A DNA stretch of 64,000 bases from Anthoceros angustus (Eukaryota; Plantae; Anthocerotophyta), in NCBI GenBank assembly GCA_010909165.1, contig MU008195.1:434001-498000 (forward strand), read 5' to 3'. Positions 1-64,000 of this stretch are shown here, piece after piece. Each line of letters opens with the position of its first letter. Positions within the stretch are counted from its first letter, which is position 1. The notes below the pieces were generated by a model. It was not told where the DNA came from, searched no databases, and saw only the letters and a list, made by a program, of their open reading frames with translations. Position numbers and translations under genes: made by a program.

Positions 1-168
1 CAACCTAGTGCCTCCATCAGCTTACGAATAGAACAACACAACAAACCACCAAAAAACCTGGTCTCAATTTGGAGGCCGAAGAAACGGCCTCAGCATCACC
101 TCCCTGGCATGGTGCATCAGGAGACATCCAGGCTTCAGTAAAATACTTCCTCAAAAGAGTCGAACGGC

Positions 169-220
169 CAGTGTGACCTCCTTTCCCATTGTGACCTCCT
201 TTCCCAGTGTGACCTCCTTA
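169..220. repeat. ~3 x 19-bp tandem repeat (TGTGACCTCCTTTCCCA-like) in the VAMP714 3' flank
   Basis: Directly visible: gtgtgacctcctttcccattgtgacctcctttcccagtgtgacctcctt. Confidence 0.8.
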
Positions 221-294
221 CCATCTGAATCTCTCCAAATAGGTGAATGAGAAGACTAAGCAAGTAGCAAACCCTGTAAGCTAGCAGCCCTGTT

Positions 295-957
295 CTACGC
301 ACGACAAGACGGTAGTGTCAACCCGCCACAGAAGAAGGAAACGATGATGTACACCAAGACGATGATGAGGCAAGTCAATGAAGCCAGCAGCTTAGTATTC
401 TGCAACCACAGCGACTGCCGAAGACGACGGGACTGCTTCTGAAACCTAAAACTGTTGTCCTGTATCGTAGCAGTTTTGTCTACCAGTAGCTCGATTCTGT
501 CCCCTCGTTCCAAAACCTTGTCAATATTCTCCACCATCACCTTGTGCACCTCGGCCATCTCTCCCTTCACCCTGGTGATGGTGTCGGCATTGGGGTTATT
601 CGAATAGTACTCCATCTGCTGGTTCAAACTCCTGGAAAACTCATCGTTCATGGCATACGGCAGCGCAGTGGAAGCCACTCTCCCATACGCCTTCATAAAT
701 CTGCCATGAATGTCCTCCAGAAACGCGAACGGAATCCTCCTCCCCATGGTTTCGTCCGCCATACACAGGAAAGCCAGCCCGTCTGCCTTCATGATGTGGA
801 AAATATGGCGGTCCTGGGAGTAGGAAGCCCGCGTCTCCGGGACCGCTGGCACCCTCTCCAAAATACGCCGCGCAATGGTCCCCGCGTTGCTGGAAGCAGC
901 GGTGAACTCAGCCAGCACCAAGGTGCCTCTGGCTACCAGCGCGTACAAAATCGCCAT
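295..957 (-). CDS. VAMP714: VAMP7-family longin R-SNARE (VAMP714-like), intronless, 220 aa
   Basis: Starts at the ATG at 957 (MAILYALVARGTLVLAEF). It has a longin domain (SYSQDRHIFHIMKADGLAFLCMAD...AMNDEFSR), a SNARE motif (VMVENIDKVLERGDRIELLVDKT) and a C-terminal TM followed by CGGLTLPSCRA. This closely matches Arabidopsis VAMP714 as recalled. Confidence 0.95.
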   Translation of the reverse strand: MAILYALVARGTLVLAEFTAASSNAGTIARRILERVPAVPETRASYSQDRHIFHIMKADGLAFLCMADETMGRRIPFAFLEDIHGRFMKAYGRVASTALPYAMNDEFSRSLNQQMEYYSNNPNADTITRVKGEMAEVHKVMVENIDKVLERGDRIELLVDKTATIQDNSFRFQKQSRRLRQSLWLQNTKLLASLTCLIIVLVYIIVSFFCGGLTLPSCRA

Positions 958-1328
958 GGCTCCCTTTCCCCCGAGGCCGAGTCGCCAGTCAGATCGTGAG
1001 CGCGGGCGCAATCCAGAGCACAAATCCGCTCCCAATTCAAACCTCGACCTTCACGATCCGGCTGCAGACAAGCGCGCCTGTGCCTGGGCCTTCGCGCTCA
1101 GATCTCCATCCGTCCCGCCGCGCCCGCCTCGCTATTACCCCTCGGGAGAAAAGAGCCAAGTCTGTAACGCAGTCTACTAATATATAGTGTAACATAAAAG
1201 TGCTTTAGATAGCGTGCTAAACGCGAAACGCTAAACTGGATCCAACATGGCCAGTTGATGAACTTGGCACAAGCCTCTGGCCAGGCTCCAATTCCAGCGT
1301 CACACCATCGAGATCCAGCAAGCAGGCC

Positions 1329-3210
1329 ATGAGGAGCCTGCCGTCCCTGAAGGCCTCGGGCGTGGTTGCAGAGGAATTCGAGGTTGAGGGAAATGGCGGA
1401 TGCTGCCGGTCGTGGTGCATTCGGACGGCATCCGTGGAGTATTCTGAGGCTCGCACTTCGGGGAGGGCCGTGGAGGTCTGCATTTTCTGTTGCTGGGGAC
1501 ATTTGTTGGATTTGGTTAGGGAGTGTGCCTGATTTTCTGAGGATTGCAGGTGGATGGAGAGTTGTGTGTGCAAGGTGTGAGAACCTATGCTTTCCATGCT
1601 GCAGAAGCATCGTTTGAGAAGCTGGAGAAGCCATATCCCGGAGTGAGGGTTTCAGCCTCAGGTGACTGGATTTCAGCTGCTTTGGTTACAGGGCAGTGAA
1701 AGTTTTGGATGGCGTTTGTTTTTTGTTGTTTGAAGAGTTAAATGTGAGTTGATTCTGTGGTTGTGTTGATGCAGGGAAGCTGCATGTTGAAGATCTGGGT
1801 CGAGGTCTGAGGTTCAGCTGCGGGCAGTTTGTGAGTCATTGCTGGTGCCCTCGTTGTGTGCATATAGGAAGGTTGGATTGGTTTGATTTGGTGTGGTGTG
1901 TTGTTTTGCTCGTTGCCAGACGTGGTTGCCAGGATTGCAGAGTCTGAGCCTGGGTGGAAATGTGACTACTGTCATTCCTAATGAGCTGGAACTCACTTGC
2001 CCCAAGTTGAATATGTCGGGTTCAGAGAGCTTTGGCACTTTGGAGGACACAGTTGCGTATGTCATTGATCATCGTCGTGTAGGAGGTTTGGAAACAGCGT
2101 CTGTTGGAAATTCAGCACTCTTTCATGGTCCCTGTCAAGGCTGCGTTAAGGTCCCAGCTGCATCATTCAAGGACCTGAGTTTAGCCTGTCCAGAGCTTGC
2201 AGCTGGAAAGCAGCAAGTCAGGAAGGACAACCCTGGATTAAAGGATAGTGTTGGCGGTCCAGAGAACCTTGGCATTGCATTTTCTGCTCAAGGAATGCTG
2301 TTCGACATGGAGCATCAAGCAGTGATGGCACAAGGACCTCTGAAGATATCCTGCCACCAGAAGGGTTTGGAGGTAGTTCTGTTCTTCTCCTGACCTCCTG
2401 CTGAATGCAAATGAAAAGGTGTCCCATGTTATAGCAGGGCATCTGGTTCCGGTAGTCCATGAACACATTCCATTCTTGCAGATAAGCGCAGGTACAGGGG
2501 ACCTGTTGCTGAATGAAGGAATTCTGGCTTTGCACGAGGGAGTATCCGTTACACTACAAGAACGTAAACTGAAGACTCCCAGACTCACCTGGTACTTTGG
2601 TAGGGTTGGGAAATCCCATGGCAACATCGTTCCACAGGGTTCCAAACGAGGGAATTGGCGGTCACACATGTCACAGAAATCGCGCGACCTGGCAGTCAGA
2701 GAACGTAATGCCCAGCAACCAGGGGCCCTAAATGGTGCTAAAGAAGACATGGTCGCGCGTTTTACAGCAATCGTCGGAGGGATGCATACCAGTGGCCCTT
2801 GTCTTGGGAAGCAGGTGACAATCATGCCGTTCTGCAGATGCACCCGCAGGTTTTCTGCAGGAGACATCTCTGCTCCGAAACTCCTTGTCAGTAGGCCTCG
2901 CAAGCGTGAGATTTTTTGGGCTGTGACCAGGAATCTCTGCACCAGGGCAATGTCCTTCGACTCCTCGGGCTTTCACGTTCACCTGTCCCAGCTGCTGCAA
3001 CTTGAACGACTAGACCTCGCGTTGATGGACGTCGCTGCTCCTGTTCCTGTTTCTCGCAGAGACACAGCCTCATCGCAGGTGAGGGAGCGGAATGTCTACC
3101 CTCTTCTTGCTGCCAGAGAGGAACAGGGGATGGATTGTGGAACGGACACGAACAATGTCGTGCTTGCAGAAGGTCCCATCCGTCTGCTGCTGGCAAAAGA
3201 GCGGAGGTGA
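1329..3210 (+). pseudogene. Possible RNI-like/F-box-LRR-type gene, frame-broken near 2390
   Basis: There are GT-AG-bounded segments at ~1775-1830 and from ~1920. LRR-like strings include LPGLQSLSLGGN, ELELTCPKL, DLSLACPEL and LSQLLQLERLDL. ORF 1893-2393 and ORF 2419-3210 are adjacent in different frames. The family assignment is weak. Confidence 0.3.
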
Positions 3211-3374
3211 CGGTTTTCCAGTTTCGTCTCGTGGGGGTTTCTGATTCATGTTGGTTTTAATCAAGGGAAGTGAAGAGATAGGTTCACTTAAGGAAAGAGG
3301 AACAAGACATCACATGAGTAAAATGTAAATGAAGATGATAAAGAATAAATAAAGATCTATTCACTTGGTCACTT

Positions 3375-3457
3375 TAGGTAGGGAGCTCAGTTGCTCCTCT
3401 TCACTTCGACCCCGGGTCCCCATTTGTTGTCCCCTCCTAGATGGTTTCTTTTCATCG
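3375..3457 (+). repeat. Short dispersed copy of the same LINE 3' segment
   Basis: ggagctcagttgctcc...gaccccgggtc...atggtttcttttcatcg is homologous, in the opposite orientation, to 18515-18591, 19103-19182 and 35887-35965. Confidence 0.6.
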
Positions 3458-4443
3458 TTCTTTCACTTCAATAAATCATCCTTTAGTTCAATAAAGATCT
3501 TAGTATCATTTGCTTCTTCTTCTATAGATAGATGTCAGCGAATGAAAATAAATAAATATAAATATGAATAAAAAAGAATAAATAAATATAATTGATTGTA
3601 TGTATGATAAATTAATCAAACAATTAAAAACAGAGAGATTAGAAGTATAAGAAAAAGATAAAGAAAGGTTTTTTATATTTTATAAATTATATAAAGATCC
3701 TTCAAACCAAGATTAAAATGATGATGCAAAATACTACTAATAAATGAATGATATCAAAAATAATAGGTCAAAAAAGTAGATAAAGAGAAGTATAAGTTTG
3801 TATAATAAACTAAGTAATGAAAAAATATCAAAAAAAGATAAGAAGTAAAAGAGAAGAATTACTTTTATATTTTTTATATTGTAAAATCATATTTGAATTA
3901 AGATTTAAAAGAATTAGAAAGGATTGGAAAATTATTGCATGATGCTTAAAAGAACAAAACCAAAAAGATCTAAATATCAATGATAGGCATCTCAAATATG
4001 ATCTACCTACCAATAAGAAAAGGAAAAAACAAAACCCATAGCAAAAGGCAAAGAACTTGGGCACACAATCTCCATGAACTCCAATGCCTCCAAACTTCCA
4101 CTTCAATTTTTTTGAACTTCAGGAACCCATGATTAATCGCTCATATTTTGACACCAACACCTACTCCCGCATCCTCAATGGCTCCCCCGGATGTCACAGT
4201 TTGTAATCGAATTCCGTCAATCTACAAGCTGCCATAGATATAAGTTTTGTGTTTCTCGGCCAGCAACGTTAAGAATAGTTTTTCATACCGGCTACCTTTG
4301 CACCTAATATGCCGCTCTCTCGAGAGGGAAATCCTTATTCGGTGGGAAGGCCTACTGCAACATAGAATGTGGCCACAGGATGACAATATTGCGGTGTTGC
4401 ATCTAGATGGTGGTGCCAATTATGCATGTGCAGGCACTGAAGG

Positions 4444-7400
4444 ATGGCCTTGTCAACAGGCGGTGATGGAGGCAGAAGGCGCCCAACAAAGATCCAGATT
4501 GAGAAGGTGGTTCCCAGATGGATTCCCATGGAACCACCCAGGCCCTTGCCGTTGGACCTTGCAAGTCTCCAACACAGGGTTTCAGTAGGACAGGATTTAT
4601 TTCCGCCACCTTCTGAAAGCTCTGCAGACTCTTTCGAGGAAGCCAGTACTTTAGATGATCCTGCCCAAATTGAAGGAGGGTTCCGCCCACCCCAACAGTT
4701 TCAAGCAGCTGCTGCAGCCACACAGACTGAAAACACTCCCTTCCAAGTAGGGTTCCGCCCACCCCAACAGTTTCAAGCTGCTGCTGCAGCCACACAGACT
4801 GAAAACTCTCCCTTCCAAGTAGGGTTCCGCCCACCCCAACAGTTTCCAGGAGCTGCTGGAATCAATCAGTCAGCAACCTCTCCCTTCCAACCAGGGTTCC
4901 GCCCTACCCGACAAGTTCAAGCAGTTACTGGTACCAATCTGTCTGCAAACTCGCCCTTCCAAGGAGGGTTCCGGCCACTCCAGCAATTTCAACCAGCTGC
5001 TGGAATTAATCAATCTGCACCCTCCCCCTCCCAGCCAGGATTCCGCCCTTTCCAACAATTTCAAGCAGTTGGTGGAATCGATCAGTCTGCAAGCTCTCCC
5101 TTCCAACAAGGGTTCCGCCCTTCCCAAGTATACCAGCCACCAGCTGCAGCTGTAAATCCTTCATCGCAGCAAGGATTCCGCCCTCCTCAACTTGCTGCTT
5201 CATTTCAAAGAGGCCATAGCACTGACCATGCTTCCATCAGTTTCTCAACAGCTTCCTTTCGACCATCCCAAACAGGTTCACCAAGAGGTTCTTCACTTGC
5301 TCCTGCTTCACCTGGCCTTGCCTCGCAGGAGACCGACAATGCTCCCATCAATTTCTCAACAGCTTCCTTTCGACCAGCCCAAACAGGTTCACCAAGAGGT
5401 TCTTCACTTGCTCCTGCTTCACCTGGCCTTGCTTCGCAGGGTAGTGACCATGCTCCCATCAGTTTCTCAACAGCTTCCTTTCGACTATCCCAAACAGGTT
5501 CACCAAGAGGTTCTTCACTTGCTCCTGCCTCACCTGGCCTTGCCTCGCAGAGTACTGACCATGCCATCAGTCCTTCTTCCCCTTCTTTCCGACCATCCCA
5601 AACAGGTTCACCAAGAGGTTCTTCACTTGCTCCTGCTTCACCTGGCCTTGCCTCGCGTGGTGCTGACCATGGTCCCATCAGTTTCTCAACAGCTTCCTTT
5701 CGACCTTCCCAAACAGGTTCACCAAGAGGTTCTTCACTTGCTCCTGCTTCACCTGGCCTTGCCTCGCAGAGTACTGACCATGCTTCCATCAGTCCTTCTT
5801 CCCCTTCTTTCCGACCATCCCAAACAGTTCCACCAAGAGCTTCGTCACTTGCTCCTGCATCACGTGACCATGATACGAACGGCACCAGTACTCCACGAGC
5901 TTTTGTTCCTGAGAAAGCCTTTCAACTCGCTCCCGCTATTTCCTCTCAAGATTTTGTTGCTGGCGTGCCTTCTCCGACACAATCTGATTCCCGGCAAGGC
6001 TCCCCAACTCTTGATTTCCATGGCTTTGACAAGCCCATCCCAAAGATGCAGCATTTCCCAAGACAAAGTGTGAAACAGATACGTTTGTTCCCAAGTAATG
6101 TGGGTGATGGTTCGCCATTGTGGTCACCTGGAGATGAGGTGGGAGATGCTCCTTTGGATGGAGCTTCCTCCATGGCCCGACCTGACTTCGAGAATATGGG
6201 CTACTTGGGAGCAGATCAAAGCGGGCTGCATTTTTCAGGACAAAGTCCGAGTCACTCAAGTTTGCTCTCAAGTAGAGTGGGTGGTCGTTTCCCATCATGG
6301 TCACCAGGTGGTAAACTGGGTGATGCTCCTTTGGATGAAGCCTTATCTATGGACCAACCTGACTCCAAGACGATGGGATACTTAGGAACGGAGGCAAGCG
6401 GGCTGCATTTAAGTCCGAGACAGTCAAGTTTGCTCCCAAGTAATGTGGGTGGTAGTCTGCTATCGTGGTCACCTAGAGGTGAGGTGGGAGATGTTCCTAT
6501 CTCGGACCCTATGGCAGAAACCAGCAATCTTTGGCCGCTTGGCCAGCAACTGCTAAGTACATCAGAGGTTGGCAAGTTGCGAGCGGAGGAAGACAAAGAA
6601 AGCATCAATGACGAACCCCCCATTACTTATGATAGGCAATTATCTGATCCATATGCCGTGAAGGATCTGAGGAGATGGAGGCCTACAAATTACGCAGACT
6701 ATCCTGAACTGCAGAGGATACAAGGCAAGCTTTCGGAGCAATCTTTGGACAAACTCCGCATAAAGGCATGGATGTGCATTCAACGTCAGCTGAAAGAACA
6801 TACCTTTTCTGTAGATCATGCGCTGAGTAATAGTCTTCTGCTAGTCACATTGCTCTTAGCATCCTGCTGCTGGCTTTATATCTTCAAGTTCTCTAGGTGG
6901 TCATGATGGATTCTGGTTTCATCCTCAGGCATTGGTTCCTATCCAGAAAGCCAAAGAAAGGATTCAGATTCTTCAGAGCCATCAGAAGAAGGAGGAGGAT
7001 GAGGGAAAGAAAGAAGTAGAAACAGGTGACATTATCTCTCGTCTGAATCGCTGGTTCCAGCGTGTGTGGCAACGCTCTCGAGATACGATAGGGGTCTATA
7101 CTTGACTCCTCCGAGCTTGGTGGGTTGTTATTTGCACATATGCTACTTAAATGTGTGTTGTCTAAAGCTGAAAAAATTCCCTCAGGCAACCCACGACAGA
7201 TCTGGTCTTTGGCTGGAGCATTTGCGAATAATCGAAGGCCACTTTGGTTCAGCAATTATGCTGACTTTCGAATTCTTGCGATGGGTTTTTCTTCTAAATT
7301 GCCTCCTCGCCTTATTGTGGCTTGTGCTTATAATCATCCCATTTTGGGTGGCACCTCCTCGCATTTTCAGCTGGAGTATTTTTAGACGCGCAGGAATTCT

Positions 7401-10400
7401 GGGTATACTTCAGGTGTGTATATAGTGTTTTAGATTTGTTGTAGTGTTCATGCAAGAAAGGAGGATGGAATTTATGCACCATGGAGACATGTTTTCTGTG
7501 TGGTCCTATTCACAGTGTTTCTCCTCCTCCCCTTTTCTTTTTTCTTGGGCTCGTTGCAACTGACATGGCATACTTGAGAAGAGTTTATTTTCAATGCCTA
7601 CATATTGCTCATAGGTAGTTATAATGAAGTAAAACTATTTGCTCACCTTTTATTTTTCTCTCTCCTAGACTAATGGGGTAGATCTTACATTCCTTCTCTA
7701 TGGTGGCTACTCTTACGGAGATGAGCAAAAGGATTGGTATCGTGTTGGTTGGATGTATCCACTTGCAGTGTTCTCCACATTCATGACCAGTCTAGTGGCT
7801 GTTTCATATAGGTATCTTTGCTGCTATTGCTAGTCTTGCTTTTGGACGAAGCTAGTTGTCGGCTGCCGATATTTTGAATTAGAAACAAAGCAAGGGAATT
7901 AAGACACTTTGTTCATATTTTGCAGGATGGTGAGAAATATGCAAATGGGTTCTTTCGAAAGTGCTTACAAAACGACCAGTGGTTATGCATTTGCAACTAT
8001 TTCCTTTACTTCATGGGATTTTCACATAACATCTCATGATGTACTACTACTTTACCTATTTTTTTTATCGATCCTAATAAATGATTGAAGGAAATAATCC
8101 TGTGCACGGTGTTTGTGGCTTCAATTCTTTATTGTTCTATCTTGATATGTGATGAACAGACAGCAACAATCCTTCGACGTGGGATACGAATGGAAATGCG
8201 TCAACTATTGTCCGATCTTGTGAACCCTCCAGCTGATGTTGTGCACACCATCTTAAAGACTCGTAAGGTATGCGTTATGTCACCAATTATGTGTTCTCCA
8301 ACAAGTTGTGATCGATTGCACACTGAAGACTTAGTAACAATGTGTATTGTAGAGATTCTTGGCGGTCTTATTGTTCTGGCCCATTGTTCTCGGCACCACC
8401 ATCAGTGTAACAATTGTCCTTGCATTGAAGGATGCTGAAGTCAATAGAAAACTAGGTGATGTGTATTTTGTTCGTGTTTGTTGATTTTTTTTTCCTTTTG
8501 AGAAGACCTATTCTTATATTTCCATAACCTTTTGGATTTTCGTTCTTGATATTTTGGTGTTTGTGTAGGTTCTGACTTAGCACAATCAGTCATTCTTAGT
8601 ATAGTTCATATACTTGGATCATTGTTAACAAAATATCTCGTAAAAATTTCGGAATGGAAACCGCGGATGGCAGAGCATGTTTTAGTATGGAAATTATTTG
8701 CATTGCGAGTAGGATTTATGTCAGCTCTATTTTTTAGGTATCATCAACATCCAAGCTTATATAATATATAAAATAATTTACTTCCACAATTGATAATTAC
8801 ATTCTTTGCTAGAATACATAGGCTCTTCATTGATGAACATCTAAATTCTGTCTTAAAATAAACAGGCTTTATAAGTTAATCATGGATGCTCATCTTCGTT
8901 ATTCCGGAGAACTAGCTTATGATAATTGCGAGATGGAAACTCAATGTGCCATCAATGGTTATGTTTGTTGTTCTGATTCGAATACTACATTATTATGGCC
9001 AACAGATGCAACACAATTGACATCAACTTTGACAACACACTATTGTAATACAAGTCAGGTTTATATACACAACTTAGATAAAAAAAATCTTTTAATCACA
9101 CCATTGTTCATCATTTTTTGTGATTGATATCAACTTTGACAACACACTATTGTAATACGAGTCAGGTTTATATACACAACTTAGATTAAAAAAATCTTTT
9201 AATCACAGCATTGTTCATCATTTTTAAGAGTGACTCGTGTTTTTCAAGAGAATCATCGTTTCTAGATAATGTTGAATATACCCATAAGGCTTAGATAGCT
9301 TTTTTGCCAAGGCCTTCATTTCACTTTTGGCCTATGTGGTGCTGTTTTGGCTCAAAGCCTTTGAACTATTTTTTCGGCTAATGCCGTAAATTAAACTATC
9401 TCTGCATTATTATTTTTAAAACAATTGCTGATCAACCAATATAATATTTCTTTGGGTCTTGTATTCAGGTAGGGGCATGCATACCATCATGTATGGAGAA
9501 TGCACTAGGCAAGCAGTTGCTAAGATTATTATTAACGAATACGCTTATCCAAAATGCAATGGGAATATTAATGGGGTTTTTCACAATTTATTTTTTTAAA
9601 GTAAATATTTGAAAGTATTTATTATTATTATCAGTCTTTTTATATTATTACTTATAGTTACTCTAATACATGTGTTTCATGTTTAAGAGGAAGAGAGCCA
9701 TGGATATAGAAGATCTTGCTATACGAGTCGTGTATAATCAAGCACTCATTTGGGTGGGATCATGCTTCTCCCCAGCAGCCCCCTTTTTGGGGCTCATATG
9801 TATAGCTTTCACATTTTATTGTGAAAAGGTAATTTCCTAGTAATTCAAGTACCTTCATGTAAAGATATAAATCAATTTTAGGATAACAATCACTGTGAAC
9901 ACGTACTTATATGCTACAAATGAAGTGCTAAAATTGTCTTTCTGGTAGATGACAATGTTACAAACTTGTGATCCTTCGGGAAGGAAATATAGTGTATCAC
10001 GAACTTCTAATGTCACTTATGGTCTTCTGACGGTCGCCTTACTCTTATGCACAATTCCCATGTCTTCATTTCTTGGTAATCCGACTGAAGCTTGTGGCCC
10101 TGTTCCTGGTAAATCAATGTTCGGCTCGATTGTTGGGTACATAGAGGTAAACAATTAGAAACTCTAGAATAGTTGTTTTACATAATCACAAAATCATTGT
10201 TGTGAACTGAACATGCAATTTTTTAATTTGTATTGCAGAATGCACCACAACAATTATGGTTTATATTACGCTGGATAGGAAGTCCCATAGTATGGGGTAG
10301 TTTATTTTGTTTTTCCATTGTGCTCTACTTTGTGCAGCGTAAAAGCCTTCACCAAGCTGCACAAAGTCTATGGGTAACCCAAAGAGAGCTTGATGCACAT

Positions 10401-10956
10401 CGCCTAGATCAACAACCACCACAGGCAAGTATGAATTTGCTACCAAAAATATTTAACCTTTCTATCGAGTAGATTATGTCTATTGATAACTTTCTTCTTA
10501 TAGCAGAACGAGATAGTCCAAGATGGAACAAAGAAGAATGAGACAACTGCGCCAACGGATTTAGATCCACTTCTCTCACAGCCTGATGGTTCCATCAAAG
10601 ATGATGAAAATGCAATAAATTCTCAGGATCCAACAATAGTTACTGACCCTATTCTTCCTCAACAAAATAGTTTCATGAAAATTGATGACTCTTTGACAAA
10701 TGATCATGATCCAAATATAGTTAGTAGCTCATTTCTTTCACAACATGATAGTTTCATCAAAGTTGATACAAACTCAACAAATAATCGTGATCCAAATGTA
10801 TTCACTAACCCAATTCTTTCAAACCATACTAGCTTAATAGTACCCATTCCAAATATTTTCGCTAATCCAATTCTTTCACAACATAATAGCATGATAGTAG
10901 CTAATTCCAATTTGTTTAATGGGCATGACCCCGAATCTATGCATCCAGAACCATGA
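4444..10956 (+). CDS. TMC: Transmembrane channel-like (TMC) protein, ~14 exons, with a long repetitive N-terminal extension
   Basis: Approximate exons: 4444-6826, 6897-~7093, ~7199-7413, 7669-7811, 7926-8040, 8160-8267, 8353-8455, 8569-8737, 8866-9058, 9469-9600, 9688-9828, 9949-10146, 10239-10424, 10504-10956. TMC hallmarks appear in the correct order: LWLEHLRIIEGHFGSAIMLTFEFLRWVFLLN, FLLYGGY, SFTSWDFHI, CMENALGKQLLRLLLTN (TMC domain CWETxxGQE-like), VYNQALIWVGSCFSPAAP...FYCEK, CDPSGRKYSVS, and ACGP. The exon 2/3 junction is uncertain. Confidence 0.88.
4666..5200 (+). repeat. Coding tandem repeat, ~72 bp / 24 aa (GFRPPQQFQAAAAATQTENSPFQV-like), about 7 copies
   Basis: Recurrent gggttccgccc...tttcaagc units in TMC exon 1. 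Confidence 0.9.
5210..5870 (+). repeat. Coding tandem repeat, ~114-117 bp / 38-39 aa (ASFRPSQTGSPRGSSLAPASPGLASQSTDHAPISFST), about 5-6 copies
   Basis: Recurrent ccaagaggttcttcacttgctcctgcttcacctggccttgcctcgcag units. Confidence 0.9.
6080..6500 (+). repeat. Coding repeat of ~56-58 aa (PSNVG...WSPGxEVGDAPLD...MGYLG...SGLH), about 2.5 copies
   Basis: Visible in the ORF 4444 translation. Confidence 0.8.
9018..9226. repeat. 107-bp tandem duplication that copies the end of a TMC exon and its splice donor
   Basis: The unit tcaactttgacaacacactattgtaatac(a/g)agtcag|gtttatatacacaacttagat... occurs twice, with GT donors at 9059 and 9166. Confidence 0.9.
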
Positions 10957-11541
10957 GTGTGAATTGTTTCAATTATCAAATTTTCTTTCTTGTCTATCAT
11001 TTCACACATACTCAGCTCTTTCATTTTTAGGTTTATCTAATAAAAAGACAGGTGCAATAGTCCACACTTACTTAACTCATTATTTTTTAGTTTACCATAG
11101 AAAAGGAAGATGCAATTTTGAAGAAACTCTTGTTATTATTATGAAATCTAGAAATATTTATTTGCAATTATAAATTACACTATGAATTCTATATTATCAT
11201 AACCAGGGATTCATTGTGAAACGGATAACACATAAATCAAGACGCGGTATGTGGTTCCTGAAACTTGGGACTTGATGGTCCCGACTTTAGATGGAAAAAG
11301 TGGACACTGGTGGTCTTTTGCACTTGGCGGTCCAGTTACATACAACTAGCTTTTAGCTGCCCTACAACTCACCACTAAAAACTTAACATTGAACTTAAGA
11401 GTAAGCCAATAACTCCCTCAACATCAACAACTCTCTTCTGTATTTATACTTGACTGTAAGACATATAATGCCATATGATCCAATTCCACTCTGAAATATA
11501 TGGCCTAAAACTCCCCAACCGGAGTGAAACGTGCTCTAGAC

Positions 11542-11892
11542 CTACCGCCTTAGCCCTAACTGAGGGATATAACAACCCGGAATGGGAGTTGTAAAACCTC
11601 CATACAAGCAGTCTAAGATCAGCGTCGCCAAATCAATGGTCATCGGGTAAGCACCGGCGTCGGGAGTACGACACCAGCAAGCATAGGCCGCAGTTACGCC
11701 GGAGGCACAGCACGATGTCAAGTCCCTCGCGGTTCCGCTGTAATCAAAATTCAAGCATTGCTGAGTGCCAGGTTCGTTGACGAGACAGTGAGTGGGGACA
11801 TTATCATCGGCGAACGCTGCATGAGGCGCCCCTGCTACCATCAACAGAGCTGCCAGAGCTGTCCATGCAGCCAACTTCATGTATGGCGACAT
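11542..11892 (-). CDS. Secreted 8-cysteine-motif (nsLTP/prolamin-fold-like) protein, copy 1, 116 aa
   Basis: Signal peptide MSPYMKLAAWTALAALLMVAGAPHAAFA, then C-x9-C-x14-CC-x9-CWC-x20-C-x11-C. Intronless. Confidence 0.85.
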   Translation of the reverse strand: MSPYMKLAAWTALAALLMVAGAPHAAFADDNVPTHCLVNEPGTQQCLNFDYSGTARDLTSCCASGVTAAYACWCRTPDAGAYPMTIDLATLILDCLYGGFTTPIPGCYIPQLGLRR

Positions 11893-12869
11893 CTCAAAAG
11901 CTGTGTGAAGGGGACAAGCAAGGCCCTAGGCAAGGACAAGGAAGAAGAAGAAGATGTCTCTAGTCCAGTAAAGGACTGATGACGGTCATGGAACAAGAGA
12001 AACAGACTTCGAAATTCCGAAACTGCTCGGCAAAACGCTAGACGTTGTGAGGCTGGTAGGCCAGGTTGGGTGCACACTGCACACCGGGGTGGCACATATA
12101 GGCCGCCGGGGACGTGAGGTTGGTGATTGCTCCCTATCTGTTGAACAACTCACACTTCCTGCGTGTGACCTCTACTTCGTCTTGCAGGGCTGTCACAGAT
12201 TGTGTCAGGGTTACCCTCTAACCTCGTGGATGCCTGGCGGCTCAAATTCATGCCAATCCGTCCCTATCGAGAGGTAATCCATGCGAATCATGGTGCTACG
12301 GCCTGCACACCTTCCACCGAGAGCTAGCACTGAAATGGCTTCCTAACACCGATGATGGACACACGACAAGAAGCTCACCAGGCTGTGTGTCTGATCATCC
12401 CCGTACGCCCGATACCGGTTCAGCTCCCTTGTTCCTTCCCCCTGTAGGATACCGATCAGCATCTAGGGAAGGTGGTGTGAAAGCGTTCCTTCTTGTAGGA
12501 TATCAGTTCGCAATTAGGAAGGTGCCATGAACTCGTTGCTGTCAAGGGTTTGTTCGAGAATATGGCCCACCCACCAGGAGTTAAGATAACCAAGGAACTG
12601 ACGAAAACTCCGTGAGGGGAAGCCAAAGCCAGGCGATCTTTGGGAAGAGTTTCACCTCGTAAAATGCTTTCCCAAAGGCTAGAGAACTTAGGGATGTGAG
12701 AGGCATGTGAAAAGAGACACATCTCTGCGAGAAGAGCCAGCGCACTAAAAAGAGAACATATCTAATTCAGATATTTCCACAAGCGGATTTCACATTCTGC
12801 AGCAAGGGAGCAAAGCTTGCAAACACGTTCATCCTGATGAGGCGCACGCTTAAGCCAAAATTAAAGAGT

Positions 12870-13035
12870 GTTGCAGGCACAATCAGCTACTGGAACACTG
12901 AGAACACAAAGTGCAGCCTTGTTCTGGACGACAATCCCAGGCTGGTCGACTTTGTAGAGTTGCCTGAAACATGCCAGGGGCTTTATTACTTTAATGGGTT
13001 GTGCGGTGTGATACGAGGAGCTCGTGAAATGCTGT
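12870..13035 (+). pseudogene. BET3: BET3/TRAPPC3 gene fragment
   Basis: [48 protein letters not shown] resembles plant BET3 ([39 protein letters not shown]). No N- or C-terminus is present. Confidence 0.85.
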
Positions 13036-13143
13036 GTCTTTCACCCACTTTTTTTCACTTGCTGGAAGTTCGTCTTTGTTTGTGAAAAGCGCCAAGACTG
13101 CAAGTCTCTTTGACAGATCTCAAATGTGAAGTTCGTTCCAATG

Positions 13144-13325
13144 GAGGCTTTCGTGGCTCGGAAGTAGCGAACGCGTTGGAGGAGACCGAATTTCATTCTG
13201 AAGCTTCGACATCTTGAGCGACCGGCTGAAGGTTTTCTCCAACTGGCCCACGTAGGACCCCCAAATTGTATCAACCATGGGGAGCTGCTCGGCGGCTGTG
13301 ACATTGTGCTTGAGATGAAGAAGAA
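13144..13325 (+). pseudogene. Monothiol (CGFS-class, GRXS17-like) glutaredoxin fragment with frameshifts and a stop
   Basis: Read across frames: GFRGSEVANALEET / SFDILSDRLKVFSNWPT* / GELLGGCDIVLEMKKN. Confidence 0.8.
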
Positions 13326-13504
13326 TCGGAGAGGTGGAGGCGTTCAAAGCTCAACAGTTTGATGCCCATGGGCATCAAACCTTTCTCTTCTGTATTTATG
13401 CTTCAGACATACAGTGATGACACAAGGTAGTGTACTAACAGAGGCTTGTCGCCTCTCAGCGGCAAGCTTTTACATGTGTGTGCAATAGCGCACAAAGTTA
13501 CAAC

Positions 13505-13804
13505 TTACGGGACACTGCAACTCTGAATGGGCATTGCAAAACCAACCGACACGCAAGATGCGATGATCGCCGCCAGCGTGTTCCGCACTCGGGAATCACC
13601 GTTCATCCGACACAAGCAACCGTAGATGCCATCTATGGTGACACAGCAGTTATAGGCGTTCGTCGCGTTTGCGCTAATGCTAAAATCCACGCAAGCCGCA
13701 AGTCCAGGCAAGTAAGTGTAACACTCCTGGGCGAACGCTCCATGAGGCGCCACTGCCACAATCAACAGAGCTGTCCATGCAGCCAACTTCACGTAAGGCG
13801 ACAT
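13505..13804 (-). CDS. Secreted 8CM nsLTP-like protein, copy 2, 99 aa
   Basis: Signal peptide MSPYVKLAAWTALLIVAVAPHGAFA, then C-x9-C-x14-CC-x8-CLC-x18-C-x11-C. Confidence 0.85.
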   Translation of the reverse strand: MSPYVKLAAWTALLIVAVAPHGAFAQECYTYLPGLAACVDFSISANATNAYNCCVTIDGIYGCLCRMNGDSRVRNTLAAIIASCVSVGFAMPIQSCSVP

Positions 13805-14444
13805 CTCAAAAACCTGTGGGAAGGGGACAAGGCCCGAGACAAGGAGGAACAGAAGAAAGAGACTCCGAATTTCCGAAACTGCTCAGCCAGACGCTGGACG
13901 TTGTGACGCTGGTGGACGAGGTTGGAGCACACTGGACACCGGAGGAGAACTTGTAGGCCGGCGGGGAAACGAGTAGGTGATTGCTCCTTCTCTGTTGAAC
14001 AACTCATGCTTCCTGCGTGAGAGCTCCACTTCGCGCGGTAAGGACTGTCACAAACTGTTTCAGTGTAACCTTCTGATACCTGGCAGCTCAAATTCAAACC
14101 ACTCCGTCACTATCGAGACTCAGGTAATCCATGCGAATCATGGCGCTACGGCCTGCACACCTTCCACCGAGAGAGCTTGGCTCCCTAACACCGATGACGG
14201 ACACAGGACAAGAAGCTCACCAGGCTATGTATCTAATCATCCCCGTGAACGCGATACCTTGTTTCTTCCCCCAGTAAGATATCACTCAGCAACTAGTGAA
14301 GTGTCGTGAAGTTGTTACCGTCAAGGGTTTGTTCGAAAAATATGGCTCACCTGGAGGAAGATAACTAAGAAACGGACAAAAAGTCTGTAAGGGAAGGCCG
14401 AAGATATCCGATCTTTGGGAAGAGCTTCATCTCATCAAATGCAT

Positions 14445-14740
14445 TGCCTATCAGCTGCAGGCCAATGGGAAGCCCTCTACTTCCTCCTTCGAATCAACAT
14501 GCTACTGCTGGTGCTGGCAGACCAGCCAAATTCACGTTCTCCTACAGAGGTTAGCAGCGAACGCGAGGAACTGGGGAATTTGTTTGTTGCAAGAAACGGG
14601 TCTGACAAGTGGCCCCTGAAGCTTCAAGCTCTGCTCACCGTCAAGAGGTCGCCAACATCCATTGCCAGTGGGTTCATGTGCTTTCTCACCTGCATTAGCA
14701 GCAGCAGCAACAGGGGCCTCAACCAGACTGCTTTGGCTTT
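14445..14740 (-). pseudogene. Duplicated 3' fragment of GatA amidase, with its intron
   Basis: NPLAMDVGDLLT|intron GTGAGC..TGTAG|ENVNLAGLPAPAVAC*FEGGSRGLPIGLQLIG. It is homologous to 16055-16340. Confidence 0.8.
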
Positions 14741-14802
14741 ACAGCCGAAAAACCCTACGGGATTCAGTAGGTAGTACTTCTCTACCCTGAAAACACTAGG
14801 AA

Positions 14803-14870
14803 CCCGAAATTGTATCACAATGGGGAGATGCTCGGCGGGTGTGACATTGTACTAGGATCAAGAAATTGGA
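14803..14870 (+). pseudogene. Second glutaredoxin C-terminal fragment
   Basis: PKLYHNGEMLGGCDIVLG, a DNA homolog of 13260-13325. Confidence 0.7.
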
Positions 14871-15243
14871 GACCTGAAGGTGTTCAAACTTTAACCGTTT
14901 AAAGCTCTATACCTAAGCGCCCTAAGGGTGGATCAGAAGCTGGGATGGGGTTCATTCGTTTTTAGTGGATTTATATTACTTTGCAATATCCCCTAGAGGG
15001 AAGATGGATGATATCAAAAATTCATGTCCTCCCACCTTCACCTTGTGGGCGCGTCGGAAGAGTTCTTTTGCGCGAGACTATCCTAAAAGTGAAGTAAAGT
15101 GAATACCCTTGGGCATCAAAATCCATATCCTTTCCATCCTACATTTGTACTTAAATATTAACACATGAGGTAGGTAGTATACTAACATAGGCTTGTCGCC
15201 TCTCAGCGGCAAGCTGTACATGAGCTGACAGTAATCGCGCTCC

Positions 15244-15549
15244 TTATGGGATATCACAACTCGGAAAGGGAATTGTAAAACCACCCGCCAAGCAACATGT
15301 GATGAGCGCCGCCAGCGTGCTCTCCACACGGGGATCACCGTGGCCGGGAGTATCACACAAGCAACTGTAGACGTCTTGTAAGCAGAGACAGCACTCAGTC
15401 ATGTCTGCCTTGGATCCGCTGGAGTTGAAGTTCACGCAATCCTCGATTCCAGGTATGAAGTAAGCGTAACACTCTTCGCCCCCGGCGGACGCATAAGGCG
15501 CCACTGCTACGATCAACAGAGCTGCAGCCAGCTTTATGTAAGGCGACAT
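15244..15549 (-). CDS. Secreted 8CM nsLTP-like protein, copy 3, 101 aa, with two extra Cys
   Basis: ATG at 15549 (MSPYIKLAAALLIVAVAPYASA). It has the 8CM pattern plus extra Cys in CCLC and ITCC. Confidence 0.85.
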   Translation of the reverse strand: MSPYIKLAAALLIVAVAPYASAGGEECYAYFIPGIEDCVNFNSSGSKADMTECCLCLQDVYSCLCDTPGHGDPRVESTLAALITCCLAGGFTIPFPSCDIP

Positions 15550-16049
15550 CGCAAAACCTGTGTGAAGGGGACAAGGCCCGAGGCCAGGAGGAACAGGAGA
15601 AAGAGACTCCGAATTGCGAAAAGTGCTCAGACGAGGTTGTGTGCACACTACACACCGCAGTGGAAGTTGTAGGCCGGCGGGGAAATAAGGTAGGTGATTG
15701 CTCCTCCTCTGTTGAACAACTCACACTTCCTGCGTGAGGGCTCCACGTCGCGAGGTAAGGATTGTTACAGATTGTTTCAGTGTAACCTTCTGATATCTGG
15801 GAGATCAAATCCATGCCACTCCGTCCCTATCGAGAGGTAATCCATGCGAATCATTGTGCTACGGCCTGCACACCTTCCACCGGGAGCTCACTGCAATGGC
15901 TCCTAACACCGATGACGGACACAGGACACGAAGCTCGCCAGTTGTGTATCTGACCATCCCCGTATCAATTCGGAACTAGGAAGGTGCCGTGAAGTTCATG
16001 AGTCAAGGGTTTGTGCGAGAATTATGGCTCACAGGGGGTAGGGATAACT

Positions 16050-17300
16050 ACGGTTGCCTATCAGCTGCATGCCTATGAGAAGGCCTCTACTTCCTCCTTC
16101 ACTGAATCCATATGGTACTACTGGTGCTGGCAAACCAGCCAAGTTACGTCCACCTACAGAGGTGAGCAGGAAAGGGAGGGACTGGGGAATTTGTTTGCTG
16201 CAAGGAAGGGGTCTGACAATTGGCTTCAAGCTCTGCTCCCGTGAGGTCGACGTACACAGCCCGTGGGTCACCTACTTTCTCACCTGCATTAGCAGCAGCA
16301 GCAAGAGAGGCGTCAACCAGACTGTTTTAGCCTTTACAGCTTAAAAACCTGATGAGCAGAGATGCCCTTCAGTTCCCAGGAGTACTCACCAATCCGGTAA
16401 GCAGCTGTTGGTGCAACCGGCGGGCAACAGGCGACGAGAGCACCTGGATTTGTGCCAAAGCTTTCTTGAAGTACTCCTGTATCAAAGTTCTGACCTGGAA
16501 CAAGGAATGCTCAGTCTGATAGACGAGTGGAAAAGTGTGGCAAGGGAGGGAGTTAGACAGGCTATGGTGCTGACCACGTTTGTCGAAAGCATCATAGAAT
16601 CCGGCTGAAAGAGTATGTTGCCATCAAGATCCGCCCCCTGACCTGCCAGTAGAATAAGCACAAATCACTTCAAAACGAGCTTCACCATGTCAAAGCCCCG
16701 CACAAGTATTAAAGCAATCAGAAGCTATCTCAAGTCTGCATCGTGAACAAGGAAGGAGCACTGTTCACCTCATCACCAAATCTTTAGTTACCATACATGG
16801 ATAAAAATTCCTCTGTCTCAGCTACGACGCGTGTGCCATCAGCCTGAACCGTGACACTCGTCCATACGATGGCTCCAGGCCTACAGCACCACAAAACGAA
16901 GCCGGCTGCTTTGTACTACCCTCAGTATCACTTCCCCAAGCACCTGCAACCTGTTGGGCGGCAACACCTGCAGCAGAGCCTCCCGTGGAACCTGCAGCCA
17001 CTCGTGACAAGTCCCAAGGATTTGATGTCACCTGTAAACATGCCCGAGGATGGAAAACCCACATCACTGTCAGAATGCGAAATCCTGCAGCCTCATATCA
17101 AACCTGGATTCCGAGCCTGCAACGACAGTGCCTGCTTCCTTGAGCTTCCGCATGCTGTGGCATCAAACGAAGGCCGGTACCCCTGCAGAATTCCAGACCC
17201 GCCAGTGGAGGGCATATCCAGAGTGCAGAAGCACTCCTCTCCCGAGACAGGCAGGTGACCCCGGATTCTGCGAGTCTGAGATGACGCTGGGTGCACAGTC
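16050..17300 (-). pseudogene. GATA: Decayed Glu-tRNA(Gln) amidotransferase subunit A (GatA) gene with introns and an internal deletion
   Basis: Segments appear in order: CTLDMPSTGGSGILQGYRPSFDATA; [59 protein letters not shown]; RILMATY/AGFYDAFDKRGQ; VRTLIQEYFKKAL/VAPTAAYRI; NLAGLPAPVVPYGFSEGGSRGLLIGMQLIG. There are frameshifts and the central part of the protein is missing. Confidence 0.85.
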
Positions 17301-18429
17301 TCCGGACCCTCGGTCGCCCCGGCGGCTGGGACAATGCTGCTTCTGTTCAGGCATCGCCCAAGCTGGTTCTTCGGGAACCCACCTCCCCAACTCTTGCACA
17401 GAGAAGCCTGCCTCATCTGCAGATGGACAGTGACTTGGACTCGGATGCCAAGGTCCATTGCTAGTGCGCAAGCGCAATGTGTGCAAATGCAAAAGTGAAG
17501 ATTTCCACTGGTAACATTGCTGCGTTTGCCCAACAATCCAGCACAACGAACAGAGAAGGGCTAACTAACGCTATTGAGGAGGTGATATGTTCCAGTACTT
17601 ATACCAACCTGATACGCCCCAGTACTTATGCGGAGGGCCTGCATGGTGGTGTAGGCCTGTAGGGTATCTTTTGGTCCAGATGATAGTGAGACTACCTTAC
17701 TAGAGAAGCCACGGAATTTGGCAAATTTCGGATGCTGGTTCTATGCTGCGCACGTCTCATGAGGTCTCCGGATTGGCAAGCCTGTGGACGTGAATATGAT
17801 TGTTGTTGTGTGGTTGCACAAATGTGTACATGTGCCTCATCACAAACATACTGGAAGTTGAGAGCAAGTAGGCGTACTTTTTTTTAACCCCTAATGGACG
17901 GAGGGGTTTTTCCCCATTGTTTTTTATGGATAATTGTTGGATAATAAGGGAGGGGCTTGTCAATTTTCCTGTTTTTTCTGGACTCCACGACAATTACGAG
18001 CAGCTTGGGTTTCCCTCCACAAGACTACCCCGCATTGCTTGCCCATGTCTTGTGTTTCTTGGATACAAATTGATACATGATTCGAGGTTGTAAAACTTGG
18101 GGACGGTTTGGGGAATCTTTCGCTAGTTTGCACAATGCTGATCGGATCGTGTTGAGAAAACTTGGGCAGGCGTGAAGACTGGTGCCCTCTTTCTTGCCAT
18201 GCAATTACATTGTTCAGTTTTGAAACACAGAGAATCATACATTTTTCAGAGCGGTGCTCAACTCTGGTCTCTTTAACACAGAAGCCCACGTAGAGTTCCA
18301 AAGCATCTGATGGAATCTTTGGCTTAGAATGCCGCTGGTGTGTGCATCGGAGTGCTAAAATTTTTGCCCATTGAGTTGAAAAATAGCTCATTGCCTTCTT
18401 CACATTGTGTCAAAAGCATCCTCTAAGGG

Positions 18430-19000
18430 CCATGAAACAAAAAAGATTTGGCCGTTCTTCGATGCAAAAGACTCAAATGACTTGCTTCATCCATTTGCGG
18501 TTAAAGAAAGAGGAGATGGGTGAACCCATCTACTAAAGAACATCAAAGGGAGACTTCAAGGGTCACAGTAAAGGAGGAGCAACTAAGCTCCATGTCTAAA
18601 CTCACCTATAGCGCCTACAACGTTGCCCCATAAGTCTACGAGGCAAGCGGAATGAGGAGGTGGCCTACTTGCATTCCCCTATACTTAGTAACCTTGGAAG
18701 CCGTCGTTCCACCTCCCACCCAACCTGGACGATTCAAAGGTGGATTTCCATGTAGGGCCAGTAACCACCACATCTACCACCGAGACTTGGTCCCACAAAC
18801 GAGCTACAAATCGTCTGACCTGTACCTAAAGCATACAACACTCCCTCCAAGCTATATAGCCAGTTTCACAAGCCATTGTAAACATAAGGTCGCGAATGGC
18901 ATCATGGATGACAATACGTTAACCCTCATTGGGACAATAAACAAAATACGTCGCACATGCATCCCGGGAAAAACCACATTCACAATAAGAAGTGAGGAAG
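18430..19000 (-). mobile_element. 3' remnant of an RLE-type (CRE-like) non-LTR retrotransposon
   Basis: The minus-strand translation gives CECGFSRDACATYFVYCPNEG*RIVIHDAIRDLMFTMACETGYIAWRE...VVDVVVTGP, then ASKVTKYRGMQVGHLLIPLAS*TYG. This is the zinc knuckle, HD, E/D/DV and KxxKY pattern of restriction-like endonuclease LINEs. Confidence 0.7.
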
Positions 19001-19102
19001 CCATGGCTGAACCAAACTAAGACCAGCCAAGAATTTTGAATATTCAAAAATTTAACAAAATTACAAAAGTACAAACAAAAGAGGCTTTATTAGAGGAAAA
19101 AA

Positions 19103-19300
19103 GATGGTGTGAGCCCACCTACATTTGCAAGCCCAACATAGAGGACTTCAAGAGTCAAATTAAGAGGGAGCAACTAAGCTTTGAATATAAAATTGCCTAG
19201 CCTAGCTCCACAGCATCATGATTGGGTAGATTAAAAGGCTACGGAAGATGAATCACTTGTTGTCGTTGCTTTCCTTAGAGTGGCTCCTCCGTCCTCCGGC
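19103..19300 (-). repeat. Short dispersed copy of the RLE-LINE 3' segment
   Basis: gatgg..gacttcaagagtc..ggagcaactaagct motif series, plus the downstream tcacttgttgtcg shared with ~36040. Confidence 0.6.
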
Positions 19301-19450
19301 CTCATATACCTCAATCGCATTTTGTCAACTGTATACCTAGGAGTAACAATATCTCGTGCGAGCTCACTTTTTCCATTCTTGTTTTTAGGTTATAGACTAA
19401 CTTTCTTTAAGAGAGAAAGAAACTCTTAAAGTCTAATATTATATAGGAGT

Positions 19451-20731
19451 CTACCAGGCTACCATAAAAACCCAAAGGCAAATGCACAACATACTGGAAA
19501 GAAATGATCCCTTTATCAACTTTTGCGCATGGTTGTGATCTGTAGGTTCTATTGGTTGAGACCAATCAGGAGGTTGAGACCAATCGGGAGGTTGAGCAGG
19601 AAGTGGTGCTGCGAAGGTTGAACAGCTCAAATTGTATTTTGGGTAACCTAACACATTAGCCAACCCCCAATACTGCTCGAATCCACCTGGTTGTGTGGAC
19701 TTCATGTCTTCGTCTAGTAGTCCAAATATAAAGGCTTCTATAGGTTGGTTTGGTCTTAATGGAGTACCTATGTCATTATTAAGGTAATCGCACAAACCTT
19801 GATTGAATCGTTTTGCATTAGTTACATTGGCAGTAGAGTCGTAACCATCTGTCGGCCATCCTATCTCACCCACAATTATTTTCATATCTCCACATGCTAC
19901 GTTTGTTAATGCACCTACAAACATATCATAAGTTGCTGCAAAGTCATTGGTGTAGTTATAACTATTTATATAATTGCCATCAAAAAAAGCAAAAGGGATA
20001 GGAAAGTTATCACTATAAGTAGTATCAAGGAATGGATATATATCTACAGTAAACACTCCATCAATTGAGTATAGGAACTGAACAATGTCCGTCATCAATG
20101 TTGTATAGTTTGCATTGAAAGTTGCATTTGACGGTGGTCCATCAAATTTTGATATAATATCTCCGTTGAATGGAATAGTAACAGTGACTACATTATCAAG
20201 ATGACATTGTACTAAAGCATGATAAATATTTTCCGTTGCTGGCAGCAATACGTCTGCATATTTATCATTATAAGCACCTAGTAACGGTTTGTTGCCAACA
20301 CCAACTAATCTGCAAAATATATTGAATTTAGTAAAAAAAATTAGATTCTATATTTACAAATAAAAATATAAGTTAATAAAAAATACTTACGAGATATTTG
20401 CTCCTCGTAAACGGTAATGTAAAATATAATTTTCAACCCAATTCAAAGCAAAATCATTACTTGTAGCAAGATATTGCAAATCGTCATTACTACACTGAAT
20501 CATCACTTCAAGATCCGGATTCTTCGTAAATTCGTGTAATATTGTTTCATTTGGCCCATAAAGCTTCACTTTATCGAATCCATATGATTTTATGAGTTCA
20601 ATGCCGTCACTTGGATCGAGAACATAAGTTGACAATGACCCCCAATTGACTCCAATTCCTTGGACTTGAGAGATAGTTGAGAGTAGAATGATAGTCGGGA
20701 CCAACAAAAGGAGAAATCTAAGAGAGTACAT
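19451..20731 (-). CDS. GH17 beta-1,3-glucanase-like protein 1, 2 exons, with a GPI/TM tail and acid/base Glu replaced by Lys
   Basis: Exons 20731-20391 and 20309-19451 (phase-2 intron GTAAGT..TGCAG). It has a signal peptide, GIGVNWG, FDKVKLY, VGVGNKP, VTIPFNGDI, IIVGEIGWPTDG, FIFGLLDEDMK and YWGL, then a Pro-rich linker and a hydrophobic C-terminus. There is no X8 domain. Confidence 0.93.
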
Positions 20732-21081
20732 TGTTGTTAAAATTTCAAGGCAAAACCTCAGTAAAAATCATAATCGTATTGATGCAAACCAAGTTGCTCT
20801 GAATACAAAATAAGAGTCAAGTGCTTATATCACCAACAACCGCATAATATGGGTCTCATTGACGAGCCCTTTGACCCCTTTATGAAGGGATATTGGCCCA
20901 ATCAAACTTAGAATAATAATAATAATAATAGTAGATATAGTTGTTTCTATATTATTCCTATCCATAGGACTATATTATCCTTTAACACTCTATGTGGAAA
21001 ATGGTATTATCCTTTAACACTCTAAGTTTAGAATAGTAGTTATTGTAAGAGCAACTCGACCTTATGTGTTCAGTTATTGAC

Positions 21082-21310
21082 TGGCTACTCTTTTAGTCCG
21101 AGACTAGTAATTTTCACTCAATAGGAACGAGACTACCCATGTCCGAGTCGTAATAAGTCACTTTTGATATGAATCTCCTCTCTATTATAGATAATGGGCT
21201 ACTGTTTTAGTCCAAGATTAGTAATTTTCACTTGACAGGAACAAGACTACCTATGTCTGAACTGTGATAAGTCACTTTTGATATGAATCTCCTCTCTATT
21301 ATCTATAATA
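21082..21310. repeat. ~116-bp tandem duplication
   Basis: ggctact..ttttagtcc..gactagtaattttcact...aagtcacttttgatatgaatctcctctctattat occurs twice. Confidence 0.85.
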
Positions 21311-21674
21311 TTTCATGGGATGGCAAATCCCTAGAAAAATCGGAGGATTGGGACCAATATCTACGGCGATAGCCAATCCTAAACTTTGTTTTATAGGTGA
21401 GGACTAGAGTCAAAACATGGTCAAAATGAAGTCTTCGTGTCAGTGTGATCTTGCCTCCTCTCAATTGAAAGACATGCTTTTGGTTAGGAAGTGCTCTCAG
21501 CAATTGGGATAGTTTTTGTGATAAAGACTGTTTGAGTAGAAGAAAAGCCTCAACCGTGCTGTATGATCAGGTTAGTTGGATTGAAAAAGGTGTAAGTAGT
21601 GTGGATGAGAAGGCCGTTATCAAGCTGAAGAATGAATTGGATAGCCTCACTTCATCTCTAAGCAGTAGTAGCAA

Positions 21675-21840
21675 GACCAAGCTAATCCTCGAAACTATTC
21701 CTTGGCCTTGTATGTTTAGAAGTTTGTAGACCAAGCTAGTCCACTACCTATTCCTTGGCCTTGTATGTTCAGGAGTTTGTAACCAAGCTAGTCCTCACTA
21801 ACTATTCCTTGACCTTGTATGTTCAAGAGTGTGTAGAATT
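21675..21840. repeat. 3 x ~52-bp tandem repeat
   Basis: accaagcta.tcc...ctattccttggccttgtatgtt..gagtttgta occurs three times. Confidence 0.85.
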
Positions 21841-22876
21841 GCTGATTTAAGTTATGTTCTCTACATGAAAAAGTTGTTCTAAGTGTTTGTTTTACTTTTT
21901 GCTTTTTGTGGAAGGTAGTACCACTTAGGAAGAACTCTCACGGAGGATTGTTGATTTAAATTGTATTTCTATACCGAGTGTCTATTTTACTTTCTACTTT
22001 TTTGGAGGGCAGTCTTTTGCTGATTTCAGCTGTGTTCTCTCCATTTTCTCTATAAAGAAAAATGGTTGTAAGTGCATACGTTACTTTTTAAGAAGGTAGT
22101 GTCACACGGTGTTAATTTCAGTTGTGCTTGTTTTACTTTTTTGGTTAGTTGTGCCTACCTCACGTTCTTGGAGGTAGTCTCGCACAGTGATAGTTGTGTC
22201 AGCTTTACTTTTTTGGAGGGTACGTTGATTGCAGTTGTGTTCTCTGCATGGAAAAGTCGTTCTAAGTGCCTGCTTTATTTTTTACTTTTTTGGAGGATAG
22301 TCTGCGCGAAAGAACACTCACGTAATACCACCCCTTGTGGTATGTTGATTTGTCTGCAGCTGGGAGATCAGAATGGCTTGTCTTGATTACTGTGTTGGCT
22401 CGATATTCATCTTGGTCATCTTGGTTGCTGGAGTTCTTGGTGTCCAAAGCTCAGGTTCCTCATTCCGAGGAGACCACATTGACTCCAAAGTCATCGTTTG
22501 TATTTTTTCAGTGTTCTTTTGGAGAAACATGTCCTAGCATAAGAGAAGGACTACAGTTTGCTGAGTAAGTTTTGGAGGTTGCATTTGCGAGAGGAGATCT
22601 GTGAGCACCATGCAGCAGATTTCTTTTTGAAAGCGAAACTGTACACAAACTTTATTGAAGAATTAAAAGAATTAAAAACGTCCCCTACGAAAGGGGCAGG
22701 CCAGCGAAACAAAACGTAGGAGTTACCAGGGGCAGCAGATTGAACATGATGTTTGTCTCTTGTGAGTCACTGTGTGCCTGTGTGGTCTATTCGAGCTTCT
22801 GCTGCAGACTCAGAATGAAATAGTCTGTACGAACAAGAAACGTAGCAACCTTACCCATCTCAAGCAATCTTACAAA

Positions 22877-24146
22877 TCAGTTCCGAGGCTTTAAAATACG
22901 GTTGGCAATGTCTTCGAACGTAAGCACGTCTTTTTTCCAGAGCCTGAAATGACGATGCTGGACAGTTAAGCCAGGCAAGTTGGGGAAGTGAATTGCTGGA
23001 ATTGTGCATCGGCTGCTACTCACCAGCTATCGATCCCCACGGCTTCTGCTCCCTGTTTGTCAGCAACGAAGTCATCTCCGACGTGAACCGCTTCATTGGC
23101 TTGTACTGCCAGTTGCTCTATCAAATTGTCCACATTCCGGGGTCATGACACTTCAGCAGCAGGTGGTGCCAGGACAACTTAGTGATTCCAACTTACCCAA
23201 AGCAGCTCGGAAAATCTGTGGGGCAGGCTTTTCATGACCGATTTCTGATGAAACAATCACAGCATCAAACCTGCAAGCAGATAGGCTCACTGGGAGGCCG
23301 AATTTTGGAAAAGTCGGAGCTGTAAGCAAGGGAGAAACGCACAATTGACTCACAGACAGTCCACTCCAAGGTCGTGCAATATAGGCCGCAGTCTGGAGTC
23401 GAAGTTGGACACTACAGCAAGCTTCACTGTTCCATGGACATCCTGGTTAGCATAAGGTGAAGGTGGAAGGCAAACAATGCACAATAAAACGGTAAGCAGC
23501 TTACCTCCTGCAACTTTGAGGGAATGCAATGCTTCCTGAGCTCCATCAGACACTTTCCAGGCATCGCCGCTAGCGAAATGCTGCATCAGGGAGCAAGACT
23601 CAGCTGGATGCCCTGCCCGAAATTAGGGTTTGTGGCACAGGCGTGTCCTGGACTGAGACTGACTTGATAGAGTTCCTCGAAGAAATCCACATCAGGACAG
23701 CCGGTTGCAGTGGCCACAGCATATCTCCAGAAGGGTCTTCCATCGCCCTGTGGATCCATGGGGTTGCGGGAAGCCCAAAGTGATGGTGAGAAGTGAAAAA
23801 ATGATGAGGGGGAAGCTTGTCCACTGCAACCAAATCAGCACACCTCATATCGCAATCGCTCAGGCCATGGCTGTGCAAACGCCTTCTTGAATCCCTGCTT
23901 GATTTCAGCTGGCGTTGTGTGCACACCGTACTTGGCTCCAATGGCAGCATATACTTCCGGCACAGGGCGTGCAGTTTCTAGCAGTGTGCCTCCTACATCT
24001 ACCAGCAACGCATCGTACAGGGGGCGGCCTGGGCCTCCAGAACCTCTGGCCGATGACGCCTGCCACCTGAGATGGGGGATCCTGGAGGAAATCACCGGCT
24101 GCAAGAGCGGAACATTCAGCAACGCCACTCTGCTGGACGTGGCCAT
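22877..24146 (-). CDS. HAD-like hydrolase (HDHD3-like), 7 exons, probable organellar transit peptide
   Basis: Exons 24146-23844, 23747-23664, 23580-23505, 23426-23354, 23270-23197, 23117-23024 and 22943-22877, all GT-AG and in frame. Motifs are [27 protein letters not shown] and [13 protein letters not shown]. Confidence 0.95.
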
Positions 24147-24955
24147 GCTTGTTGGAGTGGGAATCAAACTGCACTAGGGCTTGCTTAACAGGGCTGCATC
24201 CGTGTTATACAATTGCAGTTTGGTCGAAGATCCCTATGCCTGTCTCACCTCGTGGAGTTATGCGACCTTCTGCTCTAAAAGCTCACCTTCGAGCAAGATC
24301 CCAAGGTGTAACCACATTGAATTGGACAAGATTCCCAAGGTTGGACCACACTGAATTGGATTGCCATGGTATCTGCAAAGTTGCTCCTTCGATTTCCTAT
24401 CATCTTGCCAAATTTTGTTTCCAGAGCAGCACGGGAGGTGGCTAAGGTTTCTTGTTGCACCGCTGCTGGCGGTCCTGTGTGCGGTGGCGGAGTTGCATCC
24501 GGTGTATAGGTATATTCATGTATCATGAGGCGGAGGTACGCCTTTGCTCATTTTGCCCAAATCGAACTCAGCCACAGTCGAGTGGTAAGCTTGGGATGAG
24601 TGAGAGCGGCTGCTCCAGTAACTTCAAGTGTGGAGGTGACTGTGAATGAGTTCGCGCCCCATCCCGTCTGGATTTGAGAGACTTTCGGGTAACTCAGGCT
24701 CTTACTGAAACGCCAGGCGCAATAAATCCAACTGTAGGTTTATCCAAATCTTGCAAAATACTACTAACAAGAGATATGATAATCAGTGTAGGAGCATAGA
24801 TATTAGGTTTTAAAAAAAATACCTATATCTACTAACTGTTATTATTTAACTCTAGTCGTTGATTCTTGCTATATGATTGTTCTCGTCAAATAGTAGTGGT
24901 CTTTACAATTGTTATATATTTATAGCAACCAAACCAAAATATTCCAAAGGTCATA

Positions 24956-27045
24956 TTAGTTGAGCAATGGTGCCTTTGTAAGAAGTGCTACCTGTATAAA
25001 AGCATTGTGAGTAAAAATAATTTAGTAGTATAAGAATAGAATATAATAATAGTTATAAAAATATATTCAAACATTACCTTCTTTTGCTCCTCAATTCTAG
25101 CCTTGATGAAAGAATATAAAGCAACCCCAGCTATAGCAATTGCTGTTCCAATACCAGTCTGAGTTGAAATTGGATTGCCTGATGTTTGGAATGTGTAAGT
25201 AAACACTTTTGCATCTCATTAGCAGTTAGAATATCTACAAATTATAAAACCTTACCAAAAATAAGAATAGAAAACCCAATAACAAATATGCGTTTCAAAA
25301 CATTGCCAACTGCGTGGGACAATGGTGCTACACGCTCCAATGTGTTAGTTGCAAGCTGCAAAATCATGTAGGGCGTTGAAATGATCAGTACACAAATAAA
25401 ATAGTAACTTAACTCTTTATTTTCTTATTATTGGACTAGAGTATTGCACATACCTGATTATACGTATGGTAGAATAATCCCACTAAAATAAGATCAAACA
25501 GGAACTTTTGTAAGCCAACAGTTCCAAGAGCATCGGCAAACCCATGAAGAAGAAGTTCACGCCCTTCCATCTGTTATAACAATATCCACATCTACATTAG
25601 TATAAAGTATTTTTTTCAGCAATTAATATTGTTTTGACTATGAATCCAAATCTTACCACTAGTGGCAGTGGGATACAAAAGAGGAGCGCCATTATCGTTA
25701 TGTAAGCATAGACGTTTGTACTATCCATACCAATCTGCAATATTCCATTCATGGGTGGTGAAGCTCATTCACACAATAGTGCATCAAACAAAAAATAGGA
25801 AATGCCAAGGAAGTGTCACAATACCATAGCCTTTTTGCTATATATATTTCTGTAGGTAAAAACAACATTTGCGACCATTGCACCCGAAAATCCCATCCAA
25901 TTAAAAGAAATCTCTGTAATAGATGCCATACACACACCTAGCCAAATATCTCAAAATAAGTAATCAATTAGTATGCAATAGATCTTAACTACAATGTGTG
26001 TTTTGGAGATAAGATATAATACCTAATACAACTGGAATCAGAGACAACCATACAGTATATGGAACTGCTTGTTGTAAGATGAACCGTGTCGCAGTCGCAC
26101 TAAAGAAAGGCTCAAGAGCTACATTCAAATGTTGATGAGAAACATAAGACTAGTATTATAGCAACAACAAATAATACACAAACATTTTTCATACCTTTTA
26201 TGGTATGTGTGAAAGAAACAGCCATAGTAGCAAAAGATACGTTTGTTGTCACGTGGCCAATAGCATGGCAAACTGCTACTGGAAGAAGTAGAAGAAGCTG
26301 GTCTTTAGTGATTGCCTGCAACATGAAATCCAATAGTATTCTCAAAAGAGGAAATATTGACGATAATTCCATTACTATAGATGTTTAGTGAATTGTTTAT
26401 TTAGAATATTACGATGGGTTATTCAATAACTTACAGCACGTTTCGGAAGTCTTACAATCCATGATACCAAACAATAAATGGCACCGACAGTTAACTCTAT
26501 CGTTGACAAAAAACTGTGAACATGGCCAAATTGTTAGAAAAATACAAGAATGTTGCGCATTATTATAAATAAGTGCATACTTACTAGGGATATGGAAAAT
26601 AATTGAGGATCTTTTTGTTAAGGATGTTGAAGATGACATTCAGGAAGTACCTAGTATATCGACGCGTTAGTAAAAAAACATCGAAACAACAAAAACAGTT
26701 GTATATTACGTAAACTCCAGCTCTCACCACATAAAAAAGAAGAATCCTGTTAACAATGTCGGATAATATGACGCAAATGTTGCACAAAGTCTCCTGAACC
26801 AATTCAATGACCAAGTTAGCCATGAATCATTGTAATCTCCTCTATTTGTCCTCATGAACATGTCACATTTGTCTAAACAGATAATGGGTAAGCAACACGA
26901 AGAACGCAATACAATCAACTTACTTTGATGCAGGTGTTGTTCGAGGGTCCCCATCCTCATGTTCTAACAATGGCACATGTAGCTCATCCACAATCACTTC
27001 ATCTGCCCTGGTAGTAACATTTCTACTGCAACTCATGGTGCCCAT
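24956..27045 (-). CDS. TPT: Triose-phosphate/phosphate translocator (TPT-type), ~12 exons, short acidic N-terminus
   Basis: The spliced product includes [111 protein letters not shown] and [19 protein letters not shown], ending [11 protein letters not shown]. The first exon (27045-26924) is less certain. Confidence 0.9.
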
Positions 27046-28030
27046 AAGTTAAGTAAGGAGACAAAAAGGGGTTAGAATAACAAAGCTTGCCTCCAATGCC
27101 TTATTTGAACACAAGCATCAAATAAGAATGAAAATACCTCACACAGCTTACATATATAGACTGAAAGGAGATATAATCTCGATGACATGATGGGGTTTTC
27201 TCGATATAGTTTATAATATTAATTATTATTAATAAAAATAACAAGTTTTATTAGAAGTAATGCTTTTTTTTCCACTTTAATCTGTGATGTAGAGGTTAAG
27301 GGGCAGGAAGAAAAAGAGAAGGCCTTTGCAAAGGCAGATGTAGGGCAAGCATTTAGGTGGGGAATTAGGGTCCAGGGTCCAGGGGAGAGGACGGCGGGGC
27401 ATTAGTGCGGCGTGCGGTCGTGACAGGCGGGTGGGCAAAAGCGGAATTGTGAAGGAAAGTACCGGGAAGGCTGATAAGGCGTCAAGAGTGATAAGGGAGC
27501 GAAAGAGCAGGTCGTGAAAATGTGGGGAGTCGTATGATGATCCAGACGGGAACGGCCGTAGCTTGCCAGCTCCTGCGGCGCCTTTGCCTCCTCACGACAC
27601 TCTTGTCTGCCGTTTCGCCCGCCTTTCGCCGCGGCAAACGGAACGCGTCCGTTGACAGATGCTTGGGCGAAAGCGTTCCCCCTCCGTCCCTGGTTCCTCC
27701 TGTCCGCGCTATGCTGCGGCTGCTGCCTGCTGCCTGCTGCCTGATGCCCGCTGCGCCTGCGCTTTCCTTGCTGCCGCCGCCTCTTCTCCAGGCTCTTCTT
27801 CCCCCGGGCCTGCTTGCAAGCTCTGGAATTTGAGTCCGCGGGGACCAATTTGGGCGCATTTTCAACCGCAATTTGCCGTTTTGTTGGTGCGGCCAGCGCG
27901 AGCTCTGGCTGGTCATTCTGCTGCACCCGCGTTTGCATTGCGTGTGGCTTTCATGCGCTGCGAGCCGAGGGGCTGGATCTTCTTCTCCTCTGCTACCCCC
28001 GGTGCAGCGCTGGATTTTTAGCGTCTCAGA

Positions 28031-29704
28031 ATGGCGCGCCTGATTGAGCAAAAAGCTGGCCGACCGGACGACGCCGAGCTCTTCAGTCTCTACCACGTGC
28101 AATGCTGCTTCTGCGGGAAGATTCTGGCGGTAAAGTGTTGGCTGGAGCTCCAGGATGCGTTCAGTGTTTCGTTCTGCTGTGTTTGATGCTGAAGTTTGGA
28201 GGTTGGAATTCTGAGGGACCGTTTTTGGCCTTTGGTTTTGGGTTTTGGAAATTGGAGAAACGAAGATTTCCGTGTCTTTTAATTACTGGATGGAGTGTGG
28301 TAGATTAGGTGGCTTGCCCGTCGGAGATGGCTGACATGCCAGGCCCTGCATTGTGAGGTTCGCGATGGGTGTGCAGGTGAATGTGCCGCAAAGAAGCTTA
28401 TCGGACAATGTGCTGGTGCGATGTGGGCACTGCGAAAGCCTGCTCACAGTCGACATGAGGGCGCGCAGTAGTGAAATGGTTGGTGGCTGGATCACCAAGC
28501 GTGCAATTGGAGGACTTGTCTAGTGCTCCGCCATTCTGCCTCCTGGTCTGTGCACAATTCAGGAGCATTTTAATTGAAAGCAAGATCTCGTTTTGCAGGA
28601 GTTGCCGGTAGTCTCGTATGCACTTCATGTAGGCGGGCCAGCGCAGCAAACAGCAATAACAGTCACTGCTCAGTATTCGGACCAAATTCCTGTGGGTACG
28701 ACTGTCGCTACGGAGACGACCGACATGCCAACGCATACCATTCCGGCGTCGCACAAGAGAAATGATATGGCATCTGAGCGGGCAGGCCCGGAGAGCAATC
28801 GTGGTAAGACTTCTTCGACTGAGACCTGTTTGTAATTTGTGCACACCAATATATGGTCTGGCAAAGCTCATGATCACCCGCGGAAATCATGGTTTTGCAG
28901 CAGGAAAGAGGAGCAGGAATCCATCAGCATACAACATTTTCATCAGGTGTGTACATATGTTGCTGCTTGGGGTGCATGACATGTACGGTTGTGGGCAGAC
29001 GCTGGCCTTGCAACAAAAAGGCTGTGGGCGCCTCCTAATGAGGCTGCACTCACTTTTAGCAACACGGAACCTGTGTGTACAGAGAGGAGATCCAGAGGAT
29101 AAAAGCAAGGAATCCCAATATTGATCACAAGCAGGCGTTCAGCACAGCTGCCAAGAATGTAAGTTATTTGCTCGACATTGGCCGCTGCTGGGGCCAGCTT
29201 CCTTAGGCTACACTTGGTCTGTGATGAATCCTGATTTTCCCCCTGGAATGCTTGTGATATATAAGTGGGCTAGCTGTCCTCAACTGTGCCTGGGACTGGA
29301 AGAAGTGGAATCAACACACAAGACCGACATGCCTGAGGTGAAGTGAAGTTTATCTGTACTTGTCCACAAAACCCTGTTCTTGCTGCGCTAGCTTGTCTGA
29401 ACCCGATCTTTGTCCACAAGTCACATCTGCAACCTACTTGCCAAAACTCGCGGCGCCCTCCACACCCCGTGCATGATGAGTTGCGTGCACCAATGCAATC
29501 ATCCATCCAAGACCAACAGCTTCGTCACCCGACCTCCCTCTGTAGCCATTCCTTGCTATCCTGAATGCCCACAGCCGGCCGCACAACTTGTGCCTATGCT
29601 TCACGCCATCATCTCGTGCGATCATGAACCAAAGCTGCAACTGGCTAACAATTATATTCCTGTCGTTCATGCAGGAAGACGAAGCTCAGTCATCTAGGAA
29701 TTGA
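28031..29704 (+). CDS. YABBY: YABBY transcription factor, 7 exons
   Basis: Exons 28031-28129, 28377-~28500, 28599-28803, 28901-28946, 29083-29158, 29266-29337 and 29675-29704. The C2C2 finger QCCFC-x20-CGHC is followed by the YABBY domain [44 protein letters not shown]. The exon 2 donor is uncertain. Confidence 0.93.
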
Positions 29705-30193
29705 AATCTCCGTGGACAGCCTCCAGGTTATCCCATGTTTCTCATGTGAGATGCGCTTTCCCGGTATGTACCAGGGTCTGGATCAGTACCAGCATCCAGT
29801 CAAAAAAAAAAACACTAATTTTCTTGTCGACAAATGCAAGATACTCATCCATCGAGCCCGTTGTTGGTTGGGAAGCCTGTGATATCCTCGTTGTGGATTC
29901 TATAAGAGATAGTCAATTGGCACCGTTTGCACTCAGCGTGCCGCACATGGGAGGAACCCACTTGCAGATGACTGGTCAGGTCAGTATGGCAATCCTGAGA
30001 ACTGCCTCATTACTCATGAACCGAATAATTAATCACTTACATGTAACTATTGAATTGGGTTATTTACGTGAGACTCCGGACATACTCCGTTTTCACATGT
30101 AGTTGCGAGAGAGACATCCCGGATAGCGTATGAAACTGGCTAGTGTACAGGAACATACAGCCGTGCGCCAGAAAGCCTTAGTATTCGTAGGCC

Positions 30194-32866
30194 TCATCTG
30201 ACGGACGCCCCGGATTCCTCTTCGTGCTTCCTTTTGTGATCTGGCGCCGTGTGGAAGCAACTCTGCCCCTCCTCCCCTCTGTCAGCTGGCTCCTCGTTAT
30301 CCCCTTGAGCCTTGTGCTGCGTGGTATCATTCCCCTCCACCTGACTGGATGCAGCAGAAGAGTTTGCAGCATCAGGCATGGATCGCGGAGGGGAGGAAGC
30401 AGACGACTTGGGGGGGCTGGGAGGCTTCGAGAAAGTCGGAGATCCTTCCTTCTTATCCGGGTACGCAGGCTTCTGCCGTGCTACCGACCTGCATGCATTT
30501 ACAGGCACGAGCCTGCCATTATAATCACCACCACAACCAAGAGCCAATGCACAAAGCCAGGCCCCCACCAATCCAGCCAGTCTAGAAAGACGAAAGCTGC
30601 AGGAAAAACTGGGCGACAAGCAGCTGCACACACGTACTTTTCCTTTCGCTTTTCCAAAAAGCGAGCCAGCGATGCTTTTCTTGCTTGAGGCAACTCTGCA
30701 CAGACAAGAAGGCCGTTAGTTTCCTGCGGTGCAAGACCTCCACCAACTGGAGAATACACACGCTGGAAAAAAGCCTGATGACCTTGGCTGCCGGCAACGA
30801 AGTAATCACCAGTGTAATTCTGACCTCTACGCGCTCCTTGTGCCTGAGACAAAGCGGGATTAGCAGTGGCAGGGTCCTGAGGGCTCCCTGCTGCAGATCC
30901 AGCAGTCTGGTTCGCTGCAATAGCAGGAGTCTGGTTCGCTGCAGATCCAGCACATTGGTTCATGGCAGACGAACCAGGTGGAGACATGGACACAGAGCAC
31001 TGGGCGCCAGATGCAGTGGGCTGCAGTCTAGCAGCGGCCTGATGCTGCATCTGCGCACTGACAAGAGGGCCGGAGACTGTAATATGACTTTCCGGCCTGC
31101 TAAACTGACTTCCTACTGTCGAGCCTGCATTGGGCGAACTCTGAGGAGCTGGAGTGTTGATGATGCTGGTGGACCATGAACTCCCACTTCCAGCCAGCAG
31201 CATAATAGCTTGGGCCTGCCGCAGTCACCCACGACACCACACAGCTCAAGGTCAGCCTACTTTGCATTATCTTGAAAACAATTACTTTCAGTCCAGATCA
31301 GCATGAAGCTTGCCCATCAAGCGATGCTCTGACATAAGTACCTTGTCGGAAGGAACATCATCATACACGTTCACCGATCCAGCATAGAATATAGTGAGCT
31401 GCGCCGTGAGCGGCCGACCCGGCGAGTTGGATGTGGTAGGCCTGTAAACAAACATTAATTTGAGTCGACTTAGCACAAGCGCCAGACAGCAAAGGGCATG
31501 ACATGGAGGACAGGGCAGGGCACGGCAGAGCAAGACGTGTCAGGGCAGTGAAGGGCAGCCATCTCACCTAGCTACCAGAACACTCCCAGCAGCGTTAGAA
31601 GCAAAATTGGCAGGCGGCCGCGGGGCGGCCATTGCCATGGAGCCGTTCGGCAGCGGGCTAGGGCCAGGGCCAGGAGACGCGGGTGTACCGTTACTCATAC
31701 CCGTTGCACCTGGAGGGATTCGGAAATTGGGGACCGGCACCGCATTGTCCCTAGCACCGGCCATGGCAAGAGAGAGACCCGAGTCGTGCACGCCAGGGCC
31801 AGGGCCAGGGCCAGAGCCAGGGCCAGAGCCAGGGCCAGAGCCAGAGCCAGAGCCAGAGCCAGCCCCAGGCCGCTCTGCAGGCCGCGCCATGGTGTTCCTG
31901 TCGTCCATCGGCGCGCACCGGAGGCAAGGGTGGACGGCGGAACCGCAAACCGGCGGCTGGCCGCCGCAAACTGAGCCTGCGACGCCGCCATAGCCAGATG
32001 CGCGTTCTGCTGCGCCTCAAAGTTCCCTTGCAATACATCCTCCCGGGATGGATAGTTCCCGGGGCCCCGATCCTTGAGGTCCCTCAAAGCGGACCTGTCG
32101 AAGGCAAAATTGTTCTGCGACAACACAACACGGCAAAGATCCTGGTGAGACACGCCACCCCCGGCCCCGGGACATCCAAGATCCAAGATGCACACTTTCC
32201 TGCACCGAATCCTACGAAACGGAGCATCCTTAACAGCCACAGCCACAGCCACAGCCACACCAACTGCAACAGCAACAAGACTCACGTGCGCCTGCTGCAT
32301 CCCGGCCATGCTCTGCTGCGCCTTGTCCATCCACTGGCCTGCACAGCACACAGAACGGACACGTTCAGTCCCGGTTCCCCTCCCGTCCTTCCCTCACCCA
32401 CCCGATCCGCGAGCTGCAGCAAGAAGAAACCGCGTCCAATTCCATCCTCACCCTGGAAATCGGGCACGGCATGCCCGGCCGGCACGCCCCCCGCAGATCC
32501 CTTCCCCAATGCCCCCATCCCGGCCGGGAAACCTTGGCCTCGAAAAGCTCTGCCATTGTTCGGGAAGGCGGACGCGAGGAGCAGCTCATTCGCCTGCCGC
32601 GACCGGGCAGCCGCGGCAGCAGCCTCGTGCTGCGCCTGCGCCTGAGCCTGAGCCTGCGCCTGCTGCGCATCGTGGAACTGCATGACCCCGGGCTGCTGCT
32701 TCACCAGCTTGCCCAATCCATGCATGCTCATCCCCGCCGCCACCTCGTGCTCCCCGTGGCGGAGGCCGCCGTCCTTGAGCCGCTTCTTGTCCGGCTCCCG
32801 CATGTCCGCGCCAGCGCCGCTGCCGAGCCCGAGGAAGTCCCGCGCCACAACCTGATCTCGCTCCAT
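30194..32866 (-). CDS. JAZ: JAZ repressor (TIFY + Jas domains), JAZ3/JAZ9/MpJAZ-like N-terminus
   Basis: N-terminus MERDQVVARDFLGLG (alternative ATG at 32899). The TIFY exon 31441-31342 reads AQLTIFYAGSVNVYDDVPSDK|AQAIMLLAG. The Jas exon 30695-30638 reads ELPQARKASLARFLEKRKEK|SVARQKPAY. Other exons: 32866-32398, 32338-32286, 32114-31951, 31897-31568, 31215-30810, 30488-30194. Confidence 0.93.
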
Positions 32867-33410
32867 CCCTACCTCCCGCCCGAGCGGCTCCTCTCCCAAC
32901 GAGGCGGCGGCCTGCTCCTGCCCGCGCGTCTAGGCGCCGAATCCCGCGAGCCGCCACGCGCTCCTCTGCCAATTCCGGCGCTCGCTCTCCCGCAACCAGC
33001 GCGCCATGGCGAGCGATGCGCGGGAATGCCTACGTACCAGGCCTCAGATCCGTGCATTCAGCGAGCTCAGCTCCGCAGGAGCAGCAGCCGCATCCGCCGC
33101 CGCAGCAGCAGCAGCAGCAAGGAAAGACGTCTCCTCCCGCACGACGTCCCAGCGGCGCGCACACAGCGAGACGTCTCTCACCCGCACCCTGGATCCAGCA
33201 GAAACCGCACCAGCCGCTGCAGCAGCAGGCGCAGGAACGAGGAAGCAGGACCCGAAGGTGGCGACGATGGCGGACGAGCGGCCCAGCGCGGAGGAGGAGG
33301 AAGAAGTGCGGAGGAGCGAGGGAGGAAGACGGGCGGCGAAACCCGACCGACAAAGGGTTTCGCCGGGGCCGGGACCCCGTACTGTGCGGCGAAGAGATGC
33401 GAGCAGCCGT

Positions 33411-34040
33411 CACGTGGGCTAATAGCGGGGCCCGGGTACCACCCACGGACCGGGTAGTGGCGGGTGCAGGAGACGTGTACCCGGTAGGCGATTAGCGTCC
33501 GCTCCCGCTTCAAAACCTCACGCTCCAGTTCCCACTGGCCCCGCGGCCTGCTTAACGACTCACCTACGCGCCTACGGCCACCCTCACGTTTTAATTGCGC
33601 GCACGGCCCTGTCACCCTGCCCTCCCTACCTTGCCTGTCACTCCCCCCATCAACCCCATCAACTCCGCCCGGACACCCACCACCCCTCTTTCCCCCGCTT
33701 TCCCTTTCCCTTTCACGTTTCACTGCTTTCCGCATCTGTCAGACCTCCTCCTCCTCCCCCTCCCTCGTCGCCACAGTTTTACATTCCTCCTCCTCCTCCG
33801 ATTATCAAACCTTTATACATCCTCCCTCCCTCGTCGCCACAGTTTTACATTCCTCCTCCTCCTCCGATTATCAAACCTTTATACATCCCTCACGACAACC
33901 ACGTTGCCGACATCACCTTACGCTTTTAAATGGAAGTCGGTGGAGTTTCCAACACCGTCCTCTTACTTGTCTCCATAGGTCATGACTAACGTGTCTTCCT
34001 CTTTACACACATGTGCTCATGGTGTATAACAAAACGTGTC
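33411..34040. promoter_or_regulatory. Cluster of G-box / T-G-box (CACGTG, CACGTT/AACGTG) sites upstream of JAZ
   Basis: CACGTG at 33411; CACGTT at 33585, 33714 and 33900; AACGTG at 33988 and 34033. Confidence 0.5.
33758..33886. repeat. ~64-bp tandem duplication
   Basis: ccctccctcgtcgccacagttttacattcctcctcctcctccgattatcaaacctttatacat occurs twice. Confidence 0.9.
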
Positions 34041-34061
34041 TTCCTATGAATATATCACACG

Positions 34062-34180
34062 GTGGGTGGTGGGTGGTGGGTGGTGGGTGGTGGGTGATGG
34101 GCGATGGGTGATGGGTGATGGATGATGGGTGATGGGCGATGGACGATGGACAATGGCCGATGGGTGGTGGGCGGTGGGCG
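34062..34180 (+). repeat. Heptamer (GGGTGRT-like)n G-rich microsatellite, about 17 units
   Basis: gggtggt gggtggt ... gggtgat gggcgat ... ggacgat ... gggcggt. Confidence 0.9.
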
Positions 34181-35886
34181 GTTCCGGATCCCCGCACACG
34201 ACCTTTTGATGATGAAATCAATCGTTACCTACCCTGTAACAGGAATCCAGGAGGCGGAAAGAGGACACATCCGAAGAGAGTACTCTGGGCGTATCCATCA
34301 TATGTACCTGAATGTTATCGTTACCGACATCCGTTATTCGTTATTCGTTATTCGTATGTACATAGGCAACCGTATCCGACATCCGTTATGTGTATGTACA
34401 TACATACATGGACAACCGTATCCCAACCGTTATCCAACATCCGTTGTCCGTACGTTCATGTGGCAACCGTATCCCAACCGTCATAGTCACGGACGTACGT
34501 TCGTACATAGTAAACCGAGTTAGTTATACCCTCGGCAAAGTATGTATGTACATACCTAGACGTGTGTGAAGCTTACGTGTAAGCTGCATATCCGATGAGG
34601 ATTATTTTCTCGACCCAGCACCATACGAAGATAGAGAAGGTGCCGGAAGATGCGAAAAGTAGGAAGGGTGTGGAGAAGGACAAACGTGCATGTTTGCGAG
34701 CGAGAATTAAATGATTTTTGGGAAGAGCGAGAGGGAGAGAGAGAGAAAGATAAGACGGGGACAGGATGTCTATCCGTGTGTAGAGAGCATGTGAGGAGGT
34801 GAAGAAACACATGGTCCCGTGTTCCGAGGTAGTGCGTGGCCCTTGGGAAATTTTTTTAAACGCGCGGGTACTTTGACCGTGTCAAAAGAAGGGGGCGCTC
34901 GATTCCTCCCAACTGCAAGGAAGCGGAGTAAAGTAATGGAGAGAAATAAGACATGTGACGGACAGGGGGACGGCCGGGCCCTGGGCAAGCGGATGAGCAG
35001 GTGCTTTTTTGACGACATACCTACCCGGTCAAGCTGACCGGCTAACGCGGGTCATTTATTGCATGGAGGGGAAGGGTGTACGGACAAACGGCACGTTAAG
35101 CCCGAGGCCGGGGACGGGCCGAGTGCCGAGTACCGACTGCCGACTGCCGACTGCCGACTGCCGACTAAGCGCACGAGGTAGGCAAGTGCGGGATCTGAAT
35201 ATCCATCTGCCATCCCTAACCTAACCCCGGCCCATGTGCGCCACATGGATGCGGCCCCGAGATACTTGGCACCTCGTGGGTTTTGGCGTTCGAGTGGCTT
35301 GTCGCCGTCCACCGGCACGCGGCGGTGGCGGGTACCGGTACTGCCGGTCGGGCCAGCCGGGTAGGTGACTGACCGCGACCGCGACCGCCACCGCCACCGC
35401 CACCCGCTGGCCCCGCCCCCGTTTTTACTGGAACATGTGACCCTGTCCAGACTGCAGTGCAGTCCAGGACTCCAGTCATCTGGCCAGGTGTGGGGCCCAC
35501 GCCGCACGAGGCACGCGCTCCGTCTGCCCGTCTGGCCCTGGCCCGCGCAAGCCCGTCCACCCACGCCGCTATCGCTGCGTACTCAGCTTTAGGGTTTCTC
35601 ATCCCTGCTCGACCTCTTACGGGGACACTCTTTTTTCACTTGTCGTTGCAGTTGTTACATATTCGTGCGATGCAAGAGAGTGTTTGATGGACCATGTTAC
35701 AATACTATTTTACGAATATGATACTTGGAATCTGAGATGTAAATAAGTTTATATATAATTATATAATAATTGGTTATATATTTAAATATTCAGTAAATAA
35801 TTTATATTCAGCAGCAATTGCAAAAGGATGTGAAGATAAGGTTTGTAATATTGGTAATATGCATTGTGTTTTATTGAGGGAAAAAA

Positions 35887-36070
35887 CGATGGGGGAAAAA
35901 TCCATCGAGCACGGTAGACCTCGGGGGTCAAGGTGAAATAGAGCGACTAAGCTCCTTACCTATAGTTATCTACTGCTCCCAGAACATCAGATATAGGAAG
36001 AACAAATGGCCTTCAAATGACGGAGGAAGAGGAAGAAGCGTCACTTGCCGTCGCCGCCTTGGGAAGGATT
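35887..36070 (-). repeat. Short dispersed copy of the RLE-LINE 3' segment
   Basis: cgatgg..ccatcg..gacctcgggggtc..gagcgactaagctcc. The minus strand reads GHLFFL...IGKELSRS. Confidence 0.6.
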
Positions 36071-36607
36071 GCCGTTGAGAGGGCCCTTTGAATAGCAATG
36101 GAGCCTCGTTGTCTGAATTAAGCTGTGAAATAAGAAAGGGACAACCCCGGGCGATGCATGATTCACGCATTTCATTTGACAAAGCATTTGACGGGGCTTC
36201 AGTACTCGTAAGAAATAATTATCTTTTTTGGCTTATCCGCCCTATTTCGGATGTTATTCACCAATTATAAAATGAGCAGCTACTCTGAGGTGATGCTTAT
36301 TGCAAATATAAAGAGATAGATGTCCACATAACAAAGCTTCTACAACTATCTTCGAGCAATTCTTGAGTGAAGAACTGGATGTACGGCAATAGAATGTTCA
36401 AAGCACCTTGTTTCAAGAGTACATTTCAATGCTCGAAGCACATTTTTTCATCGTTTTTTTGGTGAAAAAATTATTGCTCTCTAAATTGCATGTCATAAAG
36501 CCATGAGATACTGTAAACCGACCCTTATTTGTCACGAGAGTGCTTCACTCAAGAGATTGATAACTCGAACACACTTGCCATTGTAGGTACATGTCAGACT
36601 CTCAATC

Positions 36608-37920
36608 TCAGTCGAAAATACAACCGAGCAAATGAGCTACCCCATAAATTCCAACAATCCAAAACAATGGATAGAACATGGGTAGTAGATTTTCATGTGG
36701 CTCTGGAGGAGGAGGAGGATTTACGGAAGGTTTAGGGATGGAACAATTTAAGTCATATTTGGGATGACCATTCATATCAGCCAATCCCCAAAATTCGTCA
36801 AACCATCGCCCGTAAAAATTGGATTTCAAGTTTTCGTCCACCAATCCAGATATAAAGACTTCTATAGCTTGGTTCGGTCGAAGTGGGGTACCCTTTCCGC
36901 TACGCAGATAGTTGCATAGACCTTGATTAAATCTTTGTGCACTAGTCACATTTGCAGTGTCGGCACCATTTGATGGCCACCCTACTCCATCCACAATGAT
37001 CTTCATGTCCGGAACACCTATGTTTGTCAATGCACCTACAACCCTATCGTACATTGCTACGAAATCGTTGTGATAGCCATATATATTTGTATAATGGTTG
37101 TCAAAGAATGCATAGGATATAGGAAAGTAAGCATTCTTATACGTATCCAAGAATGGGTTTATATTGATCGTAAATGCTCCATCTACTGCATGTAAGAACT
37201 TAACAATGTCTGTTACCAATGCGTAAGAGTTTGCAGTGAAATTTGCCAATGATGGACTTCTGCTGTTTGATATGATATCTCCGCTAAATGGAACGGTAAG
37301 AGTAACAATACGAATAAGACCTGTTTGTCTTAAAACATGGTATAAATTTTTCAATGCTGGCAATAATGCAGAACTATATTGACCAACATGAGGATCATGA
37401 ATGGACAATGTTTCGTTGCCTACAACAAGTGATCTGTACAACATATTCAATTTGAATTCAGATAAACATAAATATCTGATGTCATGTTAAGCTTGAAAAA
37501 TTTGATCTAACAGTACACCACAAACATAAATCAAAAGACTTACGTGATATTTAATCCTGCATTGCGATAGTGTATTACATGGTCAAAAACCCAAAGGAAG
37601 GCTTCCTCTTTATCTTTTGAAATATGTATGGCATCATCGTTACTACATTGAACTACTACTTCAAACGGCAGATCTTCGGCCTGTAGATGTGATTTAAAAT
37701 ATTCAGAATCAACAAATCCAGTCAATATTGAACGATTTGACGGAAAGATCTTCACTTTATCAAATCCATACGATTTGATGAGTTTGAAACTATGCTTTGC
37801 ATCGGGAATTTGATTTGAAAAAGTCCCCCAATTAACACCAATTCCTTGAACTCCCAAAATGATTGCATGAAGAATAAATATACAAATTGGTATAATAAGA
37901 AATGTAATATTAGATTCCAT
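36608..37920 (-). CDS. GH17 beta-1,3-glucanase-like protein 2, 2 exons, with a TM/GPI tail and nucleophile Glu replaced by Gly
   Basis: Exons 37920-37544 and 37433-36608; the intron has the same position and phase as in copy 1. Motifs are GIGVNWG, VVGNET, LTVPFSGDI, IIVDGVGWPSNG, LVDENLK and FWGL, followed by a poly-Pro linker and a hydrophobic end. Confidence 0.93.
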
Positions 37921-39714
37921 CGCTATAACATATCTCAAAGTCATGATATCACACAAAATTCGACATCTTGTGATGAAAAGCCTTGCTATGAAAACCTTTT
38001 GTGCAAATTACACTGAAAAAAAAGAATAAAAACAATTCAAGTTAAAAAATGTTGATTGTCTTATACCAATAATGAACCTCTAAAACTCATACTTGACTTC
38101 AACACTTCAAGACATAACATTCCAAACCCCATGAATCTAAACGAAGGAAGGATTCAGGGGCATTCATCATCTTAAATAATAGAGACATTCGATTGGCCCC
38201 AAAATACCAAAACAATCCAAAAATTACAATGAAAAACCCGACCCATGGTGTCCTTGCGAGACTGTTGCGCCAGCAAATTACACCAATAAAACTATCACCT
38301 AGGTTTTCCTCAGCGGGGGAAAAACTTGCATGAAAAAAAATTGCAATCCTAATTCTTACCACGAGAACTCACACCGGAAAGCTTACACTCTAGTTGTTCT
38401 TCAGGATATTCACACTCCACAAGATCTTTGGGTGGAAAAAATTGCACATATTCTTACCTTGCAATTCCAAGTCTCACCGAGAATATTGCCAAAAACAATT
38501 ACACTCCAAAAGGCACCTACAAATTCTTGGATCACAAAATTCTCCTCGACTCTCCTTACGTACTGCTCGAAAAAGCCTAAGTGTTGGGGAAGCGGGGGGC
38601 GAGCGCTCCAAGAATACCTAAGACCTGAAAAAGCAAGCCTTAAAAGAGAGGTGAGAAATTTCTTTATTAGTTACTTTCCAAAACAATTCTTTGGTCAGTA
38701 TGGCCTCAATGGAAGTGCACAAGTAATAGCCGTTGCTTACGATTTGGTGTGATATATTACCCACTACGTTACTTATAAACATGTGGAGACTTATGGGACT
38801 CCAATTTGGTGACGGATTTCCGTTATGGAACTTGGTACTTAACAACTTGTACCATGGTGTGCCTAAGCTACCTGCACCAAAGGCATCCACTCCCTTTAGG
38901 CACCCCATCTAAGTACTGATCTAGCACATGATGGTTAATAACGACGCTCTTATAAATGTGTGTACATTTGGCCTAAGCTATTTGGACAAGACAAACACGC
39001 CATACCATACTAGTTAATCATGTGCTATAAGCTTATGGACCTGCCTATTATGTTAAGTTGCTTCCTTAGATTAATATTGCACTCCTTAAAGAACTCGACA
39101 CTGAGCCCATTTTGGTAGTAAACAGTATCTCCTTTGAAAGGGGTTTGTCTCCCATAAAGGGGTTTGGGCCTCAAAAACCCAGAAAAAAAGACCCCTCAAA
39201 ACAAGCAAAAACACTACACATAAAAAACCCCAGTTATTTTGACATGTATAGATTGATATTGACCATCTAGATTTACCTCAAATACCAATGACGATACGGT
39301 TTGAGCCGAAGATGATTCGCACATTCAAGCCAAAACGACAAGGGATTTTGAGGATTTTGGATAGGTGTCAGGAATCGGAGAAAGGTCTTTCATAGACGAC
39401 TCACACTACTAGCAAGGTGTACACTAGGCTCATTCCCCCATTAAAGCGCCTAGACCAACAGAAAGTACTCACACATCTTAACCGTTGATCTGTTACTGCA
39501 GAATGCCAATCCAGAAAGCCATATTGCGCGGGATGTCCGCTGCAACCGACAACATAAAAGGAGCAATTGTCAAAACCTAAGGTGCATCTGCGTCGGACGT
39601 CGACTAGAAGAACTGATATATTGACCAAGACCATCTTTGACAGGACTAAACATGGGCTTTTAAAAACCGCGTCAGACATCCGATGCAGTGGAGTGACACT
39701 ACCCCTGGCATTTT

Positions 39715-42700
39715 TGTAATCGGCATTCCTCGGAGACAGGAGACCAAGACAATGGCGGGCGGAGATGGGAGGGGCCGTCTTGATTCTTGGGAGCGGGTCA
39801 AGTAGCCTCCGCCTCCCGTCTGCACGTGTCCTTTTCTCCTTGATCGGGTTCGAGTCCGGGTTACTAGCTAGCTAGGTTAGTGTCATCTAGGTTAGCCTAA
39901 TCGACTTCCATTTAACCGTGGTTGGCCTATTTGCCTCAACCAGCTTCCTAATGCGCCCTAGTCTCGCTTTCGGCCTTCCTACGCTAGCTCGCAATCTGCC
40001 TAGCCACCGATCACATAGCTAGCATCTATCATCAAGGCGGCTTGTCCGCTTGTCCGCTCACCGATGCATTTATCTGCGTGACATCCTCCTTCCTCTAGCG
40101 AGCATCGGGAGGGCCTCGCTTCTTCATTCTCGCTTTGGGTTTCTGAGGTGTTGAAAAGTTTCGATGAAGGCTTGGTTTCCCAACTCGGGTCCTCTTGATG
40201 GTCGCCTCCCAGCTCACCAAGTATTCCTTCACGGTCCCGCCGCAACACTCGCTCGACGCCGAGAATCTCTGGGTTGGAAGATGAGCTGGTCACCGCTTGA
40301 ACTTGCGCCTTCTCGGCAAGTTGCCGCACTCCTTCCCTCCTCCTTCTTCGCTAGCTGGCACCGCTTGGTTGGGTCCTTCTCTCCTAGTCAGAAATTCAGT
40401 TGCAACACCGTACTTCCCTCCATCGGCCGATGTTGCGCTCTTCTTAGGCGATGCTTGGCGGTGGGTCCATCGCCTAGGAACTTCAGGAGGCTCTCCACAA
40501 ACTTCTTAAGCAAGGACACATGAAAGCTGCACATCTTCCGGATCGGGCAAGTCGAGTTGGTAACCGCAGAAATTTTCTTACTCACGGCAAAAGGTCCCAC
40601 ATACCTGTATGCCAACTTTGCCTTACCTTCTTGTAGACGGGAGTAACGATTTGGCTTGACTCTCAGCCAGACCAGATCTCCTACCTCGTGCTGGTCATCG
40701 CGTCTCTTCTTGTTGGGATGTGCGGCTCTGCGCTGATTCACGACTTGCATACGCAGGATGGCATCGTTAAGGGCTTCATGCATCTCTTCACTTAGCTCCG
40801 TCACCGACTTTGGCTCACCACCCAATACTGGCCACAGACGTGGAGGGGGCAAGTTCTTGCCATAAATCATTTTGAAGGGTGAGTATCCTGCTGTCGAATG
40901 CTTTGCGAGTTGTAGGCAAACTCCACCAAGGGCAGACTTCTTCCCACTTGCTGCTTGTCATGGCGTAAGGTCCGAGCAAGTCCTCCATGGTCAGTTCAAC
41001 TTCTCACTGGCTCCATCGACAGTATGGTACTACCGAGCTCGACATTGCTTGATGCCTAGGCTCTTGCAGGAAGCACCAAAACTCAGATGTGAACTTGGAA
41101 TCTCGATCGCTCACTATCTCCTGTGGCACCCCGTGCAGTCTCACTACTTTCTTGAGGAAAATGGGAGCTAATGACTTGGCCTTTATAGTACCCTTTACCG
41201 GAATAAAGTGAGCCAATTTAGTAGCTCTGTCCATGCAAACCCAGATGGCGTCATTTTCTCTTCGAGTCTTGGGAAGGCAAGTCACAAAATCGCACGACAT
41301 GCTTTGCCACTTCTCGCAAGGGACTTGTAGCGGCATCAAGAGTCCTACTGGAGACTTCCTTTCAACCTTCGTTTGCTGACAAGGTAAGCATGTTCTTACA
41401 TACTCTATACACTCTGCTCGCATGCCCTTCCACCACACATGTTCCTTCAAACGATAAGTTTCGGCCCATGCCCATGTGCCTGCAGGAGCATCATGTGCAT
41501 CATGGAGCAAGGTTAGCTTCAAGCTTGAGCAACATGCGGGTATGCAAAGCTTCCTTTCTATATAGAGCCCCTTGATGAGTCTTGTATCATCCCCAAGCTC
41601 GAGGGTCTCCAAGAGTGACACTGCCCTCCAACTTGCGAGGATGTTACTCAAATGCTCATCTTGGTCGACTCCCTCACCTCCTTCCACATGTCGGACTCCA
41701 CGCGACACTACACCTTCTTCGCTCGAGCATCGAATTAAATTTGCCTTACAGGAGTAGGAGATCGTGAAGTGGAAATCGCCAAGTACTCGCCCACCTTCGT
41801 TGTCGGGGTTCAACAAAAGTTGCTTGAAAAAATGCTCCAAGCTACGATGGTCTGTGTATACCACAAACTCACTCCCATAGAGGTAATGTCTCCAAGCTTT
41901 TAGTGCATAAACCATGCCAAGCTCCTTATCGTGAGTTGTGTAATTGCACTCTGCCTTGGAGTTTCCTTGATAGGAAACTTACACTCTTTCCATCTTGTTG
42001 CGACAAGACCTAGGGCTAGATTTGATGCGTCGGTTCTTACCACAAATGGCTTCTCCATATCCGGCAAGGTAAGAATAGCGACGTCACCGCTTTCTTCATC
42101 TGTGAAATGCCACTTTGGCCTCTTCGACATTGGAAACTTGGATGCCTTGCAAGTCAAGTTTGTCAGCGGCACTGCTATCTTCGCATATTGTGGTATGAAA
42201 CTCCTCATTTGTACACACATGCCTAAGAATTGCTGCACCTGCAGTTTAGGGCGGTAGTTCTCGAAGAACTCGCACTTTGCTTTCCTTGCATACAATTGGT
42301 GTTCTCTCAGGGCTGTGAGCACTAATACTAGGTGTTGCTTATGCTCCAGGGCATCCTTGGAGTACACTAAGATATCGTCAACGAAAACTTCTACAAATCT
42401 CCCGAGGTAGGGCCGCAATATCTTGGTCATGAGCGTTGTGAAGGTTGCTGGTGCATTTGTCATGCCGAAAGGCAACACCAGGAACTGAAAGTGGCCGTAC
42501 CTCGTCCGAAATGCAGTTTTATACTCATCTCCAGCCCGAATTCGTATCTGGTGAAAGCCTGCCTGAAGATTAACCTTGCTGAAAATCTTGGCGCCTACTA
42601 GGTTGTCAAGTATCTCTTCTATTCTTGGCATTTGGAAGCGATTCTTGACAGTTGTTGCATTCAGACCCCTATAGTCAATGCACATGCGGATTTTGCCGTT

Positions 42701-45700
42701 TCTATGTTTCACGATGAGCAGTGCGATATGGTGATCTGATGGCTCTACTAACCCTTTCTTTAACAAGCTATCTCTGCTTGGACTGCATGTTCTCACTGGA
42801 GCAAGCTGTATGGGGCTTAGCTCAGCCTCCCGCCACGGTCTATAGCGTGATCTACGTCTCTCCTTGGGGCAGCCCGCATCTCGGAGAAGACATCTTCAAA
42901 GGCGTCCAAGACTTCTTGCAACTCGAAGGTACCTCTCCCACCGGTGACCAATTTGTACGTGCTCTACTTGGCAACAATCAGAGAGAACGCAGCATACTCA
43001 ACTTCCTCTTTTGAGTGCCCTCCTAGCATTTCTTGTTGAGAACAACTTGTCCTTCGATCGCAAGGAGGCTCCTTGCAACTTCAACTCTTTGCCTTGCCAT
43101 TGCAACGCTATTTCGTGCTTCGAATGAGATGTTGGGGTCCACCTTCCACAACCAATCTTGCCCCGAGCACTTCATGTGCTAGAGCATCGATAACCTCAAG
43201 TCCGACTGGTGTATCCTGAATATTGATGCTGGTCGAATTTCGTGTAAGGTTACCTTCTCCACCATGCCATTGGCTAACTTCATTCATGTTTGTGTGCTAT
43301 ACCACATGGCTTCTGGGGCGTCCTTGGCCACATCTGCTCTTACGTAGCTGTGTGAGGATCCTCCATCCACTAAGAAAGTGACTCGTTTGCCTCCCAACAA
43401 TCCCTCAACTATCAGCGATCTGTGCTTGAGGTGTTCATAACACTTGGACCTTTCTTGCTCATTGCTGCCTAGTCTGATCTCTACTCCTTTGTTCTTCCTG
43501 TCATGACATTCTGGATCTGATTTACTGTCCAATCTATCCAGTGCGTTGACTGCAGCTTGTCCTCCTGCAGGGCCAATGGTGCTCTTCCTTGCTCTCAGCC
43601 ACTTGCCGTATAAGGCTCCATATGGACAGTGTCTGGATATGTGATCAGGGGCAATGCAAATGAAGCATAGGCCTTTCATCATGAATTCCTTCTTCTCCCT
43701 TTCATCTCTTTGTTTGAATTCAATCGGCTCTTCTTGTTGGTTGACGCTATCGTGGCTCGTGTGCTCGACCTTGGCTTCCATGTGTGCTGGCCACTATACT
43801 TTGCTTGGTCTGCACCTCCTTGCACGGATTGGCTGCCATTGCGGCCGGAGCTAACGTTTTCACGCTATAATTTTCTATATCCATGGCGCATGGCCTCTTC
43901 AACTGTTGAGCAACGTTGATGTTTAATTCCCAACTTATACTCTGGCTTCACAGATCACAATATCTAGCTAACTTGGCTTCTTGCTCCAAGTCGTAACTTG
44001 AGCATGGTTTTCATGAAACTCAAGTGAAATTCCTCTAAGGAGCCTGTATGCTTGAGGGCATACCATCTTGACCAGCAACGTTCCTTGTGGTCCTTGGGCG
44101 AAAATTTTGGAGGACTTGACTTTCATCACTTCCCATGAGAGGACAGGTGGCTTCTCCCCCCTTTTGCTGGCTTCTCTTCTATTCTCCCACCACGCCCTCG
44201 CCAAATGACTGGTATAATGTGCAGCGAGATCAATTTTCTCTTTCTCAGTCATTTTCACCGCTTCAAAATATACCGAGAAAGCTTGAGTCCACTCTTGCAG
44301 CTTTGTAGGACTCCTATCTTGACAGCTCAGTGTCTCAAACTTGGCTCTCTTCCTCAAATCGTCGTTCTTGGTAGGCTCTGGACCCTCATCGAATGCTCTG
44401 GCCTCCCTTTCTGCTTGTTCTTGAACTGCTCGCTTGAGCCCGTTCATGTCTTGCAACTTGCACCTCCGGGCCATGTCCGGCGCGTGGTCACTTTGCTCTT
44501 CTTCACCTAGACCTTGAATCCGGAACTGTTTTAGAGTTACAGAGGGAGTCTGCGCTTCAGTTTGTAGCCTGGTGGGTGTTGCTACGTGTGCTGTTATGTT
44601 GACAAGCCCTTCGAGTTCTCCAGGTACCGTCACGTTAGCTACCCTCTCGACTCTTCTCTCGGCTTCACGATTTGGAATTGGCTCCTCGACATATATATGC
44701 CGGCATAGGTACGGGCGCCTTGTCCAATCGACGTTGAATTCCTCCTTGCGAACATCTCTCGTAGGGCCATCTCCCCTTCAAAGACTGAGCCAAGAATTCG
44801 CCATCAATTTTCTTGTGCTCGCGTTGTTCTGCAAGGTGCGTTGAAGAATCATCCGGAATTCGCTTCCACACGGGCTCGCACCTCCAACTCACGTGATCCA
44901 CATCGCATGTGACGCATCATCATTCATATTTTGAGCAGCACATGTGCCATTTACGCAACTCCTTGAGTAGGCATGCAGTCGACCTCTCCTTCCTCTACCA
45001 CATTCCTTCTCACACCGACCTCGTGTAGCATTCGCATTTTCCTGCGGGCTCAACTGGGCTTCCTCGGCGGCCCGGGCTTTTCTTAACGCCCGCCCGCCAC
45101 CGCCTCGACCTCACACCTTGAAGGGTTGGAGGCTCGACATCTCGAGTCGGGTTCACATCAGCCAAGGATCTTGTTCTCCTCCGCAGCCTCGAGGAGACGG
45201 TGTCGCTATCCATGTCGCTTCACTGCAAAATCGCCAGGCTGTCTCTACTACAGAATCGCCGGTTCGCCCTCTCGCACATGTAGCAAGGCTAGTCACAATG
45301 ACCAGGTCACCAGCCACTCGCGTCTCACAAATGTTGACTCCGTATCCTCCAAGATCAATCGGATGCTCGCATTCTTGCGTGCTCAACGTGTTTGACCATC
45401 ACGAATAACGGAATTGCTCTCTCACACGTGTATTGATCAATGGTCGATCGAAACACCCAGTCTTCGAAAACCGTGGTTGGTCATGTGAAACCGACCGATT
45501 GCTTCTCATGCATGTGGAATGGCAAATTTCTGGCTACCAGACACATTCATTGGCATTTCAGACACCAAGCTATGTCGCTCCGTTCAGCTCCTCTACAAGC
45601 TATTCAAGAACTGTCCCGTCTTGCACACAGGTGCTCACAAGAAGCCAAGTTTGAACAGCTGCTGGGCTTCCCGCTTGCACGACATGATTGCTGAACAGCC

Positions 45701-46564
45701 TGCTGGCCTCTGGAGGCCTCTTACTCTATCTTGCGTCTAGAGACGCCATAAAGCAAGGATTGTGCTCGAAGCAAACACACCTTCTGAATCATTGTAGGCG
45801 CATTGATCAATCCGAAAGGTATTACAATCTCGCTGCCCTCCTCCAACCAACACTTCTTTTGTCCCTCCTTGCCTTTCTTTCCAGCTTTTCCTTCCTTCTT
45901 GCGACGCAATGAATTCCCCATCGTTCTTCCACGCCCGATCCCAATCCTCTACCACCAACGCCTTGCACTCACTTGACCTCGAGCAAACGCCTCGCACCTT
46001 CAAAGGTCCTGCTCTTGTCCCCACACCGCCATCCATCTCACCGAATAACAACTTCCCGCCACAGTGCTCCCACATTCCTTCGGCCCCTAGCCCCACTTCC
46101 CCACTCGAGTGTTCTTCCGTCACCCAAATCACCGATCCATTCAACAAGGCTATTCGGATCCATTGCGATCAAGACTCTGGCCCCCGATACCAAGATGTAA
46201 TCGACATTCCTGAGAGGAGACCAAGACACAAGGCGCAAGATGGAATGCGAGGGGCCGTCTTGATTCTTGGGAGCGGGTCAAGTAGCCTCCGCCTCGTCCG
46301 CACGTGTCCTTTTCTCCTTGACTGGGTTCTCGAGTCCGTTACTAGCTAGCTAGGTTAGTGTCATCTAGGTTAGCCTAATCGACTTCCATTTAACCGTGGT
46401 TGGCCTATTTGCCTCAATCGCCTTCCTAATGCGCCGCCTAGCTCGTTGTCGGCGTCTTCCCCACGCTTAGCGCAAAATCTAGCACGATCACATAGCTAGC
46501 ATCTATCATCAAGCTGGCTTGTCCTGCTTGTCCGTTCACAGTCTGCATTTATCTGACTGTGACA
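39715..46564 (-). mobile_element. Ty3/gypsy chromovirus LTR retrotransposon, structurally complete but frameshifted
   Basis: 369-bp LTRs TGTAAT..GTGACA at 39715-40083 and 46196-46564, with TSD ATTTT at 39710-39714 and 46565-46569. The PBS TGGTATCGGGGGCC lies next to the right LTR and the PPT GAGGAAGGAGGA next to the left LTR. It encodes gag with CFICIAPDHISRHC, protease LVDGGSS, RT MCIDYRGLN..PFGMTNAP..FVDDILVYS, RNaseH TDASN, integrase CDFVT..VSDRDSKF and a chromodomain EYLVSW..EDPSWE. Confidence 0.96.
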
Positions 46565-47094
46565 ATTTTGTCCAAGTTTCATCTTTCAAAGAGGTGTATT
46601 GGGGAAGCCTACGTCAGACGTCCGACACATTTCATAGAGACTCGACCTTGTTGGACGTCCGGTATGACGGAAGCGATGAAGAGCATGCGCCGGACATGCG
46701 GCGTATTTTTACATTACTTATTTCTACTTCAATTGTTTCCATCTCTTATGGTAGGGGTGTACATAGACTTCTTAGTATAAGAACTCCGCAGTTAAGCACT
46801 CCAGGGGTGGGTCAGTACCGGGATGAAATGTTATACTTGTGGTGGTTTGAAAACTTTGTAAATCATCATAGTATCTGGACTTGTTGGCTTCCCTCAAGTG
46901 AGGTTTAATTCTTGAGACTTCCCACTTGATTATGGTAATTATGCTAAAGTTAGCAAAACTGTTTTTGAAAACGTATGCGATATATTTTTTGAAAGTCATT
47001 TTTTTAATGACATTATGTTCGCACATTTCTTTTGTATACAACATTAAAAGCTTTCCGGACTTAGTTTATGTGCCCTACTTGCGACTTGTAGCTG

Positions 47095-48653
47095 GATTTT
47101 TTCGACTGGTGCAGTGGACCTACGTAGGGCGCTTCCAAGTTTTACGCGCGCGCTGGCTATACATTGTTTGGCTAGCGTTCGACGATATCCTGGCTCTCAG
47201 ATTCTGCATCAGATAGCTGTTGCTCAAGAATGGGAGTTGCCTCCATCCTTTTCGATTTGAACTTACTCCATGTTTTCTTCAAGCCCGATGCTCCATCAAC
47301 CAACATTGTTTTTGCAGCCATCAAGTTCCTGCTATTCACACCCTAATGTGAGTCCTCAAGCCCCATACCACCAATCACCGCCCCGACATTCTCCGCAAAT
47401 ACCTACCCCCATCCTGCGTGATAATATGTCAGCCTTGGCTCTTGTGGCAAATCCCCGGTTCCATGCACGCACTAAAGGGGGAACCCGAAGGTTCCCTATT
47501 GTTTGGTGTGGTTGTGTCTTCAGTCTCCTGGAGACGTAATAATTGCACAAGGCACAACAATAGAATTTTATGCTTGGTGTCTATCTAGCAGACTCTAAAC
47601 AACTTGGCGAGTAATACAGGGTGGATAAAGCTCACCTTAGGATCTAATCACCTTGTAAGTTAACAATCAAGCTTTTCACACTGCAGGCTTTACATCTTGT
47701 GGCTCCTCATCTAGCAAAGGTGTCTTCCCTGCGGCAAGAAGGAGCTCCAGCTGAGCGATTCTAGCCATGGCAGCTTTGAGTTTGGCTGCGAGGATGGGAG
47801 TGGCCTCTCTTGAATAGTACATCTCAGGCCTCTGCTCCTGTTCCTGACCATGGACCACTCCGAGTAGTGGTCCATGGTCTTTGGTCGCGAAGCTATTCAC
47901 GTGTGCCACCAATCCCTGCAGCATAAGCTGCGGCGTGTTCGACGGCGATGGTGTGTTGGGCACTTCCTCCTTGGCCTCTCCCTGTCTCCTACCTCGTTTC
48001 CTTTTCTCATACACCAGAGGGCACTCGTAGCTGGCCCCCGCTATGGTCTTCATGGCTCTGATCCTCCTTGCCAAGCAAATTTTGAGGGTCTGAACGCACA
48101 AGAGGCTAAGCGCTATGGCTGTGAAGAGTGCAATTGCGAGAGTGGCCATGGCGGTGGGATTATATGTGAAGAGGGGGCGAAACGAGAAGGTGGGGCATAA
48201 TGTTTGCTTGACAGAGTTCATGCAAGTTCAAGTCTATGTGGAAGTGTCTTAAGCTAACTGCACTTACCTTACGAGGGAGTGTTAGATATATAATTAATAT
48301 GCCGTTAGTAAGGTTAAGCTAGAGTTAGCGAAATGTCATATTTTGTTAGGGTTCTGTATTTAAAGGAAAAACACACAAGACAATTTTGTAAGGTCAATAG
48401 TTTGGTTTGGTTGAAACTTAGTGTTCACATGCTAAGTGACACCGTCTGCATGTCCACTTAGTCCTTTGCGTATCCATGGGGACACAACGATTCTGAAGGA
48501 GTAGAGTTGATTGGAACCATCAGTTACATGCTATGCGCACCCAATATGTGAGTGCAAGTTTGCGCACTCATCATAGTTATCCATTTCAAATACTTGAATT
48601 GTGAACGAGGCCACTTTATAAGGTTTTATGCAGAAACTCCTGTTTTGGTAACA
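47095..48653 (+). mobile_element. Degenerate Ty1/copia 3' end (RNaseH remnant, PPT, putative LTR 48280-48653)
   Basis: GYTLFG..ISWLS and PILRDNMSALALVANPRFHART are present. The PPT ACGAGGGAG is followed by TGTTAG at 48280, and TAACA ends at 48653. Confidence 0.65.
47676..48149 (-). CDS. Orphan 157-aa ORF with an N-terminal hydrophobic anchor and a C-terminal coiled-coil-like helix
   Basis: MATLAIALFTAIALSLLCVQTLKICL followed by a basic patch (KRKRGRR), and LAAKLKAAMARIAQLELLLAAG. The frame is uninterrupted within decayed TE DNA. I recognise no homology. Confidence 0.4.
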   Translation of the reverse strand: MATLAIALFTAIALSLLCVQTLKICLARRIRAMKTIAGASYECPLVYEKRKRGRRQGEAKEEVPNTPSPSNTPQLMLQGLVAHVNSFATKDHGPLLGVVHGQEQEQRPEMYYSREATPILAAKLKAAMARIAQLELLLAAGKTPLLDEEPQDVKPAV

Positions 48654-49121
48654 TTTAGTAGCGCAAGAGTTCACCTCTTTGGATGTTTCGTAAGATCCAA
48701 GGATTAAAAAACACCCTTGTGATTTTTAAGCTTTGGGCCTTTTTCTTCTCTTGCGCCGCACGTCAGGTAAGCGTAATTTGCTCGCCCGGGCGCGCGCTTT
48801 TTCCTCTCGAGTCTTTCTGGCAAGACAGAAAAAGGCATTGATGGTCATTCCCCTGTGCACAAACAAGATTACGGACAACCTTGGGGTTTAACTTAACCAG
48901 CTGGTTGTATTTGGGCATGAATCCGTGGCGCCCTTGTCACAATACCTATACAGAACGGAAGAAGAAAACAAGACCTAAACTAAACAATCCCAAGTACCGT
49001 GTGCGCGGACCGTGTACAGCAATACCCACCAATACCCATTACTGTAGGCTTGTTACTGTAATGGGCATAACCACTAAGAGAATTGCTGGCCTCTGCTCCC
49101 GCACTTCATGACGCGGCCACC

Positions 49122-50431
49122 ATGGGAAGGGAGTTCAGGTCGTCTGAGATGGATGATGCAGCTGTGAACTGTATAGCAGAGCGGCTTTCTGCTATTCCGG
49201 ATTTGCACATGCCATACTCATTCGCACGCCGAGCTGAAGCTGTGTCCAATGACGAGAAGCAATTGCATTTGAGGTCCTTGCTCCGCAGAGATGCGGCTGT
49301 CTTTCTAGGTTGGCTTTACTCCTGCCTGTCTGCTTCTAGGAGAAGCTTGTCTATTGACCGATCTGATTTTCCGTGCCTTGCGCTATTTTCCTAGGTTTCC
49401 TGTGGCAGGTGATTGATCGGGGATTCTTGTTCACTATGCAGAGCGGTACGGGCCTCATCTTAGTGTCATGGAGCTGGAGAAGTTTCAGGTTCTGGGACAG
49501 GACTATGAAGTCGCATGGCACTTGAAGAAACTGAGAAGTGCTGCCAGTCCAACTGCCGAGGAACGGAGAACCAGGGCAACTGCCGTGAAGAACAGGCGTC
49601 TTGCTTACATGAGCCGGTTGGTCCAGGGTGGCCAGTATTTCTCGGAAGACGAAATCAGGCTGCGGTCGCCCTTGCTGCACCACGAGTACGTTGGCAGGTT
49701 CCAAGATGCATCTGCACGAGGCGTTGCAAGACCTGGGGAGCGCTTCTCTGAGCTGTTGTTGCGGCGATCAGAGGAAGTATTCATCCAGCAGCAGCTGAGG
49801 AAAGAGCTAGAACAGGCCGGGATGGTGGAGGAGGAGGAGGGGGATGATGATGATGATGATGAGAATGGTGTATCCCAACATGAAGATGACGAGCAAGACA
49901 GTGAGGAAGAGGAAGAGGAAGCGGAAGCGGAAGAGGAGATTTCAGACATGGAGGTAACGGGGGCCAAAGCAACGGGCATCCAACTTGCAAAGGTAATTTG
50001 TCTTCATCTTCGGGTTGCTGTTTCCTCGTCCTCGCTTTGCTCCTCAGGAGCAAAAGCTGAGTACTGCTCTGGACTGGGATGTAGGTTAGTACTCACACCT
50101 GCAGTCTTCTCAGCTTCCATTTATTTTTTGTCAGGAAACGGATATTGAACAAGGAGAACATCCTGATCCAGAGGTGCCAGGGGCTCCCCAAGATGGCGCT
50201 GAAGAGGCCACGGAAGGCAAAGTGGCTCCATCCTTGGATATGGTCCTGTGCGACAGTTCTTCTAAGGAACGAATGGATGATCTGATCCGCGTGATGAAGG
50301 AGAAATTTCTGTCCGGAGGGGATGCTGACCATGTGAACTACACCGCTATCGACAATGATCATACTCTGGATGATGACTGGCTGGTAGAAATGTCTCGTGA
50401 TGCTGAAGAGAAGTACTTCGAAGGAGATTAG
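49122..50431 (+). CDS. CCDC97-like (DUF2052) protein, 3 exons
   Basis: Start context gccaccATGG. Exons 49122-49308, 49442-49992 and 50135-50431. Motifs are FLERYG, YEVAWHL, VKNRRLAY..YFSEDEIRLRSPLLHHEYVG, an acidic tract, and KEKFLSGGD...YTAIDND..LDDDW..SRDAEEKYFEGD. Confidence 0.92.
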
Positions 50432-52339
50432 ATGATGTCGAAGGACCATTGTTGATAATGCAGTGTGTGCACGGTTCTTTGAATTGTAATATATGAGAGT
50501 TTTAGGTTTGGTGTATATATCAATCTTCCAGTGGCAATTGTATGTCCGAACCACGATTCGGTGGACGTGTTTACCTGCTCCACTTCTGTGATGTCCTGAT
50601 ATGTTTCTTGACGAAGTACAGGCCTTTAACGTGTGGGCAGGTCCCTTTAGTGTAAATTAATCGCCTTCGGTGTCAAATGCTTCTCAAGTTGATTGCAATG
50701 CAAATTTCTATTTTCACTTTTGGAAAGCAAACGAAACCATGTCAAGATTAATCTGTTTATGTTTCTGTGCAGCTTTGCTTCTGTCAAAGAGCATGGCCGT
50801 TCGTTAATTGTAACACATTTTTATATCCATTGATTGCAGTTTGTTGGCAGGTCCTCTGCATATGTTGGATGCTACATGTATTTTTTTAGAGGGTCTGGAG
50901 GCCACATTTATGGAGATATCTCTTGGAGCAAGAAGCAGTTGGGTAAGATGTTGAGTTTTCCCTTCACTTACGATGTAACTCTTGTTTGTTGATGGCAACC
51001 ATCACATTGACAAGTAATAAGCTGGCTTATCAAGCGCCTCTAAGACAGATTGGAGGACAATGCTTGTGGTGCATTAGCTTGCACAATAGCTTGAGCCGGT
51101 GCACCAGACAGCTGCTGTTCGGATGGTGTGACTCCTTCTGGCCGCCTTTCAGTCATCATTCTGGACTTGGATTCGCTGCTCAACTTCGCTGCATTGGACT
51201 GGCTTATTTTCGTTGTTGTATTCTCGTCCACAGCCTGTGGTGCATGTATGAAATAAGAAATGCGACAGGAGGGGGATGGGTTGGAAGATGCCTTCCACCG
51301 CCTGGACAGGGCATGGAGGTATGTCAATTTATTTTAACAGGTAGTGTCAACGCCAAACCTGTAGCTTTTGAACGACTTAAGTGCCTGGTGAATCTCGGTA
51401 TTGCGCAGAGCAAACGTGCTAACTGTTCTGTGTGCTTACACAGATTTGACAGTTGCTTGGAGGAAGAACGAGAGAAAGTAGTATCTTGTTAATCGCATGC
51501 TTTGCAGGTGACTTTGTGACATCTAGCCCTTGTCCTACATGTGTTCCAAGCAGCCTAGTTCGGCGGTGGGTGTTCTCATCGATTGTGCATGGCGATTTCA
51601 GGAAAAGAGAGGCAAAGTCCGTGAATTACATGGGGAGGCTCAAAGGGAAATGTCACGGCCTGGCAGGTGTTACAAATTCCGGCTCAGTGTCATTGCTTTT
51701 CTTCTCACGTAAAGATCAGGTGATAAAAAAAGTGTCCCTCAGTTGCACAAGATATGGGGTCAGCTGATGAAGACAGGGTATCAAAATTCTCGATTCGCCC
51801 CACCAGGTCGAGATTGTCCTCCCTCTCCACTTCCCTCCTGTCCGCGTTTTCTGCTCGGTAAGAGAAAATTGAGCTCTCACTGTTATGACTTGATGCCTCT
51901 GAACATTTTAACGACACTGGAAATGTGCGGAGTAGAGGTTTGCTTGGCTCTGTTTCGGGCAATGTGATAGCAAGGCTAGAGGACGACTGGAGATTGTTAT
52001 GTAACATGACCTACAAAGGAAACATGACCTGATCGGTGATTTCGCTAGAAAAGAGTCATGACCTGATCGATGATTGCGCCGCAAAGGAAACCTGACCTGA
52101 TCGGTGAGCCCTGAGCATCGGAGGGTCTCGATGTCGGTCTCTACCTTCACATCAGCGCACAACTACCGATGGCGGAGACTCTCGGCGGCCAGAGCTGCTC
52201 TTCAGACTCCTATCGGTGGACTCATCAGAGTTGGCTCAAGGCAGGCAGTATAGCCTGGTTATCTCGAAAATATCCGTTACGTCCTTTACCGCGCAGTTGA
52301 TGTATGGACGATGTGCGATAAACAACCAGAGTTGACGAG

Positions 52340-53425
52340 CAACGACGTTTCACATAACGACGACACTCTTAAGACCCTACGAACTGGCAGTTCGTCCGAA
52401 TCGACAGCCGTCCAGTTTTAGAGTGAGAAACAACGTTTCATACAACGACGACACTCTTAGATCTACGAACTGGCAGTTCGCCCGAACTTGACAGTTGTCC
52501 GGTTTTAGAGTTGGTGTACCTTACACCAACTTTGTGCTAGTAGATAATTTAGCTCTAATTTGGATAATTCAATTTTGGGATTGAATTGAACTGTTAAACG
52601 AATTGTAAATGATGAACTATGATATCACGATCATGCCATCGAACTGAACTAGATATAAATGATCCCAAGTCATGACCCCTTCGAGATCTGGTTATGGTCT
52701 TCGTTTGGTTTTGCACATATTCCATTATATCCGAGGCCAAATCTAAACTCTTTTTTGCTTGTAGAGTTTTGTGCCCAACATCTCAGTAAGTCAGCCAGTT
52801 TTATGAGACTCGGCTAAGTGTTCGTTTTTTTTTGCACATATTCCATTATAAACGAGGCCAAATCTAAACTCTTTTTTGCATGTAGAGTTCTGTGCCCACC
52901 ATCTCGGCAAGTCAGCTCTACCACACAACATAGCTTCAAGCCCTAGTTCCTAGAGTTCAAGGAGCTGTGACGCACGAAGGAGGAATTTGTATGAGATGGA
53001 ATGGGCTGGTGTTCAAAATGTAACGTGTAAACCGGAAAACTATGTTTTTTCACGTCATAATTCCTCGAACCTTGGGTTTTTCGCGCCGGTTCAGTTTGGC
53101 CTCCAAACTAATTCAAATCGAATCGAAACCTAGTCTTTACTTGCTTACTTCAGCAGACTGACAACGATGTTGGATCTTGTCTGGGAACAAGTACAATTCA
53201 ATTTTGTGCTGCTGCGAGTTAGAATTGAATTGAACGATTCAGTTTTATGTTGACATGGGTTAGAACTGAATTGATCTGAGCGAACGGCTTATGCGGACTA
53301 CGAGTCCGTACGGGTCCTAAATTGAACGATTCGGTTTCATGTTGACGTGGGTTAGAACTGAATTGATATGAAGCGAACGGCTTATGCAAACGGCTGATGC
53401 GGACTACGAGCCCCCCGTAGGGATC
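52340..53425. repeat. Non-coding region with three separate ~90-120-bp tandem duplications (~52340-52515, ~52700-52915, ~53225-53425)
   Basis: Duplicated strings are acgacgacactctt..ctacgaactggcagttcg, ttgcacatattccattat..gaggccaaatctaaactc and gaacgatt..ttagaactgaattgat..gcgaacggcttatgc. Confidence 0.8.
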
Positions 53426-54459
53426 CTAAAGGACACTTTGTCGATATCCCTTTCTTGAATAATAGAAGCCCTTGGCCCGCCATGTTCTGTAACACCATAA
53501 TGATATGGACAAAAAATAAATTTTATAATTTTAATATACTATTTTAAAGATATAGATCTGTATTATTATATTTTATTAATAAATTATTAATCATTTTTTT
53601 ACCATTTAATGATGTCTCCTCCCTAGCTGCATACAAGCTCCACATAGTGCTTGCATCATCCATTATGCTTTCTACTTAAGGAATTGTTCATACTCTATTA
53701 CTCTAGGATGCTTTCTATTTAAGAAAATTTTCATACTCTAGGATGCAAGAAATTTTTCATACTTGTTCGTAGCCAAAAACAAGAAACCGTTCATACTTGT
53801 CCACAGAAAAAGTTGTTCATAATGCTTTCACGCAAGAAATTGCTAAACCATTCCTGTTTAAACAATAGAAGTCCTCCTTGACCTTGTATCACACACTTGA
53901 ACAATACATAAAAGCCCTTGACCGTGCATCACATACTTGAATAATGGAAACCCTTGACCTTGCCATGTTCTATAACAGCATGATGATGAGGATACAAAGA
54001 ATAAATTCACAATTATTTCAATATTTTGTATACCATATTTTTATCATTGTTTATCATTATAGTCATACTCATATATATGTATATACTTGGCCACGCAACT
54101 ATATACTAGGCCATGTAACTATATACGAGGCTATGTAATGCGTAAACTGTTTGCCACTTAGGACACCCTCGAGTTTGTGTGGGCCGTTGTGAGTTTGTGT
54201 GAGTTGAATGTGTGGATTTGTGTGAGGATCTGTGTTCATTTTGGGCTTTAGAATCGCTTGCATTTGGTAGTAGCATTCCATTTCTCGTGTGTCCCACTAA
54301 TGCACAACAAGGTGCACCATACAAAATTTACAACAAAGTACGTTGTAATACACTTGTTGTAAATATGCCCCATATTAAAGAAGCTGAAAATATATATTTT
54401 TGTTATTAATAATATGCATTTTTGTATAAAAGTTTTTTCCATACATATATATTACTTAA

Positions 54460-55451
54460 AAGGCGTTGTAATTTAAATGTTGTAATTTATTTTGCAGTTG
54501 GGATATTGTAAATGGTTTTGTAAAACAGGTCGTTGTAAAGTGCGTTGTACCCACACCAAGACGTCTTAAACGTAGACGTTGTAATTCCTTTTGCAATTGG
54601 GATATTGTAAATGGTTTTGTAAAACTGGTCGTTGTAAAGTGCGTTGTACCCACACCGAGACGTCTCAAACTTAGACGTTGTAATTCCTTTTGCAATTGGG
54701 ATATTATAAATGGTTTTGTAAAACTAGTCGTTGTAAAGTGTGTTGTACCCACACCGAGACGTCTCAAACTTAGACGTTGTAATTCCTTTTGCAGTTCGGA
54801 TATTGTAGATGGTTTTGTAAACCTCATCGTTGTAAAGTGCGTTGTACCCGCACCGAGACGTCTCAAACTTAGACGTTGTAATTCCTTTTGCAATTGGGAT
54901 ATTGTAAATGGTTCCATAAAACTGGTCGTTGTAAAGTGCGTTGTACCCACACCGAGACGTCTCAAACTTAGACGTTGTAATTCCTTTTGCAATTGGGATA
55001 TTATAAATGGTTTTGTAAAACTGGTCGTTGTAAAGTGCGTTGTACCCACACCGAGACGTCTCAAACTTAGATGTTGTAATTCCTTTTGCAATTGGGATGT
55101 TGTAAATGGTTTTGTAAGAGGCATTGTAAATAGGTGACATGGCAAGGGTTGCTGACTAGGCGCCACATGGCAATGGGCACCACGTCATCACATGGTGATG
55201 TGGCGATGAGGGCCATGTCATCAAATCATGCCATGTCATCACCTGATGATTTGGCAATGAAGGCCCATGTGGCAACAACATGCCATGTCATCACTTGGTG
55301 ATGTGGCGCCATATCACCACTTTAATGACATGGCACTGGAACTGGCCATGTCAGCAATTTTACAACGTCATGAAGCTCTCGGTTTACAACCCTATGTTAA
55401 GCTCGCTTTACAACGCGTTGTAACCGTTGTAAACCTCATTTTCTTGTAGTG
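54460..55451. mobile_element. Right terminal region of a CACTA (EnSpm) DNA transposon
   Basis: Terminus TTTTCTTGTAGTG (reverse complement CACTACAAGAAAA) at 55439-55451. There are subterminal TTTACAAC/GTTGTAAA repeats in both orientations and a GCCATGTCA-rich block at 55130-55360. I did not find the left TIR. Confidence 0.7.
54479..55128. repeat. 99-bp tandem array, about 6.5 near-identical copies
   Basis: The unit gttgtaattccttttgcaattgggatattgtaaatggttttgtaaaactggtcgttgtaaagtgcgttgtacccacaccgagacgtctcaaacttagac starts at 54479, 54578, 54677, 54776, 54875, 54974 and 55073. Confidence 0.95.
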
Positions 55452-56331
55452 CTCGGGGTCTCCTTGCCTTATTATTGCTTGCCACTTGGACAACATAGAA
55501 GCTCAAACATCAACGAGGCCTATTTGCATGTATTATATCTTACCGTTAGGTACAACCAAGCGCGCCAAGGATGGCTGCACACCATTCACCCTTGCTCTCT
55601 TCTCCGTTTCTCTTGCACGCTATGACCACGGGCTTACCCCTTTGTGGACAAAGCAGCTCAAGGGCCTGGTCCTGTGGAGGCTACCTTGGATCCTTTGTGG
55701 ACAGTAGTAGGGACAGAAGATGATGACAAAGCTTTGGTTGAAGAACCAAGACTCGTGAGTGAAGCTGAGGACATTGCGTCACAATCGCAAGCTTTAGGGT
55801 AGCATATCTCCAAGTGGCTTTTATATGTCAGTTCCTGCCATGGAAGGAGAATCCTCGTATCAAAGGATTTCCAAGTTTAGCGGGAGGCCATGAACATTGG
55901 CTTTGCGGGGATTTAAGACATATTACAGGACTGTGGTTTCGGAACTGCGTCTGCGGCATGGTGCTGCTTTTACTCTGCAGTTTGCCTTTGAGCAAATGGC
56001 AAGATGGTTGGTCGATGAGGCCTTGGATGTATTTCGGATGCATTCAACTTGCTTGGCCCCGCCAGCTGGTAATCCTATCCGCTTTGTCATGCAAAGAATT
56101 GCAATACGACGGCTGTATAAATCACAATTGTGTTGCCCATGCACTAATGGAGGCAGTAGCGGGCTCCTAGTTCGATTTATCTACGCCGACCGGATCAGAC
56201 CACGTGCATTTTGAATTTGCCCAGATCCCAGATACAGGGCTCCAGATCACGGCATCGGGCTCCCACAAGCCAATCCAGTAGGTAAGATAGCAAATTAAGC
56301 TGACATCTGGAGGAGCCGTGATGCAGGAAGG

Positions 56332-57130
56332 TGTTAGAAAAGAGCTGAGCCTTTATAGAGAGGGAACACAACACTCCAATACAATATGGGTTATATGCAC
56401 TAGGCACACTAGATACTAGCACACAAGAACACTTGCACACACCACACCCCACATGTAGGTGGGCTTGGCCTTTTATAGTCCTAGCCTTGAATCCTATTGG
56501 TCACTTGACCTTGAATCCTACTGGTCACTTGACTTGCCCTTTACTTTTGGCTTTCTAGAAAATACTTTCTAGAAGATGCATGACTTTCAAGTTTGTTATT
56601 TTTAGGGCACTCTTCATAACCTGCTTTTAGGGCACTCTTCATAACATATTTTGATATGTTGTAATAAATCACTTCTAACACTCCCACTCAACATATCAAA
56701 ATTTTTCTCTTAGGCCTAGCATCTTGCTAAACCTAGCATGTTTGTCTAAAGTCAAGGCTTTGGTCAAAATATCTGCCGGCATGTCTCCTGTTGGACAATA
56801 CTCTAGCTTTACCTCTTTTGACTTTACCTTCTCTCTTATAAAGTGATGTTTCACTTCGATGTGCTTGGTTCTAGCATGAAAAGTTGCATTCTTGGCTAAG
56901 AAGATGCAACCTTGATTGTCATTGAAGATTGTTGTTGCTTTCTTTTACTTGAATCCCACCTCCTCTAGCAAGTTACGCAACCATATTGCCTCCATGACTG
57001 CAGAGCATGTTGCCATATATTTTGCTTCTGTAGAGGATAGAGCCACAGTAGGTTGTCTCCTACTATTCCAAGAAATGGCTCCCCCATTCAGCATAAACGC
57101 TATCCAATCGTAGACTTGCGACTATCAACA
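56332..57130 (-). mobile_element. Ty1/copia 3' LTR (56332-56680) plus RNaseH remnant
   Basis: The LTR is bounded by TGTTAGAA..TTCTAACA, with PPT TGAGTGGGAG. The minus strand reads DSRKST..GAISWNSRRQPTVALSSTEAKYMA..EAIWLRNLL..TTIFNDNQGCIFLAKNATFHARTKHIEVKHHFIRE..DMPADILTKAL. Confidence 0.88.
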
Positions 57131-57584
57131 ACTACTAGAAACAAGGGGTTGATGTTATGCTTTTTTGTTACAGTAGTTGTTATGGTCTCCAAAAGCGTAA
57201 CAAACTTTGGCATGGGAGAGAGACATGACATACAAGCCTAACTTTGTAACACTTTAATATTACACTTTTGGCATGGGAAAGAGGCATGGAATGGAACTGC
57301 CACATGTTCAAAGGTAATTGGAAATGATAACATATGGGTCCCGCCTCCCCACCCTTACATCCATTTCTCTCTTCTTTGCCTAGTCTTGGTATCTCCCATA
57401 TCAAAAGAAAGCAACTAGAACATCTCACCAAACTTAACATTCATTACCTTCTCTCCTCTTTCTCCACATGAAAAAGTGCCACCTACTTCAACATTGGGGC
57501 GGTGAGGAGCGAGCAAGGAGGAGCGAGCGGTGGGTGAGGAGGGAGGAGCGGGCGGTGAGGAGGGAGCGGGCGGCGCAGTGGCGG

Positions 57585-57800
57585 GCGGGCGCGCGGGTGG
57601 GCGCGGGCGGGTGGTGCGGAGCGGGCGGCGCGGGCGGGCGGGGCGCAGAGCGGGCGGCGCGCGGGGCGCGCGGGGCGCGGCGGGCGCGGGCGGCGCGGGC
57701 GGGCGCGGGCGGGGCGGCGGGCGCGGGCGGGCGCGGGCGGGCGCGGGCGGGCGCGGGCGGGCGCGGGCGGGCGCGGGCGGGCGCGGACGGGCGTGGGCGG
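57585..57800 (+). repeat. Extremely GC-rich (GCGCGGGCGG)n 10-mer satellite, copy A
   Basis: Six perfect units at 57721-57780, with degenerate flanks. Confidence 0.92.
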
Positions 57801-58853
57801 GCGCGGACGGGCGCGACGGGTGCGTTCGCCGAATATGGGCGCGACGGGCAGGGACCGACGGGGCAGAGGTGCGCCGCGGCGGGGAGGTGCCAGCGTGAGC
57901 GGCGCTGTGGCAGCGCGGTGCGGAGGCGGTGCGCGAAGCGTGCTTTGGGAGGCGGAGCGTGCGCGGGAGCGACGGCGGAGCGGGAGTGGGCGCGAGCACC
58001 GCTGCGAGTGGACGCCAGGCGCGGGACCGGACCGAGGGTGCGGCTGTGCGCAGGAGCAAAGCTGGAGTGGTGCGGGAAGTGGGCAGGCGTACGGGCGGGG
58101 GGCACGGGCGCGAAATATGTGGTGCGGGTGCATGCTGTGGTGCGGGCGCGGCGCGTAAGAGCGCAGCGCGGAGTGGTGCAGTGGGCGCCGTGGCGGGCGG
58201 GGGGCACGGGCGGGTATCACGGGGCGAATGTGGTGCTGCTGTGCGCAAGAGCAAGGCGAAAGTGGAGGCGCGAAAGTGGGCGCCCGTGGCGGCGGTGGGC
58301 ACGGTATCACGGGCACGAATGTAAAGTGCGGCGGGTTGCGGTGTGCGCAGAGGGTGCAGGACGAGGTGCGTGGCGGTAGGGCTGCAGCCTTCCGTGGGCG
58401 GAGGCGGGGCCCGGGGGTGTCCTGCTGGGCCGGCCGGCTCCGGGACGGCAAGGCCCGGCCGGAGGTACGTGTGCCTCCGGAGGTAGGGTGGGCAAGTGGA
58501 GTCGGGAAGAGCGGTGGCCCCGGCTCACGGCCTGTGAGAGGCGGGCCTCATTGGGTTTACCTTCTCTTTATAAAGTGATGTCACCATGTGCTTGGTTCTA
58601 GCATGAAAAGTTGCATTCTTGGCTAAGAAGATGCAACCTGATTGTCAGTTGAAGATTGTTGCTTTTACTTGAATCCCACCTCCTCTAGCAAGTTACGCGC
58701 AACCATATTGCCTCCATGATCCGCAGAAGAGCATGTTGCCACATATTTTGCTTCTCAGAGATGATAGAGCCATGAGGTTGTCTCCTACTATTCCAAGAAA
58801 TGGTTCCCCATTCAAAGATAAACGCCATCCAATCAGACTATGCGAATTATCAA

Positions 58854-60470
58854 CAACTACTAGAAACAAGGGGTTGATGTTATGCTTTTTTGTTACAAAG
58901 AGGTTGTTGGCGTGTCCCAAAAGCGTAACAAATTTCTGGCATGGGAGAGAGACATGACATACAAGCCTGGTACTCAACTTCTGTAACACTTCTTAATATT
59001 GGTACTTTTTGCATGGGAAAGAGGCAATGGAAATGGAACTCGCCACATTGTTCAAAGGTAATTGGAAATGATAATATGGGTCCCGCCCCCACCTCATCCT
59101 TACATCCATTTCTCTCTTCTTTGCCTAGTCCCTTGGTATCTCCCATATCAAAAGAAAGCAACTAGAACATCTCACCAAACTTAATATCTAGCCACCTTCT
59201 CTCCTCTTTCTCCATGAAAAGTGCCACCCACTTCCAACATTGGGGCGGTGAGGAGCGAGCAAGGAGGAGCGAGCGGTGGGTGAGGAGGGAGGAGCGGGCG
59301 GTGAGCGGCGGGCGGGCGCGGGCGTGGCGGGCGGGTGGTGCGGAGCGGGCGGCGCGGGCGGGCGGGGCGCAGAGCGGGCGGCGCGCGGGCGCGCGGGCGC
59401 GGCGGGCGCGGGCGGCGCGGGCGGGCGCGGGCGGGCGGCGGGCGCGGGCGGGCGCGGGCGGGCGCGGGCGGGCGCGGGCGGGCGCGGGCGGGCGCGGGCG
59501 GGCGCGGACGGGCGTGGGCGGGCGCGGACGGGCGCGACGGGTGCGTTCGCCGAATATGGGCGCGACGGGCAGGGACCGACGGGGCAGAGGTGCGCCGCGG
59601 CGGGGAGGTGCCAGCGTGAGCGGCGCTGTGGCAGCGCGGTGCGGAGGCGGTGCGCGAAGCGTGCTTTGGGAGGCGGAGCGTGCGCGGGAGCGACGGCGGA
59701 GCGGGAGTGGGCGCGGGCGGTGCAGCTGCGGTGGGCGCTGTGCGGGGCGGACCGAGTGGGCTCGGGCGCGGTGCGCAGGAAGCGGCGTTGCGGGAGTGGG
59801 TGCAGTGGGTGCCGTGCGGTGCAGGCGGGGGCACGATGCGTGCGCCGGGCGCGAAATATGGTGCGGTGCGCAGTGCGGTGGCGAGCGCGGAATGTGGGGG
59901 CGCGGCGTAAGAGGCGGCGTTGTGCGCGGGAGTGGTGCGGTGGGCGCCGTGCAGTGCAGGCGGGGGCACGGTGCGGTACGCGGCGCGAATGTAGTGGGCG
60001 CTGCGCAAGAGCGGCGTTGTGTGCGGGAGTGGTGCGAAAGTGGGCGCCAGGCGGCGGCACGGGCGGGCACGGCAAGGTATCAATGGGCACTAATGTGGTG
60101 TACCTGCCATGGGCAGGAAAGCAGAGCGTACAAAGGTTGGGACGAGGTGCGTGGCGGTAGGGGTCGCAGCCTTCCGTGGCATGAGGCGGGGCCCGGGCAA
60201 CCCGCTGTCGCATGGGGCCGGGCCAGTCTCCGGGACGGCATGCCCGGCTCAAGCCGAGGTACGGTATCCCCCGGAGTAGGTGGGCAAGTGTGTTAATCGA
60301 GTTTGAAGAGATCGGTGTGGGTCTCTCATGGCCTGTCACGGCCCAGAGGCGGGCCTCGGCCGGGTTCACGCTAGTGTGCCACCGGAAGTTGCACAGCCAA
60401 GATGCGTTGCCGCGGTGGTCGTGGGAATTTATTTTTTCCCATTTTGTTCTGGGCCTTTCTAGTAGCCGTG
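58854..60470. mobile_element. Possible non-autonomous CACTA-like insertion into the Copia remnant
   Basis: The left end CAACTACTAGAAAC (CACTACTAGAAA plus one nt) falls exactly where Copia homology stops. The right end is TTTCTAGTAGCCGTG at ~60456-60470. Both TIRs are imperfect. Confidence 0.4.
59305..59530 (+). repeat. (GCGCGGGCGG)n satellite, copy B
   Basis: Same motif as copy A, within the duplicated unit. Confidence 0.92.
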
Positions 60471-60849
60471 GATTTCTACCCCGCCTTTTGGTTGCGAGTT
60501 GCAAAAGGGGCTAGTTTGGTGGGCTCAGTGGTTCTGGTGGGTTGCGCCTCTAGGCAGCTCTTACGGCCTTTTGTTCACTCACGAGCTCACACCCGTATGT
60601 CTCGTAAAGGCCGGGTCGCTTGTCCCCGGCCCCGCATCCTCCCCGCCTTTCGCCTCGATCGCATTTGGCGGTTCTTTTAGTACCCTTCCCACGGGGTCTG
60701 TCTACACTTCTGTGGATCACATGGACACCAGTGTCCCGTCAGGCTCAACTTTGCCGGTGTCAAGGGGTGAAAACCCACATTGGGCACATGCATAAAGATT
60801 TCGACTGACTACAGGCTGCCCAAGTGCACATTGCGACCTCCGCCTCCAC

Positions 60850-63750
60850 CAGCAGTTCGGCCCGCCAGTCCTTGGTAAGCCTCTCTTCCGAATGGTTGGG
60901 TCACCGATCACATACTTGGATGTTTGAAACCCGCTTCCATGCTCACAAGATCTTCCGCAGCTTCCCGCCACCTTCATGATGATGCTCACATGCCCATCTT
61001 CCCTGATCGCCTTGCCTCGATCCCCAAGACGAGTTAGCTTGGTGCCTTCTCTGCCTCCCGGTGGTGCCTTCTGTTCTAGGGTGGGGCTTCGGGCATCGGA
61101 AGTTGCTAGCCGTCTTGGCGCTTTCGGGTGATCGGGCATCCCTCCGTGAGGAGGCTTTGCGTCTTGCCCGGGCGGAATCCGCATGTTGGAACAAGTCCGG
61201 TAATGCAACAAACCTGCTGCTGTCAGCTTGGCCAGCGGTGAGTATGCTCATGCTGTGGCTCTTCGACCTCCCTAGCCCCGCTTATAAGGAGACCATTGTT
61301 GCCCTCCGTGCTCCATCCAAAGACCCAAGGATGCCATCCCCGGACATATCTCGACCACGCCCGAGGATCCCTTCTCCTCGATCGGGCAAATTTTGCTCTG
61401 CACTCTCAACGACGCCTTTCATCTCCCGGGTTGTCAGGAATGGTGTTTGAACACCTCAGGGACCTTTTTCTCCCCGAAGATCCATCTAATGGCTTCCCAG
61501 AGCTCTTTTCTCTGGCCGCTGAGTGGCTCGGGGTGAGATACCTCACCAGATTTCCCATGAACATGAACGCAGGTGATCCATGTTCTGTGCCCAGCTGTTG
61601 AACGCGCTGGAGAACATCCCTCATGTTTTCAAGAGAAGCTGTGGTGTCCCGAGCTTGTTCCTCACAGTTTTTCTCCTTCAACCGGTCAAACACCTCGGAA
61701 TATTTAGTTTTGTCAAGCCGAATTTGAATCTTTGTCTGAGTCTCGCGAATACTCTCGTCGTCAAGCCCTCCACTATTCATGACCATGTCGGCAAGCTGGA
61801 CCTTGGTGTTGCCCAAATCCAAGAGTGCCTCCTCCCATCTTTTGACAAAAGCGGCCTCCTCCGGCAAGCTTCCAACTCGCACGAATTTTTCCACAGACCT
61901 CATCCATGACAACCTTTGGTGCCCATGGCTCAAGACACGAGCTGGCCAGTGTCACTTTTCTCGCCGCCACCGCAGAATCAATTGGAGACTCCTCGTCTCC
62001 CTTCTTGCCGCCTCCTCTTCTACATTCTTTGCAGGAGGTCCGTCCTTCTTCATGGCCTTCAGGCTTCCTCTTCCCAACTCGAGAGCTCCAGATTCTTTGG
62101 GAGGATCGCCTCGTGGGCATTCTGGCTCACTTTGGCAGAGTGGAACACTCTTCCACATCAACCTCCGCCTCTGCATCATCACCGCCACCACAACAGTTGT
62201 GAAGAATCGTTGTATTCTCTGCGGATGGGACTTCCACGTGATTTCTTCTCCATCGCATCGCCTTATCACCTTCCTCTTCTCAACACTAAATAGTACTCAA
62301 ACCAATTCACACGCTTGCCAAGCTTCTTCTCGATTAGGAACCCAAGTGCCACAAAGTGGCACCCTTTATCTGCTGACCGTGGGAGCCATACTGACTTCTC
62401 AACAAGACTATCAACATCGTCCACTCTATGTCGAGAAGAGGTCATGATCCCCAAGAGGTATCCATCGTTCCCATTAGTGACATCCCCAAAATGCCTCTTG
62501 ATCTCATCTTCACCTCCAATAGCCTCCTTTAGTCCAACTTTGTTGTTGCATCTCACATTCACACCCGTAGTTGACAATTCCATATCACCGTAGTGCCAAC
62601 ACCAATGCTCCCCACTTTTTCGAATGTCGTGTCCTTGCAGGCAGACACCTTTGCACTATCCAACCTAGCCTTGTGGCGCCTAGCGTTCTGTCCATCTTGC
62701 TTGCAGAGGCGCTTGACACACCGGAAGTATCGCGGCCGCTCACGCCACGCCGAGCTTCCAACTCGCACTAATTTTTCCATGCACCTCATCCATGACAACC
62801 TTTGGTGCCCATGGCTCAAGACACGAGCGCCAGTGTCACTTTTCTCGCCGCCACCGCAGAATCAATTGGAGACTCGTCTCCCTTCTTGCCGGCCTCCTCT
62901 TCTACATTCTTTGCAGGAGGTCCGTCCTTCTTCATGGCCTTCAGCTTCCTCTTCCCAACTCGAGAGCTCCAGATTGCTGGGAGGATCGCCTGGGGTCGCT
63001 CTCCGCCCGCTCGACTGTGAGTGGAACACTCTTCCACATCAACCTCCGCCTCGCATCATCACCGCCACCACAACAGTTGTGAAGAATCGCTTGTATTCTC
63101 TCGCAGATGGGACTTCCACGTGATTTCTTCTCCATCGATCCGCCTTTATCCCGCTTCCTCTTCTCAGCTAAATAGTACTCAAACCAATTCACACGCTTGC
63201 CAAGCTTCTTCTCGATTAGGAACCCAAGTGCCACAAACTGGCACCCTTTATGCAACCGTGGGAGCCCGCCCATGCCTTCTCAACAAGACTATCAACATGC
63301 GCCCACTCTATGTCGACAAGAGGTCCGTGATCCCCAAGAGGTATCCATCGCTCCCATTAGTGACATCCCCAAAATGCCTCTTGATCTCATCTTCACCTCC
63401 AATAGCCTCCTTTAGTCCAACTCGTAGTTCAAAGACATCTCACATTCACACCGTAGTTGACAATTCCATATCACCGTAGTGCCAACACCAATGCTCCCCA
63501 ATTTTTCAGAATGTCGTGTCCTTGCAGAGCCGCAGACACCTTTGCGACTCTATCCAACCTAGCCTTCAGCTGGCGCCTAGCGTTCCTGTCCATCTTGCTT
63601 GCACAGAGGCGCTTGACACACCACCGGTATCGCCACCGCCTCGCCACACGCCGAGCCTTCACCCTACTCGTTGCTAGTGACATGGTGTCCTTCACTGCAC
63701 CGTCGCTTTGTCCGCCACCCACTCCCGTTTGGCACCAGCGCCTCGCTCCA
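60850..63750 (-). pseudogene. Degenerate unclassified ORF, probably TE-associated, with an internal ~0.89-kb tandem duplication (61866-62750 / 62751-63655)
   Basis: Protein-like fragments are LKEAIGGEDEIKRHFGDVTNGNDGYLLG, KGCHFVALGFLIEKKLGKRVNWFEYYL and EEALLDLGNTKVQLADMVMNSGGLDDESIRE. The duplicated copies differ by many indels. Confidence 0.45.
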
Positions 63751-64000
63751 GAAGGCGGATCGCCGCACGGCCGGCGAACCCAAACGCCTTCCGCACAAAC
63801 CCACCGCCTATTGCTCGCACCACCGAGCTCCCAACCGGCCAGAAACCCATTACTCCAAGCGGTTCTCACAGACAGCCACCGTCACACCTACTATTCCGCG
63901 CACGAGAAAGCTCTAGTGTACATATAGGGACTCACCAGGAAAACCTCAAGCCGGTGGTCGCCTCGAGTTCGCCGCACCCACCGCCCGCCGCACCACAACG

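What the first reader, a model, noticed from the sequence alone, without database searches (positions are those of the whole stretch)
4444..10956. TMC mechanosensory-channel homolog in a land plant
The sequence shows a complete multi-exon gene carrying the ordered TMC motifs. TMC1/2 are the pore-forming subunits of the animal hair-cell mechanotransduction channel, and to my knowledge Arabidopsis and other angiosperms lack TMCs. A plant TMC would be a largely uncharacterised channel system distinct from OSCA, MSL and Piezo. One hypothesis is that it is retained in plants with flagellated sperm.
Basis: partly seen in the sequence, partly recalled or inferred. Interest (0 to 1): 0.8.

Follow-up and report, generated by a model that had tools for sequence, protein, structure and literature searches.

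The report
Plant TMC channel gene, already-known kind
This land plant, probably a hornwort, has an intact, transcribed gene of the TMC family, whose animal members form the hearing channel; such genes were already reported in mosses, liverworts and spikemosses, and their job in plants is untested.

Summary
Window 4444-10956 (+) carries a 14-exon gene with an uninterrupted 1557-codon reading frame. Its core is a TMC protein: it passes the Pfam TMC domain cut-off, its only solved-structure matches are C. elegans TMC-1 and TMC-2, and it scores 410 bits against a lycophyte TMC. It keeps 26 of 28 columns conserved across plant, algal and holozoan TMCs. Spliced RNA-type contigs confirm five introns in the same species and a sixth in a sister species. 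In a tree the protein sits inside the green-plant TMC clade. It lies outside liverworts, mosses, lycophytes and ferns, so the lineage is probably a hornwort, inferred by exclusion.

The novelty claim does not hold. Single-copy TMC genes in Coccomyxa, Klebsormidium, Marchantia, Physcomitrella and Selaginella were published in 2019-2022, and databases already label fern, moss and liverwort proteins "TMC domain-containing".

Two things are modestly new. This gene also has about 770 residues of disordered N-terminal extension built from three tandem repeat families.

Function in plants remains untested. The scan's only other TMC note (s1-268040) is on this same stretch, not on other DNA.

The parts
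4444..6765 (+). Exon 1 (774 codons). It holds the start codon, a lineage-conserved N-terminal 51 aa, the S/P/A/G/Q-rich repeat extension and the conserved pre-TM1 lead-in.
   Evidence: The frame is open from the ATG at 4444. The N-terminal 51 aa are 39% identical to the start of the equivalent long exon in L001, and residues 699 onward are homologous too. Plant TMCs align from residue ~756. X1 contigs cover 5627-7093, and organism B contigs join the end of this exon (the tool's joint 6763|6927, equivalent to the GC-AG intron 6766-6928) to exon 2.
4673..5127 (+). Repeat family 1 inside exon 1. The unit is 72 nt (24 aa), 'GFRPxQQFQ...'; the protein has 8 GFRP motifs.
   Evidence: Tandem Repeats Finder gives period 72, 6.3 copies, 80% matches.
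5221..5863 (+). Repeat family 2 inside exon 1. The unit is 111 nt (37 aa), 'SFRPSQTGSPRGSSLAPASPGLASQ...', about 6 copies.
   Evidence: Tandem Repeats Finder gives period 111, 5.8 copies, 85% matches.
6083..6410 (+). Repeat family 3 inside exon 1. The unit is 177 nt (59 aa), '...SWSPGxxxGDAPLD...', 2-3 copies.
   Evidence: Tandem Repeats Finder gives period 177, 1.9 copies. A third, degenerate copy shows as a motif at residue 674.
6929..7093 (+). Exon 2 (55 codons), a charged cytosolic segment before TM1.
   Evidence: Intron 1 (6766-6928, GC-AG) is spliced out in organism B contigs. X1 and X6 contigs end exactly at 7093. It lies within a single HSP to plant TMCs.
7168..7413 (+). Exon 3 (82 codons): the 'WLEHLRIIEGHFGS' motif and TM1.
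   Evidence: The only solved-structure hits are C. elegans TMC-2 and TMC-1, at E 3e-6 and 6e-6. It found 194 library hits, the named ones all TMCs. The donor at 7414 is confirmed by a spliced contig. Intron 2 (7094-7167) is inferred from frame, GT-AG ends and homology.
7669..7811 (+). Exon 4: the extracellular loop with 'LYGGYSY' and TM2.
   Evidence: Both flanking joints are seen in spliced contigs.
7926..8040 (+). Exon 5: the 'SWDFHITS' motif.
   Evidence: Joints 7809|7924 and 8040|8160 are seen. S988, W989 and D990 are conserved across TMCs.
8160..8267 (+). Exon 6: the cytosolic loop 'LRRGIRMEMRQLLSD'.
   Evidence: Joints are seen.
8353..8455 (+). Exon 7: TM3.
   Evidence: Joints 8265|8351 and 8452|8566 are seen. 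The hydrophobic segment is 1038-1056.
8569..8737 (+). Exon 8: TM4 and TM5.
   Evidence: The acceptor is confirmed in organism B contigs. It is 65% identical to L001. The donor at 8738 is inferred; organism B contigs run on into the intron.
8866..9058 (+). Exon 9: the Cys-rich extracellular loop between TM5 and TM6.
   Evidence: This is the only acceptor/donor pair that keeps the frame. It is homologous to L001 and to the fern Cys-rich loop. No read support.
9469..9600 (+). Exon 10: the first part of the Pfam TMC domain ('CMENALGKQLL', the plant form of CWETxVGQE) and TM6.
   Evidence: Pfam PF07810 profile 1-33, 16.9 bits.
9688..9828 (+). Exon 11: the second part of the Pfam TMC domain ('VYNQALIWVGSCFSP...FYCEK') and TM7.
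   Evidence: Pfam PF07810 profile 51-94, 34.3 bits against a cut-off of 25. TMC-1 and TMC-2 align at 726-762 and 654-689.
9949..10146 (+). Exon 12: the 'YSVSRTSN' motif, TM8 and the 'CGP' motif.
   Evidence: It is 52% identical to L001. C1328, G1329 and P1330 are conserved.
10239..10424 (+). Exon 13: TM9-TM10 and the start of the cytosolic tail.
   Evidence: It is 64% identical to L001 and homologous to plant TMCs. The GC donor at 10425 (CAG|GCAAGT) is inferred.
10504..10956 (+). Exon 14 (tentative): a 150-codon N/D/P/S-rich C-terminal tail with 27-aa and 19-aa tandem repeats, then the stop codon.
   Evidence: A 150-codon open frame sits in DNA of about 37% GC. The tandem repeat periods, 81 and 57 nt, are multiples of three. 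No read or homology support.
9016..9225 (+). A 107-nt tandem duplication spanning the end of exon 9 and its donor site. The second copy lies in intron 9 and carries a cryptic donor at 9166 that would break the frame.
   Evidence: Tandem Repeats Finder gives period 107, 2.0 copies, 96% matches.

Best explanation
This is the orthologue, in this land plant (probably a hornwort), of the TMC gene that non-seed green plants keep in one copy (two in ferns). Shown: it is intact, spliced and transcribed, and it encodes a 1557-aa membrane protein. The core of about 570 aa has the TMC sequence signature and about ten hydrophobic helices. Inferred from the family: the protein adopts the TMEM16/OSCA-like ten-helix fold and dimerises. 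Each subunit would offer a lipid-facing groove lined by TM4-TM7 that conducts cations, moves lipids, or both. Whether membrane tension or a tether opens it is unknown. The ~770-aa disordered N-terminal arm is S/P/A/G/Q-rich and holds three tandem repeat families. Together with the repeat-bearing C-terminal tail it is most likely a cytosolic regulatory or tethering appendage. The arm's position is conserved in a related species, but its repeats are not.
For: Gene model: 14 exons and one open frame of 1557 codons. Transcription and splicing: GT..AG joints at five introns in contigs identical to the window, and at six introns in a sister species. Of 7 listed differences from the sister species in exon 1 (6576-6699), 5 fall on third codon positions (my count). 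Family: Pfam TMC above cut-off, with both parts of the domain in order. No Anoctamin or RSN1_7TM hit appears even at E<=10. The only solved-structure hits are C. elegans TMC-1 and TMC-2, at the matching positions. The spliced core scores 410 bits against Diphasiastrum TMC, 377 against Sphagnum and 325 against Selaginella EFJ05970. 26 of 28 columns conserved in at least 14 of 16 plant, algal and holozoan TMCs are kept. Trees place it inside the Viridiplantae TMC clade (100/100) and the streptophyte/land-plant clade (99/97). A second genomic contig from another species (L001) has the same exon structure at 48-66% identity in most core exons. It also has a homologous N-terminus ahead of a ~445-aa S/P-rich exon 1. 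The Atlas model of a fern orthologue superposes on the animal TMC7 cluster at TM 0.81. That is indirect support for the fold.
Against: No function of any plant TMC has been measured. Papers searched here only list presence. Exons 9-14 and intron 2 lack read support. An X1 contig of the same species runs unspliced across intron 1 (6515-7093), which would truncate the protein at 6904 if it were the main form. Two well-conserved positions differ (P to S at 1085 in TM4, E to S at 1095). The branch is long (1.03-1.32).
Confidence: 0.85

Rival explanations
1. The plant TMC is kept only where a wall-less flagellated cell (sperm or zoospore) exists, and it works in that cell, for example as a mechanosensory or Ca2+-entry channel of the spermatozoid.
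For: Named plant and algal holders found here all have motile cells by general knowledge, Coccomyxa aside. They are Mesostigma, Myrmecia, liverworts (Marchantia paleacea, Riccia, Calypogeia), Sphagnum, lycophytes (Selaginella, Diphasiastrum) and ferns (Adiantum in 2 species, Ceratopteris with 2 genes). No seed plant appears among the named hits. In fungi, PMC7003098 reports TMC only in Rozella and Blastocladiomycota; both make zoospores (my knowledge). The fern genes contradict that paper's cell-wall/lignin account.
Against: Coccomyxa subellipsoidea (P0031) has no known flagellate stage, nor do Capsaspora and Fonticula, which the paper lists (organism biology from my knowledge). No Ginkgo protein appeared among the 30 hits I could name, although Ginkgo proteins are in the collection (one search shows a Gb_ entry). 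Cycads and Ginkgo have motile sperm, so the idea predicts a TMC there. The tissue of the RNA runs is unknown. Loss at the base of seed plants would also fit many other traits.
Confidence: 0.25
2. The published account (Erives & Fritzsch 2020). TMC is incompatible with rigid or lignified cell walls, so it was lost in the fern, gymnosperm and angiosperm crown group. The gene here would be a general plasma-membrane sensor of soft-walled tissues.
For: PMC7003098 gives the distribution in plants and fungi. The gene here is in a bryophyte-grade plant.
Against: Ferns have lignified walls yet carry TMC genes with the Pfam domain: Adiantum capillus-veneris, A. nelumboides and Ceratopteris richardii, the last with two paralogues. 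Lycophytes also lignify (my knowledge).
Confidence: 0.08
3. Not a working plant gene: a pseudogene, a mis-assembly that fuses a repeat-protein gene to a TMC fragment, or foreign (animal or protist) DNA.
For: One same-species contig keeps intron 1. Two of the 13 introns are GC-AG, which is unusual. Sister-species contigs over the exon 1 repeats are 10-50 times deeper than over the core, so the repeat units may also sit in other transcripts.
Against: There is no stop in 1557 codons across 14 exons. Spliced transcripts occur in two species. The sister-species contig joins exon 1 to exon 2 in frame. L001 has the same architecture with a homologous N-terminus. The tree places the protein with plants, far from holozoans. 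The flanking genes are plant genes.
Confidence: 0.04
4. It is an OSCA/TMEM63 or anoctamin (TMEM16) family member rather than a TMC.
For: All three families share a fold and a Pfam clan.
Against: No Anoctamin or RSN1_7TM match appears at E<=10 in any exon. The only Pfam and solved-structure matches are TMC. Every named full-length relative carries PF07810.
Confidence: 0.01

Closest known systems
Single-copy Viridiplantae TMC (Selaginella EFJ05970, and the Marchantia, Physcomitrella, Klebsormidium and Coccomyxa genes of Erives & Fritzsch 2020; database 'TMC domain-containing proteins' of Sphagnum, Diphasiastrum, Adiantum, Ceratopteris, Riccia)
   Same: Same family and same clade. The core is collinear from pre-TM1 to the post-TM10 helix at 31-39% identity. 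The Pfam TMC domain and the Cys-rich TM5-TM6 loop are shared.
   Different: The branch is long and sits outside all the named land-plant groups. It has by far the longest N-terminal extension: about 830 aa before TM1, against about 60-450 aa in the others. Three tandem repeat families and a repeat-bearing C-terminal tail have no counterpart in the others.
L001, an unnamed genomic contig (Logan SRR33208241) carrying the nearest TMC found
   Same: The exon boundaries are the same and most core exons are 48-66% identical. The first 51 aa are homologous, and a long S/P-rich exon 1 is present.
   Different: Its exon 1 is about 445 aa and has no tandem repeats. The contig ends before the C-terminal tail.
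Animal TMC1/TMC2 (hair-cell mechanotransduction channel) and C. elegans TMC-1/TMC-2 (PDB 7USW, 8TKP)
   Same: The pre-TM1 'IEGHFGS' motif, TM1 and the TMC domain align at matching positions. 26 of 28 pan-TMC conserved columns are kept.
   Different: The proteins are only distantly related: exon-level scores are 30 bits and 14 bits. The plant clade branches outside all holozoan paralogue groups. The partner proteins CIB/CALM-1 and TMIE, the tip-link coupling and mechanosensitivity were not examined, and they are unknown in plants.
OSCA/TMEM63 and anoctamin/TMEM16
   Same: The Pfam clan is the same (Anoctamin-like, CL0416) and the fold is expected to be the same ten-helix dimer (family knowledge).
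   Different: No sequence match to either family's Pfam models. The large TM2-TM3 cytosolic domain of OSCA is absent.

Membership tests
TMC (transmembrane channel-like, PF07810) | Pfam TMC domain above the gathering score | tested here: met
   The ORF 9670-9837 scores 36.2 bits against a cut-off of 25. Exon 10 covers profile 1-33 (16.9 bits) and exon 11 covers profile 51-94 (34.3 bits), adjacent after splicing.
TMC (transmembrane channel-like, PF07810) | Conserved pre-TM1 motif (W..IEGxFGS) followed by TM1, collinear with solved TMC structures | tested here: met
   Exon 3 aligns to C. elegans TMC-1 152-199 and TMC-2 166-216. These are the only solved-structure hits, at E 6e-6 and 3e-6.
TMC (transmembrane channel-like, PF07810) | Full-length collinear similarity to recognised TMC proteins | tested here: met
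   phmmer of the spliced core gives Diphasiastrum 410 bits, Sphagnum 377, Selaginella 325, Coccomyxa 244, Pigoraptor 146 and Ixodes TMC7 85. Single HSPs span residues ~760-1400.
TMC (transmembrane channel-like, PF07810) | Placement inside the TMC tree | tested here: met
   It falls inside the Viridiplantae clade (100/100) and the streptophyte/land-plant clade (100/99 and 99/97).
TMC (transmembrane channel-like, PF07810) | Ten transmembrane helices in the TMEM16-like fold | tested here: inconclusive
   A Kyte-Doolittle scan finds seven clear hydrophobic segments; reading the sequence suggests three weaker ones at the expected places (~937-957, ~1205-1230 and one between TM8 and the last). No 3D model could be made of the spliced protein. 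A fern orthologue's Atlas model matches animal TMC7 at TM 0.81.
TMC (transmembrane channel-like, PF07810) | Ion conduction, mechanosensitive gating or lipid scrambling | not testable with these tools
   This needs electrophysiology or reconstitution. No plant TMC has been assayed in the papers searched.
TMC1/2-type mechanotransduction complex | Auxiliary subunits (CIB2/CALM-1, TMIE, LHFPL5) and a tether | not tested
   I did not search the genome for partners. Only this window was available.
OSCA/TMEM63 (RSN1_7TM) and anoctamin (PF04547) | Match to the family's Pfam model | tested here: not met
   No hit to either model at E<=10 in any exon.

The most novel reading that the evidence does not exclude
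Plant TMC is a channel of the wall-less motile gamete. It would be retained in every land-plant lineage that still makes swimming sperm (hornworts here, liverworts, mosses, lycophytes, ferns) and lost with sperm motility in seed plants. The long repeat arm in this lineage would tether it to the sperm cytoskeleton. That would make it the plant counterpart of a ciliated-cell mechanosensor or Ca2+ channel, and it would overturn the published cell-wall explanation.
Probability: 0.2. Interest if true: 0.65.

Novelty: new member of a known kind. Interest (0 to 1): 0.3.

Why it matters
The gene itself is an ordinary orthologue of a family already recorded in non-seed plants. It matters in three limited ways. 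First, it adds what is probably the last major bryophyte lineage (hornworts) to the list of TMC holders. Second, the fern genes found on the way show that the published loss pattern and its cell-wall explanation are wrong. TMC loss now coincides with the seed-plant branch. That keeps the motile-sperm idea alive and testable in Ginkgo and cycads. Third, no plant TMC has ever been assayed, so Marchantia, Physcomitrium or Anthoceros knockouts would be the first functional data on the ancestral, pre-animal role of the hearing-channel family.

Tried and rejected
1. I did not build it, because there is no detectable sequence similarity to align and no OSCA or ANO sequences were fetched. Pfam scans at E<=10 served instead.

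2. Direct donor 8709 to acceptor 9469, skipping what I now call exon 9. It keeps the frame but cuts TM5 short and drops the ~45-65-aa Cys-rich loop that all plant TMCs have. I rejected it in favour of exon 8866-9058.

3. Donor GT at 10429 for the last intron. No acceptor fits the frame, so the GC donor at 10425 is preferred, tentatively.

4. Word searches for seed-plant TMCs. Only the 8000 candidates sharing most words were scored, and known plant TMCs were missed. The blank for seed plants is therefore weak evidence.

5. The N-terminal 60 aa against other plant TMCs gave no real match. The motif is shared only with L001.

6. The protein-atlas search failed twice as busy. The third try gave only animal TMC clusters and no plant taxon list.

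7. Read laying gave no coverage after 8770, so the 3' half is unsupported by reads.

8. Folding the spliced protein and complex prediction were not done.

9. The organism's name stayed coded (organism A).

Full report
**Observation**

The region 4444-10956 on the + strand starts with an 820-codon open frame, followed by a series of short open segments. One of these, 9670-9837, matches the Pfam TMC domain at 36.2 bits against a curated cut-off of 25.

**Transcript evidence**

One search for sequencing runs found contigs from the same organism (X1, identical sequence) and from a relative about 93-95% identical (X2, X6). I laid them on 5300-11200.
- They show precise GT..AG joints at 7411|7667, 7809|7924, 8040|8160 and 8265|8351 in X1 and the relative. 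The joint 8452|8566 is seen in the relative only.
- In the relative, the end of exon 1 is joined to exon 2. The tool places that joint at 6763|6927. It is ambiguous over 6 nt, and only the GC..AG reading, intron 6766-6928, is canonical.
- X1 and X6 contigs stop exactly at 7093, the donor I predict for intron 2.
- One X1 contig (6515-7093) runs unspliced through intron 1. That is intron retention or pre-mRNA.
- Nothing covers the gene after 8770.
- These precise intron removals mean the contigs come from RNA, although the runs are only guessed to be RNA.

**Gene model**

I combined the joints with tblastn of fetched plant TMCs and a scan for frame-keeping splice sites. This gave 14 exons and a 4674-nt CDS of 1557 codons with no internal stop. 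There are 11 GT-AG and 2 GC-AG introns of 74-410 nt.

Exon 9 (8866-9058) was not obvious. It encodes the Cys-rich loop between TM5 and TM6 that all plant TMCs carry, and it is the only acceptor/donor pair that keeps the frame. The last junction (10425/10503) and the 150-codon C-terminal exon are tentative. They rest on a long open frame in AT-rich DNA and on tandem repeats whose periods (81 and 57 nt) are multiples of three.

**Family**

- Exons 10 and 11 carry Pfam TMC profile positions 1-33 (16.9 bits) and 51-94 (34.3 bits). No exon matches Anoctamin or RSN1_7TM even at E<=10.
- Among solved structures, only C. elegans TMC-1 and TMC-2 match. Exon 3 aligns at their pre-TM1/TM1 region and exon 11 at their TMC domain.
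- An exhaustive HMMER search with exon 3 gave 194 hits. The named ones are TMCs of Mesostigma, Sphagnum, Selaginella (EFJ05970), Diphasiastrum, Adiantum, Myrmecia, Coccomyxa, choanoflagellates, a filasterean, an ichthyosporean, a beetle and a tick (TMC7).
- The spliced core scores 410 bits against the Diphasiastrum protein and 245-377 bits against other plant and algal TMCs.
- It keeps 26 of the 28 columns that are the same in at least 14 of 16 plant, algal and holozoan TMCs. These include W844, E852, G856, the SWD triplet, C1196, Q1250, W1254, G1256 and the CGP triplet.
- A hydropathy scan finds seven clear hydrophobic segments; from reading the sequence I place three weaker ones where TMC helices are expected.

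**Whose gene is it?**

- Trees put the protein inside the green-plant TMC clade (100/100) and the streptophyte/land-plant clade (100/99 and 99/97).
- It lies outside liverworts, mosses, lycophytes and both fern paralogue groups, on a long branch.
- It is only 31-39% identical to every named plant TMC.
- The upstream neighbour (295-1035, minus strand) is an intronless VAMP71-type longin SNARE. Its best named relatives are non-seed land plants at 74-78% identity.
- Hornworts are the one major land-plant lineage with no named TMC among the hits, so a hornwort is my inference by exclusion. It was not shown directly.

**A closer relative**

The top library hit led to an 11-kb genomic contig, L001. 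It carries a TMC gene with the same exon boundaries and 48-66% identity in most core exons (lower in three, 33-43%). Its first 51 residues are 39% identical to the window's, and they stand ahead of a ~445-aa S/P-rich exon 1. This has three consequences.
- It fixes the start codon at 4444.
- It shows that the N-terminal extension belongs to the gene.
- The three tandem repeat families of the window's exon 1 are a local expansion, because L001 lacks them. Those families are 24-aa units x8, 37-aa units x6 and 59-aa units x2-3.

The N-terminal motif is not found in other plant TMCs.

**What is known**

- Erives & Fritzsch (G3 2020, PMC7003098) reported a single Tmc gene in Coccomyxa, Klebsormidium, Marchantia, Physcomitrella and Selaginella. 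They implied its absence from ferns, gymnosperms and angiosperms, and they blamed rigid or lignified walls.
- A 2022 OSCA paper (PMC12806904) also lists TMC in Selaginella and Coccomyxa, and it places TMC, anoctamin and OSCA in one Pfam clan.
- Further paper searches found no functional study of any plant TMC and no link to antheridia or sperm.
- The existence of plant TMCs is therefore already known, and this gene is a new member.

**What is new on the side**

Ferns do have TMC. Adiantum capillus-veneris, A. nelumboides and Ceratopteris richardii carry it, in two paralogue groups. That contradicts the published loss pattern and its explanation.

The fungal holders named in the paper are zoosporic lineages (my knowledge).

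There are caveats.
- Coccomyxa, Capsaspora and Fonticula hold TMC but are not known to make flagella.
- I saw no Ginkgo TMC among the 30 hits I could name, although Ginkgo proteins are in the collection.
- My word searches were capped and not exhaustive.

I rate the sperm hypothesis at about 0.2-0.25.

**Mechanism**

Shown: the gene is intact, spliced and transcribed, and it carries the TMC sequence signature.

Inferred from the family: a ten-helix TMEM16-like dimer with a TM4-TM7 groove that passes cations, lipids or both. The long disordered N-terminal arm and the repeat tail would be cytosolic regulatory or tethering parts. An Atlas model of a fern orthologue superposes on animal TMC7 at TM 0.81. 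This supports the fold for the clade but not directly for this protein.

Gating, ion selectivity, partners and cell type are unknown.

**Verdict**

The gene is a new member of a known kind, of modest interest. The scan's only other TMC note (s1-268040) concerns the repeat extension on this same stretch.

Noticed in passing
window 295-1035 (-): An intronless 245-codon ORF encodes a VAMP71-type longin R-SNARE (Longin plus Synaptobrevin domains). Its best named relatives are non-seed land plants at 74-78% identity, and an unnamed Logan protein is 90% identical.
   Followed up: partly
window 9016-9225 (+): A 107-nt tandem duplication (96% identical) copies the last 43 nt of TMC exon 9 together with its donor site into intron 9. 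This creates a cryptic donor at 9166 that would shift the frame.
   Followed up: partly
window 5300-7100 (+): Sister-species contigs over the exon 1 repeats, and over 6838-7093, are 10-50 times deeper (250-1160) than those over the TMC core (13-40). They carry odd joints (5880|6229 with 17 inserted letters, a 'goes back 47' at 6998). The repeat units may also occur in abundant unrelated transcripts, or the repeat array differs in that species.
   Followed up: no
window 6766-6928 and 10425-10503 (+): Two of the gene's 13 introns have GC-AG ends. The first is backed by a spliced contig in the sister species. A same-species contig retains that intron.
   Followed up: partly
P0009, P0012, P0014, P0016, P0176, P0180 (ferns): Ferns carry TMC genes in two paralogue groups (Adiantum a/b, Ceratopteris 16G/25G). 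This contradicts the published statement that TMC stops at lycophytes.
   Followed up: partly
L001:6073-10923 (+): An unnamed Logan genomic contig (SRR33208241) holds the nearest TMC orthologue. It has the same exon structure and a ~445-aa non-repetitive S/P-rich first exon. Its organism is unknown.
   Followed up: partly
window 19451-20248 (-): This ORF carries the C-terminal two thirds of a glycoside hydrolase family 17 domain (119 bits). It is part of the GH17 pair that another note of the scan already flags.
   Followed up: no
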